IMG/VR virus record: IMGVR_UViG_3300036985_002246
Coordinates: 1 to 64,000 of that record
Length of the DNA stretch: 64,000 nucleotides
Reading direction: 5' to 3' (one strand)
Origin: a virus
Every line of letters begins with the position of its first letter. The stretch's first letter is position 1. Shown piece by piece: positions 1 to 64,000 of the stretch. Under the pieces are notes generated by a model. That model was given only the letters and a program-made list of their open reading frames with translations, was not told where the DNA came from and did not search any database. Made by a program: the position numbers and the translations under genes.

Positions 1-96
1 AGGGCTCCCTCAGGACAGGGCTCCCTCAGGACAGGGCTCCCTCAGGACAGGGCTCCCTCAGGACAGGGCTCCCTCAGGGCAGGGCTCCCTCAGGGC
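1..96. repeat. Tandem array of a 16-bp unit AGGGCTCCCTCAGG(A/G)C, 6 copies (may continue left of the window)
   Basis: Units start at 1, 17, 33, 49, 65 and 81; the last two end GGC. No spacers; unit length is not a multiple of 3. Confidence 0.95.
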
Positions 97-315
97 AGGG
101 GCAGGGAGCAGGCCCGAAGAGGCGAACTCGACGCCCCTGTCTGGTCCTGAAAGCTGCCGAAAACTGAACCGGCACTGATTCCGTTCAGATCAAAAGAGCG
201 CAATGGTTTTTCCCGGTGCAATCCTGCCGGGCAGTTTTCCAACCCGACGGAGTGAGACTCGCGTCGCGGACAGATTGACAGACCCCAGACCCAACCCGAC
301 CAAGGAGACGGCACT

Positions 316-1122
316 ATGATCGCGGCACAAGTTCTTCAGGCCACTGGCCTGCCCAATCTCACACCTGGGTTCGAGACGTGGTTCCAGCCGAGTGGTCTCC
401 CGGACTTCACGGGGATCTGGGGCACACCCCCAGCAACACGGCGTGCTCCCAGGAAGGCCCCCTCTCAGAGGAGCCTGCCCACGCTGCGCTCGAAGGAGAA
501 GGGTGAGCCTGCTGTCTCACTGCTTCGGCTGATCGACACCAATCTCTCCCGGAGGTCTCTGCCGACCCGCCCAGGGGAACAGCCTGCCAAGGGGATCGAC
601 CTGACTGTCCGTGGGGTCGAGGTCAGGAAGCTGTTCTACGCTGCGTTCGCTCGGGGGCTGGTCAAGGACGGCTACGACCCGGAGGAGGCCCTCCAGGAAG
701 TCTACCGGGGACTGCTCGCTCGCAATCTGGGTAAGTGCCCCTTCGACGCCAGCAAGTCGAGCTTCGGCCACTACGTCCATATTGTGACGCGGTGCGTCCT
801 GGCCAACTACATTCGCAAGGAGAAGCGCAGGCTCGCCCACGAGTCGGGTGAGTCCCAGCTAGGCTCCCCCGGAGAGAGCAACAGCTTCTCGATCCAAGAG
901 GCCCCCGACCGCCGCACCGGCACCATGATCGAACCTGGCTCAATCGAAGAACTGTCGGTCAGTATCGCGGGTGCTACTGGCTCAGACGTGATACAGGTAC
1001 GGGGCGCGCTCCAGTTGCTGGCGGACGGCCACCCTCGTCGGAAGGTGTGCGCTCTGCTCCAGGTGCAGCCGTCCTGGCTCGACGAAGTTCTTCGTGGGGC
1101 TCGGGCCTACCTGGTTGGTTGA
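316..1122 (+). CDS. Phage RNA polymerase sigma factor (sigma70/ECF-like)
   Basis: Region-2-like DPEEALQEVY...FDASKSSFGHYVHIVTRCVLANYIRKEKRR; C-terminal HTH-like LLADGHPRRKVCALLQV; start uncertain. Confidence 0.7.
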   Translation: MIAAQVLQATGLPNLTPGFETWFQPSGLPDFTGIWGTPPATRRAPRKAPSQRSLPTLRSKEKGEPAVSLLRLIDTNLSRRSLPTRPGEQPAKGIDLTVRGVEVRKLFYAAFARGLVKDGYDPEEALQEVYRGLLARNLGKCPFDASKSSFGHYVHIVTRCVLANYIRKEKRRLAHESGESQLGSPGESNSFSIQEAPDRRTGTMIEPGSIEELSVSIAGATGSDVIQVRGALQLLADGHPRRKVCALLQVQPSWLDEVLRGARAYLVG

Positions 1123-1400
1123 GCCAGTGACCCGCCAGGCCCCCCAGGGCAAGAATCTGTGGAACCGTTTGAAAGACTTACTGGGGGGACCCTAGGGGTC
1201 AAAAAAGCCAGATTGAACCGGCGTCGATTTTGGCACCCTCGATTTCAAATCGGGTTTGGAACCGGGAGCGGGGCAGGGTCTGGGGCTCCGCCCTGCACCC
1301 TGCCCCCGTAGCTGTTGCCCATAGCTGAACTGTGTCTGCCCCGGTCCCTGTGCCTGGCCATTGGCGTAAGGGGTGGAACCCTCACCCAATCGGACGGCAC

Positions 1401-2132
1401 ATGACTGAGACTGTGACCAGAACGCTCCAAGGGCAGGTCGCCAAGCTGATCCTCCAGAAGCGCCGCGAGGCTGCCCTCAAGCAGAAGGAACTCGGCGCAC
1501 TCCTCGGGCACGATCCCAAGAGCATTGCCGCCCAAGCCATGGTCTCCGACTGGGAGCGCGGGGTCCGGCCAATCTACCTCGAATCGGCTCAGAGGAGGAG
1601 CCTCGCGAAGTTCCTCGGCCTCACTGAGGTCGAACTGAACACCATGCTCCGGAAGGACGCCACCGCCCGGAAGAGGTGGTCCCGCCGCAACGACCGTCGC
1701 ATGACCAGGCCAGCGCCTCCAGACCAGGTGACTGCCCCGGTGCCTCCGGCTCCTGTGCCTCCGGCTCCTGTGCCTCCGGCTCCTGTGCCTGCTCCGAAGG
1801 TCGTGGTGACCAGGAAGACTGTGGCTGCTCCGGCTGCTCAGGAGGCTCCGGTCTTCAGCAAGCTCCGGGCTGCTGTCGCTGAGGGTAGGTCTGCCGCTGC
1901 TCCTGTGCCTGCTGCTGCGCCCGTGAGTTGGCCGTGGCGGGCCGAGCAGAGTGCTCGGGTGGTGGACCGGACCTCGCCTCGGTCTCTGCTGCTGCTCGCG
2001 CTCATGTCGGAGGACCCTCACTTCAAGGGGATCAGCCCGACTGCGGTCCTCAGGCTCATGGACAAGCTCGCCCGCGTCGAGGCCACCCTCCATGAGTCTG
2101 AGCAGCGGGAGGGTTCCCCTCGGAGCCCCTAG
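1401..2132 (+). CDS. XRE/Cro-C1 HTH regulator, paralog 1, with a Pro/Ala-rich linker
   Basis: KRREAALKQKELGALLG...MVSDWERG; 15-bp coding repeat x3 (PPAPV) at about 1740-1784. Confidence 0.8.
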   Translation: MTETVTRTLQGQVAKLILQKRREAALKQKELGALLGHDPKSIAAQAMVSDWERGVRPIYLESAQRRSLAKFLGLTEVELNTMLRKDATARKRWSRRNDRRMTRPAPPDQVTAPVPPAPVPPAPVPPAPVPAPKVVVTRKTVAAPAAQEAPVFSKLRAAVAEGRSAAAPVPAAAPVSWPWRAEQSARVVDRTSPRSLLLLALMSEDPHFKGISPTAVLRLMDKLARVEATLHESEQREGSPRSP

Positions 2133-2302
2133 AACCGCTGGGTAACTTTTCTGGGATCGGGTCCTTGATTCAGAATCCCTCTGTGGGGTCCGGGGCGAAA
2201 TTCTTGGGGTAGCGTCTGGATTGGGTGGTTAGGCGTAACCTCTGTGATACCGGGACTGCGTACCCCTCAACCAGAGCGGTCCCTGGGGAGATTGGAAGAC
2301 AC

Positions 2303-3031
2303 ATGGCAAAGTCAGTTCAGGGTCAGGTAGCGAAGCTGTTGGTGGCGTACCGGACGGCAGCAGGTCTGTCGCAGACGGAGCTAGCCCAGAAGATCGGTCT
2401 TCAGGGCTCGGGCTCTCAGGTCCGCGTCTCCTACTGGGAGCGTGGGGTCTACGGGGTCAGCGCGGAGCCGAAGGTGCTCAAGACCCTCGCCAAGCTCCTC
2501 GGGCTGAGCCTCGACGACCTGAACAAGAAGATCGCCTCCGACGAGAGGGCACGTCTCCCCCTCAAGAAGTCTCGCGGTGCCGCCAAGAAGGCCGCCAAGT
2601 CCGCCGCTGCTGAGGAGGCTCCTGCGACGGTGGACCAGAAGGCGGTCGAGACGTACCTCAAGGGAGAGGTCGCCCTCCAGGCGGCTCAGGGGGTCAAGAC
2701 GCTCAAGACCGAGTTCAAGAACCCGGCAAAGGCTCCCCCCACAATTCCCCCGTCGCTCGTCTCAGGTGCGAGCGCGCCCGTCAGTGAGCGAGTCGCTGAA
2801 CTCACGGAGCTTCTCAATCTCCCCGTCGAGATCCCCACCAAGGCTGTGGCAGTCCCCTCCATGTCCAACGGGCTCTCCGCCCAGGAGCACCTCGCCGCTG
2901 CACTGCTCTCCGGAGAAGGCTCCGACATGAGCCCCGCCCGGTTCGTCAGGCTCGCCGAGCAGTACCGCAGGCTCTCCCACGCACTCTCCGAGCAGAGGCA
3001 GCTTCTCGCCCGCCCAGAATCCCGGCTGTGA
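2303..3031 (+). CDS. XRE/Cro-C1 HTH regulator, paralog 2
   Basis: YRTAAGLSQTELAQKIG...VSYWERG; shares QGQVAKL with paralog 1. Confidence 0.8.
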   Translation: MAKSVQGQVAKLLVAYRTAAGLSQTELAQKIGLQGSGSQVRVSYWERGVYGVSAEPKVLKTLAKLLGLSLDDLNKKIASDERARLPLKKSRGAAKKAAKSAAAEEAPATVDQKAVETYLKGEVALQAAQGVKTLKTEFKNPAKAPPTIPPSLVSGASAPVSERVAELTELLNLPVEIPTKAVAVPSMSNGLSAQEHLAAALLSGEGSDMSPARFVRLAEQYRRLSHALSEQRQLLARPESRL

Positions 3032-3294
3032 CCGACCGCCGGGAGTACAACCCCCAAACCTGCCTGACCGCCCGCGAACTCCGGGAGGTCTGGGGGTTGT
3101 CAATCCCGGAATCGATCCCCGACGCAGCCTGGGTCTCCCGCACCGACATGAACGTCTCCTTGGAGGACGTTCATGACGGGGAAGCCGGAGACAAGAACCT
3201 CGTCCTCAACTTCAGAGTCGAGTTCCACCGGCCCTTCGAGTGGATCGAGGCGTCCTTCGTGATCGGACCCGGTGCAAACCATGACGAAGGCTGA
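3028..3294 (+). CDS. Hypothetical protein
   Basis: GTGA overlap with upstream stop; coding-like composition. Confidence 0.65.
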   Translation: MTDRREYNPQTCLTARELREVWGLSIPESIPDAAWVSRTDMNVSLEDVHDGEAGDKNLVLNFRVEFHRPFEWIEASFVIGPGANHDEG

Positions 3295-3544
3295 ACAGGT
3301 CAGGGAGACCCTCACAGAGGAGAACCCCAACGCCCTCTTCGCTGACGGACTCGACGAAGCCCTCGTCGGCGTCGCCCGACGCTGCGGTCAACCCACGCTC
3401 GCCGTCTACGACTACGAGAAGGTCGTGGAGGTCTTCGTGGGGCAGGGCATGACCTACGAAGACGCCGTCGAGTGGGTCGAGTTCAACGTCGTCGGAGCTT
3501 GGTTCGGGGAAAACACCCCCGTCTGGCTCTGCCGACCCGAGTGA
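3281..3544 (+). CDS. Phage-type hypothetical protein
   Basis: ADGLDEALVG...YDYEKVVE...MTYEDAVEWVEFNVVGAW resembles a small protein family I recall from phages. Confidence 0.75.
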   Translation: MTKAEQVRETLTEENPNALFADGLDEALVGVARRCGQPTLAVYDYEKVVEVFVGQGMTYEDAVEWVEFNVVGAWFGENTPVWLCRPE

Positions 3545-3547
3545 GAC

Positions 3548-3727
3548 GTGCCCTACCGAACAGCCCCAGTCCTGAGTGCTGCTGACCTGCTCAGGCAAGA
3601 GGCCGCTGAGATCCGCGACCAGTGGACTAGCAGGGCTGAGTCCTTCGCTCGGTGCGTCTCCCTCGGCCATGCCGGTGACCTGGAGAAGCGCGCACGAGTG
3701 CTCGACGCCGAAGAGAGATCGGAGTAA
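3548..3727 (+). CDS. Small hypothetical protein (59 aa, not in ORF track)
   Basis: GTG...TAA open frame fills the gap between two genes: VPYRTAPVLSAADLLRQEAAEIRDQW. Confidence 0.55.
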   Translation: MPYRTAPVLSAADLLRQEAAEIRDQWTSRAESFARCVSLGHAGDLEKRARVLDAEERSE

Positions 3728-3734
3728 CTCGACC

Positions 3735-4091
3735 ATGTCTGACAACGACGGTGTTTCCGGGGCAGCCTCAATCCTGGCGGCTGAGGACCGGAGGATCTCG
3801 TTCATGCTCCTCCTGCTCGACCGGCTCCACGGAGACGTGGACTTCGCCATGCTCAATCCTCGGGATTACACCGAGTACGTCATGCTTTCCATGGACAAGG
3901 ATTGCTATGAGCCGGAGACGCGGGCCACTGGTATCGCTGCGGGGTTCATGGGCACCTGGTTCTCTAAGGGACTCACTCGGGCAATCTTCGTCCAGAAGGA
4001 CATTGCTCGGGGACTGATCCTCACTGGGAAGAAGGAGAACCTCGCTGAGCACATGACTCCCCGTGGGTTCTCCCCAATCGGTGGGACATGA
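3735..4091 (+). CDS. Hypothetical protein
   Basis: 3' part of ORF 3576..4091; ATG at 3735; ATGA overlap with next gene. Confidence 0.6.
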   Translation: MSDNDGVSGAASILAAEDRRISFMLLLLDRLHGDVDFAMLNPRDYTEYVMLSMDKDCYEPETRATGIAAGFMGTWFSKGLTRAIFVQKDIARGLILTGKKENLAEHMTPRGFSPIGGT

Positions 4092-4849
4092 GGCCGCACC
4101 TCTGCACCCAATGCCACTACCGGAACTCAACCTACCTCGGGCAGGTCGAGTTGACGGCAAGCTGTGACCACCCGGCCCTGCAACCTGAGGGTCGCGACCT
4201 CACCGTGACCGAGTTCCACGCCCCTGACTGGTGCCCCCTCGGATTGGTCCAGCCGATCAAGCGTGGGTTGATCGACTTGCCCGAGAACCCCTCCGTGGAG
4301 CTTCCTGTGGTGGACACACTCGGGAAGGCGCTCGCTGAGTGGGCCGTGCGCGGGAACCTGGTCCACGAGGACAAGCCCGACCCCCGCGTCCCCGTCCTCG
4401 TCGTCGAGGGCACCCAGGTCGCTGCCCTGTCGCTCCTCGACCGCACTGCCGTGTACGGGGACCCGTCCGTGATCCAGGACGAAGCCTACAATCTCGACCG
4501 GAACGACCCGGACTTCAATCTGAAAGTCCGCGAGGCCGCCCTTCAGTACGAGAAGGACTTCCAGCGCCTGGTGGACAGCGAGTTTGACCACGGGAGGAAG
4601 GAAGCCTACCTGGCCTCTGAGCCCAAGTCCGTGGGTGGGTTCACCGAGCGTGGTGAGATCCCCGTCACACCTCTCCCTGACGGGCAAAAGACCGTCGGCT
4701 GGTTCGCCTACCTGAACAAGAACCACGACCCCTGCCTGCACCGTGGCCCCGAGTGCAACTGCGTCTGCCACGCTCGCCCAATCCTTCACGACCGGGCGTG
4801 CTGCAAGCCGTGCCCCGAGTGCGGGTTCCGGACCCCCACGGAGACCTAG
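4088..4849 (+). CDS. Hypothetical protein with Cys-rich, probably Zn-binding, N- and C-termini
   Basis: CTQC...CDHP...PDWCP at the N-terminus; CNCVC...CCKPCPECG at the C-terminus. Confidence 0.7.
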   Translation: MRPHLCTQCHYRNSTYLGQVELTASCDHPALQPEGRDLTVTEFHAPDWCPLGLVQPIKRGLIDLPENPSVELPVVDTLGKALAEWAVRGNLVHEDKPDPRVPVLVVEGTQVAALSLLDRTAVYGDPSVIQDEAYNLDRNDPDFNLKVREAALQYEKDFQRLVDSEFDHGRKEAYLASEPKSVGGFTERGEIPVTPLPDGQKTVGWFAYLNKNHDPCLHRGPECNCVCHARPILHDRACCKPCPECGFRTPTET

Positions 4850-5067
4850 TGAAGCGCAAGTCCTCGAAGCTCAAGTCGGTCAAAGCCCGTGCGTGGGAGT
4901 TCGCCGCTCAACTCCTGGAGTGGCACGCCCGTGCTGACCGTGGGGGTGTGACCCCTGACCTGTCATTTCTGCCGGAGCTTGAGCACATTCGAGTAGCCGT
5001 GGTCCCAGCACTCAAGCGGCGGGCAGAGATCGTCGAACGCAACCAATCCAAGCGAAAGTCCCAATGA
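4849..5067 (+). CDS. Hypothetical protein
   Basis: GTG overlapping upstream TAG; ATGA overlap downstream. Confidence 0.55.
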   Translation: MKRKSSKLKSVKARAWEFAAQLLEWHARADRGGVTPDLSFLPELEHIRVAVVPALKRRAEIVERNQSKRKSQ

Positions 5068-5420
5068 CGACCCGGCGTAGCGACCACCCCACCTGTCAAT
5101 ACTGCGGCACGCCGCTTCCCTTCCAGACGCTGAAGGGCACGGCGATCCAAATCGTGGGGGACTGCCCCAGGGACTCGTGCCCGAACCCAGAGCGGTTCGC
5201 AAGGGAGCGCCAAGAGGCGTTTAGCTTCTACGCCCGTGTGCTCGGGGCTCTCCTTCTCACAGGATTGGGCCTCGCCGCGTACTGCCTCTTCACCTTGAAG
5301 TTGGAGCAGACCATGGCGCAGGATTGCAGAGATCGTGGTGGGGAGTGGGCTCCCGTCAGAGGGGGTATCCTTGGACTCCCGACTGGGACTGGTGTCTGCG
5401 CTGAACACGGGAGACGGTGA
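5064..5420 (+). CDS. Zn-ribbon plus single-TM membrane protein
   Basis: CQYCG...CPRDSC; hydrophobic VLGALLLTGLGLAAYCLF. Confidence 0.65.
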   Translation: MTTRRSDHPTCQYCGTPLPFQTLKGTAIQIVGDCPRDSCPNPERFARERQEAFSFYARVLGALLLTGLGLAAYCLFTLKLEQTMAQDCRDRGGEWAPVRGGILGLPTGTGVCAEHGRR

Positions 5421-5427
5421 GACCAAT

Positions 5428-5805
5428 ATGCTGTGTGTGAAGACGAAGCTCCGTCCCTCTGGTATCCACGGGGTCGGGTTGTTCGCTGACGAGCCGATCG
5501 TAGCTGGCACGATCGTGTGGAAGTTCGACGAGGGGCTCGACCAGAGGTTCTCGGAGGGGTTCTACGCCACGCGGAACGCCATGCTCAAGGAGTTCCTGTT
5601 CACCTATGCGTGGCTCGACGCGAGCGGGTGGATCCTCTGCGCTGACGACGCACGGTTCGTGAACCACTCGGCGCTCCCCAATCTCGGGGGAGGAAAGGCC
5701 CTCGTGTCAATCGCCCTCAGGGACATTTACCTCGGTGAGGAACTCACGGAGGACTACGAGACGTTCGACCTCGACTTCCCCGCCTACGAAAAGACCCTGC
5801 TGTGA
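5428..5805 (+). CDS. SET-domain protein (putative lysine methyltransferase) 1
   Basis: SGIHGVGLFA, ARFVNHS, ALRDI..GEELTEDY SET motifs. Confidence 0.88.
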   Translation: MLCVKTKLRPSGIHGVGLFADEPIVAGTIVWKFDEGLDQRFSEGFYATRNAMLKEFLFTYAWLDASGWILCADDARFVNHSALPNLGGGKALVSIALRDIYLGEELTEDYETFDLDFPAYEKTLL

Positions 5806-6008
5806 CCACCAAGAAGGAAATGCTGGTCAATCTCTGGGTCGCCCAGAAGCTCGAAGACCTCGCTGTTCAGGTCAGGGCGGGGAACCTCACTCGCCTGGAG
5901 TTCAACTGGCAGGGCGGGGAGGACTTCGACCTGAAGTTCACCCCGATCCACCCCATGACGGTTATCTCCATTCCGCTCGTCGTGGACGCAAAGGAAACTT
6001 CCGAGTGA
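5802..6008 (+). CDS. Hypothetical protein
   Basis: GTGA overlaps at both ends. Confidence 0.6.
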   Translation: MTTKKEMLVNLWVAQKLEDLAVQVRAGNLTRLEFNWQGGEDFDLKFTPIHPMTVISIPLVVDAKETSE

Positions 6009-7264
6009 CCCTCCCTCAGTACACGCTCGCTCAGCAGGATTGCGTGACGTGGCTCAAGACCCTCCCTGACGAGTCTGTGGACCTCGTGGTCACCGACTAC
6101 GCCTACGAGTCCCTGGAGAAGCACCGGGCGACGGGCACGACTACCCGGCTCAAGGTGAGTGACGGCTCCTCGAACGAGTGGTTCGAGATCTTCCGGAACG
6201 TCCGTGTGCCTGGCCTGCTCACCGAGCTTTTCCGGGTCATGAAGAAGGACTCCCACCTCTACATGATCTCCGACCAGGAGACTATGATTGACGTGGTCCG
6301 CCCAATGGGCCGGGCCGCCGGGTTCACCTTCTGGAAGTCGATCGCCTGGGTCAAGACCAAGGGGAAGGCCGCCGAGATCGACCTCGACGCTGACCTGACG
6401 GCGGACCAGGTCAAGATCGGAATGGGCTACCACTGGCGCAACTCGAAGGAGGAGGTCTCCTTCCTGGAGAAGGGCAAGCGCAAGCTCAACTTCCTCGGCT
6501 GGCCTGACGTGCTCCCTGCACCCCGAGTGGACAGAGGTTGTCAATGCGAGAAGCCAACGTGGATTTCCTCAGCACTCCTTGGGGAAGGGCTCGCCCAAAC
6601 ACAAAAGGATACCTCCAGGTCAAGTGCGGTGGGAGACTCAAACTCGTCCATGTCCTCATGTGGGAGCGGCACCACGGACCCGTCCCCTGCGGGTTCAACG
6701 TCCACCACAGGAACGAGAACAAGAGAGATTGGGGGATTGAGAACCTCGAACTCCTCTCCCTCACCGACCACAAGAGACACCACTCCAAGTCCTGTGAACT
6801 CAGGGGTGGGACTTGGTGGGAACGCTGCCTTGTCTGTGGTGAGTTCAAACCCCTTGACGACTCAAACTGGTACTTCACCAAGCGAAGCCAGCAATCTTGG
6901 CCACTCTCACGGTGCCGACCCTGCCACTCCAGGTACGCCGTCGAATGCAAGCAGCGACGACGTGTGCGTGCTTTGCGGAAGGACTAGGAAGCCCTGGCCC
7001 ACGGAGAAGCCGGTGTCGCTGCTGTCCAAGCTGATCGAGAACTCAAGCTCTCCCGGCGAGCTAGTGATCGACCCGTTCATGGGGAGTGGCTCCTGCGGCG
7101 AGGCCGCCCTCCGATTGGGCCGGAACTTCGCCGGGTGTGACCTCTCCGACAGGGCGCTCCAGACGGCTCGCGCCAGGCTCGCGCGCCTCGGCACAGAGGT
7201 GGCCCTCCCCCTGCGGGATACCTCCTTCGAGGAAATGTTCGGGGTGTCTCTCAATGAAGCCTGA
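6005..7264 (+). CDS. N6-adenine/N4-cytosine DNA methyltransferase (beta-class motif order) with a 152-codon in-frame insertion
   Basis: Motif IV VVTDYAY; PTEKP; motif I VIDPFMGSGS; residues encoded by 6539-6994 are Ser/Thr-rich shadow-frame sequence. Confidence 0.85.
   Translation: MTLPQYTLAQQDCVTWLKTLPDESVDLVVTDYAYESLEKHRATGTTTRLKVSDGSSNEWFEIFRNVRVPGLLTELFRVMKKDSHLYMISDQETMIDVVRPMGRAAGFTFWKSIAWVKTKGKAAEIDLDADLTADQVKIGMGYHWRNSKEEVSFLEKGKRKLNFLGWPDVLPAPRVDRGCQCEKPTWISSALLGEGLAQTQKDTSRSSAVGDSNSSMSSCGSGTTDPSPAGSTSTTGTRTREIGGLRTSNSSPSPTTRDTTPSPVNSGVGLGGNAALSVVSSNPLTTQTGTSPSEASNLGHSHGADPATPGTPSNASSDDVCVLCGRTRKPWPTEKPVSLLSKLIENSSSPGELVIDPFMGSGSCGEAALRLGRNFAGCDLSDRALQTARARLARLGTEVALPLRDTSFEEMFGVSLNEA
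6544..6987 (+). mobile_element. HNH homing endonuclease nested in an alternative frame inside the methyltransferase
   Basis: VHVLMWERHHG...VHHRNENKRDWGIENLELL (HNH_3 type) plus C-terminal CxxC...CxxC; own SD AGAGG; flanked by GAGAAGCC direct repeats (6548, 7004). Confidence 0.85.
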
Positions 7265-7664
7265 GCACCTACGGGACGGGACCACGTCCCGCAAGAAGCT
7301 CGGTCTGCCCCTGGAGGTCTACGCGATCCTCGGGCCTCGGGACCAAGAGGTTCTGGTCACCCTGGTGAACGGCAGGTTCCGGGAGGAGCACTTCAACTGC
7401 AACCCCAGGCACCAGTCGCTCTTGCAGACGGTCATGGTTCAGATCCCCGGAGAGAAGTCCTCCCGCCCAATCTCGATCGACCGACTCACCCAGTGGGCCT
7501 CCGACCGACCTGCCCCGGTGGTCGTGGTGGAACCACCGAAGCCACCACCTCCTGTGACGCAGCCACAGGGTGGTCGGTGCCCGCATTGCAAGGGACTCCG
7601 ACGGCACCCGCCTGAGTGTCCAGGCCGGAAGAAGCCAAAGGGAGTCCTCAATGTACGCAGTTAG
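7254..7664 (+). CDS. Hypothetical protein with a C-terminal CPHC motif
   Basis: ATG at 7254 overlaps the end of the MTase. Confidence 0.6.
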   Translation: MKPEHLRDGTTSRKKLGLPLEVYAILGPRDQEVLVTLVNGRFREEHFNCNPRHQSLLQTVMVQIPGEKSSRPISIDRLTQWASDRPAPVVVVEPPKPPPPVTQPQGGRCPHCKGLRRHPPECPGRKKPKGVLNVRS

Positions 7665-7986
7665 GGTCTGCTCGTTCACGTCGCTCGACGACCTCCCGAA
7701 GAAGTCCTACGGGGACCGGCAGGCGGTCTTGCGGGCAATCACCACGGCAGGCCGGTTCTCGGTCTTCGAGGCGACCTCCACGCTGAAGCTCGCCACGACC
7801 CTGGAGTTCCTGGGGCAGAACAAGCTCTACAAGACCACGGGCGGCGAGTACCCGTGGGTCGAGGTCAAGATCACCCGAGCGGGGAAGAAGTTCCTGGCCA
7901 CGGGCGAGTGGGTCGCCGTCCCAGCGAAGACGGCGCTCCCGGCCACCCTGAAGCCGCTACCTGTTCTATCGGGGCGTTCCAGGTAG
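7651..7986 (+). CDS. Hypothetical protein, possibly winged-helix
   Basis: YPWVEVKITRAGKKFL resembles a wHTH wing. Confidence 0.6.
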   Translation: MYAVRVCSFTSLDDLPKKSYGDRQAVLRAITTAGRFSVFEATSTLKLATTLEFLGQNKLYKTTGGEYPWVEVKITRAGKKFLATGEWVAVPAKTALPATLKPLPVLSGRSR

Positions 7987-7990
7987 AGCC

Positions 7991-8752
7991 ATGACCACCC
8001 TCCGAAGCCGCCTGATCCACCTCGCGCACTCCAACCCCAGCCTCCGGGGTCAGATCCTCCCCCTGCTCAAGCAGGCTGCGGTGGACCCTGACAACCTCGC
8101 CACCTGGGTGAAGACCTACGAGGAGCAACTCAAGCTGGCAATACAGAAGAACCCGGAGAAGTACGCCTACGGGATGGACGAAGTGCCCGCCGTGATGAAG
8201 AAGTTTACCCAAGCCTTCGAGAAGGGTGGCTTCAACCACGAAAGCGACACAGTCAAAGCTACCTGTCGCGTCCTCGGGATCAAGCACACCAAAACAGCGA
8301 TCAAGGACTACCTCAACGGCTCAGCAGGCAAGACCGCAGGCTGCGAGAAGCTCCCCGAAGGCGGAATGCGCGACAACTGCGAGGCGAAGAAGGAAGAGGG
8401 CAAGGAGTCCGCCGACAAGAAGGCGTCCTCGGCTGTGATCCGCAAGACGATCGGCATGAAGGTCCGGATCCTCAAGCAGGAGCGCGTCCAGCCTGTCGGG
8501 CTCGCTGAGGAGTACCTCGTTCGAGGGTCGATTGCCTTGGACTTCGGCGAGGGTCACCCCCCTGAGGCGATCTACTTCGGGGCCACAGTCCTCCTGATTG
8601 AGGGCTCCTCCTGGGTGGTCACCTCCTTCGGGCTGAAGAAGACCGTCTCGGGCGGCGGTGCCGACGTTCTCCTCGGGGTGCTGAAGTCAGCCCTTCAGGA
8701 AGCCCTCAGGCTGAAGGGCAAGTCCCTGCTCGACACCAGCAGCCTCGACTGA
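7991..8752 (+). CDS. Modular hypothetical protein, candidate virion/internal protein
   Basis: N-terminal LRSRLIHLAHSNPSLRGQILPLL tag is shared with the ORF at 63916. Confidence 0.75.
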   Translation: MTTLRSRLIHLAHSNPSLRGQILPLLKQAAVDPDNLATWVKTYEEQLKLAIQKNPEKYAYGMDEVPAVMKKFTQAFEKGGFNHESDTVKATCRVLGIKHTKTAIKDYLNGSAGKTAGCEKLPEGGMRDNCEAKKEEGKESADKKASSAVIRKTIGMKVRILKQERVQPVGLAEEYLVRGSIALDFGEGHPPEAIYFGATVLLIEGSSWVVTSFGLKKTVSGGGADVLLGVLKSALQEALRLKGKSLLDTSSLD

Positions 8753-8758
8753 TCCACT

Positions 8759-8780
8759 GTTCACCTGAGGTCAGGTGAAC
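8759..8780. terminator. Inverted repeat GTTCACCTGA-GG-TCAGGTGAAC between convergent genes
   Basis: Perfect 10-bp arms at a convergent gene junction; no U-tract, so function is uncertain. Confidence 0.35.
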
Positions 8781-9548
8781 TTGGCGTCTGGCAGACTGGG
8801 CCGCAGTCAATGTCGTCGTCTGGGGCGTCCGCGTCAGGCGGTAGCTCGTCCAGGTAGACCCGCACGTCCTTGATCACCACCAGGCGGACGCCCAGGAACC
8901 TGGACTGCTTTGCCCGGCGCTCGAACACCTCGGGGAACAGACGCCTCGTTCGGTTCCAGTAGCCTGCGGACGTGCTCTTGACGCAGCCCAGGCAGTTGTT
9001 GTGGTCGAACCCAACGAGTACATGACGGGCAGCGCGATCCCAGCGGCCTCAAGCCGCCGTAGGCAGTCAGCCTTCGTGACACCTTCGTCGATCAGCAGCC
9101 ACTCCACGTCGAGAGCCGGGTTGTGCTTCTCGAAGAGATTGGCCCTCCGCTGCTCCTCGACCGTGTAGCCGGAGATATGGCTGTCGTCGTGCTCCTGGTA
9201 TGCAAGCCGGGGCATTTTCTTCATTTCGGTCGTGCAGCGCGCACCACCGACCCCGCTCATGTAGCGGTGCTTCTGGAAGACCTCGTCGATCGAGGCGTAG
9301 TTGGCCGCACGAATGACGTGGATTGGAACACCCAACCACTTCTCCACGTCGTCGAAGAACCGCTTGTTGTCCGGGTGCTCAGTGGAGAGCGTGTCGCAGT
9401 ACACCACCTGGCACGCAGCCCCGTACTTCTCGACGGCGAGCTTGGCAGCGACTGCGGAGGCCGCCCCGCACGAGAACCAGACGAGGGTCCGCTTCGGCTG
9501 GTAGACTCGGAGGAGGTCCTCCATTGACAGCGGACTCTGTGGTTCCAT
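8761..9548 (-). pseudogene. PAPS-reductase-like (adenine nucleotide alpha-hydrolase) phage protein with a frameshift near 9011
   Basis: WFSCGAASAVAAKL PP-loop; after MYSLG another frame continues FDHNNCLGCVK...CGPVC to a stop at 8761. Confidence 0.75.
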
Positions 9549-9574
9549 TGGAGACCCTACCCCAGGTGGGGAAG

Positions 9575-9796
9575 TCAGCGTTTCCGCTGCTGTTCAGCGG
9601 CCTTCCAGCGGGTCTTCTTCATGACCTTGCGCTCCTTCTGATTGAGCGCAGTCTGCTCCCGTCGGACGGGGTCATGCTCAGCGCAGTAGTGCGCTGTGAC
9701 GTTCTCCTTCCAAGGGTGGGGGCGTGAGCGCGTGGCGGGCTCCCCGCACTCCGTCCACGGGGAGTACTTGACGACGTGCTTGCAGAGTTCAGCCAT
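9575..9796 (-). CDS. Small Cys/His hypothetical protein
   Basis: CKH...CGEPA...YCAEH. Confidence 0.6.
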   Translation of the reverse strand: MAELCKHVVKYSPWTECGEPATRSRPHPWKENVTAHYCAEHDPVRREQTALNQKERKVMKKTRWKAAEQQRKR

Positions 9797-10184
9797 GGGT
9801 GCGTCGGGCTTCGAGTTGATCGAGGAGGTCTGGCAAGGCCGAGATTGCGACGGCGATCAGCTTGGCGTCCGCCTTGTGCCTGCCGACGGAGCCACAGTCG
9901 GCGACGACTTGATTGGGCTCGGCCTCGACCTCGGTCGTCCCGTGGTTGGCGACCCGCCACGGACCCGGTGTGGCCTCCGCAAGGAGCGCCCTGAGCGTGA
10001 CGACCGTTGGTGACGTGTTGCTGGTCGGCAGGTCACTCGGTGTGTTCTCCCACAGGGCCTCACGCAGGGCTTCCCGCTCACGCCACTCGTAGGGGCGGGG
10101 CCGCTCCCCTGGGGTCAGCTTGGCCATGAGCGCCTTTGCGGCCTGCTCAATCTTCTCCAGGCGTTGCAGCTTTGAGTGGCTCAC
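9789..10184 (-). CDS. Ead/Ea22-like protein
   Basis: LLAEATPGPW...ADAKLIAVA motif; GTGA overlap. Confidence 0.6.
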   Translation of the reverse strand: MSHSKLQRLEKIEQAAKALMAKLTPGERPRPYEWREREALREALWENTPSDLPTSNTSPTVVTLRALLAEATPGPWRVANHGTTEVEAEPNQVVADCGSVGRHKADAKLIAVAISALPDLLDQLEARRTHG

Positions 10185-10519
10185 CAGTCCCTCGTCTTCG
10201 TCTTCGACCCCAGCCCCTTCATGAAGGGCTTCCCAGGCGGGATTATCCGCACCTGGAGATCGGGGGACACCAGGGCGACGTATGCCTTCGCCCCGTGGTG
10301 CTCGATCGACACCCCGAAGATCTGGGTCCCTGGCAGGAGCACTGGCCCATGACCGGTCGTGAGGCCGTCGGGCCACTTCACCTCGACCCTGCTCCCCAAG
10401 GCGATCTTCAGGTCTGGACCCTCTGTCGCTTGGAAGGCGTGGGTCTTCGAGTCGAGGGCACTCTCGGCGGACAGCCTCGACCATGCTCTGCTGACATTCA
10501 CGCCCAAGGGTCGGCTCAC
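10181..10519 (-). CDS. Hypothetical protein
   Basis: ATGA and GTGA overlaps with neighbours. Confidence 0.6.
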   Translation of the reverse strand: MSRPLGVNVSRAWSRLSAESALDSKTHAFQATEGPDLKIALGSRVEVKWPDGLTTGHGPVLLPGTQIFGVSIEHHGAKAYVALVSPDLQVRIIPPGKPFMKGLGSKTKTRDW

Positions 10520-10920
10520 GGCACGCCCAGGGCTGCGAGGGCGGCCCGCAGTTCGTCGTGTGTCTCCTTGGAGGCAGCAGCCCTCGCGTAGGCCGCAGGC
10601 GTCTCTGAGGACGGCCCATGCACGAGCACACGTTCTGCTGCCCGAGCCACCGCGAGCAGCCGGGGCAGGGCTCTACGCATGGCCGCGACGAGGTCGGCGT
10701 CCTCGTCCTTGAAGCGGACTACGTCCGGGTCATTGGCGAGTGTGGACGTGGTGCCGTAGGGGTTCCACGGGCGCTCGACGCCTTCCAGGCGGGACGCGCC
10801 GACAAGCTCCTGAGTCCCGTGGCGACACCTGACGTACTGATTCCCGTCGCGGAGGGACCACCACGGGCCAGGTGTTGCCTCCAGGTCGAGTCGTTCGAGT
10901 TCGAGGATCTCGTTGGTCAC
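10516..10920 (-). CDS. Ead/Ea22-like protein
   Basis: LEATPGPW...DADLVAAMRRALPRLL. Confidence 0.6.
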   Translation of the reverse strand: MTNEILELERLDLEATPGPWWSLRDGNQYVRCRHGTQELVGASRLEGVERPWNPYGTTSTLANDPDVVRFKDEDADLVAAMRRALPRLLAVARAAERVLVHGPSSETPAAYARAAASKETHDELRAALAALGVP

Positions 10921-11021
10921 TTCTGCCTCAGTTGCGCGTAGAACCAGTTGACGAACCACACGCCAACACAGACGCCCACCAGCAGAATACCGAGCCCAGC
11001 ACACACCCAGATCCAGGTCAT
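10917..11021 (-). CDS. 34-aa membrane peptide (not in ORF track)
   Basis: MTWIWVCAGLGILLVGVCVGVWFVNWFYAQLRQK; 4-bp overlaps at both ends. Confidence 0.6.
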   Translation of the reverse strand: MTWIWVCAGLGILLVGVCVGVWFVNWFYAQLRQK

Positions 11022-11398
11022 TGCACTCTCCTCCACGGACACCACTCAGGCGGTGGTTGGTCCGTATGCACTGGCCACTTCGCGGCCATAACCTCCCCAG
11101 GCAGCAGTTCAGCGGCTGGTGGGATTCCAGGCAGGCCCGCGTGAGCCTTGCGGCAGTGGGCCGTGCTCTGAACGTGCCTCACCCCGTCCTCCGTCATGAC
11201 AGTGGCTCCTGGCCAGCCATGGTGCTGGCAGTCCCCGCACGTCGGAAGGACCGGCAGCCGACGAAGCTCGTCGAGCTTGGCGATCAGCGCGTCCATGAGC
11301 GGCTGCGGCAGGAACCGCATGGTCGCCCCCGACTGGCAGGCGAGGAAGTCCCTTGCCCTTCCGATCGCCTCGTCCTCTGGTGTCAGGGGCTTCGTCAC
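11018..11398 (-). CDS. Zn-binding hypothetical protein (RRLP-CGxC family)
   Basis: LRRLPVLPTCGDC...HC...PPEWCP. Confidence 0.7.
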   Translation of the reverse strand: MTKPLTPEDEAIGRARDFLACQSGATMRFLPQPLMDALIAKLDELRRLPVLPTCGDCQHHGWPGATVMTEDGVRHVQSTAHCRKAHAGLPGIPPAAELLPGEVMAAKWPVHTDQPPPEWCPWRRVQ

Positions 11399-11694
11399 CG
11401 GGCACCCCTCAGAGGACACCACGACGGGACAGGTTGCAGGCACATGACCGGGCGCGGCGTCTCACCCTCCTCGCAGTGGGTGCAGACGTTGTGCGTGGTG
11501 TCCATGAACTTGCAGTGACCGCACACGTCGATCACCGGCAGGCGGCGCAGGGCGTCAATCTCGGCGTAGAGCCGCCGTAGGATCTCGCGGCGTGTTTCCT
11601 TTCGCAACGGCGGTTGCACATACGGCGACTTGCCCAGCATTTGCTGCCGGTCCGCCGCCTCTTGCTCTGCCGTTATCGTCAGCGGCCTCGTCAC
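11395..11694 (-). CDS. Zn-binding hypothetical protein (RRLP-CGxC family)
   Basis: LRRLPVIDVCGHC...CTH...PVPSWCP. Confidence 0.7.
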   Translation of the reverse strand: MTRPLTITAEQEAADRQQMLGKSPYVQPPLRKETRREILRRLYAEIDALRRLPVIDVCGHCKFMDTTHNVCTHCEEGETPRPVMCLQPVPSWCPLRGAR

Positions 11695-12011
11695 ATGACC
11701 TCCCTGTAATCGGCAATGTCGCGAGCGAGGAGGTCGAGTTCGGCAGCGGCCTTCTTGCGGTTCGCCTCACGAGCGTCGTCCGCCGCCTTCGAGACATGAG
11801 AGACGCACCGGTTCTGTTCGGCGAGGCGGATCCGCTCCTTGTTCCCCGCAAGCTCCAGGCGCAGGGCGTCAATCTCCGCGAGCATGGCTCGGCGCTGACC
11901 GGGGAACGACTCCGGGCTGAGGGTCTCCCTGTTCTTGTCGAACATGGCGTCCAGCCTTCGGATCATGGCCTCGTACTCGGGGGTCAGCCTCGTCAACGGC
12001 TTCCGCTTCAC
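11691..12011 (-). CDS. Coiled-coil hypothetical protein
   Basis: Shares AEIDALR with its neighbour; 4-bp overlaps. Confidence 0.6.
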   Translation of the reverse strand: MKRKPLTRLTPEYEAMIRRLDAMFDKNRETLSPESFPGQRRAMLAEIDALRLELAGNKERIRLAEQNRCVSHVSKAADDAREANRKKAAAELDLLARDIADYREVM

Positions 12012-12268
12012 GGCGTGCTCCGCTTCGGGCACCCGTCGGGCGGTGCCCCACTCCCCTTGGTCGGTGTGCTCGCCCCCTCGTAGGTACAGACGGTGTCGCG
12101 GCCCACGATAGCGAACCAGCGGCAGTCCCCGCACGTCTCAATCAGGGGGAGACGGCGCAGCCTGCGGACCTCCGCGAGGAGCTTGTCAATCTCCTCGTCG
12201 TTGACGTAGTCCCCGGCGGCGCTCTTCGCCTCGATCCAGGCCAGGTCCTCTTCCTTCATGACACCCAT
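12008..12268 (-). CDS. Zn-binding hypothetical protein (RRLP-CGxC family)
   Basis: LRRLPLIETCGDC...CTY...PPDGCP. Confidence 0.7.
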   Translation of the reverse strand: MGVMKEEDLAWIEAKSAAGDYVNDEEIDKLLAEVRRLRRLPLIETCGDCRWFAIVGRDTVCTYEGASTPTKGSGAPPDGCPKRSTP

Positions 12269-12447
12269 GACGCCCTCTTCTTCCTGGACTTGACGTGGCG
12301 AACGTCCCGCCGGTTGACCTGAACCCCAGCCCCGCTCTTGAGCGTGACGTAGACGTAGCCGTGGAAGTTGTTGGTGTCGTACACGCAGACGGCTCGGCGG
12401 TCCTTGTGGGGACCCCGAGTCACGACCACCATGTCACCGTACCTCAT
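12256..12447 (-). CDS. KOW/SH3-like small protein
   Basis: YGDMVVVTRGPHK matches the KOW pattern. Confidence 0.6.
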   Translation of the reverse strand: MRYGDMVVVTRGPHKDRRAVCVYDTNNFHGYVYVTLKSGAGVQVNRRDVRHVKSRKKRASWVS

Positions 12448-12449
12448 GG

Positions 12450-12791
12450 CTACTTGCCCTCGGGCTGACCCTTGAGGGAAGCCTCCGACAGCCGCTCCAG
12501 GACGGTGTTCGCGTAGTTGCTGGACCTCCGGGGAGGCGGCACTCGCTGAGTGAGCATATCGGACGCCTTGAGGCAGATCTCTCGAAGCCGCTTGCTCCGG
12601 GACTTGCTGACGGACTTGAGCGTGCCGTCGTACTCGGAGGTCGCCGCATGGCAGTCCGCGAGGTAGAGAGCGATCCCTTCCAGACGGTCGATCTCCGTGA
12701 GGAGGTCGCGGAGCATTTGCCCCTCACGACTCGGTGAGGAGGTCATGGCTTCCATGCAGGTCTGAATCTCGGCTCGACGCTCGGGGGTCAT
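12450..12791 (-). CDS. Hypothetical protein
   Basis: MTPERRAEI...LLTEIDRL; preceded by GCGTAAGG. Confidence 0.65.
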   Translation of the reverse strand: MTPERRAEIQTCMEAMTSSPSREGQMLRDLLTEIDRLEGIALYLADCHAATSEYDGTLKSVSKSRSKRLREICLKASDMLTQRVPPPRRSSNYANTVLERLSEASLKGQPEGK

Positions 12792-13027
12792 TGCGATTCC
12801 TTACGCTCTGTGGCCATGTAGATCCGACGGTACGCTTCGAGAAGAGGCTCGCCAGGGAGGGCCTCCGCAGCGAGCAGCAGGCAGTTTTTCACGAACTGAA
12901 TCCGGTCGCTGTGGGCCAGCGTGAATGCACCATTCGCGCTGGTGCAGGAGTACCCCGACTCGGCCCCACAGAGAGGGCAGACGTGCCGAAGGGCCACCCG
13001 CTCCCAATCCATGGGCCTCGTGGTCAC
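12788..13027 (-). CDS. Zinc-finger protein
   Basis: CPLCGAESGYSC...HSDR. Confidence 0.6.
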   Translation of the reverse strand: MTTRPMDWERVALRHVCPLCGAESGYSCTSANGAFTLAHSDRIQFVKNCLLLAAEALPGEPLLEAYRRIYMATERKESQ

Positions 13028-13257
13028 GACGCGACTCGGTGCTCTTCGAGGATCGCGACGGTGAGACCCTCGAAGGACCAAATGTCCCCGTCCTTGCCCA
13101 GGAACCCCTCGTACCCGCTCTCGACGAGCGCGAGCACCTCGGGTCCACCACGACCCGCCTTGATCTCCGAGAGGAGCTTGGCGAACCGCTTGCCACGGAG
13201 CGCGTGGTTCGCGCCCGTGTGGTGGTGAATGAACAGGCATCCGTTGACAGCAGCCAT
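13024..13257 (-). CDS. Hypothetical protein
   Basis: Directly downstream of a promoter motif and GGTGAGGAG SD. Confidence 0.6.
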   Translation of the reverse strand: MAAVNGCLFIHHHTGANHALRGKRFAKLLSEIKAGRGGPEVLALVESGYEGFLGKDGDIWSFEGLTVAILEEHRVAS

Positions 13258-13264
13258 TGGGTAT

Positions 13265-13307
13265 CTCCTCACCCATGAAGCGAACGGGACGGTGCCTTTT
13301 ACACGAT
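13265..13307 (-). promoter_or_regulatory. Conserved phage promoter motif, copy 1
   Basis: ATCGTGTAAAA...CCGTTCGCTT...GGGTGAGGAG. Confidence 0.75.
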
Positions 13308-13739
13308 CGGGGTCGAGATTTCGTCAGGCCACCCGCCGAGCACGGCTGGGGTCGGCTTGAACGTCGTGACGCACCCTCGGATCTTGCGGATCCGACAGAC
13401 ATGATCCGTCATTCCCGACTCGATCGGCTTGTCCCAACCGTTTCGACGGGCTTCCCCCACGGAACCAAACCCACCCAGCGCCTTCAGGACGTGGGCCATG
13501 AGCCAGCCCTCAGGTGCGGTGAAGATCGGAGCCCGGCGGGACTCCAGATCGAGGGTCGCGACGACGCTCTCACGCCACCGCTCGTCCACGATCTGGTCCC
13601 AACCCACGATCACCGTCGCGAAGTCAGCGACCTGGACCACCCGACCTGAAGCGTCCCAGACCCGGCACGTCTCACCGCTCTCCCCGACGACCTTCGGGAA
13701 GTCGAGCACAGTCTCTGCGAGATTGATCCGGGTCTTCAC
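13299..13739 (-). CDS. Hypothetical protein
   Basis: Follows a promoter motif; coding-like. Confidence 0.6.
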   Translation of the reverse strand: MKTRINLAETVLDFPKVVGESGETCRVWDASGRVVQVADFATVIVGWDQIVDERWRESVVATLDLESRRAPIFTAPEGWLMAHVLKALGGFGSVGEARRNGWDKPIESGMTDHVCRIRKIRGCVTTFKPTPAVLGGWPDEISTPIV

Positions 13740-13777
13740 GTCTAGGAAGCGGGTGGGGGACACCCGCTTTCACGATT
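13737..13777 (-). promoter_or_regulatory. Conserved phage promoter motif, copy 2
   Basis: AATCGTGAAAG...CCCACCCGCTT. Confidence 0.7.
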
Positions 13778-14328
13778 CAATCTTCGGCGGTCAGCCAGTT
13801 GGCGACCGGCACGTCCGGCACTTCCGCCGAGACGTGGTTCTTCTTGGCCCTCTTGGCGGTCGGCTTGGCGACCACGGGCTCCACAGGAGCCTCCGGCTCG
13901 GGGGCGGGCAGTTCCATGCCCACGTCGGTCAGGAGGGCTGCACGGACCCGCACGGCTTCCGTAGCGACCCCTGCGGCGTGAGCCGCCTTCTCCTTGGTCG
14001 TCAGGGAGGGGTCCGTCAGCGTGCCCAGGGCGGTCAGGAAGACCTTCTGCCACCATGCGTCCCGCTCGAAGCCGAACGGCTGGGCAGACCGCTGGGCGGA
14101 GATCGTAGCGACCTGGGCTTGCCGGACCTCCAGGTCGGCGGAGGCGATCCTGGCTCGGGCCTCCAGAATGTACGCCTCAGCCTTCGACTTGATACTGGCA
14201 AGCTCAGCTTCGACCGCCGAGACTCGGGTGGCTGCCTCCAGCTTCGCGGCTGCGGCTTGAGCGGCGGCCTCCTCGGCGATCCGCTCGGCTTCCTCGGTGC
14301 GATTCTGCAAATCCTTGAAGGTCGTCAT
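13777..14328 (-). CDS. Coiled-coil hypothetical protein
   Basis: Ala/Glu-rich heptads from MTTFKDLQNR. Confidence 0.65.
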   Translation of the reverse strand: MTTFKDLQNRTEEAERIAEEAAAQAAAAKLEAATRVSAVEAELASIKSKAEAYILEARARIASADLEVRQAQVATISAQRSAQPFGFERDAWWQKVFLTALGTLTDPSLTTKEKAAHAAGVATEAVRVRAALLTDVGMELPAPEPEAPVEPVVAKPTAKRAKKNHVSAEVPDVPVANWLTAED

Positions 14329-14342
14329 GCCTGCCTTACGCC

Positions 14343-14762
14343 TCAGAGTAGGTTTCCGTTTGGGGCCACCAGCAGCAGAGGCAGCCCAATCTTTCTCCGG
14401 GCCAGCCGAACGGTGGCCCAAGTCCCTGACCGCAACTGCTCCGTGGACTCCTTCGGAGTCGCAATCATTGCAAGGGCGTCCCTGACGATCCAACCGTTCC
14501 GGAGGAGGGGTCCCACAGGCTCAGTGACCTGAAGGGCTCCTCGAACCTCGCAGTGGGCTCTCATGCTCTCAATGTCGCAGGGGTAGGTGGCCCGTTGGAT
14601 CCCAAGCGACGCTGCAATCTCGTCGAACTCAGCGTCAGCACCCAGGCAGTCCCCATGACCGACAAGAGCGCCGAACCGGGAACAGTACCGCTCCAGAATC
14701 TTCGTGACGGCTGCCCTCTGCTGGGGCGTCATTCCGTCACGGGTGCCCGTGAAGCCGATCAT
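14343..14762 (-). CDS. SLOG-superfamily (YspA/DprA-like) nucleotide-binding protein
   Basis: IGFTGTR, HGDCLGAD, RNGWIV, SGTWATVRLA. Confidence 0.65.
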   Translation of the reverse strand: MIGFTGTRDGMTPQQRAAVTKILERYCSRFGALVGHGDCLGADAEFDEIAASLGIQRATYPCDIESMRAHCEVRGALQVTEPVGPLLRNGWIVRDALAMIATPKESTEQLRSGTWATVRLARRKIGLPLLLVAPNGNLL

Positions 14763-14977
14763 TCAGCGGCGTGCTCGGGGCGCTGACTGAGCTTCCGTCC
14801 GCCGTGGTAGCCAGCGTTGCTGGCACCGTCCGTGCGACGCTCGGCACGGGCAGCACGGCGCTTCCACTTCTTGCGAGCGTGGGCCACCGACGGTGCGTCA
14901 CACTCACGAGTCTCCCACCGGGGGCCGTGCTCGGTCCGCTTCGACTCGCTGCGCCTGAGGTTGTCGTGGTTGCTCAC
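14759..14977 (-). CDS. Small basic hypothetical protein
   Basis: GTGA/ATGA overlaps. Confidence 0.5.
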   Translation of the reverse strand: MSNHDNLRRSESKRTEHGPRWETRECDAPSVAHARKKWKRRAARAERRTDGASNAGYHGGRKLSQRPEHAAE

Positions 14978-15342
14978 GGGGCCACCTTCTGCATTCGGGC
15001 CTTCGCCTCGGCCAGATTGCGCTCTGCGTACTCCAGATTGTACTTCGCAGTTCGCAGGTCACCCTCGCGCTTGCGTTCAGCGGCACGCCTCTGGTTCTCT
15101 GCCACGAGCGAGTCCACCGTGTCGATCACGTTCTCGCTGTAGACGACACCCACCTCGACGATCTGGGACCCGGTCGGGTACTTCGTGCCCGTCATTCCCA
15201 GGTGGGTCTTGATATGCCCCAGGTTCGCCCAGAGCTTCGCCTTCCTCAGCGGGACGGACCTCGGGCTGCTGTACCCGCTGCTCGCCTTGGAGACGTAGCC
15301 ACCGTCAGGGAGGCGGATCGTGTAGTACTTCCCGGTCGTCAT
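14974..15342 (-). CDS. Hypothetical protein
   Basis: Overlaps both neighbours; coding-like. Confidence 0.65.
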   Translation of the reverse strand: MTTGKYYTIRLPDGGYVSKASSGYSSPRSVPLRKAKLWANLGHIKTHLGMTGTKYPTGSQIVEVGVVYSENVIDTVDSLVAENQRRAAERKREGDLRTAKYNLEYAERNLAEAKARMQKVAP

Positions 15343-15590
15343 GCCTTCTTCCGTCTCACGCTGACCGTGAATGTGTCGGGGTCGAACCCGCGTGACTCAA
15401 GCTCCGCCCGGAACCGCCGCCACATTTCCGGACCCGTCGGCTGCTTCTCGCCCTCCTTCTGAACAGGGAACCCGACCCCGAAGGTGAGCACCTTGCTCAG
15501 GAGGACGCCGTTCGCCGGGTCGTCCTGGTAGATCACCATGTCGTTGTGGCGTTTCGACCACACGGCCATGAGTTCGGCTCGCTTCGCCAT
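15339..15590 (-). CDS. Hypothetical protein
   Basis: Tightly packed within the operon. Confidence 0.6.
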   Translation of the reverse strand: MAKRAELMAVWSKRHNDMVIYQDDPANGVLLSKVLTFGVGFPVQKEGEKQPTGPEMWRRFRAELESRGFDPDTFTVSVRRKKA

Positions 15591-15592
15591 GG

Positions 15593-15886
15593 CTACTTCA
15601 CCGGCAAGGGGACGCTCTCGAAGAGCGCACGGAAGTAGTCGTTCGTCTCCTTCGTGCGGGCGACGGCGTCGCTGATCTTCTGCTCGTAGCGGAGAACGCT
15701 GTCGTTCAGGTCCTTGACCCGCTCCACCCGGTGCTCGGCAGCAAGCTCCCGCTGGCGCTCGACGGGAGGGTTGCCGTCGTTGTCACGGCACCAAATGTCG
15801 AAGGCGCGGGCGCAGTTCCAGACGTAGTCGTTGAAGCCATAGGGCTTCGAGAGGTCTTCGATCGGTGCGGTGTACCCAGTCGGCAT
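15593..15886 (-). CDS. Hypothetical protein
   Basis: MPTGYTAPI N-terminus; GAAGGAAG SD. Confidence 0.65.
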   Translation of the reverse strand: MPTGYTAPIEDLSKPYGFNDYVWNCARAFDIWCRDNDGNPPVERQRELAAEHRVERVKDLNDSVLRYEQKISDAVARTKETNDYFRALFESVPLPVK

Positions 15887-15898
15887 TGTCGTCTTCCT

Positions 15899-16117
15899 TC
15901 AGGTGAACTTCTGCCAGCCCTCGCTGCTCACGAACCAGTCAAGCTCCTTGAGCCTGTCCTGGTCCTCCTTGGAGATTGAGGCGTCGTCTGCACACCCCGC
16001 GTAGATTGTGTCGTGCTGGGCGTCCAGCATTGCACCCTTGTACTTGGTGAAGATCTGGAGCCCGGCGATAACCTGCTCAATCGAGGTCAGCTTGGGGTCT
16101 GCGGGGAGGAGGGCCAT
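15899..16117 (-). CDS. Hypothetical protein
   Basis: HDTIYAG...LKELDWFVSSEGWQKFT. Confidence 0.65.
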   Translation of the reverse strand: MALLPADPKLTSIEQVIAGLQIFTKYKGAMLDAQHDTIYAGCADDASISKEDQDRLKELDWFVSSEGWQKFT

Positions 16118-16119
16118 GA

Positions 16120-16566
16120 TCACCTGTTACGCTTCCGCATGAGCCATTGGACGAACGTCTGGTTCGATAGAGCGTGCTCTCGGCGTGCCTGGATCGACGA
16201 GATCACTTGCTGTGGGTCGTTCCCCAACTGAATGAGGCTCTCGGCAGCAACCAGTCCCGAGCGGTTCCTGCCAGCCGCGCACGTCACGAGGATTGGGTGA
16301 CCCTCGCTATGAGCCTTCTTGACGAGAGCCACGGCCCGAAGAATCTCCTGGACCTGCGGCTCAATGTTGTCGTCGTCGTTCAGGCGCGCATGGTGGACGT
16401 GAACGCCCCGGACCTCAGTCCCGCCGTACTCGACGAACTCCCACGCGACGTTCATGACGAACCCGAACGGCGTGAGTGGCTCCCCGTAGGCGAGGACTCC
16501 TCCGATCGCGACCTTGTCCCAAACGAACGAGTAGGGACCGAAGGGTGTGAGTATGGGTGTCGTCAC
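16120..16566 (-). CDS. Dual-specificity/PTP-family phosphatase 1
   Basis: CX5R loop LVTCAAGRNRSGLV; SNQTFVQWL. Confidence 0.82.
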   Translation of the reverse strand: MTTPILTPFGPYSFVWDKVAIGGVLAYGEPLTPFGFVMNVAWEFVEYGGTEVRGVHVHHARLNDDDNIEPQVQEILRAVALVKKAHSEGHPILVTCAAGRNRSGLVAAESLIQLGNDPQQVISSIQARREHALSNQTFVQWLMRKRNR

Positions 16567-16576
16567 TTGTGAGATC

Positions 16577-16930
16577 CTAGTCACAGGGTTGGGCGTGCCC
16601 GCTGTCGTCTTTGGGCTCTCCACAGTACGAGCAGAGCCCGTCGCTCTCCCTGAGGTTGAAATCGTGGTGGAACCGACCACACTCGTCACACCGTTCGGTG
16701 TGCCAGTCGGAGTCCATGTCCCGGACGTGGTTGTGATCGAGCAGCGAGGTGCCCTTCCTGTCCACGCGGGAGAGGCGGGACTCGACAGACTCGGACGGCT
16801 GGTTGTTGCGGAGGTACTCGAACATATCCTCGCGGGTCATTTCCGGGGTGCAGTACTTGTCCACAATGCTCGACCACTCGCGGTAGCGGGGTCCGTCGGG
16901 CGTGTTCCTTCGTTCAATCCAGCGGGGCAT
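16577..16930 (-). CDS. Hypothetical protein with a C-terminal Zn ribbon
   Basis: CDECG...CSYCG. Confidence 0.65.
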   Translation of the reverse strand: MPRWIERRNTPDGPRYREWSSIVDKYCTPEMTREDMFEYLRNNQPSESVESRLSRVDRKGTSLLDHNHVRDMDSDWHTERCDECGRFHHDFNLRESDGLCSYCGEPKDDSGHAQPCD

Positions 16931-16934
16931 GGCG

Positions 16935-17231
16935 TCAGACCGCCGCGCTTCGAGCTTCGGCGCGAGCAGTGTCCAGGAGGTTGAGGAGCTTGAAGGCCAC
17001 CTCGACCGGGAGACCCTGGAACTCGACCTTCATGCCGTGAGCCGTGACCTCGACGCTCTTGATACAGGGGTCGTTCGAGGCGCGCTCCATGAACATTCGC
17101 ACGTCCAATCGCCGGGCGTACTTCCCGGCGAGGTCGTGCTCTAGCTGGACACGTTCGGCTCGGGTCAGCTTCAGCTTCCTGGTCTTCGGAGGCTCGGCTC
17201 TGGTCAGCGTCCTGGGCTTCGCGGGTGGCAT
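16935..17231 (-). CDS. Hypothetical protein
   Basis: AAGGAG SD before ATG at 17231. Confidence 0.6.
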   Translation of the reverse strand: MPPAKPRTLTRAEPPKTRKLKLTRAERVQLEHDLAGKYARRLDVRMFMERASNDPCIKSVEVTAHGMKVEFQGLPVEVAFKLLNLLDTARAEARSAAV

Positions 17232-17233
17232 GA

Positions 17234-17533
17234 CTACTCCTTGGTGTCGGGGATCTGGAAGATCATGTCGGGGTGGAGCATGGGCACTTCGAGACACCCG
17301 CACTTCGGGCACATGGTGAGTCCGAGTCCGTCGGGGAGTGGGGCGTCGGGCGTGACCCAGATACGCGGATCGTCCGCGTCGGGAGCGGACACCCGAATGT
17401 GCTGAACCGTCCCGTCGAACACGAAGCGGGAGGCTCCGTACTTCGGCTGCATTCCGGCGAGGGCTGTCAGTGGGTTGATCTGGAACATGACCACCCGCAC
17501 GCGAGAGCCCTTGCTGTAGGTGTAGTGGGTCAT
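17234..17533 (-). CDS. Hypothetical protein with a CPKC motif
   Basis: ATGA overlap upstream. Confidence 0.6.
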   Translation of the reverse strand: MTHYTYSKGSRVRVVMFQINPLTALAGMQPKYGASRFVFDGTVQHIRVSAPDADDPRIWVTPDAPLPDGLGLTMCPKCGCLEVPMLHPDMIFQIPDTKE

Positions 17534-17751
17534 GGCCAGAGGCACACGGCCTTGGTCGTGCCGCTCAGACACTCGTGGTCGGGGCGGTCCCCGAACTCGA
17601 CGCTGGAGACGACGCGGCCCTCCTGCCACATGACGCCCTCCGTCATGTCGTTGAGCTTGCGGAAGTGATTGCCCTCCGGGTCCGACGAGACGACGACCTC
17701 TGCGTTCGGGTTGAGGCGGCTGAGCTTCACGATCAGTTCGGCGACGGTCAT
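17530..17751 (-). CDS. Hypothetical protein
   Basis: MTVAELIVKLSRLNPNAEVVVSSDPEGN; GAGGA SD. Confidence 0.7.
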   Translation of the reverse strand: MTVAELIVKLSRLNPNAEVVVSSDPEGNHFRKLNDMTEGVMWQEGRVVSSVEFGDRPDHECLSGTTKAVCLWP

Positions 17752-17758
17752 GGTGTCC

Positions 17759-18877
17759 TCACTCGTAGTCTCGAACCGCCACGAAGGTTGCGATCCGGGG
17801 AAGTCCCTTGTTGGTGAACCCCTGGTGCTTGTAGGTGATCAGGGTTCCGAGTGCAGGGGGGCTCTCGCGCTCCTTGTCGGTGAACCCACCACCGACCTCG
17901 AACGTCTTGCCGTCGGCCATTTGCACGACGCACGCGCCCATGCGGCCCTTGTGCTTCCCGCGTCCCGGCTGGTAGCCGACCACGACCGCTTCGCCGTCCG
18001 TGAACGTCTTGACCTTGAGGCACGTCGTCGAGCGGTCCGTCACATACGGCGACCCGAACTGCCGGAGAATGAGTCCCTCGCCCCCCATGGCTTCCACGTC
18101 GGCGAGCATGAAGTCCAGGTGCTGCTGCCCGTGGCAGCGGACCTGTTCCAGCACGCGCCACGAGGTGAAGCCGAGCCTGTCGTAGGTGCCCTTGTAGAGG
18201 CCCTGGAGGTAGTCCATGCGTCGCTCGAACGAGCCAGTGAAGTGGGGCGCGTCGAACACGACGTACTGCATTTGCGCCCAATCAGCCTCAGTCGGCTCGT
18301 GCTTGCGGGCGATCCCTGACGCCTCCTGGAAGCGCCCACGTCCGAGCCAAAGCTCGCCGTCGAGAACGACCCTCTTCGGGAGCGAACGCTTGAAGCTCTC
18401 CGGGGCGTGGAAGGTGTTGCCGAGACGGGAAATGAACGCTTCCCCGTTCCAGTAGGCACGGACGCCGTCGAGCTTTTCACTCACCCACCAACCGGTCGGG
18501 TCGTCCTTCCCCTTCTCGAACGTCTCTGCGAGGAGGATCGGGGGGGCTGTGTCCTTACGGACTGCTCCGCCGACGGCGGTGCTGACCTTGCCCTTGGGCG
18601 TGAGGCGCACGGCGGGCTTCGATGGCACCCCAGGGAGGACCGGGGGGACGCTGTGGTCGATCATGCCTGCCCGAGTCAGTGCCGCCTTGGGCAGGCACTC
18701 GGGCTTGATATTCGCCTTGATATGCTTGCAAACACGGGTGTCGATCCCACCGCCCATGTTGCGCCAGGCCGGACACGAGCAGTCCACGACGCCGCTGATC
18801 TTGCGGATCGCGTAGGGCTTCCTGCCGCTGCCCTGGACGTACACGACGCCGCCTTCCATGAGGTGCTGTAGAGCCAT
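17759..18877 (-). CDS. lig: ATP-dependent DNA ligase with an N-terminal SWIM zinc finger
   Basis: Motif I SEKLDGVRA; LDGELW; EGLILR; LKVK; OB-fold GRMGA; N-terminal CSCP...CKH. Confidence 0.92.
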   Translation of the reverse strand: MALQHLMEGGVVYVQGSGRKPYAIRKISGVVDCSCPAWRNMGGGIDTRVCKHIKANIKPECLPKAALTRAGMIDHSVPPVLPGVPSKPAVRLTPKGKVSTAVGGAVRKDTAPPILLAETFEKGKDDPTGWWVSEKLDGVRAYWNGEAFISRLGNTFHAPESFKRSLPKRVVLDGELWLGRGRFQEASGIARKHEPTEADWAQMQYVVFDAPHFTGSFERRMDYLQGLYKGTYDRLGFTSWRVLEQVRCHGQQHLDFMLADVEAMGGEGLILRQFGSPYVTDRSTTCLKVKTFTDGEAVVVGYQPGRGKHKGRMGACVVQMADGKTFEVGGGFTDKERESPPALGTLITYKHQGFTNKGLPRIATFVAVRDYE

Positions 18878-18884
18878 TGCCTTG

Positions 18885-18932
18885 TCTCCCTTACACCTCT
18901 CAAGCGATTGGGCTGAGGCCATTTTCACGATT
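18885..18932 (-). promoter_or_regulatory. Conserved phage promoter motif, copy 3
   Basis: AATCGTGAAAA...CCCAATCGCTT...GGTGTAAGGGAGA. Confidence 0.8.
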
Positions 18933-18941
18933 CAGTCTGCG

Positions 18942-18987
18942 AAACGTGTAAAGAGCCCTCCCCCAATCGCTTGAGGGGTGAGGAAGG
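18942..18987 (+). promoter_or_regulatory. Conserved phage promoter motif, copy 4 (divergent from copy 3)
   Basis: AACGTGTAAA...CCCCAATCGCTT...GGGGTGAGGAAGG. Confidence 0.8.
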
Positions 18988-18996
18988 ACGAACACC

Positions 18997-19299
18997 ATGA
19001 AGCCCCACAATGTCGTCAACGCCCGCGAGATCTCTCGGGTCACCAAGCTGCTCGTCGCGGTCGCGGTCGAGTTCGGAATGCCGAACGCCTCGTGGTCGAT
19101 CTGCCCGCAACTGTGGTCCAACACCCACGAGAGGGCTGGTGAGATCGTGAAGGTGGAGTCGATCTCCTGGTCGGTGAGCGTCCACCCCGCCCCGCATGTG
19201 TGCTTCCAGGGGTACGGGACCACCGCCGACGGGGCGGTGGCTGACCTCCGGGCGAAGCTCGCCAAGCACATGGCTGAGACGAACGGGGTGGCAGCATAA
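18997..19299 (+). CDS. Hypothetical protein
   Basis: First gene after promoter copy 4. Confidence 0.65.
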   Translation: MKPHNVVNAREISRVTKLLVAVAVEFGMPNASWSICPQLWSNTHERAGEIVKVESISWSVSVHPAPHVCFQGYGTTADGAVADLRAKLAKHMAETNGVAA

Positions 19300-19318
19300 T
19301 CGAACGTGTGGTGAGGCG

Positions 19319-19364
19319 AATCGTGTAAAAGCCACCTCCCCACCCGCTTCATGGGTGTAAGGGA
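19319..19364 (+). promoter_or_regulatory. Conserved phage promoter motif, copy 5
   Basis: AATCGTGTAAAA...CCCACCCGCTT...GGGTGTAAGGGA. Confidence 0.8.
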
Positions 19365-19372
19365 GATTGACC

Positions 19373-19543
19373 GTGGAAAACACCGAGAGCCTCATTCACC
19401 GGATCGCAAACGCCCTGGCCTACGGCTGCACGGGCGCGGAGATCGCGGAGCGGTTCGCTTCCGAGGGTTCCCCTGAGGAGATCTGGCTCGCCATGGTGGC
19501 AGCCCGGATCCTGGTCAAGCACAGCGTGGGGGTCGTTTCGTGA
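19373..19543 (+). CDS. Small hypothetical protein (56 aa, not in ORF track)
   Basis: GTG after promoter/SD; VENTESLIHRIANALAYG; GTGA overlap with next gene. Confidence 0.55.
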   Translation: MENTESLIHRIANALAYGCTGAEIAERFASEGSPEEIWLAMVAARILVKHSVGVVS

Positions 19544-19890
19544 AGTACTTCATTCACAACGAGGCGTGTATCCTCCCCACCGGTCACAAGCAGACCAGCT
19601 ACGGCTTCACGTTCCGTGTCGTCGCGGAACTGCCGGACGGTCGGCGCTTCAATCACTTCTATCAGGAGACGGCCTCGTTCGGTTGCGGCATTCCCAGCCG
19701 AGTCCAGCGGCTCTTGAGCCGTGTCCAGGAATCCAGCCCGAACGTCGAGGGCCGCAGGTACTGGCATGAGACCTGGCCCGTCCCAGGGTCGCCCGCCCAC
19801 TTCGAGGTGCTAGCGGACATGGACCGAGCCGAACGCGCTCGGGACGAGCAGGACAACCGACACGTCCTGGGTGACTCCCGTGTCTGCTGA
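19540..19890 (+). CDS. Hypothetical protein
   Basis: Operon packing. Confidence 0.6.
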   Translation: MKYFIHNEACILPTGHKQTSYGFTFRVVAELPDGRRFNHFYQETASFGCGIPSRVQRLLSRVQESSPNVEGRRYWHETWPVPGSPAHFEVLADMDRAERARDEQDNRHVLGDSRVC

Positions 19891-20203
19891 CAACTTCGTC
19901 GCAGTCGTCTACGGGAAGCGTCACGCTGACGACGACAAGGAGAGGTTCCTCCTGTTCGTCGTCGGCGATAGCGGCTGGTCCGACCGATTCCCTGGAGGGA
20001 ACCCCACGCCGAAGGAAATGCTCGACTACTGCCTGGAGTGCTGGGGGCACTACGCGAAGCAGTGGCCGACCGAAGAGTGGTTCTGGTGGAAGATCCCCGC
20101 CGAGGACACCCTCGACGACGCTTGGAAGCGGGCGGGGGAAATGGTCCACGACGACGAGATCGAGTACGGAGCGGCAGCGTTCCTTGAGGAAGGTGTCCCA
20201 TGA
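19871..20203 (+). CDS. Acidic, Trp-rich hypothetical protein
   Basis: Operon packing; ATGA overlap. Confidence 0.6.
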   Translation: MTPVSADNFVAVVYGKRHADDDKERFLLFVVGDSGWSDRFPGGNPTPKEMLDYCLECWGHYAKQWPTEEWFWWKIPAEDTLDDAWKRAGEMVHDDEIEYGAAAFLEEGVP

Positions 20204-20460
20204 GCATTGTGGACCGCATTGGCCGCAGGTTCGCCAAGGACGAGGCCGAGCGTGAGGTCGCCTACGCGAAGGGCGCTCCTGCTCGCGAAGAGTCGTACCG
20301 GAAGGTCGAGGCCCTCCTCGCGAGGTACGACGACCTCTGCCGACGCACACCCTACACGATCCCTGAGGAAGCCCGCCACCTCTGGCGGCACATTCTCGAC
20401 GAGCACTCGCACGACCTCGTCTGGTTTTTCCAACGTGTGCGCGGGGGGAAGGCACCATGA
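20200..20460 (+). CDS. Hypothetical protein
   Basis: ATGA overlaps at both ends. Confidence 0.65.
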   Translation: MSIVDRIGRRFAKDEAEREVAYAKGAPAREESYRKVEALLARYDDLCRRTPYTIPEEARHLWRHILDEHSHDLVWFFQRVRGGKAP

Positions 20461-20831
20461 GCATGGACTTCTACGTCCTCGCGGACCAAGCGAAGGAACT
20501 CTTCGCCCTTGGGGGCGGCCCGTGGGGTGGCTTCAAGGACCGGGGCGGGAACCCCGCCCTCGACTACCACGAGATCCCCCTCGACCTCGTGAGGTTCAAG
20601 GACGACGAGGAGGGGTTCGCCAAGCACTTCCTGGAGTGCTGGGAGTCCGGCTGCATTGAGGGCCGGGGTGACACTGAGAGCCGGGCGTTCATGCGCCACA
20701 TTGGGCGTAAGCTCTGGCAGTGGTGTTGGGACCGAGCCTGGTTCGTCAGTCTCGTCACGGACCACGACGGCAACAGCGACGAGTGGTCCGAGTACCCGGA
20801 AACGGGTTCACGCTATGAGGAGGACAAGTGA
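20457..20831 (+). CDS. Acidic hypothetical protein
   Basis: 4-bp overlaps at both ends. Confidence 0.65.
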   Translation: MSMDFYVLADQAKELFALGGGPWGGFKDRGGNPALDYHEIPLDLVRFKDDEEGFAKHFLECWESGCIEGRGDTESRAFMRHIGRKLWQWCWDRAWFVSLVTDHDGNSDEWSEYPETGSRYEEDK

Positions 20832-21040
20832 GCACTGAAGCATTCCCAGGAGGGCTCGTCGTGAGCGACGAGAGGAAGCGGCGTATGTCGATCTCCCTCG
20901 ACGCAGCGACAGGGGAGGTCTTGGTCGCAGTCCCGTCAGGGAAGGCTGGGCTCGTCCGCCGTCTCGTCCAACTCAACCGGGAGGACGCTCGCAATCTCGC
21001 ACGGGGTGTCCTGGACCTCGTCGGCGAAGACGACCAGTAG
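20828..21040 (+). CDS. Hypothetical protein
   Basis: GTGA overlap; GAGGAGG SD. Confidence 0.6.
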   Translation: MSTEAFPGGLVVSDERKRRMSISLDAATGEVLVAVPSGKAGLVRRLVQLNREDARNLARGVLDLVGEDDQ

Positions 21041-21049
21041 GGGGACAGC

Positions 21050-21409
21050 ATGACCGAGACTGAGCTTGCAGAGACACTCGACGCGCTCGAAGCAGAGCGG
21101 GTCAAGTTCACCAAGGCCAACAAGAGCCTCATGCAGAAGCTGATCGACCGGCTCGTCGAGGAGAAGGTCTACCCGGACGCCACTCCGACCATGGCGAAGC
21201 ACGGCTACACGCACCTCACCATGGTCGAGTGCTATGGGTCCGACTGGCACCTGTGGCGTGGGACTCTGAACTGCCCGAAGTGCAGCAGTGATTGGCGCGA
21301 CCTCTCAGCAGGCCCGCCGTTCAAGCGCGAGGTCGGTCGGTCCCACGGGGACGTGACCGTCGCGTGGACGTGCCCGGACTGTGGGCACGTCGTGCCCCGG
21401 AGGTTCTGA
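21050..21409 (+). CDS. Zn-ribbon hypothetical protein
   Basis: CPKC...CPDCG. Confidence 0.7.
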   Translation: MTETELAETLDALEAERVKFTKANKSLMQKLIDRLVEEKVYPDATPTMAKHGYTHLTMVECYGSDWHLWRGTLNCPKCSSDWRDLSAGPPFKREVGRSHGDVTVAWTCPDCGHVVPRRF

Positions 21410-21622
21410 GTGCGGTTCCTGGACTACCTGTCCTGGTACAGACCTGGTGGGGGGATTGAGCCTGATTTCCTCACCAAGCCCCGCAAGCCACTCACCGCAG
21501 AAGAGCAGGCCAAGATTGACGAGGTCGTCAGCAAGGTGAAGGAACTCGCCAAGGACTGGGAAGCCCTGCCGGGCTTCCCAGTCGTCATGCGCCGTCGAAC
21601 GAAGTCGCCCGAGGAGACGTGA
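21410..21622 (+). CDS. Hypothetical protein
   Basis: Abuts both neighbours. Confidence 0.55.
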   Translation: MRFLDYLSWYRPGGGIEPDFLTKPRKPLTAEEQAKIDEVVSKVKELAKDWEALPGFPVVMRRRTKSPEET

Positions 21623-21808
21623 ATGGACCCCGAAGCCTGTCTGAACCGTGCTGCCAACGCCCTTGAGGACTCCGACCTGGACGAGTGCTGGAAGGCACTC
21701 TCGGACTACCGGTCGTGGCGGAGTCGTGGTGGCTTCGAGCCCGACGGCGGAGACGCCAAGGCCAAGCTGCTCACGCAGCAGTTGCGATCCATGCTGGCCG
21801 CTGCCTAG
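21623..21808 (+). CDS. Hypothetical protein
   Basis: MDPEACL...WRSRGGFEP; GAGGAG SD. Confidence 0.65.
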   Translation: MDPEACLNRAANALEDSDLDECWKALSDYRSWRSRGGFEPDGGDAKAKLLTQQLRSMLAAA

Positions 21809-22260
21809 TACTGGTAGTGGCCGCGAGACTTCGGCGGCCCAATCTTCTCTTGCTTGAGCCGGGCGAGGTTCTCCGGCGTGTTGCAGAGCTTCTCGAAGAT
21901 CTCGAAGACGCCGCCCGTGCCCTCAGACGAGGCACTGAGCTTCTGCTCTGACTTGAGGTTCTTCGGGTCGTTGCCGGGGTACTGATTCCCGGCGAGGAGA
22001 ATCACTGGCTCGGGCTCAGCCTCGACCCCAGGGAAGAAGGGCGTGGACGGCTCGTAGACGCAGAGCGCGAACCCTGAGAAGTACCCGTGGTGGTAGAGGG
22101 TCACAGGGAAGCCCTGCTCGATCGCCGACAGGACGAGTGCCCACTCCTTCTCGGTGACCGCACGGGTCTCTGTGTAGGAGCCGGGGTCTCGCCAAGAAGT
22201 GCTCTTGCGTTCCGTGTGGATCTCGCCCCAGAGGGTGCGGAGTTCGTCGGCCAGGCTCAC
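21805..22260 (-). CDS. Hypothetical protein
   Basis: GTGA overlap; converges on the + operon. Confidence 0.6.
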   Translation of the reverse strand: MSLADELRTLWGEIHTERKSTSWRDPGSYTETRAVTEKEWALVLSAIEQGFPVTLYHHGYFSGFALCVYEPSTPFFPGVEAEPEPVILLAGNQYPGNDPKNLKSEQKLSASSEGTGGVFEIFEKLCNTPENLARLKQEKIGPPKSRGHYQY

Positions 22261-22574
22261 GTCGCTCTCCTGGCGTAGATCTCCCGGTATCGCGGGACGC
22301 CGATCAGTTCGGGGATCGACATTGGGCCACCCTTGCCAGTGACCTCTGTGTCCGTGTACGGCAGAGGAAGCTGCTCCCACTTCGGGTCACGTTCCTCTAG
22401 GTTCGTCACGAACACGAAGTACCCCTCGCCGTCCTCGACCATGGCCTCGACCGCAGAGGTCATGGTCTTCAGCGCCTGCTCGCAGGCCGCACTGATCGCC
22501 TTGAGCCCCTCAGCGTCCGCCACAATGAAGGCGTCTGCATGGTGGTAGGGCTGAGCGTAGACGTGGACCTTCAT
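22257..22574 (-). CDS. Hypothetical protein
   Basis: QPYHHADAFIVADAEGL...DGEGY...LPY; ATGA overlap with the nucleotidyltransferase. Confidence 0.7.
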   Translation of the reverse strand: MKVHVYAQPYHHADAFIVADAEGLKAISAACEQALKTMTSAVEAMVEDGEGYFVFVTNLEERDPKWEQLPLPYTDTEVTGKGGPMSIPELIGVPRYREIYARRAT

Positions 22575-23512
22575 GCCTGCTCCGACCAGAAGATCTCCTG
22601 GGCCTCGACGCAGAGAGCGTTGAGCTTCTCCATGTCGGGGTGGTCCGGGAGGGTCGAGGTTGCGTAGAGCCGGTCGATCTCCTCGTGGCCTCGCTCGGCT
22701 TGCTCGATCAGTTGGTCGTAGGACCAGACCCCCCGGCGGATCGCCAGGAGTTCCTCAGCGTCCGGGCGCTTCACTTTCACGCCCTTCCCAGCGAGTAGCT
22801 CCAGGCACATTCGGAGGAGCCTCACGAGGTGCATTGCGTGCTTCGTGTCGTAGCCGAACTGCGCTTCGAGCACAGCCCGCTTCTCGTTCCTCGAAGCCTT
22901 CCACGCCACATACTGGTTCCAGTGCTGGGTGGCCGAGCGGAACTGCTTCTCCAGTTGGACGTACTGCATGACGTTCGGGTCGATCTCGACCTCGTCACCC
23001 TCAGTCTCGGTGCTGAGGAGCTTGTCGAATGCGCCCATCATGTCGGGGGTGATCTTCATGGACCCCAAGCCGAACTCCGCCCTCTCCGGCTTGTGGTCCG
23101 GAGGCGAGAGCAGCCACTTGCGGTGGGTCTTGATCCGCTTGAGTTGGGCGACCGCGTACCCGGCGAACGTGTGCCGGGCCTTCTTCGAGAGGAAGAGGTC
23201 GCGGTGGTCGCGGAGCAGTGAACCAGAGCGTGTGATCTTCAGGACGTTCGATTCGTCCACGAACAGCACCTCGATCACGTTCGGGTTGCAGTCCGCCGCG
23301 AGCTTGCAGAACTTCTGCACGTTGTAGACAATGCTGTCGTTCGGGACGCTGCTCACCTGTTGCTCGAAGCCCTGGGCGAACCCCAGGACGATCTCCTTGG
23401 GAGCGACCGCGAATCCACGCACGTCCACGTCGGACTCCGGAAGGGAGGTCCCGTAGGCGTGGCTGCCATGCGTGGCGAGGAACACTGTGTGCGCTGCTAC
23501 GTCGAAGTCCAT
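22571..23512 (-). CDS. DNA polymerase beta-superfamily nucleotidyltransferase (RlaP/YcgL-like)
   Basis: HGSHAYGTSLPESDVDVRG (GS...DxD); NPNVIEVLF; GYDTKHAMHLVRLL. Confidence 0.85.
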   Translation of the reverse strand: MDFDVAAHTVFLATHGSHAYGTSLPESDVDVRGFAVAPKEIVLGFAQGFEQQVSSVPNDSIVYNVQKFCKLAADCNPNVIEVLFVDESNVLKITRSGSLLRDHRDLFLSKKARHTFAGYAVAQLKRIKTHRKWLLSPPDHKPERAEFGLGSMKITPDMMGAFDKLLSTETEGDEVEIDPNVMQYVQLEKQFRSATQHWNQYVAWKASRNEKRAVLEAQFGYDTKHAMHLVRLLRMCLELLAGKGVKVKRPDAEELLAIRRGVWSYDQLIEQAERGHEEIDRLYATSTLPDHPDMEKLNALCVEAQEIFWSEQA

Positions 23513-23517
23513 GGTGA

Positions 23518-23562
23518 CCCTTACACCTCGGAAGCGATTGGGCTGGGGGCATTTACACGATT
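23518..23562 (-). promoter_or_regulatory. Conserved phage promoter motif, copy 6
   Basis: AATCGTGTAAA...CCCAATCGCTT...GGTGTAAGGG. Confidence 0.8.
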
Positions 23563-23594
23563 GTGCGTGTAGTGACCCCAGCCCAATCCGTTCT

Positions 23595-24287
23595 TCAGGC
23601 TACGGCGGGCTGCACGAGCGGACGCCGACGGAACCCATGGTTGGGCCTGTGGACGTTCGCGATCCGCAGCAGAGCCTCTTCGTCATGCTTGAGCATGAGC
23701 GCCTGACTGAGCATGGTGTCCGCGTCCGGCACCGCTTCGCCGGGGTGGACGCAGAGGCTCCTGACGACGACGCCCTTCTCGTCGAGCACGTCAATGTTCG
23801 CCGAGCGACCGCGATTGATCCGGTACTTCTTCCCGGACTTCGAGTCGATCATGAACCAGTCCTCTTGCGCGAGTTGACGCTGCTGGTCTGGTGTGAGGTG
23901 GGCTCGAAGCAGAGCCTCTGCCCGACGGTCTGCGGCCTCACGCTCAGCCGCCCGTGCGGCGCGCTCCTCAGCCCACTGAGCCTCGCGCTCGATCCGAGCC
24001 GTGCGGGCAGCCTCTGTCTCGGGCGGGGCGGTGTAGAGCGGCGCTCCGACCACCCGTGCGGCTGGTGTTGCGTTCCAGTTGATCCAGACGGTGCTGTTGG
24101 TGGCGTAGCTGCCAGCCGTGGCGGTGACTGACCCGCTGCCACCGTTCCAGCCGTTCCAGACGTTGTTCAGGTAGGGGACCGTGATCGACCCCGTGCTTGT
24201 GGTCGTCGCCTGGGTCCAGGCCGTCCAGATCACCGACGAGTTGCCGGTGGCGTAGCCAGTACCCGTGGTTGTGCCGGTGTACGGCAT
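23595..24287 (-). CDS. Hypothetical protein with a Thr/Trp-rich N-terminus and a globular C-domain
   Basis: LTPDQQRQL...SGKKYRI...LCVHP...DTMLSQALML. Confidence 0.7.
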   Translation of the reverse strand: MPYTGTTTGTGYATGNSSVIWTAWTQATTTSTGSITVPYLNNVWNGWNGGSGSVTATAGSYATNSTVWINWNATPAARVVGAPLYTAPPETEAARTARIEREAQWAEERAARAAEREAADRRAEALLRAHLTPDQQRQLAQEDWFMIDSKSGKKYRINRGRSANIDVLDEKGVVVRSLCVHPGEAVPDADTMLSQALMLKHDEEALLRIANVHRPNHGFRRRPLVQPAVA

Positions 24288-24292
24288 GGGGG

Positions 24293-24598
24293 TCAGCCGC
24301 CTTGCATTTGCGGCACGAACACGACGCGCCCGGCCTCGGGGTCGAACGACTTCATGAGGTCGCCCTCCTTGCCCGCTGCGTCCGTGCGAAAGGCGCGGTA
24401 GCCCTTCCCGGTGAGGTTGTCGAAGGACGCACGAGCGTCCTCGACCTCGACGGACTTCGTCGGGTCCCAGATCTTCTTCACGTCCCCGCTACGGCCCATG
24501 ATCTCGAACACGAGGCCACCTGCGCGAACGCGGTCGGCGAGTGCGCTCTCGTCGAGCTTCTCCCTCGAACCGTCGTGCTTCTGAACTTCGATTTCCAT
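24293..24598 (-). CDS. Small protein ending in Gly-Gly
   Basis: ...FDPEAGRVVFVPQMQGG-stop; GGAGGAG SD. Confidence 0.75.
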   Translation of the reverse strand: MEIEVQKHDGSREKLDESALADRVRAGGLVFEIMGRSGDVKKIWDPTKSVEVEDARASFDNLTGKGYRAFRTDAAGKEGDLMKSFDPEAGRVVFVPQMQGG

Positions 24599-24677
24599 GC
24601 GTCTCCTCCTGGCTCAAGGCCGGTAGGTCTACCTTACGCCGCAAACGGGCAGAAGGCGTCCAGCATGGTGGCTGGGC

Positions 24678-24815
24678 TCAGAGCTTGAGGCGCTTTGAGA
24701 GCTTCTCGCTGAACACGATCCCGTTCAGGCGCTCTGTCTTGACGGGAGCGTTGGCCCTGGACCCTACGAAGTACCCAATCACGACACCGAGAGCGAGAAC
24801 GAGCGTGTATTCCAC
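24678..24815 (-). CDS. Small membrane peptide
   Basis: VEYTLVLALGVVIGYFVG after GCGTAAGG. Confidence 0.5.
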   Translation of the reverse strand: MEYTLVLALGVVIGYFVGSRANAPVKTERLNGIVFSEKLSKRLKL

Positions 24816-24974
24816 GGCAGACCTTACGCATTGAGCCCAGCAGGTGGGCTCCCTGAAGTCTGAGGGGAACAACGATCCCCTCTCAACAATCACTCACCTA
24901 AGGGGGGGTAAGGCGGCGCACCGTCGAGAGGGGACACCACAGGGCTCCCATAGAAGGAATCGCTGTGGGGTGTG

Positions 24975-25226
24975 CTACTGGGCGTTGAGCCGAGACAGCG
25001 CACCTAGGAGTTCCCGCTGACGCAGGATCGGGAGAACCTTCTCACGAAGATTGGTCTCGATCTCCCTCATGGCCCGCTGGAAGAGACGCTCCTGGTACAG
25101 AGTGCTCGCCTCGATCGCACCAGGCGCTCCGGACTTGATCATGTCCATGAGCCTGGAATCTGAACACTTCTTCAGTGTCGAGATTGAGGGGGCGGCCTTC
25201 TGCTTCAACCTGCTGTTCTTCTGCAT
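24975..25226 (-). CDS. Hypothetical protein
   Basis: GCGTAAGGA upstream. Confidence 0.6.
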   Translation of the reverse strand: MQKNSRLKQKAAPSISTLKKCSDSRLMDMIKSGAPGAIEASTLYQERLFQRAMREIETNLREKVLPILRQRELLGALSRLNAQ

Positions 25227-25250
25227 GAATTCCTTACGCCGAAGGGACGG

Positions 25251-25499
25251 CTAGTTCTCGTTGAACGGAGTCCAACCCTCGGGGAGGACACAGTCACCGT
25301 GCTTGAAGAAGACGGGCACCTGGGCGACGTGAATGACCCAGTTCTTCTTCTGGGCGACGACGAGATTGGCGAAGGCCACCGCCTCGTCCTTCGTGGTGAA
25401 GAGGCTGCAACTTGAGGCGGCCTGCACCTCGGTTCCCTGAAGGAGGTGCCTGATTGAGAGCACCGCCCAGACATGACCTGCGTTCCTGGGTTCAGCCAC
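25251..25499 (-). CDS. Hypothetical protein
   Basis: Operon packing. Confidence 0.55.
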   Translation of the reverse strand: MAEPRNAGHVWAVLSIRHLLQGTEVQAASSCSLFTTKDEAVAFANLVVAQKKNWVIHVAQVPVFFKHGDCVLPEGWTPFNEN

Positions 25500-25502
25500 T
25501 TT

Positions 25503-25817
25503 TCACCGCCGCCTCTTCGCTGGGGGACCGTTCTTGCGGAGGTGCTCCTCCATGCGTCGCTGCCTCCGGTTCTTCCGGAGGGGCTGCCCCAACCCTGCAC
25601 TCACGAGGGGGTCCATGGGCGAGTTCCCAGACGTGATAACCGTCAGTGGTGCAGCTTCTGGGGAGTTCGCCGCGTGTGTGCCCACGTCAGAGAGCGCCTT
25701 GCGAATGAGTGCGTCGATCTCGACCTGCCGAAGGTACTCGGCCTGAGCGCAGAATCCGGGCACACAGTTGCACGCGCTACATTGAGCGTAGGGGCGGGAG
25801 GGGTCTGTGGTGGTCAC
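25503..25817 (-). CDS. Hypothetical protein
   Basis: CSACNC...C; basic C-terminus. Confidence 0.55.
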   Translation of the reverse strand: MTTTDPSRPYAQCSACNCVPGFCAQAEYLRQVEIDALIRKALSDVGTHAANSPEAAPLTVITSGNSPMDPLVSAGLGQPLRKNRRQRRMEEHLRKNGPPAKRRR

Positions 25818-25820
25818 GCG

Positions 25821-26516
25821 CTACTCTACGCTCGGGAGACTTCTCGCGTAGGCTCGAACCAGCCGTTGGTAGTCCATGCTCGGAGCGCCTGCTGCTGTCT
25901 CCTGGGAGACGATCTGCAACGCGGTGCCCACGTCCATTCCCGAACGGATCATGAGCCCGGCAACGAGCGCCCCGGTTCGGTCTGCCCCTAGCATACAGTG
26001 CAGGTAGAGGACCGAGCTTGGGATCGACCAGTCGTGGTAGATCTCGTGGAGGTACTCGACCAGTCCACCGAAGTTCCAGCCGGGCGACTTGAGAAAGACC
26101 TCAGGGTTCCCGGTGTCCTGCTCCGACATTCCCTCGAAGGGCCACCACACCAGGTTGGCCTTCGAGCGGGTCTGACCCTCCGGACCGAAGTGAAGAACTC
26201 CGTTCCCCAGCGGGATCCTCGGAGACCAATCTGGCTGGTGCAGGTACGGGGGCCAGTTTGCTGCGGGGTAGCCGTCCGTCGAAACCTGGAACGCCTCGAA
26301 CTCCTCGGCCCAGGAGCCACGCTCGCCCGTGTTGTCGATCAGCGAGACGCAGAGGAACCGGTCGTCGCTGAAGGTCATGTCGAGGGTGTTCTCAATCTCC
26401 CGGTACGCGAACTTCCCGTCGATCAGGGGGAGGTTCCCACGCACCATGAGGTGAGGCGACTTGAAGTTGGGGAGGTGGATCTCTGAGACCCTCTTGGGGT
26501 CGAACGTCGTGCTCAT
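25821..26516 (-). CDS. Protein-tyrosine-phosphatase-superfamily protein 2
   Basis: LYLHCMLGADRTG (HCxxGxDRTG). Confidence 0.8.
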   Translation of the reverse strand: MSTTFDPKRVSEIHLPNFKSPHLMVRGNLPLIDGKFAYREIENTLDMTFSDDRFLCVSLIDNTGERGSWAEEFEAFQVSTDGYPAANWPPYLHQPDWSPRIPLGNGVLHFGPEGQTRSKANLVWWPFEGMSEQDTGNPEVFLKSPGWNFGGLVEYLHEIYHDWSIPSSVLYLHCMLGADRTGALVAGLMIRSGMDVGTALQIVSQETAAGAPSMDYQRLVRAYARSLPSVE

Positions 26517-26797
26517 GGCTCGCCCTCGTCAGTTGGCTCGTCGAGGTTCCCTCGGATCAGGTCCTTCGTCGCAATGAAGTCGAACGACTCAGGACGGCAG
26601 AGGGACTCGAAGAGAGGGACCGACGCAACCTTGAGCCACACGACCGCCCTGTACTCCGTGGTGGAGATCCGAATCGCGTGGGAGACGCGAGCCTCCGTCC
26701 GGAAGACCGCTGCCGCGAACCTGCCCAGGCCGACGGAGGTCGGTCTGACGGTGACGCGGAAGGCGATTCTTCCGGCTGTGGAGAAGGCGAGCCCCAT
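26513..26797 (-). CDS. Hypothetical protein
   Basis: ATGA overlap with the phosphatase; start uncertain. Confidence 0.5.
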   Translation of the reverse strand: MGLAFSTAGRIAFRVTVRPTSVGLGRFAAAVFRTEARVSHAIRISTTEYRAVVWLKVASVPLFESLCRPESFDFIATKDLIRGNLDEPTDEGEP

Positions 26798-26829
26798 GCT
26801 GGGGGACTCAGATAGGAGGGCTAACCGGC

Positions 26830-27216
26830 TCAGTTGGCGTTGGGAGTCAGGTCCCAATCGGGCAGGTCCACGACCTGGTTGGCGACCTGCTTCCCCAGGT
26901 TGTACCCGTCAGCGTAGTCGGTCGGGCCGACGGCCAGGCAGAGCTTGTCCGGTGGGTGACCCAACTTCGCCGAGAGGTAGCCGGTCGCGAACGCGAGCTT
27001 GTCCTCGGCGGGGATCTTCTTCTCGTCGAGCCCGGCCAACGCGCCCATGAAAGCGGGGAGCTTCGCGGCCTTCGGTGGCTCGACCTTCGGGGGGGTGTGC
27101 CGGGGCGAGGAGGACTCCAGGCGCTCGACTCGATCGGAGAGGTCTGTGACGGTCTTCTCGATTCCTTCGAGCTTGGCGAGGATCAGTGTGAGCAGGGCGG
27201 TAGCGTCAGGTGTCAT
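26830..27216 (-). CDS. Hypothetical protein
   Basis: Coiled N-terminus; DYADGYNLG motif. Confidence 0.65.
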   Translation of the reverse strand: MTPDATALLTLILAKLEGIEKTVTDLSDRVERLESSSPRHTPPKVEPPKAAKLPAFMGALAGLDEKKIPAEDKLAFATGYLSAKLGHPPDKLCLAVGPTDYADGYNLGKQVANQVVDLPDWDLTPNAN

Positions 27217-27253
27217 GCGAGTCTATACGCCCCCCTTGGTGGTGTCTGACCCT

Positions 27254-27517
27254 ATGGAAAAGACTCACCTCGCCACTGTCACGGACATTCGGATCGCTCG
27301 GGTCAAGAAGCTCGCCCGAGCGTTCTTCAACGACCTGTCGGCCCCAGTGCTCGACCAGGACGTGGTGCCGCTGGCGTTCGAGTTCGTGGAGACCCTGAGG
27401 ACTTCAGGGCAGATCCCGACCCCTCACGTCAAGGGCGTCCTCACGAGACACACGGACCTGATCGACCTCCTCGACACGCTCAGGCGTGAGAGGGTCAAGC
27501 GTCAGAACCGGGGCTGA
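27254..27517 (+). CDS. Hypothetical protein
   Basis: ATG at 27254 downstream of GTCTATAC. Confidence 0.55.
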   Translation: MEKTHLATVTDIRIARVKKLARAFFNDLSAPVLDQDVVPLAFEFVETLRTSGQIPTPHVKGVLTRHTDLIDLLDTLRRERVKRQNRG

Positions 27518-28110
27518 GACTGGATCGCGTTTCGGGCCAGGTAGAGCACATGGCGGCAGTCGAGCGCGTCCTTGAGGGCCGAGTGCGCCCCGACCTTCGA
27601 CATTCCCAGGTGGTCGCGGATCTTGTCGAGGCTGAGCCCAGGTCCGGTCCCTGACCAGTTCCACGCGACGTAGGCGAGCGAGACCGTGTCGATCTGGTGG
27701 TAGGGGATCCGAACGCCCAACCCCTCGCGGGCGAAGGCCGACTTCAGGAAGTTCGTGTCGAACGTCGGGTTGTGCCCCACGAGGGTACCGGTGCTCGCGA
27801 GCAGCCCCGCAATCTCGTCAGCGTAGTCGGCGAACGGCAGGGTGCCCTCCCACTCCTGGGGCGTGTAGCCGTTGATCTCCAGGGCCTTCGGGTGGGCGGC
27901 TCGAATGTGGATTGGGCGGATCTTCCGCTCCCACGTCTGAATGATCTTGCCGAGATCGTTCGGGTTCTCGGGGACCTCCTCGATCACGATAGCGATCTCA
28001 ATGATCTCGTGACAGTTCGGGTCGAGCCCGGTCGTCTCGGTGTCGAGGTAGAGCCGGGTCGGTCGGCGGACTTCGTGCGGCTCACCCAGCGTCTGCTTCT
28101 CGTTGCTCAT
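27502..28110 (-). CDS. DEDDh 3'-5' exonuclease (DnaQ/RNase T-like)
   Basis: YLDTETTGLD, GHNPTFD, IDT, HSALKDA. Confidence 0.9.
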   Translation of the reverse strand: MSNEKQTLGEPHEVRRPTRLYLDTETTGLDPNCHEIIEIAIVIEEVPENPNDLGKIIQTWERKIRPIHIRAAHPKALEINGYTPQEWEGTLPFADYADEIAGLLASTGTLVGHNPTFDTNFLKSAFAREGLGVRIPYHQIDTVSLAYVAWNWSGTGPGLSLDKIRDHLGMSKVGAHSALKDALDCRHVLYLARNAIQSQPRF

Positions 28111-28112
28111 TC

Positions 28113-28340
28113 TCAGTCCCTCCGGCAGCATTGATTGGGTTGGGCCATTGCCCGCTCTGCAAAGACTCGAAGCTCAGCGACCTCAGCGGAGGGCAGGCTC
28201 TTGAAGTACGCTCGGGCCTCGTTGAACGTCCGCGACCACTGTGCGTAGACACGGACCCCAGCGTCTGTGCTGGCGGTCGTGTGGAGCGCCCTGCGGACCC
28301 AAACGTCCGCGAGGATCTGGTCCTTCGTGAAGGCACGCAC
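28113..28340 (-). CDS. Hypothetical protein
   Basis: Operon packing. Confidence 0.5.
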   Translation of the reverse strand: MRAFTKDQILADVWVRRALHTTASTDAGVRVYAQWSRTFNEARAYFKSLPSAEVAELRVFAERAMAQPNQCCRRD

Positions 28341-28355
28341 GACCCACCTTACTCC

Positions 28356-28667
28356 TCAGCGGCGCTCTGCCATTTCCTCGTCGTGGCGCTCGCGGTCGCC
28401 CTCCATGTGGTCGAGCGCGAGGTCCACAAGCTCAGCGTGGTATTTCGCGACCCACGCTGTCAGCGCAGCACCGGTCAGCACGTCCATTGTGTAGTCCGGG
28501 GCGGGGTCCGCCACGGTGGCGGGCCAGATCTCAGCCTGGTCGGGATCGACGACGAGTTCCGGCTTCTCCCACTCGCAGTCCTCGAAGGTCACCACGAAGT
28601 TGACGAGCGCCTGGGTGCCGTCGGCAGCCTTGAACTCTGTCTCCCGGACTGTGTATTCGCGGTGCAT
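28356..28667 (-). CDS. Acidic hypothetical protein
   Basis: First gene after promoter copy 7. Confidence 0.65.
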   Translation of the reverse strand: MHREYTVRETEFKAADGTQALVNFVVTFEDCEWEKPELVVDPDQAEIWPATVADPAPDYTMDVLTGAALTAWVAKYHAELVDLALDHMEGDRERHDEEMAERR

Positions 28668-28670
28668 TGT

Positions 28671-28714
28671 TCCCTCACCTTCTAAGCGGTTCGCGGGGGC
28701 TCCGATTCACGATT
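28671..28714 (-). promoter_or_regulatory. Conserved phage promoter motif, copy 7
   Basis: AATCGTGAAT...GAACCGCTT...GGTGAGGGA. Confidence 0.7.
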
Positions 28715-28722
28715 CGACCCCC

Positions 28723-28764
28723 AATCGTGAAAAGAGTCTCACCCCGTTCGCTTAGGGGTAAAGG
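28723..28764 (+). promoter_or_regulatory. Conserved phage promoter motif, copy 8 (upstream of the ncRNA)
   Basis: AATCGTGAAAAG...CCCCGTTCGCTT...GGGGTAAAGG. Confidence 0.75.
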
Positions 28765-28769
28765 AGAGA

Positions 28770-28927
28770 GGTTCGGGTCCAGAAAGCTGCGCTCGCTGAA
28801 AGTAGACGTTTGGCCACGTCGAAATCGCGGGTTGGCCAGTCCAGGTGTAGCTGGTTCGATTCCAGCGGGGTTGCACCCGTCCCAATGGTGGGAGTACACG
28901 GCGAGCGCAGCTTTCTGTACCCGAGCC
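28770..28927 (+). ncRNA. tRNA-mimic, Y-RNA (YrlA)-like structured RNA
   Basis: Perfect 17-bp stem 28780-28796/28901-28917, extending to about 27 bp; T-arm GCTGG-TTCGATT-CCAGC 28850-28866; hairpin GGGT-TGC-ACCC; D-arm-like TCCC-AATGGT-GGGA 28880-28893. Confidence 0.7.
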
Positions 28928-28935
28928 AAACGGAA

Positions 28936-29280
28936 ATGAACAAGATCCAGGTGCCCCCCAAGTGGGGAATGCTCACGAGCGAAGGGAACCGTGCTCTCAG
29001 TCGGAAGGCCAAGACCGTCGCTCGCAAGATCGAGAAGCTCGCAGCCTCTGGAGAGGCAACCCCGGCGAACGTGAGCCAAGCACTAGTCACCTACCTGGGG
29101 TCGTGGCTCCGCTCTCAGGAGCACCGGACCACTCACGAGGCGGGGGACGCCGCCGTCCGAGATTGCGTAGGGGACTTCCACGACAAGCTCTGGAACCACG
29201 TCTTCGGGGGTAACGGAGACACCATGTGGGACGCACACCTCGCAGCCGCCTACCGTCGCCGAGAATCCGAGGCCAAGTGA
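28936..29280 (+). CDS. Hypothetical protein
   Basis: HEAGDAAVRDCV motif; GTGA overlap downstream. Confidence 0.65.
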   Translation: MNKIQVPPKWGMLTSEGNRALSRKAKTVARKIEKLAASGEATPANVSQALVTYLGSWLRSQEHRTTHEAGDAAVRDCVGDFHDKLWNHVFGGNGDTMWDAHLAAAYRRRESEAK

Positions 29281-29468
29281 CAACGCTAGCTCTCAATCTC
29301 CCTCAGAGGCAGGACAGCTTGGCTGACCAACTGGCCGACTTGATCCATGTGGCGAACGCGAACGGAATGTACGACGCCGCCGACTTCCTCAGAGACCTTC
29401 TGGCCAACAGGCCCAGGTGTTCGCCGACCCTCAAGGAGACAGACCGTGACCATGACCCGAACCGGTGA
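29277..29468 (+). CDS. Small hypothetical protein
   Basis: LADQLADLIHVANANGMYDAADFL. Confidence 0.55.
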   Translation: MTTLALNLPQRQDSLADQLADLIHVANANGMYDAADFLRDLLANRPRCSPTLKETDRDHDPNR

Positions 29469-30219
29469 TCCGGTGAAGATCTCCAAGCTCCGAAGCACGC
29501 ACCTCGTCCAGCGGCTCCTGCCGCCCACGAAGAGCCGTCTCGGTGGTATCGCCCCGCACCGGGTCTTCGGTGTGGCCATGTTGGGGCTCAGCGAGAAGGC
29601 GTGGGACGTTCTCGACGAGGTCTGCACGATCGACTACATGGGCGCAGCCGAGTACGAGTTCGGCACGCTGCCCAAGTCACTTCGCGAGTTCGTGGCACTC
29701 TCGAAGGCCGGGGCGCTGCGGTCGTTCGCGTTCGCCCTCGCGCCCCACGAGCGCAAGCTGTCGTCCGACCGGACGTGGTGGGGGACCAAGAAGCCGCTGC
29801 CTCCCGCCAAGACGGTCACCCTCTATGGCTTCTGCAAGGAGAGCGACCTGGGGGAGGTCCAGGACCGTGTTCGTGCCCTCGCGAACGAGGACAAGTCCTT
29901 CTACGTCAAGGGTGGGACGAACCTCGTGGACAGCCTCGACCTGACCCGTCGCGAGGCTGGGCGTGTCGTGTGCGGGTGGCTCGAACTCGACAACCTGTTC
30001 GTGTTCTTTTCGGACCGAGAAATGTGGTCGGGGTTCTGCGAGATCTTCGGCGTCGAGGCGTGCCCTGTCCCGGAGGTCCCAGCCGTCTCCGACTACACCA
30101 AGCTCAACAAGCCGGAACTCTGTGCGGTGGCCCTGAGCTTGGGCGTCTTCCGCACCAAGTCCGAGGCCAACAAGCTCAGCAAGGGTGACCTCCTGAAAAA
30201 GTTGAGTCCGCCGACCTGA
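29452..30219 (+). CDS. Hypothetical protein
   Basis: DYMGAAEYEFG motif; long coding-like frame. Confidence 0.75.
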   Translation: MTRTGDPVKISKLRSTHLVQRLLPPTKSRLGGIAPHRVFGVAMLGLSEKAWDVLDEVCTIDYMGAAEYEFGTLPKSLREFVALSKAGALRSFAFALAPHERKLSSDRTWWGTKKPLPPAKTVTLYGFCKESDLGEVQDRVRALANEDKSFYVKGGTNLVDSLDLTRREAGRVVCGWLELDNLFVFFSDREMWSGFCEIFGVEACPVPEVPAVSDYTKLNKPELCAVALSLGVFRTKSEANKLSKGDLLKKLSPPT

Positions 30220-30263
30220 ATCATGTAAAAGCCGCCCCCTCATTCGCTTGTAGGGTGAGGAGA
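30219..30263 (+). promoter_or_regulatory. Conserved phage promoter motif, copy 9
   Basis: AATCATGTAAAA...CATTCGCTT...GGGTGAGGAGA. Confidence 0.75.
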
Positions 30264-30273
30264 CAGCGACACC

Positions 30274-30669
30274 ATGAACACCCAGACCACGACCCCCACG
30301 AAATCCTTCCGCGTCGGCGACATTGTCCAGTTCGGGCGCACCCACGGCGAGAAGACGCGAGGCCGGATCCTCCGGATCTCCGCCAAGTCCCTCTCGATCG
30401 AGACGATCGAGGAGCGCGGCAACGGTCGCGGGTCGGCGGTCGGGAAAAAGTGGCGCGTTCACCCGTCGCTCGTCCAGGCGGTCTCGCCGAACTCGGCCAG
30501 CCCGAGCCCCTCCAACTTCGGGCTCTCGCCCTACGCGACCCTTCGGGCGAACGTGGACTCGGCCCAGGACAACTTCCTCACGAAGGCTCTCGACTTCGGT
30601 CTGGGCGCTCCGGTGACGGTCGAAGCCTTCAACAACCTCAAGGCTGCTCTGGCAGCCATTGCCGCCTAA
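30274..30669 (+). CDS. Hypothetical protein with an SH3-like N-domain
   Basis: FRVGDIVQF...GRILRI...WRVHPSLV. Confidence 0.7.
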   Translation: MNTQTTTPTKSFRVGDIVQFGRTHGEKTRGRILRISAKSLSIETIEERGNGRGSAVGKKWRVHPSLVQAVSPNSASPSPSNFGLSPYATLRANVDSAQDNFLTKALDFGLGAPVTVEAFNNLKAALAAIAA

Positions 30670-31880
30670 CGGCTGGCCAGACGATCTCGAACGAACGCCT
30701 GTAGGCGGTCCGGGTGATACGCCAAGATTGGCGACGCCAGGATCGCCTCAATGGCGATCTTCGAGATCTCTCCGCGTTCGCGGCCTTCGAGCTTGAACTC
30801 CTCGATCAGCGCGACGCTGTTGATCGCGGGCTTCCTGAGCCGGTCGAAGAACTCGCTGGCCTCGTCCCGGTCCATTGGGGTGGTGATCTCCCTGAGTCGG
30901 ATCTGCTGGATCTTCGTCAGGAAATCGACCGGCTTGGACCCGAGCCCGAGGTCTGCCAGGTCGAGCAGGAGCCCGACGTTGCGGTTCTGGGTGAACTGCC
31001 CCGCCATGTACGCGGCGAAGGGCCTCTCGTCCCGGATCATGTCGGCGAGGGTGTCGATCAGCCCGAGTGACGCCATGGTGAGCAGCGACTCGCGGGCGCT
31101 GGGGGTGCCCAGAATGTCGCGCACCAGGATCGTGGCGACCGCCTCCCAGGGCATTTGCTTCATTTTCTCGGCGTTCTGCCTGATTGAGGCAGCCACAGGG
31201 GGCGCGATCTCCAGGTCATACTTGATCAGGAACTTGATCGCCCGGAGCATTCGCGTCGGGTCGTCCCCGAACGTCTTGTCGGGGTCGAGGGGCGTGTGGA
31301 TCAGCTTCTGTTCGAGGTGGCTCTTCCCGAGCCCGGTGAGGTCGATCACCTCCGCCTTGTCGGGGCCTTCCGCGAGGTCCAGGAGCCGCCACAGCAGCGT
31401 GTTGAACGTGAACTCCCGCCGGTACACGTCCTCCTCGATCGTGGCGGGCTGCACGTCCGTGGGCTTGTAGCCCTTGCCCTTGCCGCCGGACTCCCCGTAG
31501 GACTCCTTGCGGGCGTTGGCGATCTCGATCACCTCGCCCTTCATGGGGATCTCGTCGAGGAACCAGTCGCTCTTCACGGTGAGGATCGCGACGCCGTACT
31601 GGTTGGTCGTGAGGTTCGTCTGGGCAGGAATGTCCTTGGCGATCTGCCTGGCGAACCAGTCGGAGTCCTTGCCTCCGAGAGCCAGCGAATCCACAACGAC
31701 ATCAATGTCTTTCGGGGCAAGTCCCAGCAGGTGGTTCCTGACTGCCCCACCCACAATGTAAATGTGCTCGGCGACGCCTAGAGAGATGGCGATTCTTGAA
31801 AGGAACTTCATCAGGGCCGTCGCTCGTTGCTCTGCGGATTGGACAAAGCGGGAGGCGACAGAGATTGGGGATACAGTCAT
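30666..31880 (-). CDS. cca: Class II tRNA nucleotidyltransferase (CCA-adding enzyme family)
   Basis: VGGAVRN...KDIDVVV; ARKESY loop; DVYRREFTFN; FGDDPTRMLRAIKF; no poly(A)-polymerase GRRF signature seen. Confidence 0.85.
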   Translation of the reverse strand: MTVSPISVASRFVQSAEQRATALMKFLSRIAISLGVAEHIYIVGGAVRNHLLGLAPKDIDVVVDSLALGGKDSDWFARQIAKDIPAQTNLTTNQYGVAILTVKSDWFLDEIPMKGEVIEIANARKESYGESGGKGKGYKPTDVQPATIEEDVYRREFTFNTLLWRLLDLAEGPDKAEVIDLTGLGKSHLEQKLIHTPLDPDKTFGDDPTRMLRAIKFLIKYDLEIAPPVAASIRQNAEKMKQMPWEAVATILVRDILGTPSARESLLTMASLGLIDTLADMIRDERPFAAYMAGQFTQNRNVGLLLDLADLGLGSKPVDFLTKIQQIRLREITTPMDRDEASEFFDRLRKPAINSVALIEEFKLEGRERGEISKIAIEAILASPILAYHPDRLQAFVRDRLASR

Positions 31881-31895
31881 GCTATGTGCTCGCTA

Positions 31896-32612
31896 TCAAG
31901 GCACGACCGAGCTACGGAGCTTCTCGAACCTTGCCTGGTGTGACTTACGCATCTTCTGTTTGGTCTCCTCACTGAGCTTCGTTCCAGTACGCGCTACCCG
32001 CAGTGCCTCACGCCCCTCCTGACTGAACTGTGGCTTCACACCCAGCGAGGCTTCCCTATCCCTTCTCACCTTCTGTGCCTCTATCATCTTCTGTCTCGTC
32101 TCGTCGGACGCCTTGTGCCCTTGGTGCGCGAGGGACAGCTTCTCTCGAAGCGGAGCAGGCATTTTGCGCTCTCTGCTCTGCCATGCTTTCTGGAGCTTCA
32201 GACTCACTTCAGGGCGCTTTTTCCCTCGAAGTGGGGCAATTCTCTTTTCCACAACCTCTGTGGATTGCTTCTTCCCCACTTGAGCCATTCTCATGTTCAA
32301 TCGGGCCTGGTCTGAGGCAGACCCACCTCCGTCACCACCTCTTTTCAGGTTGTACCCATGTGGCACCAGGGTGCCGAGGGTGGAGATCCATTCCACCTCT
32401 TTTCGGTTGAGGTCGTCCTGGTCTACCGCCACGTCTAGGACAGTGACCTCAAAAGACTCAGCCCCATACTTGGCGACGGCTGCTCGAAGCGCAGGGCAAC
32501 CACCCTTCCGGTGCTGCCCCCACCTCCGGACCACTTCCTGAACAGTCTGACCCACATAGCCCTTTTGATTCGTGGTGCAGCGGATCAGATAGACGTGGCC
32601 GTAGGGGCGCAT
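31896..32612 (-). mobile_element. Free-standing GIY-YIG homing endonuclease with NUMOD3-like repeats
   Basis: GHVYLI...GYVGQT...RWGQH...E...GYNL; HxxSxETxxKM repeats; visibly more AT-rich than its neighbours. Confidence 0.88.
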
Positions 32613-32667
32613 GGATCGAGCATAGCACCGCCACAACCATGTCAATGTCCCTGATTGGCAGATCCCA

Positions 32668-32708
32668 ATCGTGAAAAGCAGTCCGCCCCACCCGCTTAGA
32701 GGGTGAGG
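32668..32708 (+). promoter_or_regulatory. Conserved phage promoter motif, copy 10
   Basis: AATCGTGAAAAG...CCCACCCGCTT...GGGTGAGG. Confidence 0.75.
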
Positions 32709-32816
32709 CGGTTGGAGTGGCAAGAAGAGCCGGAGCGACAGGAAGCCGAGGCCAAGCGCCAGCCGAGGGACCCCAAACAAGGGGACCCTGAGGGCACCCT
32801 ACGGGGTGCCCTTTTT
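32704..32816 (+). ncRNA. Candidate ~110-nt small RNA, or a 24-aa peptide gene (32717..32791)
   Basis: Bounded by promoter copy 10 and an intrinsic terminator; stems GGCG.TTGG/CCAA.CGCC and GGG.CCCC/GGGG.CCC. Confidence 0.45.
32791..32816 (+). terminator. Rho-independent terminator
   Basis: AGGGCACCC-TACG-GGGTGCCCT followed by a T run. Confidence 0.8.
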
Positions 32817-33056
32817 CGTGGACCTCTCCAGGTACATATCCCCGAGCCCGTCGAGCCCGTCGAGGACAGCGTTGATGTCCCTCTTGGTGACGCTCGTGGC
32901 GTCGTGCAGGAGGACCACCAGCGCCCGGCGATTCATGCCAGAGGCAGTGAACTCCTTGGAGAACTTGTCGATCCGACGCACGGCCTCTGCGAGCTTGCGT
33001 GCGTCCTCCGAGGTGTACTTGGGGTCTTCGTACTTGTCGGCCTTGTCAGTGCTCAT
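32799..33056 (-). CDS. Hypothetical protein
   Basis: LAEAVRRI...GMNRRALVVLLHD...VLDGL; ATGA overlap. Confidence 0.7.
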   Translation of the reverse strand: MSTDKADKYEDPKYTSEDARKLAEAVRRIDKFSKEFTASGMNRRALVVLLHDATSVTKRDINAVLDGLDGLGDMYLERSTKKGTP

Positions 33057-33511
33057 GGTGTGGACTCCGTCTGGATTGTGCGGAGGGCTTCCAAGCAATC
33101 CCTCTCGGACTCAAAGCGCCGATCTGCCTTCAGTGAGAAGAACCTCTGCTCAATGGGCTCAGCGACGACCCAAATGTGCCGGAGGCGGCGCACCTTCTCT
33201 CGCCTCAGGGCGAGGGCATACCCGAGTTCGACCCAGGCTCCCTGGGAGGGGTGAATACGGGTTGGGGTGAGCAAGATCAGCAGGTCTGCGCGTGCCACTC
33301 CGACGAGGCACGCCTCTGACTGGTCCTCCAGTTCGGAGGGCGTCGCAGACCTGTGCTCCCCTTCCAGAAGGTCGAACGACTCCCACCAGGGGAAGGTGAC
33401 GACACCTCCGAGGGCTGCCACCTTCGAGGCGAAGAGCCTGCTGCGCTCACGTTCGGAACTGGACCCAGACACGAAGACCTGGAGCGGCTCGCCGGTCGGG
33501 GAGTTCTTCAC
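33053..33511 (-). CDS. Nucleoside 2-deoxyribosyltransferase / dNMP N-glycosidase-like protein
   Basis: VFVSG, GVARADLLILL, GAWVELGYALA (catalytic Glu motif). Confidence 0.7.
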   Translation of the reverse strand: MKNSPTGEPLQVFVSGSSSERERSRLFASKVAALGGVVTFPWWESFDLLEGEHRSATPSELEDQSEACLVGVARADLLILLTPTRIHPSQGAWVELGYALALRREKVRRLRHIWVVAEPIEQRFFSLKADRRFESERDCLEALRTIQTESTP

Positions 33512-34056
33512 CGGGAGATCCCCTTCTCCAGGGGGCGGGCTGCCGTGACACCAGATTGGTTCTGGTACTTGGAGGCTGACCCGTAGGGGCGCTCGACCGG
33601 ACCTGAGAGCTTCTGGAAGACCACCTGGCAGATTGAGTCCCCTTCGCGGATCTCGACGGGGCCGCCTGCAATGTCGAGTTCGAGGGTGATATTCCCGGCG
33701 AACCCTGGGTCAATGAACCCGGCGGTTGCATGGATCCGCAGACCGACTCGGCCCCAGGACGACCGCCCGTTCACGCACCCGACCAGATCGGGCGGCATGA
33801 CGATCCGCTCTCGGGTGCTGATCAGGTAGAACAGACCTGGGCGAAGAATCCAGGACGGACCTGCAACCTCAGTGAGGTCCGCCTTGCCCGGCCTGAGCCC
33901 GCCCCCACCCACGGGAGGTGCGACCCGACACAGCGGTCCCATGATCGTCAGGTCAACGCTGGCCGGTTGGATCCGACCGTCAGCCCCCAGGGACTCCCAG
34001 TGCTCCGGGAACAGGGTCGGGAGCAGGGACTTGATCTGTGAGTCAGGAAGAATCAT
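33508..34056 (-). CDS. dcd: dCTP deaminase
   Basis: IQPASVDL, GRSSWGRVGL, AGFIDPGFAGNITLE, ICQVVF, KYQNQ. Confidence 0.93.
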   Translation of the reverse strand: MILPDSQIKSLLPTLFPEHWESLGADGRIQPASVDLTIMGPLCRVAPPVGGGGLRPGKADLTEVAGPSWILRPGLFYLISTRERIVMPPDLVGCVNGRSSWGRVGLRIHATAGFIDPGFAGNITLELDIAGGPVEIREGDSICQVVFQKLSGPVERPYGSASKYQNQSGVTAARPLEKGISR

Positions 34057-34142
34057 GGCCGCCCTCAGAACTCGTGGGCCGCTGAAGCACGGTCCAAGTG
34101 CCGACCATACGCCCCACGGGTGCCTGTGCGACCCCTCAACCT

Positions 34143-34697
34143 TCAGGTTGCGACCTCTTCTGAGGGCTGGGTTCGCAGGAGCGGGTAGCCGTTCTGCCAG
34201 TCGTCGAGGAGCGACGACCAAAACTTGGTGCGCAGAGCCCGCGACCAGATCTGATCTCGGGTCGCCACGTTCAACCCGAAGTAGCTGTAGCCGTCGGGGA
34301 TCTCGCCGACGATCCGGGTCTTGAGGATTGGGCCTCGCGGCTTGGCGTCGCGGCGTCGCCAGGTCAAGTCCACGAGGCACTCGCCGTCAAGGACCAGCCA
34401 CCCGTGGTTCACCGGCAGCAGCCCCGTCGTCGCGTACCCCTCGAAGTACTCCAGACGGTGGTCCGTGTCTGAGCGCAGGAGCGTCTCCTGGGAGTTCCCG
34501 TAGCACTGCTGCATTGGGAAGCCGCCCCCGCGAGTGATCACCCGGAGGTACTGGAGTTGCTCCTTCGAGAGCGTGCGGGACTCCATTTCCCGACCGTTCC
34601 TCAGGATGTACTCGTACAGGCTCTTGTAGGCGTACCCAGGCAGGGTGCCTTGGACCCTGCCGACCATTTCTGTCATCACGCTCAGGTACTTGCGCAT
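34143..34697 (-). CDS. Hypothetical protein
   Basis: CYGNS...YFEGYA...HGWL...DLTW (possible Cys-His pair); follows promoter copy 11. Confidence 0.7.
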   Translation of the reverse strand: MRKYLSVMTEMVGRVQGTLPGYAYKSLYEYILRNGREMESRTLSKEQLQYLRVITRGGGFPMQQCYGNSQETLLRSDTDHRLEYFEGYATTGLLPVNHGWLVLDGECLVDLTWRRRDAKPRGPILKTRIVGEIPDGYSYFGLNVATRDQIWSRALRTKFWSSLLDDWQNGYPLLRTQPSEEVAT

Positions 34698-34738
34698 TCA
34701 CCCCCTAAGCGATTGGGGCCATGGCTTTTACACGTTTG
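34698..34738 (-). promoter_or_regulatory. Conserved phage promoter motif, copy 11
   Basis: AAACGTGTAAAA...CCCCAATCGCTT...GGGGGTGA. Confidence 0.8.
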
Positions 34739-34741
34739 AGC

Positions 34742-34936
34742 CTACACGAACCCCTTCTCTCGCTCGACGAGGTGGAGGGCGGCTGCAATGTCCTCTCGGG
34801 CGTAGCTCTGGTCGAGAATGTACATGAGGGAGATCGTGTTGAGGTCTTCGAGCACAGCCGCAGTCCGCATGAAGCGGAGCATTCGCTCGTACCCCTCAGC
34901 GTCCTTGGGCTGGTAGCTGTCCGACTCGACGGTCAC
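34742..34936 (-). CDS. Small hypothetical protein
   Basis: GTGA overlap. Confidence 0.55.
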   Translation of the reverse strand: MTVESDSYQPKDAEGYERMLRFMRTAAVLEDLNTISLMYILDQSYAREDIAAALHLVEREKGFV

Positions 34937-35328
34937 AGGGCCTCGCTCGCGGGCACGACCTTGAGGTGCGACCAGGACTCGCGGGAGAGCGCCTCTGCTG
35001 CCTTGAGGCCGTTGCCTCGAACAGGGAGGGCGTGGATCTCCCCGCTGTAGTGCTTCGCGGTCAGCTTGGCGATCGTGCTGATCGTCTCAATGAAGACCGT
35101 CGGCGGTGCTTCCCCCGCGTCGGAGGACTCGATCATGGTCCAGGACTTCCGGTCCGCCGAGTCGTGAGCCTTCTCGTCCTCGTGGTAGCGGAACCTGTAC
35201 TTGCAGATCCAGTTTCCGCCCTTGGGCTTGTAGAGGGCGGCGAGCCAATCCACACCCTTCGCGCCGACGAACCAGATCTGCCAGAACGTGGTGGACTCGT
35301 CGAACACGATCATGGTGTCTTCTCCCAA
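34933..35328 (-). CDS. Hypothetical protein
   Basis: Coding-like; start could be 35313. Confidence 0.65.
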   Translation of the reverse strand: MGEDTMIVFDESTTFWQIWFVGAKGVDWLAALYKPKGGNWICKYRFRYHEDEKAHDSADRKSWTMIESSDAGEAPPTVFIETISTIAKLTAKHYSGEIHALPVRGNGLKAAEALSRESWSHLKVVPASEAL

Positions 35329-35675
35329 ATCCAGACGCAGCCCTCAGGCTCCACGACCTTGCGGAACCCGTTCTGCTCGTAGAAGTGTTGCTGCTTCACC
35401 GGGTCGGCTCCGTAGCCCCCAGGCACAACCTTCACGCGGGTGGCCCCCATTTCCACGGCCTTCCCGAGAGCGAGCCGGAGAAGCTCCGAGCCGACGCCCT
35501 TGCCGCGAACCCCCTTCGTGCCCTGCACGAGCGCACGGGACACCCACCAGTCGGTCGGACCTCCGACCATGTCGATACTGACTGTGCCCCGGTCAGAGCG
35601 AGCCTCCCCGTGCCACGAGGCAGAGCAGGACTGCCCGCTTCCGACCACGAGAACATTGCCAGGGGGGAGGGTCAC
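35310..35675 (-). CDS. GNAT-family acetyltransferase
   Basis: VRGKGVGSELL (acetyl-CoA motif A); FYEQNGF. Confidence 0.8.
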   Translation of the reverse strand: MTLPPGNVLVVGSGQSCSASWHGEARSDRGTVSIDMVGGPTDWWVSRALVQGTKGVRGKGVGSELLRLALGKAVEMGATRVKVVPGGYGADPVKQQHFYEQNGFRKVVEPEGCVWIWEKTP

Positions 35676-35866
35676 TTGAGCTTCTCCAATCGCTTGACGA
35701 CACGCCTCAGCACTTGATCCAGGGCGATATGCTCTTCGACGTTGTCGTCCTTGGGGTCGATCCCTTCGGCAATGATTCCGAAGTGGCCAGGGTCGAGGTC
35801 TCCCCAATCGTCCCGGTCGAACTCCTCAAAGAGGATCTTGGCGAGCGTCTTGGAAGTGAGAGTCAT
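35672..35866 (-). CDS. Small acidic hypothetical protein
   Basis: 4-bp overlaps at both ends. Confidence 0.55.
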   Translation of the reverse strand: MTLTSKTLAKILFEEFDRDDWGDLDPGHFGIIAEGIDPKDDNVEEHIALDQVLRRVVKRLEKLK

Positions 35867-36390
35867 GGCGTCTGGCCCCAGGGCCAATCACGCGGCCCGA
35901 GCGGGTCGTGCGTCCCGTCGTCGTTGAACTTCGGCACGACGTGGTAGTACATTTTCCCGTTGCTCTGATCGAGCAACTTGCGGGCGCTCTTGTTGTTCTT
36001 GACGCGGCATTCCTCGTAGAGCCGGTCGAAGTTCGCACCGAGTGACTTTCGAGCAGAGGCGAGCGCCTTCCGGTACTGGAGCTTCGCTCGGTCCACGTCG
36101 TTCGTCGTGCCTGGGTAGAGGCGCGCACCGTCCTCGATCCTGAGGACGTGCTCTGCGGCCTTGTAAACCGTGAACGCGACCAGCGACTCCGCGAAGCCCG
36201 GAGGTCCCATAGCCGCAGCCATTCCCGGATTCGAGAACAGCCCAGCGATCATGTCGCGGGCACGGTCCTCCTGCGCGTAGGCGCAGTCTTGGATCGTCTT
36301 TGCCACGAGGTCCATGCTGGCGTTGACGACCACCGGGGCCGGGGTCTGCTTCGCTCGGGGCTTACGGGTGGTTTTGGTCTTGGGTGTCAT
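35863..36390 (-). CDS. Hypothetical protein
   Basis: ATGA overlaps. Confidence 0.65.
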   Translation of the reverse strand: MTPKTKTTRKPRAKQTPAPVVVNASMDLVAKTIQDCAYAQEDRARDMIAGLFSNPGMAAAMGPPGFAESLVAFTVYKAAEHVLRIEDGARLYPGTTNDVDRAKLQYRKALASARKSLGANFDRLYEECRVKNNKSARKLLDQSNGKMYYHVVPKFNDDGTHDPLGPRDWPWGQTP

Positions 36391-36587
36391 GCGCTCTCCA
36401 GTGTCTTTCGTGACTCTTCGGCAAGTCTCTCAGCTTCGTAGTAGGCGTCCCGGCAAGGATCCCCACTACAGAACACGAGCCCACTCGTCGTGTAGAACGT
36501 CCTGCTGAGGGCCTTCCCGCATTGGGGGCAGTGGCTACAGGGCTTTTTCTCGTTGGCGTCAGACGCTGACTTCGCCTTGGTGGTCAC
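36387..36587 (-). CDS. Small Zn-binding protein
   Basis: CPQCG...FCSGDPC. Confidence 0.6.
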   Translation of the reverse strand: MTTKAKSASDANEKKPCSHCPQCGKALSRTFYTTSGLVFCSGDPCRDAYYEAERLAEESRKTLESA

Positions 36588-36790
36588 CGGAGTCGTCCTC
36601 GCATGAGGTCCTGCTGTCCCTGCCGCTTCGCAGCAGTGATTGCCGAGTCGAGGTAGAGCACGAGTTGCTGAAGCTCTCGGGCGAGGACTGGGGAGATCTC
36701 CCCGCTCTGGGCGAGCCGCTCAAGCTCAGGGAGCCTCCGGTTCACGGAGCGTCCGATCTGGGCGACTGCTCTGATTGCGTCTTGGCTCAT
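36584..36790 (-). CDS. Hypothetical protein
   Basis: First gene after promoter copy 12. Confidence 0.6.
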   Translation of the reverse strand: MSQDAIRAVAQIGRSVNRRLPELERLAQSGEISPVLARELQQLVLYLDSAITAAKRQGQQDLMRGRLR

Positions 36791-36797
36791 TCGGTGT

Positions 36798-36842
36798 CCC
36801 TCTCACTCTGGAAGCGGTCGGGGAGCCGCCCTTTACACGATT
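36798..36842 (-). promoter_or_regulatory. Conserved phage promoter motif, copy 12
   Basis: AATCGTGTAAAG...CCCCGACCGCTT...GAGTGAGAGGG. Confidence 0.75.
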
Positions 36843-36848
36843 CGTCGG

Positions 36849-37352
36849 CTACTCTTTCGAGATTCCCGAGTCGGAGCCAGAGTGCATTTCCAGAATGTCT
36901 GCACCAGCGAACTGGAGCGACACGCGGGGTGTCCCCTCGACCTCCCGCACGGCAGTGAGGACCGCCGACTGCTCCTTCGTGGAGAGCTTGTGAATGCGGG
37001 CAGAGGCCGTGGGTCGGCACTTGTAGGTGACCACTTCCTCGAACATGGAAGAGAACACCGCAGGTCCAAGCTCCCGCTTCAAGGCAGCCATGTTGGTGCC
37101 CTTGAGGATCTGGAGGGAGGCTTCGGGGACAGTCACCAATGCGCGGGTCATGCCCGTGCCCTCAATCGTGGTGGCCCCAGCCTCCCCGTTGAGCTTGCGC
37201 TTGGCCTCAGCCCTGAGGTCCGCCTTGAGGAACTCAAGGGCCGCGTTGGCGTGATTGATCTGGTCCCAGAGACGGGCTCCCGCAGCGACCCGAACCTCCA
37301 GGGGAAGGTTCGGGTCCTTGGCGGTGATCAGGTCGCGAACGGCCCGATCCAT
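36849..37352 (-). CDS. Hypothetical protein
   Basis: Coding-like frame from MDRAVRDL. Confidence 0.65.
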   Translation of the reverse strand: MDRAVRDLITAKDPNLPLEVRVAAGARLWDQINHANAALEFLKADLRAEAKRKLNGEAGATTIEGTGMTRALVTVPEASLQILKGTNMAALKRELGPAVFSSMFEEVVTYKCRPTASARIHKLSTKEQSAVLTAVREVEGTPRVSLQFAGADILEMHSGSDSGISKE

Positions 37353-37356
37353 GGGG

Positions 37357-38442
37357 TCACGCGCTCGCCCTGTAGGAGGCGGCACTCACGACGCCCTCAC
37401 CGGGGACATAGAAGCACTCGTCGCCCGCCTTGATTGCGTTCCCGGACCGGACGCAGATCCCGTCGAAGCCAGCCTTCATGGGCTTGCCCGTGGTCGGGGT
37501 CGCGTTCACGCGGGTGTTGTTTGGGGTCGGACCCATTGCCGTCGCCGTCGCCGTGTGCATTTGCGCCGTCCGCTTCGAGACCTCAGCCTCACGGAGCTTG
37601 AGGGCGAGGGACGAGAGCGCACCGGCCTGAGCCGAGCGGCAGTACCCGGAGAGCGCGCACGAGTCACACGCCTGGGACTTCGGAGCCCACGTCCCGTAGC
37701 AGGGCGTGTTGAAGGCGACGAGCCCACGGAGGTACGGGTCCTTGACCCACTCGGGGGTCTCCGCCGTGTCCGAGACCTCGACCACCTTGAGGCGCGGCTT
37801 GCCGTTCGTCTTCGGACCACTCCCCTCCACGAGGCGCTCTGCGATCTGCTCGGGAGTCTCGGGGACCGCGACCGGGGCTGCCACCACCTCGGGGACAGGC
37901 TCGGGGACAGGCTCTGGAGTCACGACCGCCGCAGGGGGCGGCTCGGGGGTCACCGGAGCAGCGACGGGGGTCGGCTCGACCGCAGGCGGCTCGACCGCCG
38001 CAGGGGGCGGCTCGACGGGGGCCACAGCCTTCGGTGCCTTGGCGGGCTTGGGCTCCTTCGGTGCCTTGGCGGGCTTGGGCTCCTTGGCAGGCTTCGGCTC
38101 CTTCGGCTCCTTGGCTTCCGGGGCGGGCATTTTCGGCATGGCACTTCGCCCCTCTGCCACCTCGACGCCGACCGCCGTGAGCTTCCACGTCCGACCCTCG
38201 GAGGTCAGGCAGCCGCGTCCACGGAGGCTGAACCCGGCGTTGCTGAACGTGACGAACACGAGAGGCCGTCCGTCGGGCTTCGCTCCCATGCAGTCGGTCG
38301 TGAGACCCATTGCCGTGAGCACCAGGGTCGTGATCTGCGAGTAGGGGTGCGCCTGGGTCGCGCCCATGCTCAGCATGGTCTTGAGGATCGGAAGGAGCAG
38401 GTCACCCTGTGAGAGCTTGGTCGGTGTCGTCGGGGTCGTCAT
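37357..38442 (-). CDS. Protein with an Mrr-N-like winged helix, a Pro/Ala/Lys repeat linker and a Cys-rich C-domain
   Basis: LLLPILKTML...GRTWKLTAVG; 24-bp and shorter coding repeats at about 37900-38110; CY...CDSC...C. Confidence 0.7.
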   Translation of the reverse strand: MTTPTTPTKLSQGDLLLPILKTMLSMGATQAHPYSQITTLVLTAMGLTTDCMGAKPDGRPLVFVTFSNAGFSLRGRGCLTSEGRTWKLTAVGVEVAEGRSAMPKMPAPEAKEPKEPKPAKEPKPAKAPKEPKPAKAPKAVAPVEPPPAAVEPPAVEPTPVAAPVTPEPPPAAVVTPEPVPEPVPEVVAAPVAVPETPEQIAERLVEGSGPKTNGKPRLKVVEVSDTAETPEWVKDPYLRGLVAFNTPCYGTWAPKSQACDSCALSGYCRSAQAGALSSLALKLREAEVSKRTAQMHTATATAMGPTPNNTRVNATPTTGKPMKAGFDGICVRSGNAIKAGDECFYVPGEGVVSAASYRASA

Positions 38443-38450
38443 GTCTATCG

Positions 38451-38493
38451 TCTCCAAATCTGAAGCGGTCGGGGGTTGTGTGAATTCACGATT
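38451..38493 (-). promoter_or_regulatory. Conserved phage promoter motif, copy 13
   Basis: AATCGTGAAT...CCCCGACCGCTT. Confidence 0.7.
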
Positions 38494-38505
38494 CGTGTTC
38501 GCGAC

Positions 38506-39735
38506 TCACCAGTCAATGAGCGCGGAGTCAGTGTCGATATGGGAGGTGCTGCCCTCGTTGACCATGCCGCCCTTGATATGCGGGTCCATGATCCGCTTGA
38601 CGCCCTCGCGGGTGTCTGCGTCGGGGAGTCCGTCGAGGACGACGCGGGCCGCACGCTTGAGGAGCACCGCGAGGGCGATCTTGCCGGGCAGGATCTCCAG
38701 GAGATCCTCTGCCGCACCCGCCCAAGAGCAGACCGTGCGGTGCGACCACTCGCAGTAGACCTCTTCCTTCTCGGTGGCCTCGCGGACGGCGTGCGTTGCC
38801 CGCATCATTGACGAGATCGCGTCCGGCATACGCCCCGCGAGCAGCGGGAACTTCGCACGAACGACCGGCTCTTCGTCCTTCGGGTCCATTGCGTGGAACC
38901 GCACCTTCCGCTCGAAGCGGTCGAGGATCGAAGCGTCGATCGGGTTGGCCGAGATACACCGGCCCGTGGTGTCGCCCGCACCGGACGAGTTCGCCGTAGC
39001 GACGATCGTGGTGCCGGGGAGCACCGAGTAGATCTCACCCGTGGGGCCAGAGATACGACCCTGGATCGAGTCGAGGATCTGACGGAGTTCCTCGGCCTGC
39101 TGCCGGGTCGCCCGGTCGAAGTCCGACAGGACGATCAGGTACGGCACTCGCCGCCCGTCCGACGTGAGGTAGCCGTCACGGAGAGCCTTCAGGAGGACGC
39201 CTTCCTCCCACTTCGTCCCCTGGGCGTCGAACGACCGGGTGAACTTCCAAGAGGTAATGTCCGCGCCCTGGACGACCGTGAACAGCAGGCTCGGGCGGCG
39301 GGTCATGGCACAGAGGGCCGAGAGGACCGCGTCCTTGCCGGTGCCGGGTGCTCCCCACACCCAGACCGAGCGGCACCGCTTGACGGCCACCACCACGTCC
39401 TGAACGTCGCGGGAGAGCTTGCCGCTGGCAGGCACCGCGTAGTGGGTCGGCATGGGCAGGCACGCCGACGCCGGGACCGACGGGTCCACGGGGAACGAGA
39501 CGCCTGCGAAGTTGATCGCGACCCCGCTCGCCTCAGCCGCCTTGCGGCGACGCTTGGCCGTGCCCTCGTAGGCCGCGACCAACTCCGACGAGCACGTCTC
39601 CGCACCAGGGTGCTTGGAGAGGTACGCCTCGACCGTCAGGTCGTGCGCCTCAGCCAGGTGGTCGCCGAGCCAGTGGTGGTCGGTGGAGCAGAGGCGGCAC
39701 GTTGCGAGGCCGGTCTTGTGGGCGATCATGAGCAT
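38506..39735 (-). CDS. MoxR-family AAA+ ATPase (CobS/CbbQ-like) with an N-terminal C2H2 finger
   Basis: Walker A GAPGTGKD; Walker B IVLSDFD; IVATAN; ASILDRF; CRLC...HLAEAH. Confidence 0.88.
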   Translation of the reverse strand: MLMIAHKTGLATCRLCSTDHHWLGDHLAEAHDLTVEAYLSKHPGAETCSSELVAAYEGTAKRRRKAAEASGVAINFAGVSFPVDPSVPASACLPMPTHYAVPASGKLSRDVQDVVVAVKRCRSVWVWGAPGTGKDAVLSALCAMTRRPSLLFTVVQGADITSWKFTRSFDAQGTKWEEGVLLKALRDGYLTSDGRRVPYLIVLSDFDRATRQQAEELRQILDSIQGRISGPTGEIYSVLPGTTIVATANSSGAGDTTGRCISANPIDASILDRFERKVRFHAMDPKDEEPVVRAKFPLLAGRMPDAISSMMRATHAVREATEKEEVYCEWSHRTVCSWAGAAEDLLEILPGKIALAVLLKRAARVVLDGLPDADTREGVKRIMDPHIKGGMVNEGSTSHIDTDSALIDW

Positions 39736-39792
39736 CTGCGTCTCCCTTGGGGCACACCCTCTCGGGCTGGCCCTCCGTTCGTCGGGGATTGT

Positions 39793-39837
39793 CCCCTTAC
39801 ACCTCGGAAGCGATCGGGGAGGTTACCTTTTCACGTT
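39793..39837 (-). promoter_or_regulatory. Conserved phage promoter motif, copy 14
   Basis: AACGTGAAAAG...CCCCGATCGCTT...GGTGTAAGGGG. Confidence 0.8.
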
Positions 39838-39927
39838 CCGCTCAATCTTTTTTTCAAGTGCTCGGAATCATTGGGGTATTACAGACACCCCTGCGACGCA
39901 TAGAAAGGACTGCCGAAAGATTCGACG

Positions 39928-39975
39928 AATCGTGAAAAGCGGTCCGGGCCGAACGCTTGAGGGGTGTAAGGGAGA
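39928..39975 (+). promoter_or_regulatory. Conserved phage promoter motif, copy 15
   Basis: AATCGTGAAAAG...GAACGCTT...GGGGTGTAAGGGAGA. Confidence 0.8.
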
Positions 39976-39980
39976 CGAGC

Positions 39981-42626
39981 ATGGCCGACAAGACCACCAC
40001 GCCCATGGGCGATTCGATCTCGGGAGCAAAGGTCCGCAGCGGACACCGTGCTTCGCTCTTCGGCGTCCTGGGGGCGTCGAAAATGATCGACATTCACTCC
40101 GGCGGAGTTCACTTCGCCATGAAGGGCCACTTCCCCTACCGGTCCGTGCTCGGCAAGGTGGCCAAGTTCACGGAGAGCGACACGGGGACTCCGACGCGGT
40201 CGAACTTCACGGCGTGGGCCAATGCGATCTCCGTTGAGGGCTCGTCGATCACGCCTGCGATTCAGATCGCAGAGACGGGCGACCTCCTCACGCGCCGCGC
40301 ATACATGGCGCTGATCGGTGGCGCGAACCACGAGGGCTTCCACCGGCTCTACACGGGCCAGGGCTACGCCTCTGCCGAGGACCTCTCCAAGTGTGTGCTC
40401 GACGGCTTCAAGCCTGGGGTGCCCTACCACAAGTACGCCGCGCTGCTGGCTTCGGCGCAAAACTACTTCGAGGACGTGCGGATCGAGCGGATCGGCTGCG
40501 CGGAGTTCCCAGGCGTGTACACGAAAATGGCGGACCTCGCCGACTTCGTGCTCGACCAGGAAGCCCCGGTCCGCACGCAGGACCTCGCCAAGGGTGCCCG
40601 CCCGTCTCCCGCCCGTATCGCTCTCAGCGTGATCCGCGAGGTGGGGCTCGGGTACAACACGATCAAGGCTCGGGAAGCGGTGGCCCACTACCGTCGGGTC
40701 GCACCCGCGATCGTGGACCTCGTCCTCAAGGGTGCGCTCTCCCCCCTCCTTCGGGAGATCATTCCGAGCGTGAAGACGCCCCGAGACATTGACCGCGCCA
40801 AGTCTCAGGTGGGCCTCTCCACGACCCTCGCGCTTCGCTTCATTGCGGCGCTCCATGAGCTTTCGCTCATGCCCCCGCCTCCCCCGCCCGCCCCGCCTCC
40901 GCCCCCCGGCCAAAAGGGGAAGAGCCAGCCCCAGCCCTCGCAGGGCGAGCCCGGTGAGTCTGAGCCGTCCGAGGGTCAGTCGTCAGGCAAGTCGGAAGAC
41001 AAGTCGGAGTCGAAGGACAAGCCGAAGTCCTCGAAGGGCAAGCCTGAGTCGGACGAGGATCCCCAGGACACGTCCGAGAGCAAGCCCTCGAAGGGCAAGG
41101 CGTCCAAGGACGAATCCGACGAGTCCGAGGACGAATCCGACGAGTCCGAGGACGACTCTGACGAGTCCGACGAGAGCAGCGACTCCGAGGGTGCAGACGA
41201 GGGGGGGGACGACCCCAACAAGGATTCGGGCAGCAAGTCTGAGGACGAGTCCGACTCCAAGGACGAGGGTGGGTCCAAGGGTGAGTCCGACGAGGACGAC
41301 TCCGACGAGGACGACTCCGAGGGTGAGAGCGACTCGGACGAGGACTCGGACGACAGGGACTCTGAGGACGACTCCGACGAAGATTCCGACGGCTCTGAGG
41401 GTGGGGACTCCGACGAAGACTCCGAGGACGAGTCCGACGAGGACGGCTCTGAGGGTGACAGCGGTGACTCGGGCTCCGACAGCGAGACCTCAGGGGGCGA
41501 AGCCTCTGACTCGAACGCTGAGGTCGAGGGCGGCGGCGGTGCTGGTGGCAAGGCTCCGGAAGATCCGGGCGCGACGGCTGCCGACATTCTCAACTCTGAT
41601 ACGAAGGGAATGCAGGACTACGCCTCTGCCCTGGAGGCGGCTGTCAAGGAGGCTCTCAAGGGTGAGGACAAGTCCATGGGGCATGGTGAGCAGCCCTACC
41701 GCCCCTACACGACGGAAGGTGATCGGGTCGAGGTAGTCTCAGGGGACGTTGGGTCTGGACGGGCCATGATCAGTCGGCTCGTCAAGGAGACCAAGCGTGA
41801 GACTTCGTTCCTCCGGTCCAAGCTCCGCACCATGTTCAAGGCGCTCGAAGACGGCTCGCGTCTCCACGGTGTCCGGAAGGGTAGCAACCTCTCTGAGCGG
41901 TTCCTCGTGGACACGCTCACCTCGATCCGAGCAGGACAGGAACCCTCGCGGGCCTTCCACGAGGACACCACGTCCATGGACACCTCGATCTCGGCGTGCG
42001 TCGTGATCGACGAGTCGGGCTCCATGCAGTCGAAGCTCAAGGAGACGAGTGCAATCCTCTACTCGCTGGGTGAGGCTCTGGACTCGATCGACGCGAAGTT
42101 CTCTATGGTCGGATTCCGGGACGGCTATGATACCAAGATCTACGCCCAGGTCCAGGGCAGCATAACCCGCGACGAGCGGTCGAACGGCAGCTACCACCGC
42201 ATGGGCGAGTCGATCGTGTTCGACGTGTTCAAGACCTTCGAGGACCGGTTCAAGACCGTGTCTTGGCGGCTCGGCAAGGTGCGCGCAACGGGCGGCACGC
42301 CCATGGCGGACGGGGTCGAGTTCGCCCTCGACGCTCTCTCGAAGCGCCGCGAGGGTCACCGGATCATGTTCGTTGTCACGGACGGTCAGCCTGACCCGCG
42401 CCACGCGAGCGTGCTCAAGGGCCAGGTTCGCCGCGCCCAGGAAGCCGGGATCCACGTCATTGGGATCGGCCTTGGATACGGGTCCGAGTACGTCACGACG
42501 ACGTTCCCGGACAGCGTGTACGCTCCCCGGCTCGACAAGATCCCGGCTCTCCTGGTCGCCAAGCTCCACGAGCGGGTCCGGAAGATTGGGGTCTCCAAGC
42601 GGGGTACGAAGGTCAAGGCTTCGTGA
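39981..42626 (+). CDS. VWA-domain protein (CobT-like partner of MoxR) with a long acidic linker
   Basis: MIDAS VIDESGSM, GGTPM, VTDGQP; N-domain HEGFH; about 200 aa Asp/Glu/Ser-rich linker at about 40950-41560. Confidence 0.88.
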   Translation: MADKTTTPMGDSISGAKVRSGHRASLFGVLGASKMIDIHSGGVHFAMKGHFPYRSVLGKVAKFTESDTGTPTRSNFTAWANAISVEGSSITPAIQIAETGDLLTRRAYMALIGGANHEGFHRLYTGQGYASAEDLSKCVLDGFKPGVPYHKYAALLASAQNYFEDVRIERIGCAEFPGVYTKMADLADFVLDQEAPVRTQDLAKGARPSPARIALSVIREVGLGYNTIKAREAVAHYRRVAPAIVDLVLKGALSPLLREIIPSVKTPRDIDRAKSQVGLSTTLALRFIAALHELSLMPPPPPPAPPPPPGQKGKSQPQPSQGEPGESEPSEGQSSGKSEDKSESKDKPKSSKGKPESDEDPQDTSESKPSKGKASKDESDESEDESDESEDDSDESDESSDSEGADEGGDDPNKDSGSKSEDESDSKDEGGSKGESDEDDSDEDDSEGESDSDEDSDDRDSEDDSDEDSDGSEGGDSDEDSEDESDEDGSEGDSGDSGSDSETSGGEASDSNAEVEGGGGAGGKAPEDPGATAADILNSDTKGMQDYASALEAAVKEALKGEDKSMGHGEQPYRPYTTEGDRVEVVSGDVGSGRAMISRLVKETKRETSFLRSKLRTMFKALEDGSRLHGVRKGSNLSERFLVDTLTSIRAGQEPSRAFHEDTTSMDTSISACVVIDESGSMQSKLKETSAILYSLGEALDSIDAKFSMVGFRDGYDTKIYAQVQGSITRDERSNGSYHRMGESIVFDVFKTFEDRFKTVSWRLGKVRATGGTPMADGVEFALDALSKRREGHRIMFVVTDGQPDPRHASVLKGQVRRAQEAGIHVIGIGLGYGSEYVTTTFPDSVYAPRLDKIPALLVAKLHERVRKIGVSKRGTKVKAS

Positions 42627-42689
42627 GCTTGGCAGGCAGGGCCGGAAGACCAATCCGGCCCTGCCTGTTCTCTTCGGGTAGAGTCCAGC

Positions 42690-43181
42690 GTGCGTGTATG
42701 CCCTGACTGCGGTCTGTCCTATCAAGACCCGAAGACCACTTCGGAGAAGAACGCTCCGTTCGTCTGCACCGCCTGTCTGAAGCAGGCGTCTCCGCGTCCC
42801 CCAGGTGGGTGGCCGATCGAGGCTCGCTGGATCAGCCAGGCGAAGGGCCGGGGCGTCTTTGCCACCCGCGAGATTCTTCGGGGTGACCTGATCGAGCGGT
42901 GCTGGGTCATGCCCCTGCCCGCCGACGAGTCCAAGCAGACCCTCACGATCCCCACGGTCAACCGCTACCTCTTCCCGTGGACCGACGGGCAGCGGGCAAT
43001 ACTCTCGGGGGAGGGGCTCCTCTACAACTTCGATTCGGTGGAAGCCACCAAGAAGGCCCCCAACTCGGAGTGTGCCCTTCGTCGAGGGATCTCCGCCGTC
43101 GAGTTCCGCGCCCTGAGGGACATTCGCGAGGGTGAGGAGATCACCTGGAACTACAAGAAGGCCATGGTGCGGCGTCGCTAG
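42690..43181 (+). CDS. SET-domain protein 2 with an N-terminal Zn ribbon
   Basis: KGRGVFATR, LLYNFDS (NHS variant), ALRDIREGEEITWNY; CPDC...CTAC. Confidence 0.82.
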   Translation: MRVCPDCGLSYQDPKTTSEKNAPFVCTACLKQASPRPPGGWPIEARWISQAKGRGVFATREILRGDLIERCWVMPLPADESKQTLTIPTVNRYLFPWTDGQRAILSGEGLLYNFDSVEATKKAPNSECALRRGISAVEFRALRDIREGEEITWNYKKAMVRRR

Positions 43182-43204
43182 GCTCTCTATCCCGAGGACA
43201 GGTC

Positions 43205-43669
43205 GTGGAACCCACCAACGCTGCCAACCAGTCCCTGCTCGTGCAGTTGCTCGCAATCCTTCGTGCGATCCATTGGGCGCACTGGACAGCGCACTGGCAG
43301 GTCAAGGGCACACCGTCCTACGGGGACCACCTGCTCTTCGAGCGGCTCTACTCGGGCCTCGCCGGGGACATTGACAGCCTCGCTGAGAAGATCGTCGCCT
43401 ACTTCGGCGTCGAGGCTGTGTCGGCTGCACCGAACCTGGGGATCGCCCACCAGTTCCTCGTCGCCTACGACGCGGAGGGGGACACAGACGTGTACCTGCG
43501 GGCGCTGAAAATGGAGCTTCACCTCCAGAACGCCCTCAAGCGGGTCTACACGCAGATCGAGGCGTCGGGGGAAATGAGCCTGGGGCTCGACGACTTCCTC
43601 ATGGCGCTGGCCAACTCGCACGAGACGAACGTCTACCTGCTCCGTCAGCGGCTCCGCCCCTCAGTCTGA
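43205..43669 (+). CDS. Dps/ferritin-like protein
   Basis: HWQVKG...DHLLFERLY...DSLAE ferroxidase-type pattern. Confidence 0.8.
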   Translation: MEPTNAANQSLLVQLLAILRAIHWAHWTAHWQVKGTPSYGDHLLFERLYSGLAGDIDSLAEKIVAYFGVEAVSAAPNLGIAHQFLVAYDAEGDTDVYLRALKMELHLQNALKRVYTQIEASGEMSLGLDDFLMALANSHETNVYLLRQRLRPSV

Positions 43670-44287
43670 GGTCGGACCAACGACACCGGTCAGGTTCGCG
43701 ATCGTGTCCGCGACGGCCTTGGGAAGTTCTTGGCCGTACTGGTCTGCCGGGAGCCTGAACCTCCCGCCTTCGGTGTTGCCGTTCTTGTCGAGGCTCCTGG
43801 AGAACTCGTCCATGACTGTGTGGAGGAAGTGCCAGACCTCTGGTTGAGCTTGGGCCAGGGGGTCTCCCTTCTTCGCCCAGGCCAGGGTCCGAGCACGGAC
43901 CACGAGCGCGAACATTTCCTTCGGCTTCAGGCTGCACCAGAGGATCACCTTGGTGCCAGCCGGGGAGAGTTGGTTTGTCTCGGGATTGAGGTGAGCCTCC
44001 AACACCCGCTTGAAAAGCTCGTTCCGAGTGAGGGTCTTGCCGACGTACACCTCCGGGAACATTGGGCTCCACAGCCCGCTCTCGTAGGAGGACATGAGGT
44101 AGTTCGACCCGTGGAGCAGCCAGTACTCGTACCCGGTCTTCGGGCTCGTGGTGAAGTGAACGAGCGAGGTGTTCTTCTTCGCCTTGAACTGGACGGCCTC
44201 GCGAGCCCGCTCAATCTGACGGTCCTTGGTTCGAGCGAGAGCCTTCTTGGCACGGGCGTTGGCCTTCTGCGCCTTGTTCTTCGTCAT
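43661..44287 (-). CDS. Hypothetical protein
   Basis: Basic N-terminus MTKNKAQKANARAKK; fills the gap between two + genes. Confidence 0.6.
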   Translation of the reverse strand: MTKNKAQKANARAKKALARTKDRQIERAREAVQFKAKKNTSLVHFTTSPKTGYEYWLLHGSNYLMSSYESGLWSPMFPEVYVGKTLTRNELFKRVLEAHLNPETNQLSPAGTKVILWCSLKPKEMFALVVRARTLAWAKKGDPLAQAQPEVWHFLHTVMDEFSRSLDKNGNTEGGRFRLPADQYGQELPKAVADTIANLTGVVGPTSD

Positions 44288-44320
44288 TGGTCCACGATAC
44301 CGTTGCGCGTAAGGTAGGAC

Positions 44321-45898
44321 GTGCCCAAGTCCAACCCCGTCCTGAGCCAGCCTCGTGTGTGGCGGCTCCTTTCGAGCGGGGTCCATGAGGTCGCTCAGGT
44401 TGTCTCCCGGACGTTCGGCCCACAGGGCGGGAAGGTCATGGTCCAGAAGGCGGGCTCCGTCCTGGTCACGACCGACGGGGCGGCCCTCACCCGAGAGAGT
44501 CAGCTTGCTGGGGGCAAGCGCCTGGGGGCGACTCTCGTTCGGTCGGCGGCTCTCAAGACTGAGGAGCAGGTCGGGGACGGGACTTCCACGACGGTGCTCC
44601 TGGCGGACGCGATCGTCCGCCAGATCGGGGCTCGGGTCGGCACCTACGATTGGGACCCGGTTCGGGTGGTCGCTGAGGTCCGGGCAGCACACGAGAGCGC
44701 AGAGCAAGCGATCCGCCAGTCGTCTCGCCCTGCGGACCGGGCGAGCTTGGACCGGGTCGCGCTCATGGCCTCCCACGAGGACTCGCTCATTGCCTCGAAG
44801 GTCGTCGAGGCTGTTCTTGCCGTCGGTGAAGAAGGCTCGGTCGTGATCTCCCCCTACGAAGGGACGGGGATCGTGCTCGAACAGAAGGAGGGGCTCTACC
44901 TCAATCAGGGGTGGGCCTCGTCCGGAATGGCTTCCGAGGGCAGCCTGGAGCGGGAAATGGACGGGCCGCTCGTGGCCGTGTTCCGGCACATTCTTCGCCA
45001 GGTCGCGGACGTTGCCCCGGCCATGGAGCAGGCGAGTCAGTGGCCTGGCCGAGGTCTCGTCGTGTTCGCGCCCCGAGTCCAGGGGGACGCCCTGAAGACC
45101 CTCCTGGTCAACAACAAGAACGGGGTGCTGCCGTGCGCTGCCGTCGAGTACGCGGGGTCACCGGCTGACCTGGGGGATTGGCTCGACGACCTCACGACGG
45201 TCACGAACGCCACCCTCGTGGACCCGGACACGGGAATGGACCCAGCGAAGTTCGAGGCCCCGTGGCTGGGCTACGCTCGGCGGGTCACCCTCACGAGGGA
45301 CCACACGCTCGTGATCTCGTACCTCGACGAGGACATTCTCGCCAAGATCGACCAGCGGGCCGCCAACCTCCGGGCTCGGGCCGAGAGTTCTTCGTACCCC
45401 TTCGAGCGGGACCGGCTGACTGAGCGGGCCTCTGCGCTCGACGGGGGGCTCTGCACACTGAGGGTGGGTGGTCTGACGAAGCAGGAGGGTCAGGACCGGC
45501 GCTCCCGCGTCGAGGACTCCTTGCGGGCCGTGCAGACGTGCTTGCGGGGCGGGGTGGTCCCAGGAGCCGGGCTGGCGTTCTTCCGAGCGGCTCTGTGGCT
45601 CCCTCAGGACGAGGGTGGGGCGATCCTTGGGGAGGCCCTCCGATCGATCCTGGGGACACTGGCAACCAGAGCCGGGGTTGAGCCTGCGGTGGTGGTCGCC
45701 CAAGGGTTCGAGGTCGCTCTGTATGACCCGGACGGTTGGTTCGGGTACGACCCGCTCCTGGGAGATTGGCGTGACCTCTGGGCTGAGCCCAGGGTCGTGG
45801 ACCCGACCGAGGTTGCGCTAGCGGCCCTGCGCAACGCTGTCTCCGTGGCGTGTCAGATCGCCCTGTGCGGAGGGGTGCTCCCAATCTCAAGCCGCTAG
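44321..45898 (+). CDS. groEL: Phage GroEL-like chaperonin
   Basis: TFGPQG, VTTDG, VGDGTSTTVLLA, GVVPGAG; 525 aa; divergent. Confidence 0.9.
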   Translation: MPKSNPVLSQPRVWRLLSSGVHEVAQVVSRTFGPQGGKVMVQKAGSVLVTTDGAALTRESQLAGGKRLGATLVRSAALKTEEQVGDGTSTTVLLADAIVRQIGARVGTYDWDPVRVVAEVRAAHESAEQAIRQSSRPADRASLDRVALMASHEDSLIASKVVEAVLAVGEEGSVVISPYEGTGIVLEQKEGLYLNQGWASSGMASEGSLEREMDGPLVAVFRHILRQVADVAPAMEQASQWPGRGLVVFAPRVQGDALKTLLVNNKNGVLPCAAVEYAGSPADLGDWLDDLTTVTNATLVDPDTGMDPAKFEAPWLGYARRVTLTRDHTLVISYLDEDILAKIDQRAANLRARAESSSYPFERDRLTERASALDGGLCTLRVGGLTKQEGQDRRSRVEDSLRAVQTCLRGGVVPGAGLAFFRAALWLPQDEGGAILGEALRSILGTLATRAGVEPAVVVAQGFEVALYDPDGWFGYDPLLGDWRDLWAEPRVVDPTEVALAALRNAVSVACQIALCGGVLPISSR

Positions 45899-45919
45899 GT
45901 CTGTTATGACCGTCAGTGG

Positions 45920-46216
45920 TTGAGACTTACCTTGGAGACGCCTGAGTCCAAACGGAAGTATCAGGTCATTGCTGAGAATGTGGACGCAGCCGCAGACCAG
46001 ATACTCGAAGCAGCGAAGACCCGCGACCCCGTCAGGGTCAAGGCGGTCCTCATGTATTGGTTCAGCATTGTCTACGACGAAGGCATGGACCGTATCGAGC
46101 AGGTTGAGCAGGAGATTGAGCTTCTCCAGCAGATCGTCCTCAGGCTCAAGTCGAAGAGCACTCCCACCCGACCCCCACCGTCCATGCTGCCGCCCGTAGG
46201 TCCTGAAGATGAGTGA
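45920..46216 (+). CDS. Hypothetical protein
   Basis: Coiled-coil; not recognisably GroES. Confidence 0.55.
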   Translation: MRLTLETPESKRKYQVIAENVDAAADQILEAAKTRDPVRVKAVLMYWFSIVYDEGMDRIEQVEQEIELLQQIVLRLKSKSTPTRPPPSMLPPVGPEDE

Positions 46217-47882
46217 TACCTTCGTCTCGGCGATCGGAGCCACCCCGGAGAGCGCCCGAACTCAGATTGGGGCGATCGGTCCGTCGTCGGAGGTGGTGCC
46301 TCTGGTCGGCCAGGTGCTGACCTGGAACGGCGTGGTCTGGGTGCCAGCAGGTCCTGGTGGTAGCTCGGTGACCACCCAGGCCAACTTCACGGTCCGACCT
46401 GCGGGTCCGTTCGGATCGGGGGTGTACCCGGACTGGGCGTCCATGTACCTCGACCTGTCCCTCTCGGCACCGGGGGTCAAGTGGATCTTGATCGACAGTC
46501 CTGGCGTGCCGGTCCAAGTCCCGGTGGGCACCTACAACCTCTCGGGGTGTGTCCTCTCCGGAGTCTGGGAGGGTGCCTTGCCCTCGCTCCTGACGACCCA
46601 GACCGGGGCGATTCTCACCGAGCTTCATGCGGTCGCGAACCGGCTTCAGATCGTCAACGAGGGGACGACCTCCCCGATCACGATCTCGTCCCTGACTAGC
46701 TCGACGCTCGCGGTCCAGTTCGAGGCTCAGGTCCGGTCGGCTGTTGGAGCCGCCCCCTTCTTCAATCTCCTGAGCGGGTCAAGCCTGAAGGTCTACGGCC
46801 TGGAGGGCGGGCAGGTCGGCGACATTGGCCTGCCGGTCGTCAAGCTCGGCACCAGCGCAGTCCTGAGTGCGCTGCTCTACAACCAGTCAGGCTTCGCACC
46901 TGACTGCGTGGACCCGACGAGCCAGGCAAGTTCTTCGGTCACGGTCGCTGCGGACGCCGGGTCGTTCGACGAGACACTCACCCAGGTCGGGTATACGGGC
47001 ACCTACGCCCTGACGCAGATCGACCTGGCCTCAGGGGTCGGCTACGACGACCTCGCGGTAGCCCCGCCTCTTGGGGTGACAGACGTTCAGGGTGCGCTCG
47101 ACGCGCTCAAGATTGCGAGCGTCGGGGTCAACGGAAGCTCGGCGATCTGGCGAGGCGTGGGTGCTCCTGTGGGAGCCGGGATCTTCAACACCTGGGCGGA
47201 CCTGTTCGCCTGGGCGCAGTCGGCTCCGGGCTACAAGAAGGTCTACCTCGACTCGACGTTCGGCCCGCTCGTCGTGGACTCCGGGGTGTGGTCGTTCACC
47301 GACCCAGTGGAGTTCGTGGGCTCGCCCCTGCCGCCCCGGACGGCAGTGACCTTCAACGAGGCGAGCTTCCACAACACCTGGAAGTGGTCCAACGTCCAGT
47401 TCCTCGTCCTCAACACGGTCGGCCCTCCGTTCGGAGCGTTCCCCGAGACGATCGAGTTCGACAACTGCGAGGTCGTCCTGAGCGGTGGTGCCCAGCCGTT
47501 CATTCGGAGCCTCACGGCTGCCCTCGAAATCACGTTCACTCGCATGGCCGTCGCCCCGACGACGCAGCTTGTCTTCGACCTCCAGCCGACGGCGGCTCCT
47601 GGGATCATTCGGCTCAAGGACGGAACCACGGTAGCCTTCAACAGCTTCTCGACGGCGATCCCGACGACGCTGACGATCTACGTGGACTCCTCCTGCACCT
47701 ACCTGACCCAGTTCTTCGTCTTCGGGACGCTGATCCTGATCCAATCGAGCGCGGCGAGCGCCGTGGCCTACGTCCCAGGGAACGCCGCGAACTGGGTCGC
47801 TCCCGCCCCTACCAACGTGAGCGAAGCCCTCGACCGGCTGGCAGCAGCCAACGTCGCCAACGGCTTCGGCCCTGTCCCCTGA
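46209..47882 (+). CDS. Beta-rich putative virion structural protein (fibre/decoration-like)
   Basis: Two related modules (VYPDWASMY / IFNTWADLF) and two VQGALDAL / VSEALDRL motifs; Gly/Thr/Val-rich. Confidence 0.6.
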   Translation: MSDTFVSAIGATPESARTQIGAIGPSSEVVPLVGQVLTWNGVVWVPAGPGGSSVTTQANFTVRPAGPFGSGVYPDWASMYLDLSLSAPGVKWILIDSPGVPVQVPVGTYNLSGCVLSGVWEGALPSLLTTQTGAILTELHAVANRLQIVNEGTTSPITISSLTSSTLAVQFEAQVRSAVGAAPFFNLLSGSSLKVYGLEGGQVGDIGLPVVKLGTSAVLSALLYNQSGFAPDCVDPTSQASSSVTVAADAGSFDETLTQVGYTGTYALTQIDLASGVGYDDLAVAPPLGVTDVQGALDALKIASVGVNGSSAIWRGVGAPVGAGIFNTWADLFAWAQSAPGYKKVYLDSTFGPLVVDSGVWSFTDPVEFVGSPLPPRTAVTFNEASFHNTWKWSNVQFLVLNTVGPPFGAFPETIEFDNCEVVLSGGAQPFIRSLTAALEITFTRMAVAPTTQLVFDLQPTAAPGIIRLKDGTTVAFNSFSTAIPTTLTIYVDSSCTYLTQFFVFGTLILIQSSAASAVAYVPGNAANWVAPAPTNVSEALDRLAAANVANGFGPVP

Positions 47883-47895
47883 TCGGAGAGGTTGC

Positions 47896-48582
47896 ATGGC
47901 AAACGTCACCTTCCTGGACCTGACCCACGAGGCGAAGAACCCCCCTCCCCCGAAGCTCTCGAAGGGGGTCAACGTCAGCATTTGCAGGACGGTTGGTGGG
48001 AAGGTGGTCGTCCGCGACCCGAAGACGGTCACTGGGATCGGGATTCACCAGACGGCCTGCGTCTTCGGTCCCATGGACGACCCCACAGCCCGGCACCGCA
48101 GGGCGCTCAACGTGCCGATCCATGCCCTGGCGTTCCGGGACGGTGTGGTGGCAACCCCGTACCCGCTCCCCTGGTTCATGTACCACGGGAACTACCTCAA
48201 TCAGTTCACCTACGGGCTGGAGATCGAAGGGCACTACCCCGGCCTGCTCGACGACCCGACGACCCCGAAGCGTGAGGACGAGCAGACGACGTGGGGTGGC
48301 GGTGCAACCCCGCTCGACGACCTGACGATCGAGACAGCACGGGCGGCAATCAAGTACCTCTACGAGGAGGGCATGAAGCTCGGCTCACCCCTCCAGTACG
48401 TCTGGGCTCACCGGCAGGCCAGCAGCACACGGCAGTCGGACCCAGGTGCCGGAATCTGGAAGCACGTCGTCCTCGACTACGCAGTCGCCGTCTTGGGGCT
48501 CAAGACCCAGCCAAGTCGGACCTGGCCAGGTGGAATGCCTATCCCTTCCGCTTGGGAACCGGGCGCGACCGGAAAGTACTGA
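47896..48582 (+). CDS. N-acetylmuramoyl-L-alanine amidase (Amidase_2-like endolysin)
   Basis: IGIHQTA, IHA, YHG..N...GLEIEG, WAHR...SDPG. Confidence 0.8.
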   Translation: MANVTFLDLTHEAKNPPPPKLSKGVNVSICRTVGGKVVVRDPKTVTGIGIHQTACVFGPMDDPTARHRRALNVPIHALAFRDGVVATPYPLPWFMYHGNYLNQFTYGLEIEGHYPGLLDDPTTPKREDEQTTWGGGATPLDDLTIETARAAIKYLYEEGMKLGSPLQYVWAHRQASSTRQSDPGAGIWKHVVLDYAVAVLGLKTQPSRTWPGGMPIPSAWEPGATGKY

Positions 48583-48585
48583 CCC

Positions 48586-49617
48586 ATGACCATGAAGACA
48601 GCCAAGGCTGAGATCACCCCAATCCGGCAACGCACCCAGTACTCCTGCATGGCCGCCTCACTCAGCATGGCGCTGGAGGCACAGGGGGCCAAGTTCGAGG
48701 AGGACACGATCAATGAGGTCATGGGGGCGAGGCCCATGCAGGGGGCGACCTGGGAGCAAGCGATCGGTGCGGCCCAGCACTTCGGAATGCGGGCCACGCT
48801 CGTATCCCCGTGCGCCCTGAGCCAACTCAAGGAGTGGACCGACCGGGGGATCGCCGTCATGATCGCGTGGAATCCCGAGGGCCGGGAGTGGTCGCACGCC
48901 TCGTGCGTGTTCGACGTGGACGACGACTGGAACGTCCACGTCGCCGACCCGAACATTCCGGACCCGGACCAGACCGTTCGGGTTGTCACGAGGGAAGAGT
49001 TCCTGAAGAAGTGGTTCGAGAAGTGGCCGAGGTACCTCGTGCGACGGTGTGCCCTCGCGATCGAGCGGGAGATCACCAAGGACGGTCGCCAGGTCATGGC
49101 AAGCTCCAAGACCTCCGCCTCGAAGGTCGCCGACCTGTTCCTCGCGTCTGAGGACGACCGGGTGGACGACGAGTACGAGTACGAGGACGTGCGCCTGGAG
49201 TACGCCCCGCAGAGCGAGGTCGAGTACGACTCCGCGCACATTGCGAACGACACCCCGAAGACGCTTCTCGGGGACATGGGCAGCATGAGGCTGTACCTCG
49301 TGGACGGGAACTACGTCCGCAACCATATCGACATTGACTTCGTCGCTGGCGGCAACCCTGCCCGGTACGCCTACTGCCCTGCGGGTGAACTGTGGGTGGA
49401 GGAGCTTGGTGGGGACGCCGACTTGGCGGCCACGGCCATGCACGAGTTCCACGAGTACATTCTCATGGGCGAGCAGGGTGAGTCCTACGAGACGGCGCAC
49501 GACAAGTCGTCCGAGGTGGAGAAGGGGTTCCGGCTCTGGCTGGAGGAGCACCCCAACCTGGACCTGCCGACCATGCTTCAGATCGCCACGAAGGTGGCCA
49601 TGACCAACCTCGACTGA
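48586..49617 (+). CDS. Peptidase C39-like protein fused to a C-terminal HExxE domain
   Basis: QRTQYSCMAAS, HASCV, VADPN; MHEFHEYILM...YETAH. Confidence 0.8.
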   Translation: MTMKTAKAEITPIRQRTQYSCMAASLSMALEAQGAKFEEDTINEVMGARPMQGATWEQAIGAAQHFGMRATLVSPCALSQLKEWTDRGIAVMIAWNPEGREWSHASCVFDVDDDWNVHVADPNIPDPDQTVRVVTREEFLKKWFEKWPRYLVRRCALAIEREITKDGRQVMASSKTSASKVADLFLASEDDRVDDEYEYEDVRLEYAPQSEVEYDSAHIANDTPKTLLGDMGSMRLYLVDGNYVRNHIDIDFVAGGNPARYAYCPAGELWVEELGGDADLAATAMHEFHEYILMGEQGESYETAHDKSSEVEKGFRLWLEEHPNLDLPTMLQIATKVAMTNLD

Positions 49618-49666
49618 GCGCCCGAGCGTTCAGCTAGCCCCTCTATAGTTTCGGAGAGAAGCTACA

Positions 49667-51745
49667 GTGACCCAGCCTCTTCGCACCCGACGTGACTACG
49701 GCTCCGATCAGACGGCTGCCGACAACACTGCAAGCTCAGGAGCTTCCGCCATGATGATCGACGCAGCCGAGTTCGAGCGCACCCTCAAGCAGTCCATGCA
49801 CGAAACGGGAGTCTCCGTCGATCCGACGAAGGATATGTCCCCCGAGGACGCCGCCGAGTGGAAGCGCCAGAACGAGAAGCACAAGGACAAGTTCAAGACG
49901 GCCTCCGAGAGCTACCTGCTCCCGACGGCAGAGGCTGCGGTCCATGGGATCGCAAAGGTTCTCGGCTGGAAGGTGACGAAGAACCTCCCCTACGAGGGTG
50001 GGTACTACGGGCAGGTCCAATCTGAGGACACCAGCGAGTTCTCGCTCCGGGTCGAGTTCGAGGAAATGCACAGGAAGGCTCTGGGCCTCTCAGACGTTCC
50101 GTCTGAAGACGTGGTCGTCGTCCCCCATGTCTTCCTCAACACCTCGACAATCCCCAATCGACTGGCTGACCGGGTGTTCAGCAGTCTGAAGTTCAAGGGG
50201 AGCCCAGACCAGGCAATGCGGCTGCTGAGGACGGCCCCCCAGGTTGCCCACGCAGCTTGGATTGAGGGTACGCAGTCCAAGGCCGCACAGGACGCCATGT
50301 TCGACGAGTTGGAGTCGTTCAGCAGCAAGGTCTCCTTTGCCATTGAGTCCGGACTGACACGGCTCGGCATGGTGCTGGCGAACCACAAGCTGTACGGCAC
50401 CCATGTCTCCCCTCAGCGCGAGGTGGACCGGCCATTCATTTCCGGCAGTATGTACGTCACGGGTCTGACCCCTGGGAACAAGGACCAGGCAGCGGCTGCC
50501 CGCAAGGTCATGACCGCAGTGTCTCGGAAGCTCTCCAACGACAAGTACACTTTCAATCTGAACCAGCCTGCCCGCTGGTCCCAGAACGAACTGGCCTTCG
50601 GCTACGAGATCAAGTTCGCGGGGTTGGACCGGTCGGCCTCCGCCAACGGCGTCTCGATCGCCGACTACGAGGCAGAACTCGGCAAGGAGTCCAAGTTCGA
50701 GCGGGGCGAGGACGTGAGCCTCGACGAACTGCCCACGGAACTCCAGGAGAACGTCGAGAACCCGCCTCCTGCGGTCACGAAGCTCCGGGAGGAAATGGAG
50801 TCCAAGTCAGCCACCGACAAGGAGGCGAAGATCCAGGCTCGGCAGATCGCGATCCTCAAGAAGTACGTCGAGGGTGCAGGCGCTGGCGCTGCCACCGACT
50901 ACGACGATCTCCCCCAGGAGGTTCAGTCCGCCCTCATTCGCGTCAAGGACAGCGAAGTGCTGTGGAGCGACGTGAACCGCTGGCTCAGCGACAACACCAA
51001 GCGGGCCGCTGAGTCGAGGACCGCTGCCACCGGCCTCTACGGCTTCACGAAGGAAGCCGAGAAGGTTTGCGGCTCGGCCTCGAACAAGCTCGCCAAGTTC
51101 GCTGGCAAGCTCGCCAAGGAGATCTACGAGAAGGACGCGGAGACGCCCGCCTTCCTCGAAGAGCACACGGCACGGACCGCCTCGAAGGCCGCCCGAATGC
51201 TCCGTGGCTGCATGGCGGAGATTGGGCCGGGCCAGCCGACCAAGACCGCTGCCAAGGGCGAGAAGGGTCGCTACGGCTTCTCGGCGAAGACCGCCAGGCT
51301 CGCGCTCGAAGCCTGCAACACGGTCGAGCACGAGGCCGGTGTGATCGCGAGCGACCTGCACTCCCGCATGGGGTCGAAGCACGCGAGTATCACGGGCTTC
51401 CTCAACAAGCACGCGAAGCGCGCCAAGTGCGGCTGGAGCGACCTGATCCTGGAGGCGTACCCCGCCCAGGAGCAGCAGGTCATTGCCTCCGAGACGACCG
51501 AGAAGACGGCCTCTGACCTCAGCGGGTACTCGATCCACCCGTCGGTCGATCAGATCCTCACCTGGGAGGGACAGGGCACGCCCCGCGAGGCCGCCTCGTT
51601 CCTCGCCTCCGACGACGAGGAAGGGCCGCTCGCTGGCCGCACCTGGGACGGCGACAAGTCCAAGCCCGACGACGCCGCCCCGTACAACATTCACCCGGAG
51701 TCCCCCCCGGCGGGGGCTGACGGGAGCACCGAGCGGAAGCGGTAA
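49667..51745 (+). CDS. Large modular protein with an internally duplicated domain (candidate internal virion protein)
   Basis: GLYGF...C...FLEEH...LRGC and GRYGF...C...FLNKH...LILE; KTA/SA-type linkers. Confidence 0.75.
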   Translation: MTQPLRTRRDYGSDQTAADNTASSGASAMMIDAAEFERTLKQSMHETGVSVDPTKDMSPEDAAEWKRQNEKHKDKFKTASESYLLPTAEAAVHGIAKVLGWKVTKNLPYEGGYYGQVQSEDTSEFSLRVEFEEMHRKALGLSDVPSEDVVVVPHVFLNTSTIPNRLADRVFSSLKFKGSPDQAMRLLRTAPQVAHAAWIEGTQSKAAQDAMFDELESFSSKVSFAIESGLTRLGMVLANHKLYGTHVSPQREVDRPFISGSMYVTGLTPGNKDQAAAARKVMTAVSRKLSNDKYTFNLNQPARWSQNELAFGYEIKFAGLDRSASANGVSIADYEAELGKESKFERGEDVSLDELPTELQENVENPPPAVTKLREEMESKSATDKEAKIQARQIAILKKYVEGAGAGAATDYDDLPQEVQSALIRVKDSEVLWSDVNRWLSDNTKRAAESRTAATGLYGFTKEAEKVCGSASNKLAKFAGKLAKEIYEKDAETPAFLEEHTARTASKAARMLRGCMAEIGPGQPTKTAAKGEKGRYGFSAKTARLALEACNTVEHEAGVIASDLHSRMGSKHASITGFLNKHAKRAKCGWSDLILEAYPAQEQQVIASETTEKTASDLSGYSIHPSVDQILTWEGQGTPREAASFLASDDEEGPLAGRTWDGDKSKPDDAAPYNIHPESPPAGADGSTERKR

Positions 51746-51813
51746 ACAGGTGGTTCCGCGAGAACGTGTGCCCCGGTCACAAGACCAACTGCGGCCTCTG
51801 ATCTGAAGCAGCC

Positions 51814-52584
51814 ATGCGTACCCCGTCCCCAACCAGAGTCGCGTTCCGCTCCCTGATCGCAGGGGGCTCGGACTTCCAGAACTTCGGGAAGGGCACCGAC
51901 CCGAAGGCGGTCTTCCGCACGCTCGTCGAGAACGCCCGGTACGAGTCGGGGCGGGGTGGGTACTCCGGGACCATTGCAGAGAAGTCAGACTTCGAGCTTC
52001 GGTCCCGGACGCCAATGTCCAGGCAGCAGGCACGGGAATTCCTGGACAGGGACCTGGGCCACAACGACAAGTGGGGTCCGGCGTTCGCCGTGCCGATCGC
52101 TGAGGTGAAGGTCAAGTCCGAGAAGGAAGTCACCGTCAAGGTCAGCGCACCGACTCAGCAGGAAGCCTGGAAGCTCGCTGAGGCAGAGGTGAAGGCCAAG
52201 GCTGGCGACAAGGCCGTCGAGATCAGCCGGTTGAAGGCCACGAAGATCAAGGAGGGTGGTCTGCCGGAAATGGCAGCGAGCACCTCCTCAGAGAAGCTGT
52301 ATCGGATCGAGTGGGGCCGTGGGGGTGGGCAACTCATGGGCGTCGGTCCCACGAAGAAGGACGTGATTGACAGCTTCAAGCAGAAGCTGCTCAAGGACGA
52401 GTACCTGCTGTCGCTCCTGAAGCCCGGAACCATGTTCACCCTCTACGAGGTGAAGGGGCTCAAGACGTTCACCGTGGCGGGTTGGGCCTCGAAGTCCCCA
52501 GTCTGGGAGATCTCCTTCAAGGTCCGGGTCGTCGAGGTCGGCGGCGTCGAGGGCTACCTGTTCTACGGTATCGCTTCGGACTGA
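51814..52584 (+). CDS. Hypothetical protein with an N-terminal RVAFR tag
   Basis: E.G..GYSGTIAEK...KWGPAFAV...GYLFYGIA. Confidence 0.75.
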   Translation: MRTPSPTRVAFRSLIAGGSDFQNFGKGTDPKAVFRTLVENARYESGRGGYSGTIAEKSDFELRSRTPMSRQQAREFLDRDLGHNDKWGPAFAVPIAEVKVKSEKEVTVKVSAPTQQEAWKLAEAEVKAKAGDKAVEISRLKATKIKEGGLPEMAASTSSEKLYRIEWGRGGGQLMGVGPTKKDVIDSFKQKLLKDEYLLSLLKPGTMFTLYEVKGLKTFTVAGWASKSPVWEISFKVRVVEVGGVEGYLFYGIASD

Positions 52585-52787
52585 CCCGACTCCTGGTAGC
52601 CGAAGAACGATTGGTCAGCGGCAGCCCGCCACTCCTGCCACCAGATCGGTGCTCCCCTCCACTTCACGGAGACGGTGATCACCATGGTGCCGTCGTGGAC
52701 GTAGGCGCTTGAGACGATCTTGGCTCCACGGAGAAGGGCCAGACGAACCCGCCAGGGGAGGTTCTCGGCGTAGACGCTGAATCTCAT
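52563..52787 (-). CDS. Hypothetical protein
   Basis: GCGTAAG upstream. Confidence 0.5.
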   Translation of the reverse strand: MRFSVYAENLPWRVRLALLRGAKIVSSAYVHDGTMVITVSVKWRGAPIWWQEWRAAADQSFFGYQESGQSEAIP

Positions 52788-52806
52788 GCGAGACTTACGC
52801 CCGCCG

Positions 52807-52971
52807 TCAGATCTTCTTGATCCCCTGGGTGAGCATCCACCAGTGGAACGGCAGGGCCAACTTCGACGGCAGGGTGAACTCCAGGTCCTCTCGTGGGCCA
52901 CCGGGGTCGCGGAACGTAATGCAAATGTTCTCGTTCCGGTTCGGGTTGTATTCCTGTCGTTGAGTCATCAT
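52807..52971 (-). CDS. Small hypothetical protein
   Basis: GCGTAAGGA upstream. Confidence 0.5.
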   Translation of the reverse strand: MMTQRQEYNPNRNENICITFRDPGGPREDLEFTLPSKLALPFHWWMLTQGIKKI

Positions 52972-53048
52972 GAGCTTCCTTACGCCCAACGGCTGACCTG
53001 ACTTTCGAGGACTCACCGATATAGGGTAGCCCGCGTCCTGCCAGAGCA

Positions 53049-53303
53049 CTAGCCGTTGTCCCAATCGGGATCCACTGGCGTGGGCTTCTTCCACCAATCG
53101 GGGCGACCGTTGTCACGGAGCTTCCCGATCGCCTCGTCCAGCATACCCACGGAGCCCTGCTCCCACTGGCGGACCACTTCGGCGGCGTCCTCCTGGAGGG
53201 AGGCATAGTCCTCTTTCAGGCCGTCCGGGTCGCGGCGAAGCTCAGCCTCTGCCCGGAGCTTCCATGCGCGTAGCTCTTGGAGTTCTTCTTCCAGTGTGGT
53301 CAT
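53049..53303 (-). CDS. Hypothetical protein
   Basis: GGAGG SD; ATGA overlap. Confidence 0.6.
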   Translation of the reverse strand: MTTLEEELQELRAWKLRAEAELRRDPDGLKEDYASLQEDAAEVVRQWEQGSVGMLDEAIGKLRDNGRPDWWKKPTPVDPDWDNG

Positions 53304-53989
53304 GGCAGCCTCCTGAATCGAACCCGCCACACCCAGGGGTTCTGATCCCATGGGCGTCGCTTCCCTTCAGTCTTGTCCCACAGATTGGCGAAAGCGTGCC
53401 GAGCGTCCAGGAGGCATTGGTCGGCGCTCGTGGTGGGCTCCATTGACCAGCCTCGACGCTGAACGAGCGTGGCCCCAGGGACGCCACCCGAGAAGTCGTG
53501 CTTCCCGTAGTCGGTGAAGATCGCGCCTTCAGCGACGGCGTCCTCTTCGGTGATCGCGTGGAGCCGCTCTACCCGGACCTCCAACACCTCCAGGTTGATC
53601 CTGGAAGCCCACCGGGGCATATTGCTGGAGGGGTGCCACGGGGAGTTCTCCCCGTTCCCCTGGTATCGAACCCAATCCGGGTGGTCGGCTCGGTAGCCGA
53701 GACCGCGAGTGGCGTCCCCTCCCCAGGTCTCCCTGACCCACAGCTTGTCTCCGGGAGAGCCCAGCGGGCACTTCATTCCACCGTCGGGGTCAGCGATCTG
53801 AGCGACGCGATCCGGAGTCAACTCGAAGTCGGCGAAGATCCACCCACTCACCGGGTGCGGTGCCGCGTGTGGGTAGTCGAACCGAGCCCAGGGACCCCTG
53901 AACTTGACGGCCTGGCGGGCGACGGTCTTCCTCCCCTGGAGCAATGCGATCACAGACGGGGCGGCAAGCTGAATCGGCTTCTCTGTCAC
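53300..53989 (-). CDS. Phage-type protein, possibly ASCH/PUA-like
   Basis: GKTVAR, GDKLWVRETW, WHPSSNMPRWASRI.LEV..VRVERL..I...DA.AEG, NPWVW. Confidence 0.8.
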   Translation of the reverse strand: MTEKPIQLAAPSVIALLQGRKTVARQAVKFRGPWARFDYPHAAPHPVSGWIFADFELTPDRVAQIADPDGGMKCPLGSPGDKLWVRETWGGDATRGLGYRADHPDWVRYQGNGENSPWHPSSNMPRWASRINLEVLEVRVERLHAITEEDAVAEGAIFTDYGKHDFSGGVPGATLVQRRGWSMEPTTSADQCLLDARHAFANLWDKTEGKRRPWDQNPWVWRVRFRRLP

Positions 53990-54312
53990 TTGGTTCTCGG
54001 GGTAGCAGCGCGAGCTTCGAGGGAGTGGATCAGTTCTCGAAAGGGGTCAGACCCCTCGTCCACCTCTGGCTCTACAGGCACTTCAACCACAGGGGCAGGA
54101 GCGGGAATCGAGTGCCGTGCCTCCCAGACCTCGACGTGCTTGAGACACGCCGGGCAGGTCGGTCGCCTTCGGTCGTACCCTCGCTTGAACTCGACCCAGA
54201 TCGCGCAGGAGGTGTACGCCCCTCCCCGAAGAATCGGCGGAGGTGACGCCTGCTCCTGGGTCAGGTGCCAGGAGTTGTCCCCGGCCATGACGCACTGGTA
54301 GTCAGTAGCCAT
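53986..54312 (-). CDS. Zn-binding hypothetical protein
   Basis: WH...TSC...PTCPAC. Confidence 0.6.
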   Translation of the reverse strand: MATDYQCVMAGDNSWHLTQEQASPPPILRGGAYTSCAIWVEFKRGYDRRRPTCPACLKHVEVWEARHSIPAPAPVVEVPVEPEVDEGSDPFRELIHSLEARAATPRTK

Positions 54313-54484
54313 CCTTTGCCCACCCACCGCCCTTCAGAACGAAAGAGGAGGTGCCAGAGATCAGCCTCTTGACCTCACCCTTGCAGGACTTCTCTGGGCA
54401 CTTCTTCAGGGGCGGCTCAGTGATCTTCTGGTCCGCCTCGAAGGTCTTGTGGCACTTCTCGCACTCGTAGTCGTAGGTGGGCAC
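54302..54484 (-). CDS. FmdB-family zinc-ribbon protein
   Basis: MPTYDYECEKC...CPEKSC...KGGGW..DGY. Confidence 0.88.
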   Translation of the reverse strand: MPTYDYECEKCHKTFEADQKITEPPLKKCPEKSCKGEVKRLISGTSSFVLKGGGWAKDGY

Positions 54485-54493
54485 GTCGTGACT

Positions 54494-54769
54494 CTACTTC
54501 TCGACGGGGGACTTGGCCCCGCGCTCAATCCACTCGGCAACCGTCAGATCGCACTCGTCGTTGTCAAGGCCGTCGGCGGACCAGGGAAGGCTCTCCAGAA
54601 CCTCTTCCGGAACGGCGCTCGCCGAACTGACGAGGGTGGCTGTGACACTCTCCGCTGGGTCCTCGGACCACTCGGTGACGTTGTTCTCGGCCCACCCGGT
54701 CGCCGCACTCTCGCTGAGGGCAGACACGAAGACCTTGTGAGTGATCTCGACCTCGTAGACTCGACGCAT
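54494..54769 (-). CDS. Acidic hypothetical protein
   Basis: GGAGG SD. Confidence 0.6.
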   Translation of the reverse strand: MRRVYEVEITHKVFVSALSESAATGWAENNVTEWSEDPAESVTATLVSSASAVPEEVLESLPWSADGLDNDECDLTVAEWIERGAKSPVEK

Positions 54770-54789
54770 TGCTGCCACCTCCAAGGGTG

Positions 54790-54984
54790 TTACGCCTCTT
54801 CCTCGACCACGACCGTGGCCCCGGACGTGCGAAGCCAATCCGCGAGGTCGTCCACGAAGGCTTGCAGGTCGTCCCACTCGGAAACCGGAAGGACGACAGC
54901 GCCCTCTCTGGTCTCCAAGCTGAACAAGACTCGCCGAGCACTTCGTTGAACGACCAGAAGCAGCGTGTGGCTCTGGGGCGTCAT
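54790..54984 (-). CDS. Small hypothetical protein
   Basis: Operon packing. Confidence 0.5.
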   Translation of the reverse strand: MTPQSHTLLLVVQRSARRVLFSLETREGAVVLPVSEWDDLQAFVDDLADWLRTSGATVVVEEEA

Positions 54985-55014
54985 ACCCCAATCGCCTGAT
55001 AGATCATGCACCCG

Positions 55015-55263
55015 CTAGGTGAACTTCGTAGCCCAATCACACGAGAGGCATGGCCGGACATAGGAGTGCTCCCACAGGTGTCCGTTGGAGCACCGGTACG
55101 AGTCCCTGATTCGGTTCGGGTCATGGTGGTGGTGAACCCCGTCTTCGTCGCGGAAGTGGAAGCTCCCCCCAAGCAGAGTCGTGATCGAACCCCCAGGATA
55201 GACGCTGCTCTTCTGATTGAGCCGCTCGCACTCGGGGCAGGCAGGAATGAAGGACATGATCAT
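55015..55263 (-). CDS. Zn-ribbon hypothetical protein
   Basis: CPEC...HHHDPN...YRCSNGH...C..C. Confidence 0.65.
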   Translation of the reverse strand: MIMSFIPACPECERLNQKSSVYPGGSITTLLGGSFHFRDEDGVHHHHDPNRIRDSYRCSNGHLWEHSYVRPCLSCDWATKFT

Positions 55264-55661
55264 GAGGTCTTCCCCAGCGGGTTGGCGAGGAGGGCCGTGA
55301 TCTCCTCCCGAAGAACATTGGCCGCATAGTTCTCGGGTCGGGGAGTACGAAGTCCATGCTCCTGAACAGAGGAGCGGGAGCGGACTTGGTCCCACCGACT
55401 TGCCTCAATCTCCAGGGCGGTGGCTCGGGCCTCAAGCTGGGCCACGACGACCTTGATCGCCGACTCGTAGGCTGACCTGGAGGCTCGGGTCAGATCCTCG
55501 CTGCTTGCCCCAATGTGGTTGCTCACGCTGCGGCAGTGGGTGTTCCGGCAGAGTGTCCCCACCTCCCCGAAGCAGCCGCACCGGGGGCACATTCCGACCT
55601 CAGTCGTCCCGACGAACTGGTCCACCCGCACCTCGACAATGGGGCTCTTCGGCAGACTCAC
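55260..55661 (-). CDS. Hypothetical protein with a CPRC motif
   Basis: 4-bp overlaps. Confidence 0.55.
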   Translation of the reverse strand: MSLPKSPIVEVRVDQFVGTTEVGMCPRCGCFGEVGTLCRNTHCRSVSNHIGASSEDLTRASRSAYESAIKVVVAQLEARATALEIEASRWDQVRSRSSVQEHGLRTPRPENYAANVLREEITALLANPLGKTS

Positions 55662-55930
55662 TTCGTGTCCCCGTAGTTGGTGTTGGCGTGGTGCTGTGCC
55701 TTCGCCGCAGGGGTCATTCCCCCGTCCGTGAGCCACCGGTCGAACTTTTCGAGTTCCTTGTCAGAGGGGTGCTTGCCCATGCGGGTGATCCTCTGGCGGA
55801 TCTCTTCGAGGGGCCGGTTCCAGGCCGCAGCCAACTGCTCTGCCGTGACCTTCCACGAGGTCGCGTGTGTCTCCCCGACAATGATCGTCGGGTTGTTGGT
55901 CGCAATCGCCGTTGGGAACGTGATCTTCAT
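55658..55930 (-). CDS. Hypothetical protein
   Basis: 1-bp overlap with upstream stop. Confidence 0.6.
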   Translation of the reverse strand: MKITFPTAIATNNPTIIVGETHATSWKVTAEQLAAAWNRPLEEIRQRITRMGKHPSDKELEKFDRWLTDGGMTPAAKAQHHANTNYGDTK

Positions 55931-56217
55931 CAGTTCGCCTTCTCCTTCCGAATGCGTTCGAGCGCCTCGATCACGCAGTCGTCCATGTAGTCGCGGGCGT
56001 CGGGCTCAGGCCACCCGTCCTCGCTCGCGAAGTCCATGCTCGACGAGCACATGACGTGACCGTCCCAGGTCTGCGCCTTCACGAGGCCCACGAAGTAGTC
56101 CACGAGCTTGGCCCGCTCCTCGAAGGAGACAGCGACGGCGGGAACCCGCTTCCTGTCAGAGAGGGAGAGCGGGCTGAGGGTGAGCTTCCCGGATTCAATG
56201 GCAGCAAAGAGGCGCAT
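55930..56217 (-). CDS. Hypothetical protein
   Basis: CSSSMDFASE motif; abuts neighbours. Confidence 0.6.
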   Translation of the reverse strand: MRLFAAIESGKLTLSPLSLSDRKRVPAVAVSFEERAKLVDYFVGLVKAQTWDGHVMCSSSMDFASEDGWPEPDARDYMDDCVIEALERIRKEKAN

Positions 56218-56613
56218 TTAGCTCTTACCCCCTTTGAGCACCTTCGGGGTCCACGCCCGAGCGGGCTTGGCCTCAATCTTCGGCATGGGCTCCGCCGCAC
56301 CGGGAGACTTGAGGGCGACCCCCTCACCCGTCTCGCGGTCCACGACCATGGTGATCCGCGCCCACGGGAAGAAGCACCGGCACGTACTCCCGGAGAAGGC
56401 CAGATCGACCGAGACCCCCTCCTTCGAGTAGTCGAGGTTCAGCGGGTAGCTGGCGCAGAGGTCGATCTGCAACCACTCCTTCCACTGAGCCTTGACGTGC
56501 TCGGGGGCGACCACGTCCTCATGGGTCGAGTCCACGACGAGCTTCGGCGTGTGCCCGGCGTTCCAGATCACGTCGAGGATCGTCTGAAGCGGGTGGTGGA
56601 CGACGGGGGCCAT
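56218..56613 (-). CDS. sspB: SspB-like ClpXP adaptor (stringent starvation protein B family)
   Basis: TPKLVVDSTHEDVVAPEH...LDYSKEGVSVDLAFSG...FPWARI...DRETGEG; flexible C-terminal tail. Confidence 0.7.
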   Translation of the reverse strand: MAPVVHHPLQTILDVIWNAGHTPKLVVDSTHEDVVAPEHVKAQWKEWLQIDLCASYPLNLDYSKEGVSVDLAFSGSTCRCFFPWARITMVVDRETGEGVALKSPGAAEPMPKIEAKPARAWTPKVLKGGKS

Positions 56614-57528
56614 TCAGGTCGCGAAGCTCTGGAACAGGTCTTCGCCGGGGATCGTCTTGCGGTACTGGACCCAGGGTGCCTTGAAGTTCCCGCACATGAA
56701 GTGGGAGATCACTCGCTGAGTCGGGTTGGCAGGGTCGTCCTTGTAGACCGGGGCGAACAGAGGGTCTTCCAGGGAGGGGGCCACGACCTTGGCTGCGTGC
56801 TCGAACGGGCTCATGTGTCCGTTCATGAGGAGCCTGTCGTGGAGCGAGCAGTCCGCGTTGAGGTCACGCTTGCCGTCGTGGGTCAGGTGGGTGACCCGAG
56901 CGCAGCGTGCGGTGCTGACCTTCGGCAGGTCCACGAACGGGAGTGCCGCTGGGTCGAGGTCGCTGAACGCCTCGTAGTCCTCGTCGAAGACGAACGGAAG
57001 GTGCCACTCGCCCGGCTTCCGCTCGACCGGGGTCGAAGCGGCGAGGGCAGCCCGCATGAGTTCCGCTGCGGTGCGGATCTCCGGCTGGGCTTCAGGCGAG
57101 CACCTCAGGGCGAAGAAGTTGGCCCACTCGGTCGCCGTGACAATGACCGTGTGCCACAGGAACGGCTCCAGCATTCGGTTCGCCCACTGCTTGTGGACTC
57201 CGATCTGGGCCAGCTTCGCAGCCTGTTGGGTCGCTTGGTAGGCAGCGTCGAGCCAGGCCATTCTTGCGGCTTCCTGGCTCTCGTCGCCCAAGGCGTCACC
57301 GGCCTGCATTCCCTTCTTGTTCGCGCCGAACGCCTCCGGAATGAAGGCGTTCTGACGGACCTCGGCGATCCGCTTCTCGACGGGGATCGCTCGGCTGCTC
57401 GCGCTCGACCTACTGAACACCCGGTGGGTGTTGAATTCGGCCAGCACGATCCTGGGGAACGTGACCTGAAGCGTCGTCAGGCGAACCCCTGAGGCGATCG
57501 AGTCGGTGAGTACCTTGGCGTCGAACAT
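56614..57528 (-). CDS. thyX: FAD-dependent thymidylate synthase
   Basis: EFNTHRVFSRSSASSRAIP; HKQWANRMLEP; FFALR...AQPEI; GHMSPFEH. Confidence 0.9.
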   Translation of the reverse strand: MFDAKVLTDSIASGVRLTTLQVTFPRIVLAEFNTHRVFSRSSASSRAIPVEKRIAEVRQNAFIPEAFGANKKGMQAGDALGDESQEAARMAWLDAAYQATQQAAKLAQIGVHKQWANRMLEPFLWHTVIVTATEWANFFALRCSPEAQPEIRTAAELMRAALAASTPVERKPGEWHLPFVFDEDYEAFSDLDPAALPFVDLPKVSTARCARVTHLTHDGKRDLNADCSLHDRLLMNGHMSPFEHAAKVVAPSLEDPLFAPVYKDDPANPTQRVISHFMCGNFKAPWVQYRKTIPGEDLFQSFAT

Positions 57529-57570
57529 GAAGAACCTCCGGGGGGACGTTACCCCTTTCCACTCCCGGCC

Positions 57571-57984
57571 TCAGATTGGGCGGAGCTTCCGGAAGTCCTC
57601 CCAGCCGTGATCCGTCCCAGCCTCGTCCGCACGCAGCAGGTACGCAGAGCCCCGCGTGTTCGAGTCGTCCCCGCTCCAGGAGATCTTGGCGATCCTGAAC
57701 GTCCCCTTCTCCCTCGAACAGGCCACCACGTCGTCCACCTTGAAGGCTGGAGCCTCTGCACTCGGGAGGGGCAGGTTCCCGTACTTCGCGAAGTGCTCGA
57801 AGAGCGGGACCAACTCGCTGACGAAGTCATGGTGGAGGTTGAGCGGCTTGTCCTCCTCCCGGCGGAAGACAAGCGCCGAGTCAGAGGTCTCCTCCAGGTA
57901 GAACTTCCGCCCGGCCTCGTCCTCGATCTCGTAGACCCGAAGGCCACCACGCTCCGTTCGGAACGACGTTCGCACTGACGACAT
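57571..57984 (-). CDS. Hypothetical protein with an SH3-like C-terminus
   Basis: FKVDDVV...YLL...WEDFRKL. Confidence 0.6.
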   Translation of the reverse strand: MSSVRTSFRTERGGLRVYEIEDEAGRKFYLEETSDSALVFRREEDKPLNLHHDFVSELVPLFEHFAKYGNLPLPSAEAPAFKVDDVVACSREKGTFRIAKISWSGDDSNTRGSAYLLRADEAGTDHGWEDFRKLRPI

Positions 57985-57992
57985 TGTGAACC

Positions 57993-58769
57993 TCAGGTGT
58001 TCTCGGTGATACCCCGACCGTCGGGGCCAAACGTGCAGGCGAACAGGGTCGCCGGACCAGAGTACGGGTTGAGCTTCGTCGGGCCGTCCTCACCGACCGT
58101 CAGGAAGTAGTAGCGGTCCCTCTCCTCGCTGGTGTCGAAAAGGAGGATCAGAAACCCGCCGTGCAGGAGCTTGATACTCAGATCGCGGTCGTTGTCGAGG
58201 AGGTAGGGTGCCGCCTTCTCGACCTCCACCCAATCTACGTCCCCAGCGACCGACACGAGCAGCCCGTGCTTGCCGTGGACGCGGCAAAGTTCCCCGACGC
58301 AATCATAGTGGGTGCTGTACGTCTTCACGGTTCGTCGTGCCTTCGCTTTGGTTCGAGGTTGGAGAGTGAGCCCGTTGCCGGTCAGTGCCCGCTGAGCCTT
58401 TTTCCGCGCATACAGCAAGGCTCTCGAAGCAGCCTGCCTCTTGGTGTACTCCTCCCAGCCCATGGCGGGCTTCACCCTGGAGGGCTCAGGGGGGTCAGCT
58501 TCTCGGGGGAGCCGGTGACAGATTGCCACCTCGGGAATGAAGCGGATCTGATCCACGAAGGGGTTCTGATCCAGCAGGGGCTCCTCAACCTCCTCGCAGA
58601 GCAGGTCCCAGGAGAGGCTGACGGAGGTGAGGGTCTGGTAGGTGTCTGGGAACCGGACACTCTTCGGGCCGCCGTACCACCCGCCATTCTTTCGACGGCG
58701 CTCCCTGCGGTGATCCCGCTCCCCTAGGTACATTGCCTCCGGCTTGTAGCCTGACCTGGGGAAACTCAT
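57993..58769 (-). CDS. Hypothetical protein
   Basis: Long coding-like frame; start uncertain. Confidence 0.6.
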   Translation of the reverse strand: MSFPRSGYKPEAMYLGERDHRRERRRKNGGWYGGPKSVRFPDTYQTLTSVSLSWDLLCEEVEEPLLDQNPFVDQIRFIPEVAICHRLPREADPPEPSRVKPAMGWEEYTKRQAASRALLYARKKAQRALTGNGLTLQPRTKAKARRTVKTYSTHYDCVGELCRVHGKHGLLVSVAGDVDWVEVEKAAPYLLDNDRDLSIKLLHGGFLILLFDTSEERDRYYFLTVGEDGPTKLNPYSGPATLFACTFGPDGRGITENT

Positions 58770-58778
58770 GGTGCCCTG

Positions 58779-59384
58779 CTACTGAGGGAACGCCTCAGCC
58801 GGGTTCCACCCGTAGGTGGTAGCCGCCGTCGAGTAGGCTCGCTCGAAGCTCAAAATGAGGTCCGCGAGCTTCGGGTCCACGAGGACTTGCCACAGGTTGG
58901 CCTGCGGCTTGACCCCGGTTGCGGCCCACACGACAGCACGGGCGGCGTCGGAGTACCCACGGAGGGCGCGAACACCCCACTTCGGAGGGTCTGCGACGAG
59001 GTCATGGACGTTCGAGGTCTTGTCGGCGATCTTGATCGCCCTCCCCCAGGTGTCCATGTCGAGCATCTTCCGAAGCTGGTACGCCTGCTTCAACTCCCGG
59101 TCCTTCCGAGCGTCGAGCGGCAGCGTGAGGTGCTCGACCAGCCCGGAGACTCGGTAGCCGAACCTCCGGGTGATCTCCGCGAGGGGCACTTGGGTGTCCT
59201 CCGCAACGTCGTGGAGGAGGGCAGCGACGAGAATGTCTGTCTCGGCGAACCCTGCGTTGTGGAGGCGACGGGCAACGTCGATCGGGTGGGTGACGTAGGG
59301 GACGCCCTTCCCACCACGGACTTGCCCCTGGTGGGCGAGCGTAGCGAACTCGACCGCGTCGAGTAGTTCTGTCGTGTTGTTCAT
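58779..59384 (-). CDS. Mesh1/SpoT-type HD hydrolase (small alarmone hydrolase-like)
   Basis: AHQGQVR...PYVTHP..VA...AALLHDVAEDT...IKIADKTSN; no synthetase domain. Confidence 0.88.
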   Translation of the reverse strand: MNNTTELLDAVEFATLAHQGQVRGGKGVPYVTHPIDVARRLHNAGFAETDILVAALLHDVAEDTQVPLAEITRRFGYRVSGLVEHLTLPLDARKDRELKQAYQLRKMLDMDTWGRAIKIADKTSNVHDLVADPPKWGVRALRGYSDAARAVVWAATGVKPQANLWQVLVDPKLADLILSFERAYSTAATTYGWNPAEAFPQ

Positions 59385-59399
59385 TGAGAGACTTTACGC

Positions 59400-59945
59400 T
59401 CAGACCAGCCCGATCCGGTGGAGGAAGCCAATCTCCTCCGTGTCGAACTTGTCCCGGTCGTTGCGGATCAGGTACTTGGCGTGGTCGAGGTCGCCGCTGC
59501 GAAGCGCCCGGACAGCGTTGAGAAGGACCGGGTGCCTGCGCTCCTGGTCGAACGACTCAATCCGCTCGATCAGGGGCTCGAACTCGGAGGTCTCTGCGGG
59601 CTCGTCGAGGCGGGCAGCCCGCTCCGACTTCATGTACTCGCGGGCGAGCCGGTCTTCCTCAGCCTCAGCCTCAGGGTCGGGGAAGGGCTCACCCACCACG
59701 ATCTCGTAGGCGAGAGCCTCACCCTGCTTGCCGGGGACACGCGACTTCAAGAAGGCCGCGAGTCGTTCCCGCTCCTTGCAGAGCAGTTCCTCGATATGGG
59801 TTGCGAGGTCTGACGCGAGGTCGCCTTCCTGGTCGGCAAGCGCGGGGAACTTCTCGCAGAGAGCCTCGACCGCCCGCTCGAACGCCGGGTCGAATCCCTG
59901 AGCCGGGCCGCATGAGTCGCACGCTGTGTCGCCACACAGGCACAT
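59400..59945 (-). CDS. Hypothetical protein
   Basis: MCLCGDTACDSCG N-terminus. Confidence 0.65.
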   Translation of the reverse strand: MCLCGDTACDSCGPAQGFDPAFERAVEALCEKFPALADQEGDLASDLATHIEELLCKERERLAAFLKSRVPGKQGEALAYEIVVGEPFPDPEAEAEEDRLAREYMKSERAARLDEPAETSEFEPLIERIESFDQERRHPVLLNAVRALRSGDLDHAKYLIRNDRDKFDTEEIGFLHRIGLV

Positions 59946-59947
59946 GA

Positions 59948-60133
59948 TCAGACCTCCCCGTGGGAGTGGACGTGGACCGCGACCTTGGAGGCACGACGGA
60001 GCGCACGGGCGGAGATCGCCTTAGCCTTGCGCTTGTTGCTGACGCGGCAGCAGGGGCAGTCGAACCCGCCGGGACCACCGCACGCCTTGGTGGGGCCGGG
60101 ACGCTTGAAGCTGGTGAACTTGACGAGTTCCAT
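59948..60133 (-). CDS. Small basic Cys protein
   Basis: GGFDCPCC; GGAGG SD. Confidence 0.6.
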   Translation of the reverse strand: MELVKFTSFKRPGPTKACGGPGGFDCPCCRVSNKRKAKAISARALRRASKVAVHVHSHGEV

Positions 60134-60135
60134 GA

Positions 60136-60285
60136 TCAGACCTCCGAGATTGAACGAGCCCGCTGCTGCGAGCGGTTGCCCTGTCGCTTGCTGCGACCGT
60201 CCTTGTGCGGCCCGCCCCCGGTGCGGAGCCTGACCGACTCCGCCAGCCAGGATCTCCGCGCCACCTTCTCTGACTTGCTCTTCAC
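60136..60285 (-). CDS. Small basic peptide (49 aa)
   Basis: GGGPHKDGRSKRQGNRSQ; GTGA overlap. Confidence 0.5.
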   Translation of the reverse strand: MKSKSEKVARRSWLAESVRLRTGGGPHKDGRSKRQGNRSQQRARSISEV

Positions 60286-60491
60286 GACGCCCCCACCGAG
60301 CCACCGAGCGAGGCCAGGAGCGCCTGAGCCGCCTCCATGGTGAGGCCCGCGCCGGTCCGAGTGACCTCCGTCGCGAGGACGGTGACACCGTTCGCGGCCA
60401 CCACGACCTTGTCCTCGTAGACGTTGAAGCCACCGTTCAGGAGGTCGTGTGCAATGAACCGCGAGAAGGTCTTGGAGGTCTTGGTCGTCAT
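60282..60491 (-). CDS. Hypothetical protein
   Basis: First gene after promoter copy 16. Confidence 0.6.
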   Translation of the reverse strand: MTTKTSKTFSRFIAHDLLNGGFNVYEDKVVVAANGVTVLATEVTRTGAGLTMEAAQALLASLGGSVGAS

Positions 60492-60496
60492 GTTCG

Positions 60497-60542
60497 TCTC
60501 CCTCACCTAGTAAGCGATTGGGGAGACCCCTTTTACACCATT
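60497..60542 (-). promoter_or_regulatory. Conserved phage promoter motif, copy 16
   Basis: AATGGTGTAAAA...CCCCAATCGCTT...GGTGAGGGAGACGAACATG. Confidence 0.8.
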
Positions 60543-60589
60543 CGACCCACTCAATCTTTTTTTCGGGCACCCTCAATCTTTTTTCGGCG

Positions 60590-60634
60590 GATCGTGAAAA
60601 GCCCCTCCCCCCAATCGCTTGGGTGGTGAGGAGA
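60590..60634 (+). promoter_or_regulatory. Conserved phage promoter motif, copy 17
   Basis: GATCGTGAAAAG...CCCCAATCGCTT...GGTGAGGAGACGAACATG. Confidence 0.8.
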
Positions 60635-60639
60635 CGAAC

Positions 60640-61431
60640 ATGACCACCAACGCCAAGTCCGTGAAGCTCGCTGTCCACCTGTCCGATATGGTCGAAGAGG
60701 CGAACGGTTCGCCCCGCTTCGTCGGTTTCGCCACCCGCCTCGCGGGTGAGGTCCAGGGGGCGGGCGCGAACAAGCTCCGCCGTGGCGACCACGTCATGGA
60801 GTACACGCTCCTGACCGGCTTCTCGTACACGAACATGGTCCAGCGTTCGCTGGACACCCTCACGGCGGCCATGCAGTCGCCCACCTTCGTCGCGGACATG
60901 GTCGCCGCCCTCGCCGCCGACGGCAAGGTGGACGAGCAGAGCGGCGCGGCGATCACCGCGACCGACGTGATCGACGCCTGCACGGGTACAGCGCGTGGCC
61001 GCAAGGGTCTGATCACCGCGTACAGCGAGACCCTCGCGGGCACCAACGAGAGCACCTCGGAGCACGTCTACGAGACGCTCTCGGTGGACGGCTCGAACGT
61101 GGCGGGCTGCAAGGTCTACACGGGCACGGGCAACCCCGCCGACCCGAAGGCTCCCGTCCCCGGCACGGTCTACCTCGCGGGGATCGTGATCGCCAGCAAC
61201 TGCGTCGAGAAGTCCCCCAACGGTGACAAGCTCCCGAGCAAGAGCGGAGCGGTCATGGTCGCCAAGTCTTTCCTGGAGCGCACCCTCGACCTCCCGGCGT
61301 GCCGCTACCGCACCTTCCGCCTCCTGCCTGGTGAGGCAGTCTCGCTCAAGTGCGGCTCGACCTCCTTCCACGCGGCTGAGGGCGGCTCGGTCAAGCCCGG
61401 TGTCGTGGCGATCGAGGCGCTGGTCGCATGA
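60640..61431 (+). CDS. Hypothetical protein
   Basis: Strong GC3 bias; follows promoter copy 17. Confidence 0.8.
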   Translation: MTTNAKSVKLAVHLSDMVEEANGSPRFVGFATRLAGEVQGAGANKLRRGDHVMEYTLLTGFSYTNMVQRSLDTLTAAMQSPTFVADMVAALAADGKVDEQSGAAITATDVIDACTGTARGRKGLITAYSETLAGTNESTSEHVYETLSVDGSNVAGCKVYTGTGNPADPKAPVPGTVYLAGIVIASNCVEKSPNGDKLPSKSGAVMVAKSFLERTLDLPACRYRTFRLLPGEAVSLKCGSTSFHAAEGGSVKPGVVAIEALVA

Positions 61432-61652
61432 GCCGGAAGGCTACCGTCACAGGGGCCGGGTACGTCAGCCCGGCCCTGAGCGACGCCCTGGCGGGTCTCC
61501 TCGCTGCTCAGGGGTTCGAGGTCTTCACGCAGGCCGAGACTGATTTCATTGCGGCGTGGGCGCGCAAGCACCACCCGCGTCGTAAGTACCTGACGGACGC
61601 TCAGTTCGCTCAGGCACGCGCCGAGTACGCCGCAACGAAGGGAACACCATGA
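61428..61652 (+). CDS. Hypothetical protein
   Basis: ATGA overlaps. Confidence 0.6.
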   Translation: MSRKATVTGAGYVSPALSDALAGLLAAQGFEVFTQAETDFIAAWARKHHPRRKYLTDAQFAQARAEYAATKGTP

Positions 61653-62140
61653 TCGTCGCCACGCTCCCCTACGAGGAAATGCTCCGCCGACACCCGAAGG
61701 AGGTCGCGGAGATCGTCTCCAAGCTCCGCAAGGGCAAGTCCAAGGTCCGTGACGCTGACCCAGCGACGATCACCTGGACCTACGAAGCCTGCGTCCTGAT
61801 CGAGGGCAGCGGTTCGTTCGCTGACCTTCTCAGCGGAAAGATGGAACGCGCCGAGCGCAAGTGGAACGCCATGACCCTCGACGAGAAGGTCGCCGACACG
61901 GTGCGGCGGACGAGCACGGGGATCTGCGCCAGGCTCGGACGCTGGTGGGGCGGGAGCGACGCCATTCCCAATCCCCCGGAGGTCGCAGAGAACACCCGAG
62001 CGGGCCTCATGGCCCAGGCTGCCGAGCAGGCTCGTGCGGACGCCCTGACCCCGGAAGAGCGCCGTCGAGAGACGGAAGACCTTCTGCGGCAGCTTGGGGC
62101 AGACCCAGGGTTCGCTGCGATCCTCTTGGAGGAACCATGA
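61649..62140 (+). CDS. Hypothetical protein
   Basis: ATGA overlaps. Confidence 0.7.
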   Translation: MIVATLPYEEMLRRHPKEVAEIVSKLRKGKSKVRDADPATITWTYEACVLIEGSGSFADLLSGKMERAERKWNAMTLDEKVADTVRRTSTGICARLGRWWGGSDAIPNPPEVAENTRAGLMAQAAEQARADALTPEERRRETEDLLRQLGADPGFAAILLEEP

Positions 62141-62382
62141 AGTTCGTCTGCCAGATCCTCGGCCCGATCGACACGATCCCGAGAGGGCTCCCGGTCCCTG
62201 TGGAGGCTCGGAGCTACGAGAGCGCAGCACAGGTCCACGTCGCGTGTGACGCACCACGCCTCGCCCTGCTCCACCAGGAAGTCCTCGTCGCCGTCCGCCG
62301 GTCCGACGGCTCTGGACGGGCCTCGAAGCTGTTCATGGTCAGCGTCAACCTCACCTCGAAGCCCTGGGTGCCCAGTGTCTAA
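62137..62382 (+). CDS. Small hypothetical protein
   Basis: VEARSYESAAQVHV resembles the next gene. Confidence 0.6.
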   Translation: MKFVCQILGPIDTIPRGLPVPVEARSYESAAQVHVACDAPRLALLHQEVLVAVRRSDGSGRASKLFMVSVNLTSKPWVPSV

Positions 62383-62641
62383 CGGCCCGCGTGTCTTCTG
62401 GTGCCAGGTGGTCAGACCGGAAGTGAGCCACAAGCCCTGGCTCAACACTTCGGAAATGAAGGTCTCCGCACGGGGTCCAAAGTCGGCGGCTGAGTCCTTC
62501 GTCTCCTTCGACTACAGCGAGGCGATCCACTTCAGGCCGGGAGCCGTCATGGTGCGGGTCCGGGAGAGAGGGTCCGAGAGCCCACCCAGGTTCTTCTCGA
62601 TCACCACAACCGTCAAGGCGAAGGAGATTCGTCAGCCCTAA
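62375..62641 (+). CDS. Small hypothetical protein
   Basis: VSARGPKSAAESFV. Confidence 0.55.
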   Translation: MSNGPRVFWCQVVRPEVSHKPWLNTSEMKVSARGPKSAAESFVSFDYSEAIHFRPGAVMVRVRERGSESPPRFFSITTTVKAKEIRQP

Positions 62642-62682
62642 CGTGTAAAAGCCCCGAGCCCACCCGCTTAGAGGGTGCAGGG
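62640..62682 (+). promoter_or_regulatory. Conserved phage promoter motif, copy 18
   Basis: AACGTGTAAAA...CCCACCCGCTT...GGGTGCAGGG. Confidence 0.8.
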
Positions 62683-62714
62683 TGGCACAGGGTCACCCGA
62701 ACAGGGAGCGCGTC

Positions 62715-63254
62715 ATGGGTCTCTTCTCGTGGAACTGCAAGTCGTGTGGGCACCCGGCACTCAGCCACAGCGCGACCGACGCGGGGATCAACGCCTGGAT
62801 GGAGGATGTCGTCGTCCTGTCCAAGGACGGGAGCCGAAACTTCGGCAAGTACGACGGCTACGGTCGTGCGGGCCACTGGGACTACAACGGCGAAGAGGGT
62901 GACGACTGCGGCGGCGGAGAGCCCTGCCTGTACCACCGCGCCTGCTGGGAGGTCGCGGGGAAGCCTGCCTACTCCAGCCCGAGCAAGTCCGCCCGCGACC
63001 AGGGGTACTTCTTTTCGGACGGGGACCACGACCTCCTTGACCCCCGCAAGGAGCACGCTCCCGGCACGCTGGAGGTGCTCTGTGCCGAGCGTGACGGTCG
63101 CAAGCGCGGGTACGAGTTCAAGCGCCTGGACGAGGACGCGGACGAGGGCACGCACAAGGCGATCTACGAGGCCATGAAGGCTGAGGCCCGCCTCATGACG
63201 GTGGGGGCACGCATGACCCGGTTCGGGTACGACCCCTGCGAGTACGACCACTGA
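62715..63254 (+). CDS. Hypothetical protein with Cys motifs
   Basis: MGLFSWNCKSCG...YDGYGR...HRACW...DQGYF. Confidence 0.75.
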   Translation: MGLFSWNCKSCGHPALSHSATDAGINAWMEDVVVLSKDGSRNFGKYDGYGRAGHWDYNGEEGDDCGGGEPCLYHRACWEVAGKPAYSSPSKSARDQGYFFSDGDHDLLDPRKEHAPGTLEVLCAERDGRKRGYEFKRLDEDADEGTHKAIYEAMKAEARLMTVGARMTRFGYDPCEYDH

Positions 63255-63340
63255 GCCTGTTGCAGCGGTACTGAACCGCCGTCACGAGAACGTCTATATC
63301 TTTGGGTCTACGTCGGGCAATCCCCCTGACGTGGACCCAA

Positions 63341-63907
63341 ATGCAATTCCGCCAAGCTGAAGATCTCCCGAAGGACGTGGAACGCTACGTTGAGGAGGGG
63401 AAGGCTCAGGGCCTCCCCGAGAACCAGGCGTGGGCCGTCGCGTGGAGTCGGTACTGCAAGTACAAGAACCCCGGCAGCGACCACTGTCAGAAGTCCCCCA
63501 GCGAGTACTTCCCCGGTCGCAAGGCGTCCAACTCCGTGGAGAGCACGGCGGCTCGGGTCGCGATCCGTCACCTGGCTGCCGTGGCAGCAGGGTCGAAGAT
63601 CCTGCCCAAGGACCGCCAGAAGATCAACGCCGCCCTGATCCGAGCCGGGCTCGACGGGAACACCCGGTTCCAATCTCCTGGAATGGCCCTCGCGAAGGTC
63701 AACGAGATCCTTCAGGTCTTCGGGATCGAGTGGGACGAGGTGATCAACGCCCACTCGGTCAGTCGGCCCAAGGGGAACCTGCGGGTGGACCTCGCCACCT
63801 CGACCCCTGGGGACCCGTTCTCCCCCGTCTCAGTCACGAACACGACGCTCGCGTTCTTCTGGGACACGCTCGAAACCGGCATTGAAGCTATCGCCTACCT
63901 CGGCTGA
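63341..63907 (+). CDS. Modular hypothetical protein, candidate virion protein
   Basis: AWAVAWSRYC module, then TAARVAIRHL tag, then a second module. Confidence 0.75.
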   Translation: MQFRQAEDLPKDVERYVEEGKAQGLPENQAWAVAWSRYCKYKNPGSDHCQKSPSEYFPGRKASNSVESTAARVAIRHLAAVAAGSKILPKDRQKINAALIRAGLDGNTRFQSPGMALAKVNEILQVFGIEWDEVINAHSVSRPKGNLRVDLATSTPGDPFSPVSVTNTTLAFFWDTLETGIEAIAYLG

Positions 63908-63915
63908 GACCCAAC

Positions 63916-64000
63916 ATGACCAATCTTCGCTCGAAGCTGACCCGTCTCGCCTATGAGCAGCCTGCTCTCCGTGAGCACCTCCTCCCTCTCCTCTCGGACA
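63916..64000 (+). CDS. Partial protein running off the window, with an LRSKLTRLA...LLPLL N-terminal tag
   Basis: MTNLRSKLTRLAYEQPALREHLLPLLSD. Confidence 0.7.
   Translation, partial: MTNLRSKLTRLAYEQPALREHLLPLLSD

Follow-up and report, generated by a model that had tools for sequence, protein, structure and literature searches.

A conserved tRNA-like RNA structure between the Shine-Dalgarno sequence and the start codon of a jumbo-phage gene: a candidate structured leader

A folded RNA of 158 nt, composed of a 29-bp terminal helix around a tRNA-like cloverleaf, was found at 28770-28927 on the + strand of the window, i.e., the whole 64,000-nt stretch analysed here (positions 1 to 64,000 of the virus record IMGVR_UViG_3300036985_002246). 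The element is a real structured RNA of the + strand, and it is placed exactly between a strong Shine-Dalgarno (SD) sequence and the SD-less ATG of ORF114. We propose that it is a functional, structured leader of the ORF114 mRNA, inserted in the ribosome-binding site (RBS) as a tRNA-like platform so that the RBS is split, and we give this proposal an even chance of being correct.

To describe the fold, the terminal helix is formed by the + strand segments 28770-28798 (GGUUCGGGUCCAGAAAGCUGCGCUCGCUG) and 28899-28927, within which 28780-28796 is the exact reverse complement of 28901-28917. The initial annotation had estimated this pairing at about 27 bp with one C.U and one G-U; as measured here, it comprises 29 bp with one C.U mismatch (28779/28918) and U.G wobbles in the window sequence. 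Four arms are enclosed by the helix, all on the + strand. The side (V-like) hairpin (28805-28841, from the fold and the consensus) reads GAC..TGGCCA..(GTCGAAAT loop)..TGGCCA..GTC, with the TGGCCA...TGGCCA hairpin at 28811-28838 and GTCGAA within it. The T-arm (28850-28866), GCUGG-UUCGAUU-CCAGC, is canonical (G53-UUCGA-C61), and its positions G53/C61, U54, U55, C56, R57 and A58 are all present and invariant. It is followed by a closed acceptor-like mini-hairpin with a stem of 3-4 bp (28867-28878; GGGT-TGC-ACCC at 28868-28878 in the window sequence) and by a D-like hairpin (28880-28893), which is UCCC-A(A/U/G)UGG(U/C)-GGGA among the variants and TCCC-AATGGT-GGGA in the window. With its 6 nt, or 4 nt when an A-U pair forms at its base, the D-like loop is shorter than a canonical D-loop. 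Every sequence detail listed in the initial annotation was thereby recovered at its position. In the RNAalifold consensus, a further helix, P2, pairs GUGUA (28845-28849, +) with UACAC (28895-28899) and may form the anticodon-stem-like base of the cloverleaf; the single-sequence MFE instead has a GUA (28802-04)/UAC (28895-97) helix, and since P2 is invariant, the two alternatives are indistinguishable.

The predicted free energy from RNAfold was -91.7 kcal/mol (z = -8.4), and none of 200 shuffles was as good. Furthermore, the 199-kb genome holds 43 canonical T-arms versus 0.78 expected in shuffles, and only two of the 43 lie outside the tRNA array and the tmRNA, one of these two being that of the element. 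The T-like and D-like loops may form an elbow. An L-shaped tRNA-like fold of the cap is plausible and is graded no higher because the D-like loop is small, the acceptor-like stem has 3-4 bp, and the junction of the RNAalifold fold is without a variable-loop equivalent. The possibility that the element is a tRNA gene was rejected, since ARAGORN found no tRNA in the window, Rfam gave no tRNA match, the acceptor is closed at 3-4 bp, and there is no anticodon loop.

Six distinct sequence variants of the element were found in metagenomes, and all of them keep the fold. The variants are close (95% mean column identity) and all come from one small clade of uncultured giant phages. Across the six, 98% of the cells are paired, and double-sided compensatory changes were seen in four pairs of the terminal helix; the covariation score was 0.117, compared to 0.068 for the shuffled alignments, and was reached by none of 500 shuffles. 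The homologue covariation that the initial annotation had proposed as a check was therefore obtained, confined to the terminal helix. As no variation is seen in the T, acceptor-like, and D-like helices, covariation neither backs nor contradicts their pairing. Moreover, the G.U/U.G pairs of the terminal helix are valid on the + strand only, being A.C on the opposite strand, and the covariance model of the element scored 195 bits on the + strand versus 40 bits on the - strand. A DNA-level palindrome (cruciform or protein site) was excluded by this strand asymmetry and by the G.U pairs. The z score, the six variants, and the strand difference in bits agree with the earlier description of a promoter-proximal, conserved structured RNA. 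The sole irregularity of the helix is the C.U at 28779/28918 in the window and a G.G three pairs higher in all other variants, and GGTCCAGAAAG (28776-28786) in the 5' strand is invariant in all variants.

The changes within the inner domain were then followed arm by arm. The side-hairpin changes of variant L025 are wobble-compatible (U-A to U.G and A-U to G.U), and the side-hairpin loop, GUCGAAAU, is invariant among the variants. A single change is present in the T-arm, U to C at loop position 59 in L045, a position that is also variable in tRNAs. The acceptor-like stem is kept via a G-C to G.U change, and its loop varies freely (UGC, CAA, UAA, or CCA). In the D-like hairpin, no change affects the stem, the GG, or the A at loop position 1, and variation is seen at loop positions 2 and 6. 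Between lineages, identity is 88-98% in the inner domain, compared to 69-74% in the 5' region of ORF114 and 40% in the spacer. Its changes are found only in the acceptor-like loop, at T-loop position 59, at D-loop positions 2 and 6, or in bulges, or else they are pair-compatible, with the exception of one A.C cell in the side hairpin of L024. Judged from these alignments, the cap is the conserved part of the element and is under strong selection.

No second copy of the element was found in the 199-kb genome with the covariance model (R1), and the same model found no copy in Mx1, Coruscant, Wally, L026, L041, L042, or L044. A 24-bit match at 84.2 kb was discarded as T-arm-driven, lying in a tRNA-like repeat region and containing many non-pairs. 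Searches of 50,697 phage records with blastn and megablast gave no match, tblastn with both flanking ORFs gave no match in phages, and IMG/VR gave no match when searched via ORF114 and three DNA patterns. The inner-domain pattern had no copy in 185,579 prokaryote species genomes (GTDB), and the only match of a V+T-arm 23-mer in GTDB genomes was an unrelated tRNA-Ser of a Desulfobacteraceae MAG. An origin from a host-derived MITE or an attP-type tRNA fragment was rejected after these GTDB pattern searches.

The conserved promoter reported by the initial annotation corresponds to a motif, CGTG(A/T)AA(A/T)-N(12-18)-CGCTT, with 17 copies in the genome. The copy predicted to serve the element and ORF114 lies just upstream at 28722-28757 (+), as CGTGAAAA (28726-33) ... 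CGCTT (28749-53). A sigma-70 consensus scan of 28722-28757 gave no match, and the motif was therefore read as phage-specific. Most of the copies examined are followed by a GGTG..AGGGAGA-type SD and then an ATG within approximately 25 nt, and longer leaders occur behind the copies at 32670, 34734, 39835, and 62642. The copy of the element is oriented like the copies preceding the SD and ATG of other genes, and its promoter region is 80% identical to the homologous loci. Another copy, at 28681-28716 (-), belongs to the divergent gene 28356-28667 (-); the motif copy at 28706(+), read on the - strand, is followed by CGCTTAGA-AGGTGAGGGAACA-ATG.

The SD, AGGAGAG (28762-28768, +), lies directly 5' of the terminal helix. 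Its anti-SD duplex energy was -8.8 kcal/mol in the window and -9.2 kcal/mol in the homologues, which exceeds in strength about 90% of the sites in a crude set of gene starts (median, -3.6), and the SD was predicted to be mostly unpaired (P, 0.70-0.91), as were both flanks of the helix. The spacer of 8-10 nt between the helix and the start codon (28928-28935, +) is SD-less, with anti-SD energies of -0.3 to -3.5 kcal/mol in all variants. The linear separation of SD and AUG is approximately 167-170 nt and is 9-11 nt in all variants when the element is removed. The features of a split RBS are thus present, namely an SD beyond working distance, none by the AUG, and a helix base that leaves 9-11 nt, inside the 5-13 nt range expected of the T4 gene 38/25 type, and the SD and the AUG would cooperate across the helix. 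An effective spacing of 9-11 nt plus the helix width is at the long end of the workable range. No terminator-like site was found at the element.

ORF114 (28936-29280, +) encodes a predicted four-helix-bundle protein (AlphaFold model pLDDT, 86.7), the homologues of which are 61-73% identical; its family has 149 representatives. The protein has no Pfam or PHROG family and no PDB relative (Foldseek PDB, none below E 0.2), and in the Atlas it falls into unnamed viral clusters only. Since the N-terminal motif IxVPxxWxM is also kept in L026, ATG 28936 is the start of ORF114. An N-terminal extension into the element (open frame from TTG 28810) was rejected; the frame through the element is closed by an in-frame TAG (L024/L025) or shifted by +2 nt in the spacer (L028/32/33). 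The ORF114 homologues of L026 and L041 lack the element and have the same promoter type and a strong SD that precedes the ATG by 6-7 nt, and a covariance-model search showed the element to be absent from L042. The element is missing from most of the ORF114 family; therefore, ORF114 does not need it. The initial annotation had overlooked the lack of a terminator, the position splitting SD and ATG, and the contiguous RBS of relatives without the element. It had also named an outcome that would speak against its reading, a mere 5' leader of the ORF at 28936 with unconserved T- and D-loop bases. The leader part of this outcome holds, whereas the loop bases are conserved, and the element thus combines both properties, those of a leader and of a conserved tRNA-like domain.

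The surroundings of the element form a tRNA-repair island. Profile matches identified a DSP-type phosphatase (16120-16689), RlaP (22571-23512), a DEDDh exonuclease (27502-28131), and a CCA-adding enzyme (30666-31880), and a second phosphatase-like ORF (25821-26516) scored below the DSPc cut-off (18.3 bits versus 33.5). In either of the two gene orders observed, at most approximately 2 kb lie between the CCA enzyme gene and the element. Both RlaP and CCA enzymes have been described in jumbo phages as enzymes of tRNA repair (PMC7824862, section 3.4.9; bioRxiv 10.64898/2025.12.29.696909). The same phage carries Ro60, eight Y-RNA-like genes, 37 tRNAs, and a tmRNA, together with a second 29-bp-stem element (165,955-166,064) directly behind an Rnl2-type RNA ligase gene. 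An RNase III gene, RtcB, and Rnl1 were not found in the 199 kb of the phage genome, the Rnl1 search having been run without a positive control.

The initial annotation had called the element Y-RNA (YrlA)-like and had seen no Ro60 gene. In the window this is correct; the phage nevertheless encodes Ro60 outside it, at approximately 84.74-86.47 kb on the + strand (L006:1736-3475), as identified by PF25045 (2e-18), by PDB 2nvo Rsr over the full length (2e-20), and by phrog_850 (1.5e-45). From the element end (28.93 kb) to this gene, the distance is approximately 56 kb, whereas YrlA genes lie within approximately 4 kb of the Ro60 gene (PMC4201824). The eight Y-RNA-like genes stand beside Ro60 at 77.5-81.3 kb and share a module consisting of an outer stem NNNNGA/UCNNNN, an internal loop AU(G/A)CUCG versus CUCUCGUC, an inner stem, and GGGA(C/G/U)UACA; when folded and compared, the element had none of these blocks. 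The Rfam YrlA model (RF02553) gave 11 bits on the element (E 4.4), over model positions 27-81 only, and tandem-tRNA junctions of the same genome scored higher (15-23 bits). Full-length YrlA matches were obtained in the same genome at 80150-80285 (48.1 bits) and 79520-79624 (33.6 bits), and the control, mycobacteriophage Wally YrlA, scored 36.1 bits, the gathering threshold being 69 bits and known phage members reaching about 36 bits. Rfam 15 at gathering thresholds gave no family match for the element in the window, and at E <= 10 over 28600-29050 it gave no YrlA and no T-box match; a partial tRNA-Sec on the T-arm (13.9 bits, E 7) and one chance miRNA match were returned. The Rfam comparison suggested earlier (YrlA, tRNA) hence produced no family match above noise for the element. 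The D-like hairpin contributes nothing to the YrlA or tRNA model scores.

Two YrlA features are present in the element, a canonical T stem-loop and a loop-closed acceptor-like stem, the latter shorter than in described YrlAs. The 5' strand of the terminal stem has no GNCGAAN0-1G; the one place where GUCGAAAU stands is the loop of the side hairpin, and there the final G is missing. This position is the one on which the initial annotation had based its caveat that the element may not be a standard YrlA. The YrlA likeness therefore stands for the arm order of the inner domain and fails for membership, given the 11 bits, the unshared module, and the distance from Ro60: the element appears Y-RNA-like in layout, and the tests run do not support that it belongs to YrlA or the Y RNAs.

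For the proposed structured leader, the phage promoter would transcribe the element as the leader of the ORF114 mRNA, and the 29-bp helix would close the insertion, setting SD and AUG effectively 9-11 nt apart. The resulting split RBS would correspond to those of T4 genes 38 and 25, its insert being far larger. The cap would be a circularly permuted tRNA-like four-way cloverleaf with a side hairpin, laid out as in YrlA, and could act as a platform on which a protein recognising the tRNA elbow or the T-arm docks, with the proteins of the tRNA-repair island or the phage Ro60 as candidate partners. A protein bound at the junction beside SD and AUG would set the translation of ORF114 and of the genes behind it. 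The existence and identity of such a partner, and the action in cis, are what we infer from the layout. As an extension, the element may be a tRNA-shaped sensor in the RBS, through which a tRNA-elbow-binding repair factor or tRNA ends switch the translation of the repair-island operon, and would then represent a new cis-regulatory class related to Y RNAs; we consider this unlikely. The CCA-adding enzyme, RlaP, Ro60, and ORF114 itself are candidates for a factor reading such a sensor.

A near-perfect 29-bp duplex is also a substrate of RNase III, and cleavage would part the SD from the AUG, which would favour release over action in cis. We therefore considered that host RNase III may cut the helix of the leader and free a stable, short-stemmed cloverleaf RNA of about 130-145 nt. 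In the manner of Y RNAs, yet with a partner of its own, this RNA would act in trans in tRNA repair or quality control as a scaffold, decoy, or regulator, the translation of ORF114 being secondary or altered by the cut. It is established that a helix of about two helical turns or more is long enough for RNase III, and a cap whose conservation far exceeds that of the helix or the gene is expected of a product. The second 29-bp-stem element behind the Rnl2-type ligase gene fits a habit of RNase III-type sites, and the RNA-repair gene surroundings and the eight Y-RNA-like genes already in use by the phage point the same way. However, without an RNase III gene in the 199 kb, the host enzyme would be needed, and one helix irregularity of a kind that can restrict RNase III is retained at a shifted position. 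Furthermore, release leaves unexplained the placement between SD and AUG, the 9-11 nt sum, and the SD-less spacer of every variant, and we regard it as possible at a rather low probability. The element may instead be a divergent Y RNA that binds the phage Ro60 via the terminal helix or the GUCGAAAU loop and offers its tRNA-like domain to an effector. The 5' strand GGGUCCAGAAAG shows no change among the variants, in contrast to its varying partner strand, and contains a helix irregularity; it resembles the metazoan Ro-binding GGUCCGA with its bulge. The invariant GUCGAA, the Ro60 encoded by the phage, and the arm order, which is the same as in YrlA (PMC4201824), are also in favour. Nevertheless, the YrlA score lies under that of the tandem-tRNA junctions, the module of the eight Y-RNA-like genes is missing, the Ro60 gene is far away, GUCGAAAU has no trailing G and sits in a hairpin loop instead of the 5' strand of the stem, and no copy is present in Myxococcus phage Mx1, which among phages with a similar Ro60 is the closest (46% identity). 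This makes a divergent Y RNA decidedly unlikely.

The terminal inverted repeats, the size of about 158 bp, and the empty sites of relatives would suit a selfish or neutral insertion, a MITE-like or tRNA-derived palindrome that landed between SD and AUG and is tolerated by folding away. Such an origin is very improbable: the element is single-copy in the genome, the pattern searches found none in the 185,579 prokaryote species genomes or IMG/VR, and the alignment has no target-site duplication or flanking direct repeat. Moreover, the arms evolve by compensation and G.U pairs, pointing to selection at the RNA level, and the inner domain is far more constrained than the adjacent coding sequence. 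Equally doubtful is a leader that itself binds tRNA, in which the T-loop and the T-loop-like GUCGAAAU loop hold the tRNA elbow and the D-like UGG(U/C) pairs with the NCCA end, so that intact and CCA-less tRNA are distinguished in a T-box-like manner and the repair genes are tuned. The side loop UCGAAAU does have the T-loop pattern (U1...A5, purine at 4) and is G-C closed like the T-arm, and a gene for the CCA-adding enzyme is never more than about 2 kb away. The D-like loop has an invariant UGG followed by a variable base, which is the form of the T-box UGGN. Against it, there is no Rfam T-box match; no alternative fold of the specifier, antiterminator, or sequestrator type was seen; the loops are small; an intramolecular T-loop/D-loop contact is a simpler account of the same bases; and the whole scheme is conjectural.

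To our knowledge, the Y RNAs and other tRNA mimics described so far are small RNAs that stand free, and the split RBSs contain simple hairpins only. What is new here is a tRNA-like domain, under strong selection as far as the variants tell, inside a split RBS amid a jumbo-phage tRNA-repair island. Should a factor that recognises tRNA bind the cap, the state of the tRNA-repair machinery and translation would be coupled, and Y-RNA-like modules would prove to have been put to use in cis. The element is an RNA motif absent from Rfam 15, and the filled and empty sites in related phages provide a clean test system; for now, the reach is limited to six close variants, all of uncultured phages.

Compared with known systems, the element resembles YrlA (RF02553) in its 5' and 3' terminal stem, followed by an optional V hairpin, the T-arm, a closed acceptor-like hairpin, and the D hairpin, i.e., a circularly permuted tRNA layout, and in its occurrence in a phage encoding Ro60 and many tRNAs (the arm order of YrlA is described in Chen et al. 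2014, PMC4201824, and its structure in bioRxiv 10.1101/312249). However, it is without the stem GNCGAAN0-1G and YUAY, its D-loop is not of the conserved AGUUGGUA type, its acceptor-like stem has just 3-4 bp, its stem is a near-perfect 29-bp duplex in place of the bulged Ro-binding helix, and, instead of standing free, it occupies the interval from the SD to the AUG of a protein gene. With the E. coli thrS leader and the T-box leaders, it shares a tRNA-related 5' leader structure by the RBS of a gene linked to tRNA metabolism. The thrS leader mimics the anticodon arm and not the T/D elbow; T-boxes are tRNA-binding leaders that govern termination or SD sequestration by alternative folds, none of which was seen in the element, in keeping with the Rfam result. 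The RNase III stems of T7 early mRNA and the rRNA operon and the Correia/ERIC-type insertions likewise have a long inverted-repeat duplex flanking an insert, with filled and empty sites, but the element is single-copy, its arms evolve by compensation, its interior is conserved and tRNA-like, and its cleavage is putative. In T4 genes 38 and 25, a hairpin brings an SD and AUG that lie 22 and 27 nt apart, respectively, to a spacing of 5 and 11 nt (Nivinskas 1999; Malys and Nivinskas 2009; reviewed in PMC3014915, section 29). As in the element, a distant SD and AUG are brought together by a stable RNA structure between them, and the structure is present in a subclade and absent from more distant relatives. 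The T4 insert is a simple hairpin over 22-27 nt, whereas the element has 158 nt with a conserved multi-helix cap, for which a function is predicted.

The element, a conserved folded RNA of 158 nt (28770-28927, +), occupies the gap between two divergent genes, an ORF at 28356-28667 (-) and ORF114 at 28936-29280 (+), in an IMG/VR virus record of 199,475 bp (approximately 64% G+C, estimated to be 45% complete); the window spans its first 64 kb. At the nucleotide level, the record matched none of 50,697 deposited phages. The sequence details described for this segment in the initial annotation were all found correctly placed when the sequence was read. RNAfold predicted a terminal helix of 29 bp with one C.U mismatch (28770-28798 with 28899-28927), which encloses a side hairpin (28805-28841), a canonical T-arm (28850-28866), a closed, acceptor-like hairpin of 3-4 bp (28867-28878), and a D-like hairpin (28880-28893), all on the + strand. 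The folding energy was -91.7 kcal/mol (z = -8.4). The opposite strand folded about equally well, and the strand of the element therefore had to be decided from homologues.

Variants of the element were sought through protein homologues of ORF114 on short metagenomic contigs, by a metagenome pattern scan, and with the divergent 129-aa neighbour as a query. The element was present at the contig loci L024, L025 (the same as L031 and L043), L028, L032, L033, and L045, and six distinct sequences, the window copy included, were aligned. Five further contigs, known by their gene layout, shared this gene order and left approximately 272-290 nt free at the place of the element. In the alignment, 98% of the cells were paired, and four pairs of the terminal helix were altered on both sides. 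The covariation score was 0.117 compared to 0.068 for shuffled alignments; it was matched by none of 500 shuffles and collapsed when the partners were slid. Covariation was limited to the terminal helix, and the cloverleaf helices were invariant. Several pairs were G.U or U.G, the equivalent of which on the other strand is A.C, and the covariance model of the element family scored 195 bits on the + strand versus 40 bits on the - strand. Both observations indicate, at the sequence level, that the element is an RNA read from the + strand.

Identity of the other lineages to the window was 88-98% in the inner domain, 83-97% in the 5' strand of the helix, 72-79% in its 3' strand, 69-74% in the first 125 nt of ORF114, and 40% in the spacer before the ATG. 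The acceptor-like loop varied (UGC, CAA, UAA, or CCA); the other inner-domain changes affected position 59 of the T-loop, the D-loop at its second and last bases, bulges, and pairs preserved by wobble, with one A.C cell in L024 as the sole exception. No change was seen in the T-loop UUCGA, in the A and GG of the D-loop, in the loop GUCGAAAU, or at any junction base. This pattern of conservation is that of a specific tertiary fold or binding surface carried on a stem that may vary in sequence. RNAalifold favoured a 5-bp helix, P2, beneath the T-arm, formed by GUGUA (28845-49) and UACAC (28895-99). With P2, the model has an upper four-way junction (P2, T-arm, acceptor-like hairpin, and D-like hairpin) stacked on a lower three-way junction (terminal helix, side hairpin, and P2). 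When the window sequence is folded alone, a GUA/UAC helix takes the place of P2, and the data fit both helices equally.

Canonical T-arms numbered 43 in the genome against 0.78 expected from shuffles, and all but two lay within the tRNA array or the tmRNA; the element holds one of these two. The second (window 23242-23258, +, GGACG-TTCGATT-CGTCC) is antisense within the RlaP coding region, has no structure around it, and fits the chance expectation of 0.78. The arms of the element follow the circularly permuted tRNA order of YrlA, the bacterial and phage Y RNA family (PMC4201824; bioRxiv 10.1101/312249). Nevertheless, the D-like loop is short and the acceptor-like stem has only 3-4 bp compared with tRNA and YrlA, and the Rfam search proposed in the initial annotation gave no significant tRNA or YrlA score on the element. 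It is reasonable to infer that the RNA may adopt an L shape in which the T-loop and D-loop form an elbow.

The promoter reported ahead of the element (28726-28753) proved to be one of 17 genomic copies of the promoter-like motif CGTG(A/T)AA(A/T)-N12-18-CGCTT, which often form back-to-back divergent pairs. The copies lie at 13305, 18929/18945, 19322, 23559, 28706/28726, 32670, 34734, 36839, 39835/39931, 60593, and 62642 in the window, and at 161570/161595, 162908, and 163386 outside it; two related contigs, L041 and L026, carry motifs of the same type. Most of the copies that were read were followed by GGTG(T)AAGGGAGA, approximately 5-9 nt, and an ATG, and a few had longer leaders. Since the Shine-Dalgarno sequence (SD) is needed in the transcript at the other motif-led genes, transcription should start upstream of the SD. 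At the element locus, the motif is followed by the SD AGGAGAG (28762-28768) and then by the element instead of an ATG. The ORF114 ATG lies 8 nt past the helix in the window and 8-10 nt past it in the homologues. For pairing with the anti-SD, the energy is -8.8 to -9.2 kcal/mol at the upstream SD versus -0.3 to -3.5 kcal/mol in the spacer beside the ATG in every variant, and both flanks of the element are predicted to be unpaired. If the element were removed, SD and ATG would stand 9-11 nt apart in every variant. L026 (ORF114 homologue of 63% identity) and L041, in which the ORF114 homologues are more distant, have the same promoter type and a strong SD 6-7 nt from the ATG, and lack the element, which was also absent from L042 by model search. 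Because such element-free relatives have an adjacent SD and ATG, the sequence comparison indicates that the element is an insertion in the ribosome-binding site, the gap being closed by its own helix. No terminator-like site was found 3' of the element. ORF114 does not continue upstream as coding sequence within the element, since two variants have a TAG in frame and three are shifted by 2 nt.

Genes within 13 kb of the element included, all on the - strand, an RlaP nucleotidyltransferase (PF10127; 22571-23512, 2e-19), a DSP-type phosphatase (16120-16689), a second DSPc-matching ORF below threshold (25821-26516; 18.3 bits versus a cut-off of 33.5), a DEDDh/RNase T-like exonuclease (27502-28131), a CCA-adding enzyme (30666-31880), and, directly beside the latter, a GIY-YIG/NUMOD3 homing-endonuclease-like gene (31896-32780). 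In jumbo phages, both RlaP and CCA enzymes have been described as repairing tRNA ends (PMC7824862; bioRxiv 10.64898/2025.12.29.696909). RtcB and RNase III genes were not found in the 199 kb. The other clade has these features in the order dCTP deaminase, CCA enzyme, 129-aa gene, element, ORF114, 109-aa gene, and exonuclease. The two arrangements differ by the inversion of one block, made up of the 129/131-aa gene and the CCA gene, which the GIY-YIG/NUMOD3 gene may explain. In both, the element is attached to ORF114 and lies within approximately 2 kb of the CCA gene. ORF114 is confidently predicted to be a four-helix bundle, for which no known relative was found. In its wider family (149 representatives at E <= 0.001), the exonuclease gene is usually next. 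On diverse phage contigs, an RNase_T/DEDDh exonuclease regularly follows within one or two genes (L026:339-1973, L041:804-2085, L042:2501-3679, L033:2975-4640), which suggests a functional pair. Elsewhere in the record, a second element with a 29-bp stem (165,955-166,064, +; three-way junction, two 8-bp hairpins, -82.6 kcal/mol) lies directly 3' of an Rnl2-type RNA ligase gene (PF09414, 164,901-165,374, E 1e-27), and the gene downstream is served by a separate SD; this second element may be a further RNA with a processing or regulatory role linked to RNA repair.

The initial annotation had stated that no Ro60 gene is present in the window. Elsewhere in the genome, a Ro60/Rsr orthologue was found at approximately 84,736-86,475 (+), with a vWA_Ro60 domain (2e-18), a TROVE domain over the curated cut-off, and matches to D. 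radiodurans Rsr (2nvo; 2e-20, full length) and phrog_850 (1.5e-45); the closest Ro60 protein is that of Myxococcus phage Mx1 (46% identity). The gene sits among the 37 tRNA genes of an array, and the position of a tmRNA gene is 134.7 kb. Two inter-tRNA gaps upstream of Ro60 gave full-length Rfam YrlA matches on the Ro60 strand, at 80150-80285 (48 bits; canonical T-, acceptor- and D-arms) and 79520-79624 (34 bits; lacking the D-arm); a mycobacteriophage YrlA used as a control scored 36 bits. Eight Y-RNA-like genes in inter-tRNA gaps of the region 77,509-86,475 were folded. They share a GA-ending outer stem, an internal loop of AU(G/A)CUCG against CUCUCGUC, an inner stem, and GGGA(C/G/U)UACA (the GGGACUACA module). 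In the gap between tRNA-Pro and tRNA-Ser (83,875-84,460), ARAGORN called no gene; three further canonical T-arms (83,982; 84,274; 84,332) and three repeats, with a unit like class II tRNA-Ser and odd T-loops (GGGGATCG/GGGGTCGGGTCC), may represent missed tRNA or tRNA-like genes. Unannotated gaps of the tRNA/Ro60 region of Mx1 (OR576727.2) held Rfam matches to tRNA (1427-1501, 41.7 bits) and, tRNA-Sec-like, at 2981-3065 (33.9 bits), and at E <= 0.5 the surroundings of its Ro60 gene gave no YrlA match.

When the folds were compared, no block of the module of the eight genes was found in the element, which scored 11 bits on the Rfam YrlA model, beneath tandem-tRNA noise, and lies approximately 56 kb from Ro60. 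Therefore, the YrlA-like assignment of the initial annotation stood for the arm layout but not for family membership, the defining features of which the element fails. A true Ro60 partner is an unlikely reading, and the element could conceivably bind Ro60 in another mode. The 5' strand GGGUCCAGAAAG is invariant and contains a helix irregularity; this strand resembles the metazoan GGUCCGA site. We give about an even chance to the joint reading that the element is the leader of the ORF114 mRNA, in which the terminal helix would keep the split ribosome-binding site together, the conserved tRNA-like cap would be a docking platform for a factor recognising a tRNA T-arm or elbow, and binding of this factor beside the SD and AUG would set translation. 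The main rival is a tentative one that we hold clearly less probable: RNase III would cleave the 29-bp duplex, and the cap would then work in trans, as a small RNA resembling a Y RNA. The leader and released-RNA readings are compatible with each other. A tolerated selfish insertion seems very improbable, and we give just as little weight to a T-box-like sensor of tRNA ends.

The motif was absent from Rfam 15, deposited phages, and 185,579 prokaryote species genomes, and its narrow distribution should be kept in mind in its interest to RNA and phage biologists. By its sequence, the element would be a YrlA-like tRNA mimic joined with a split ribosome-binding site, both of which are already known in kind. 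For the closing of the spacing by an intervening RNA structure, the precedent is T4 genes 38 and 25, in which hairpins bring the SD and AUG closer, to 5 nt instead of 22 nt in gene 38 and to 11 nt instead of 27 nt in gene 25 (PMC3014915).
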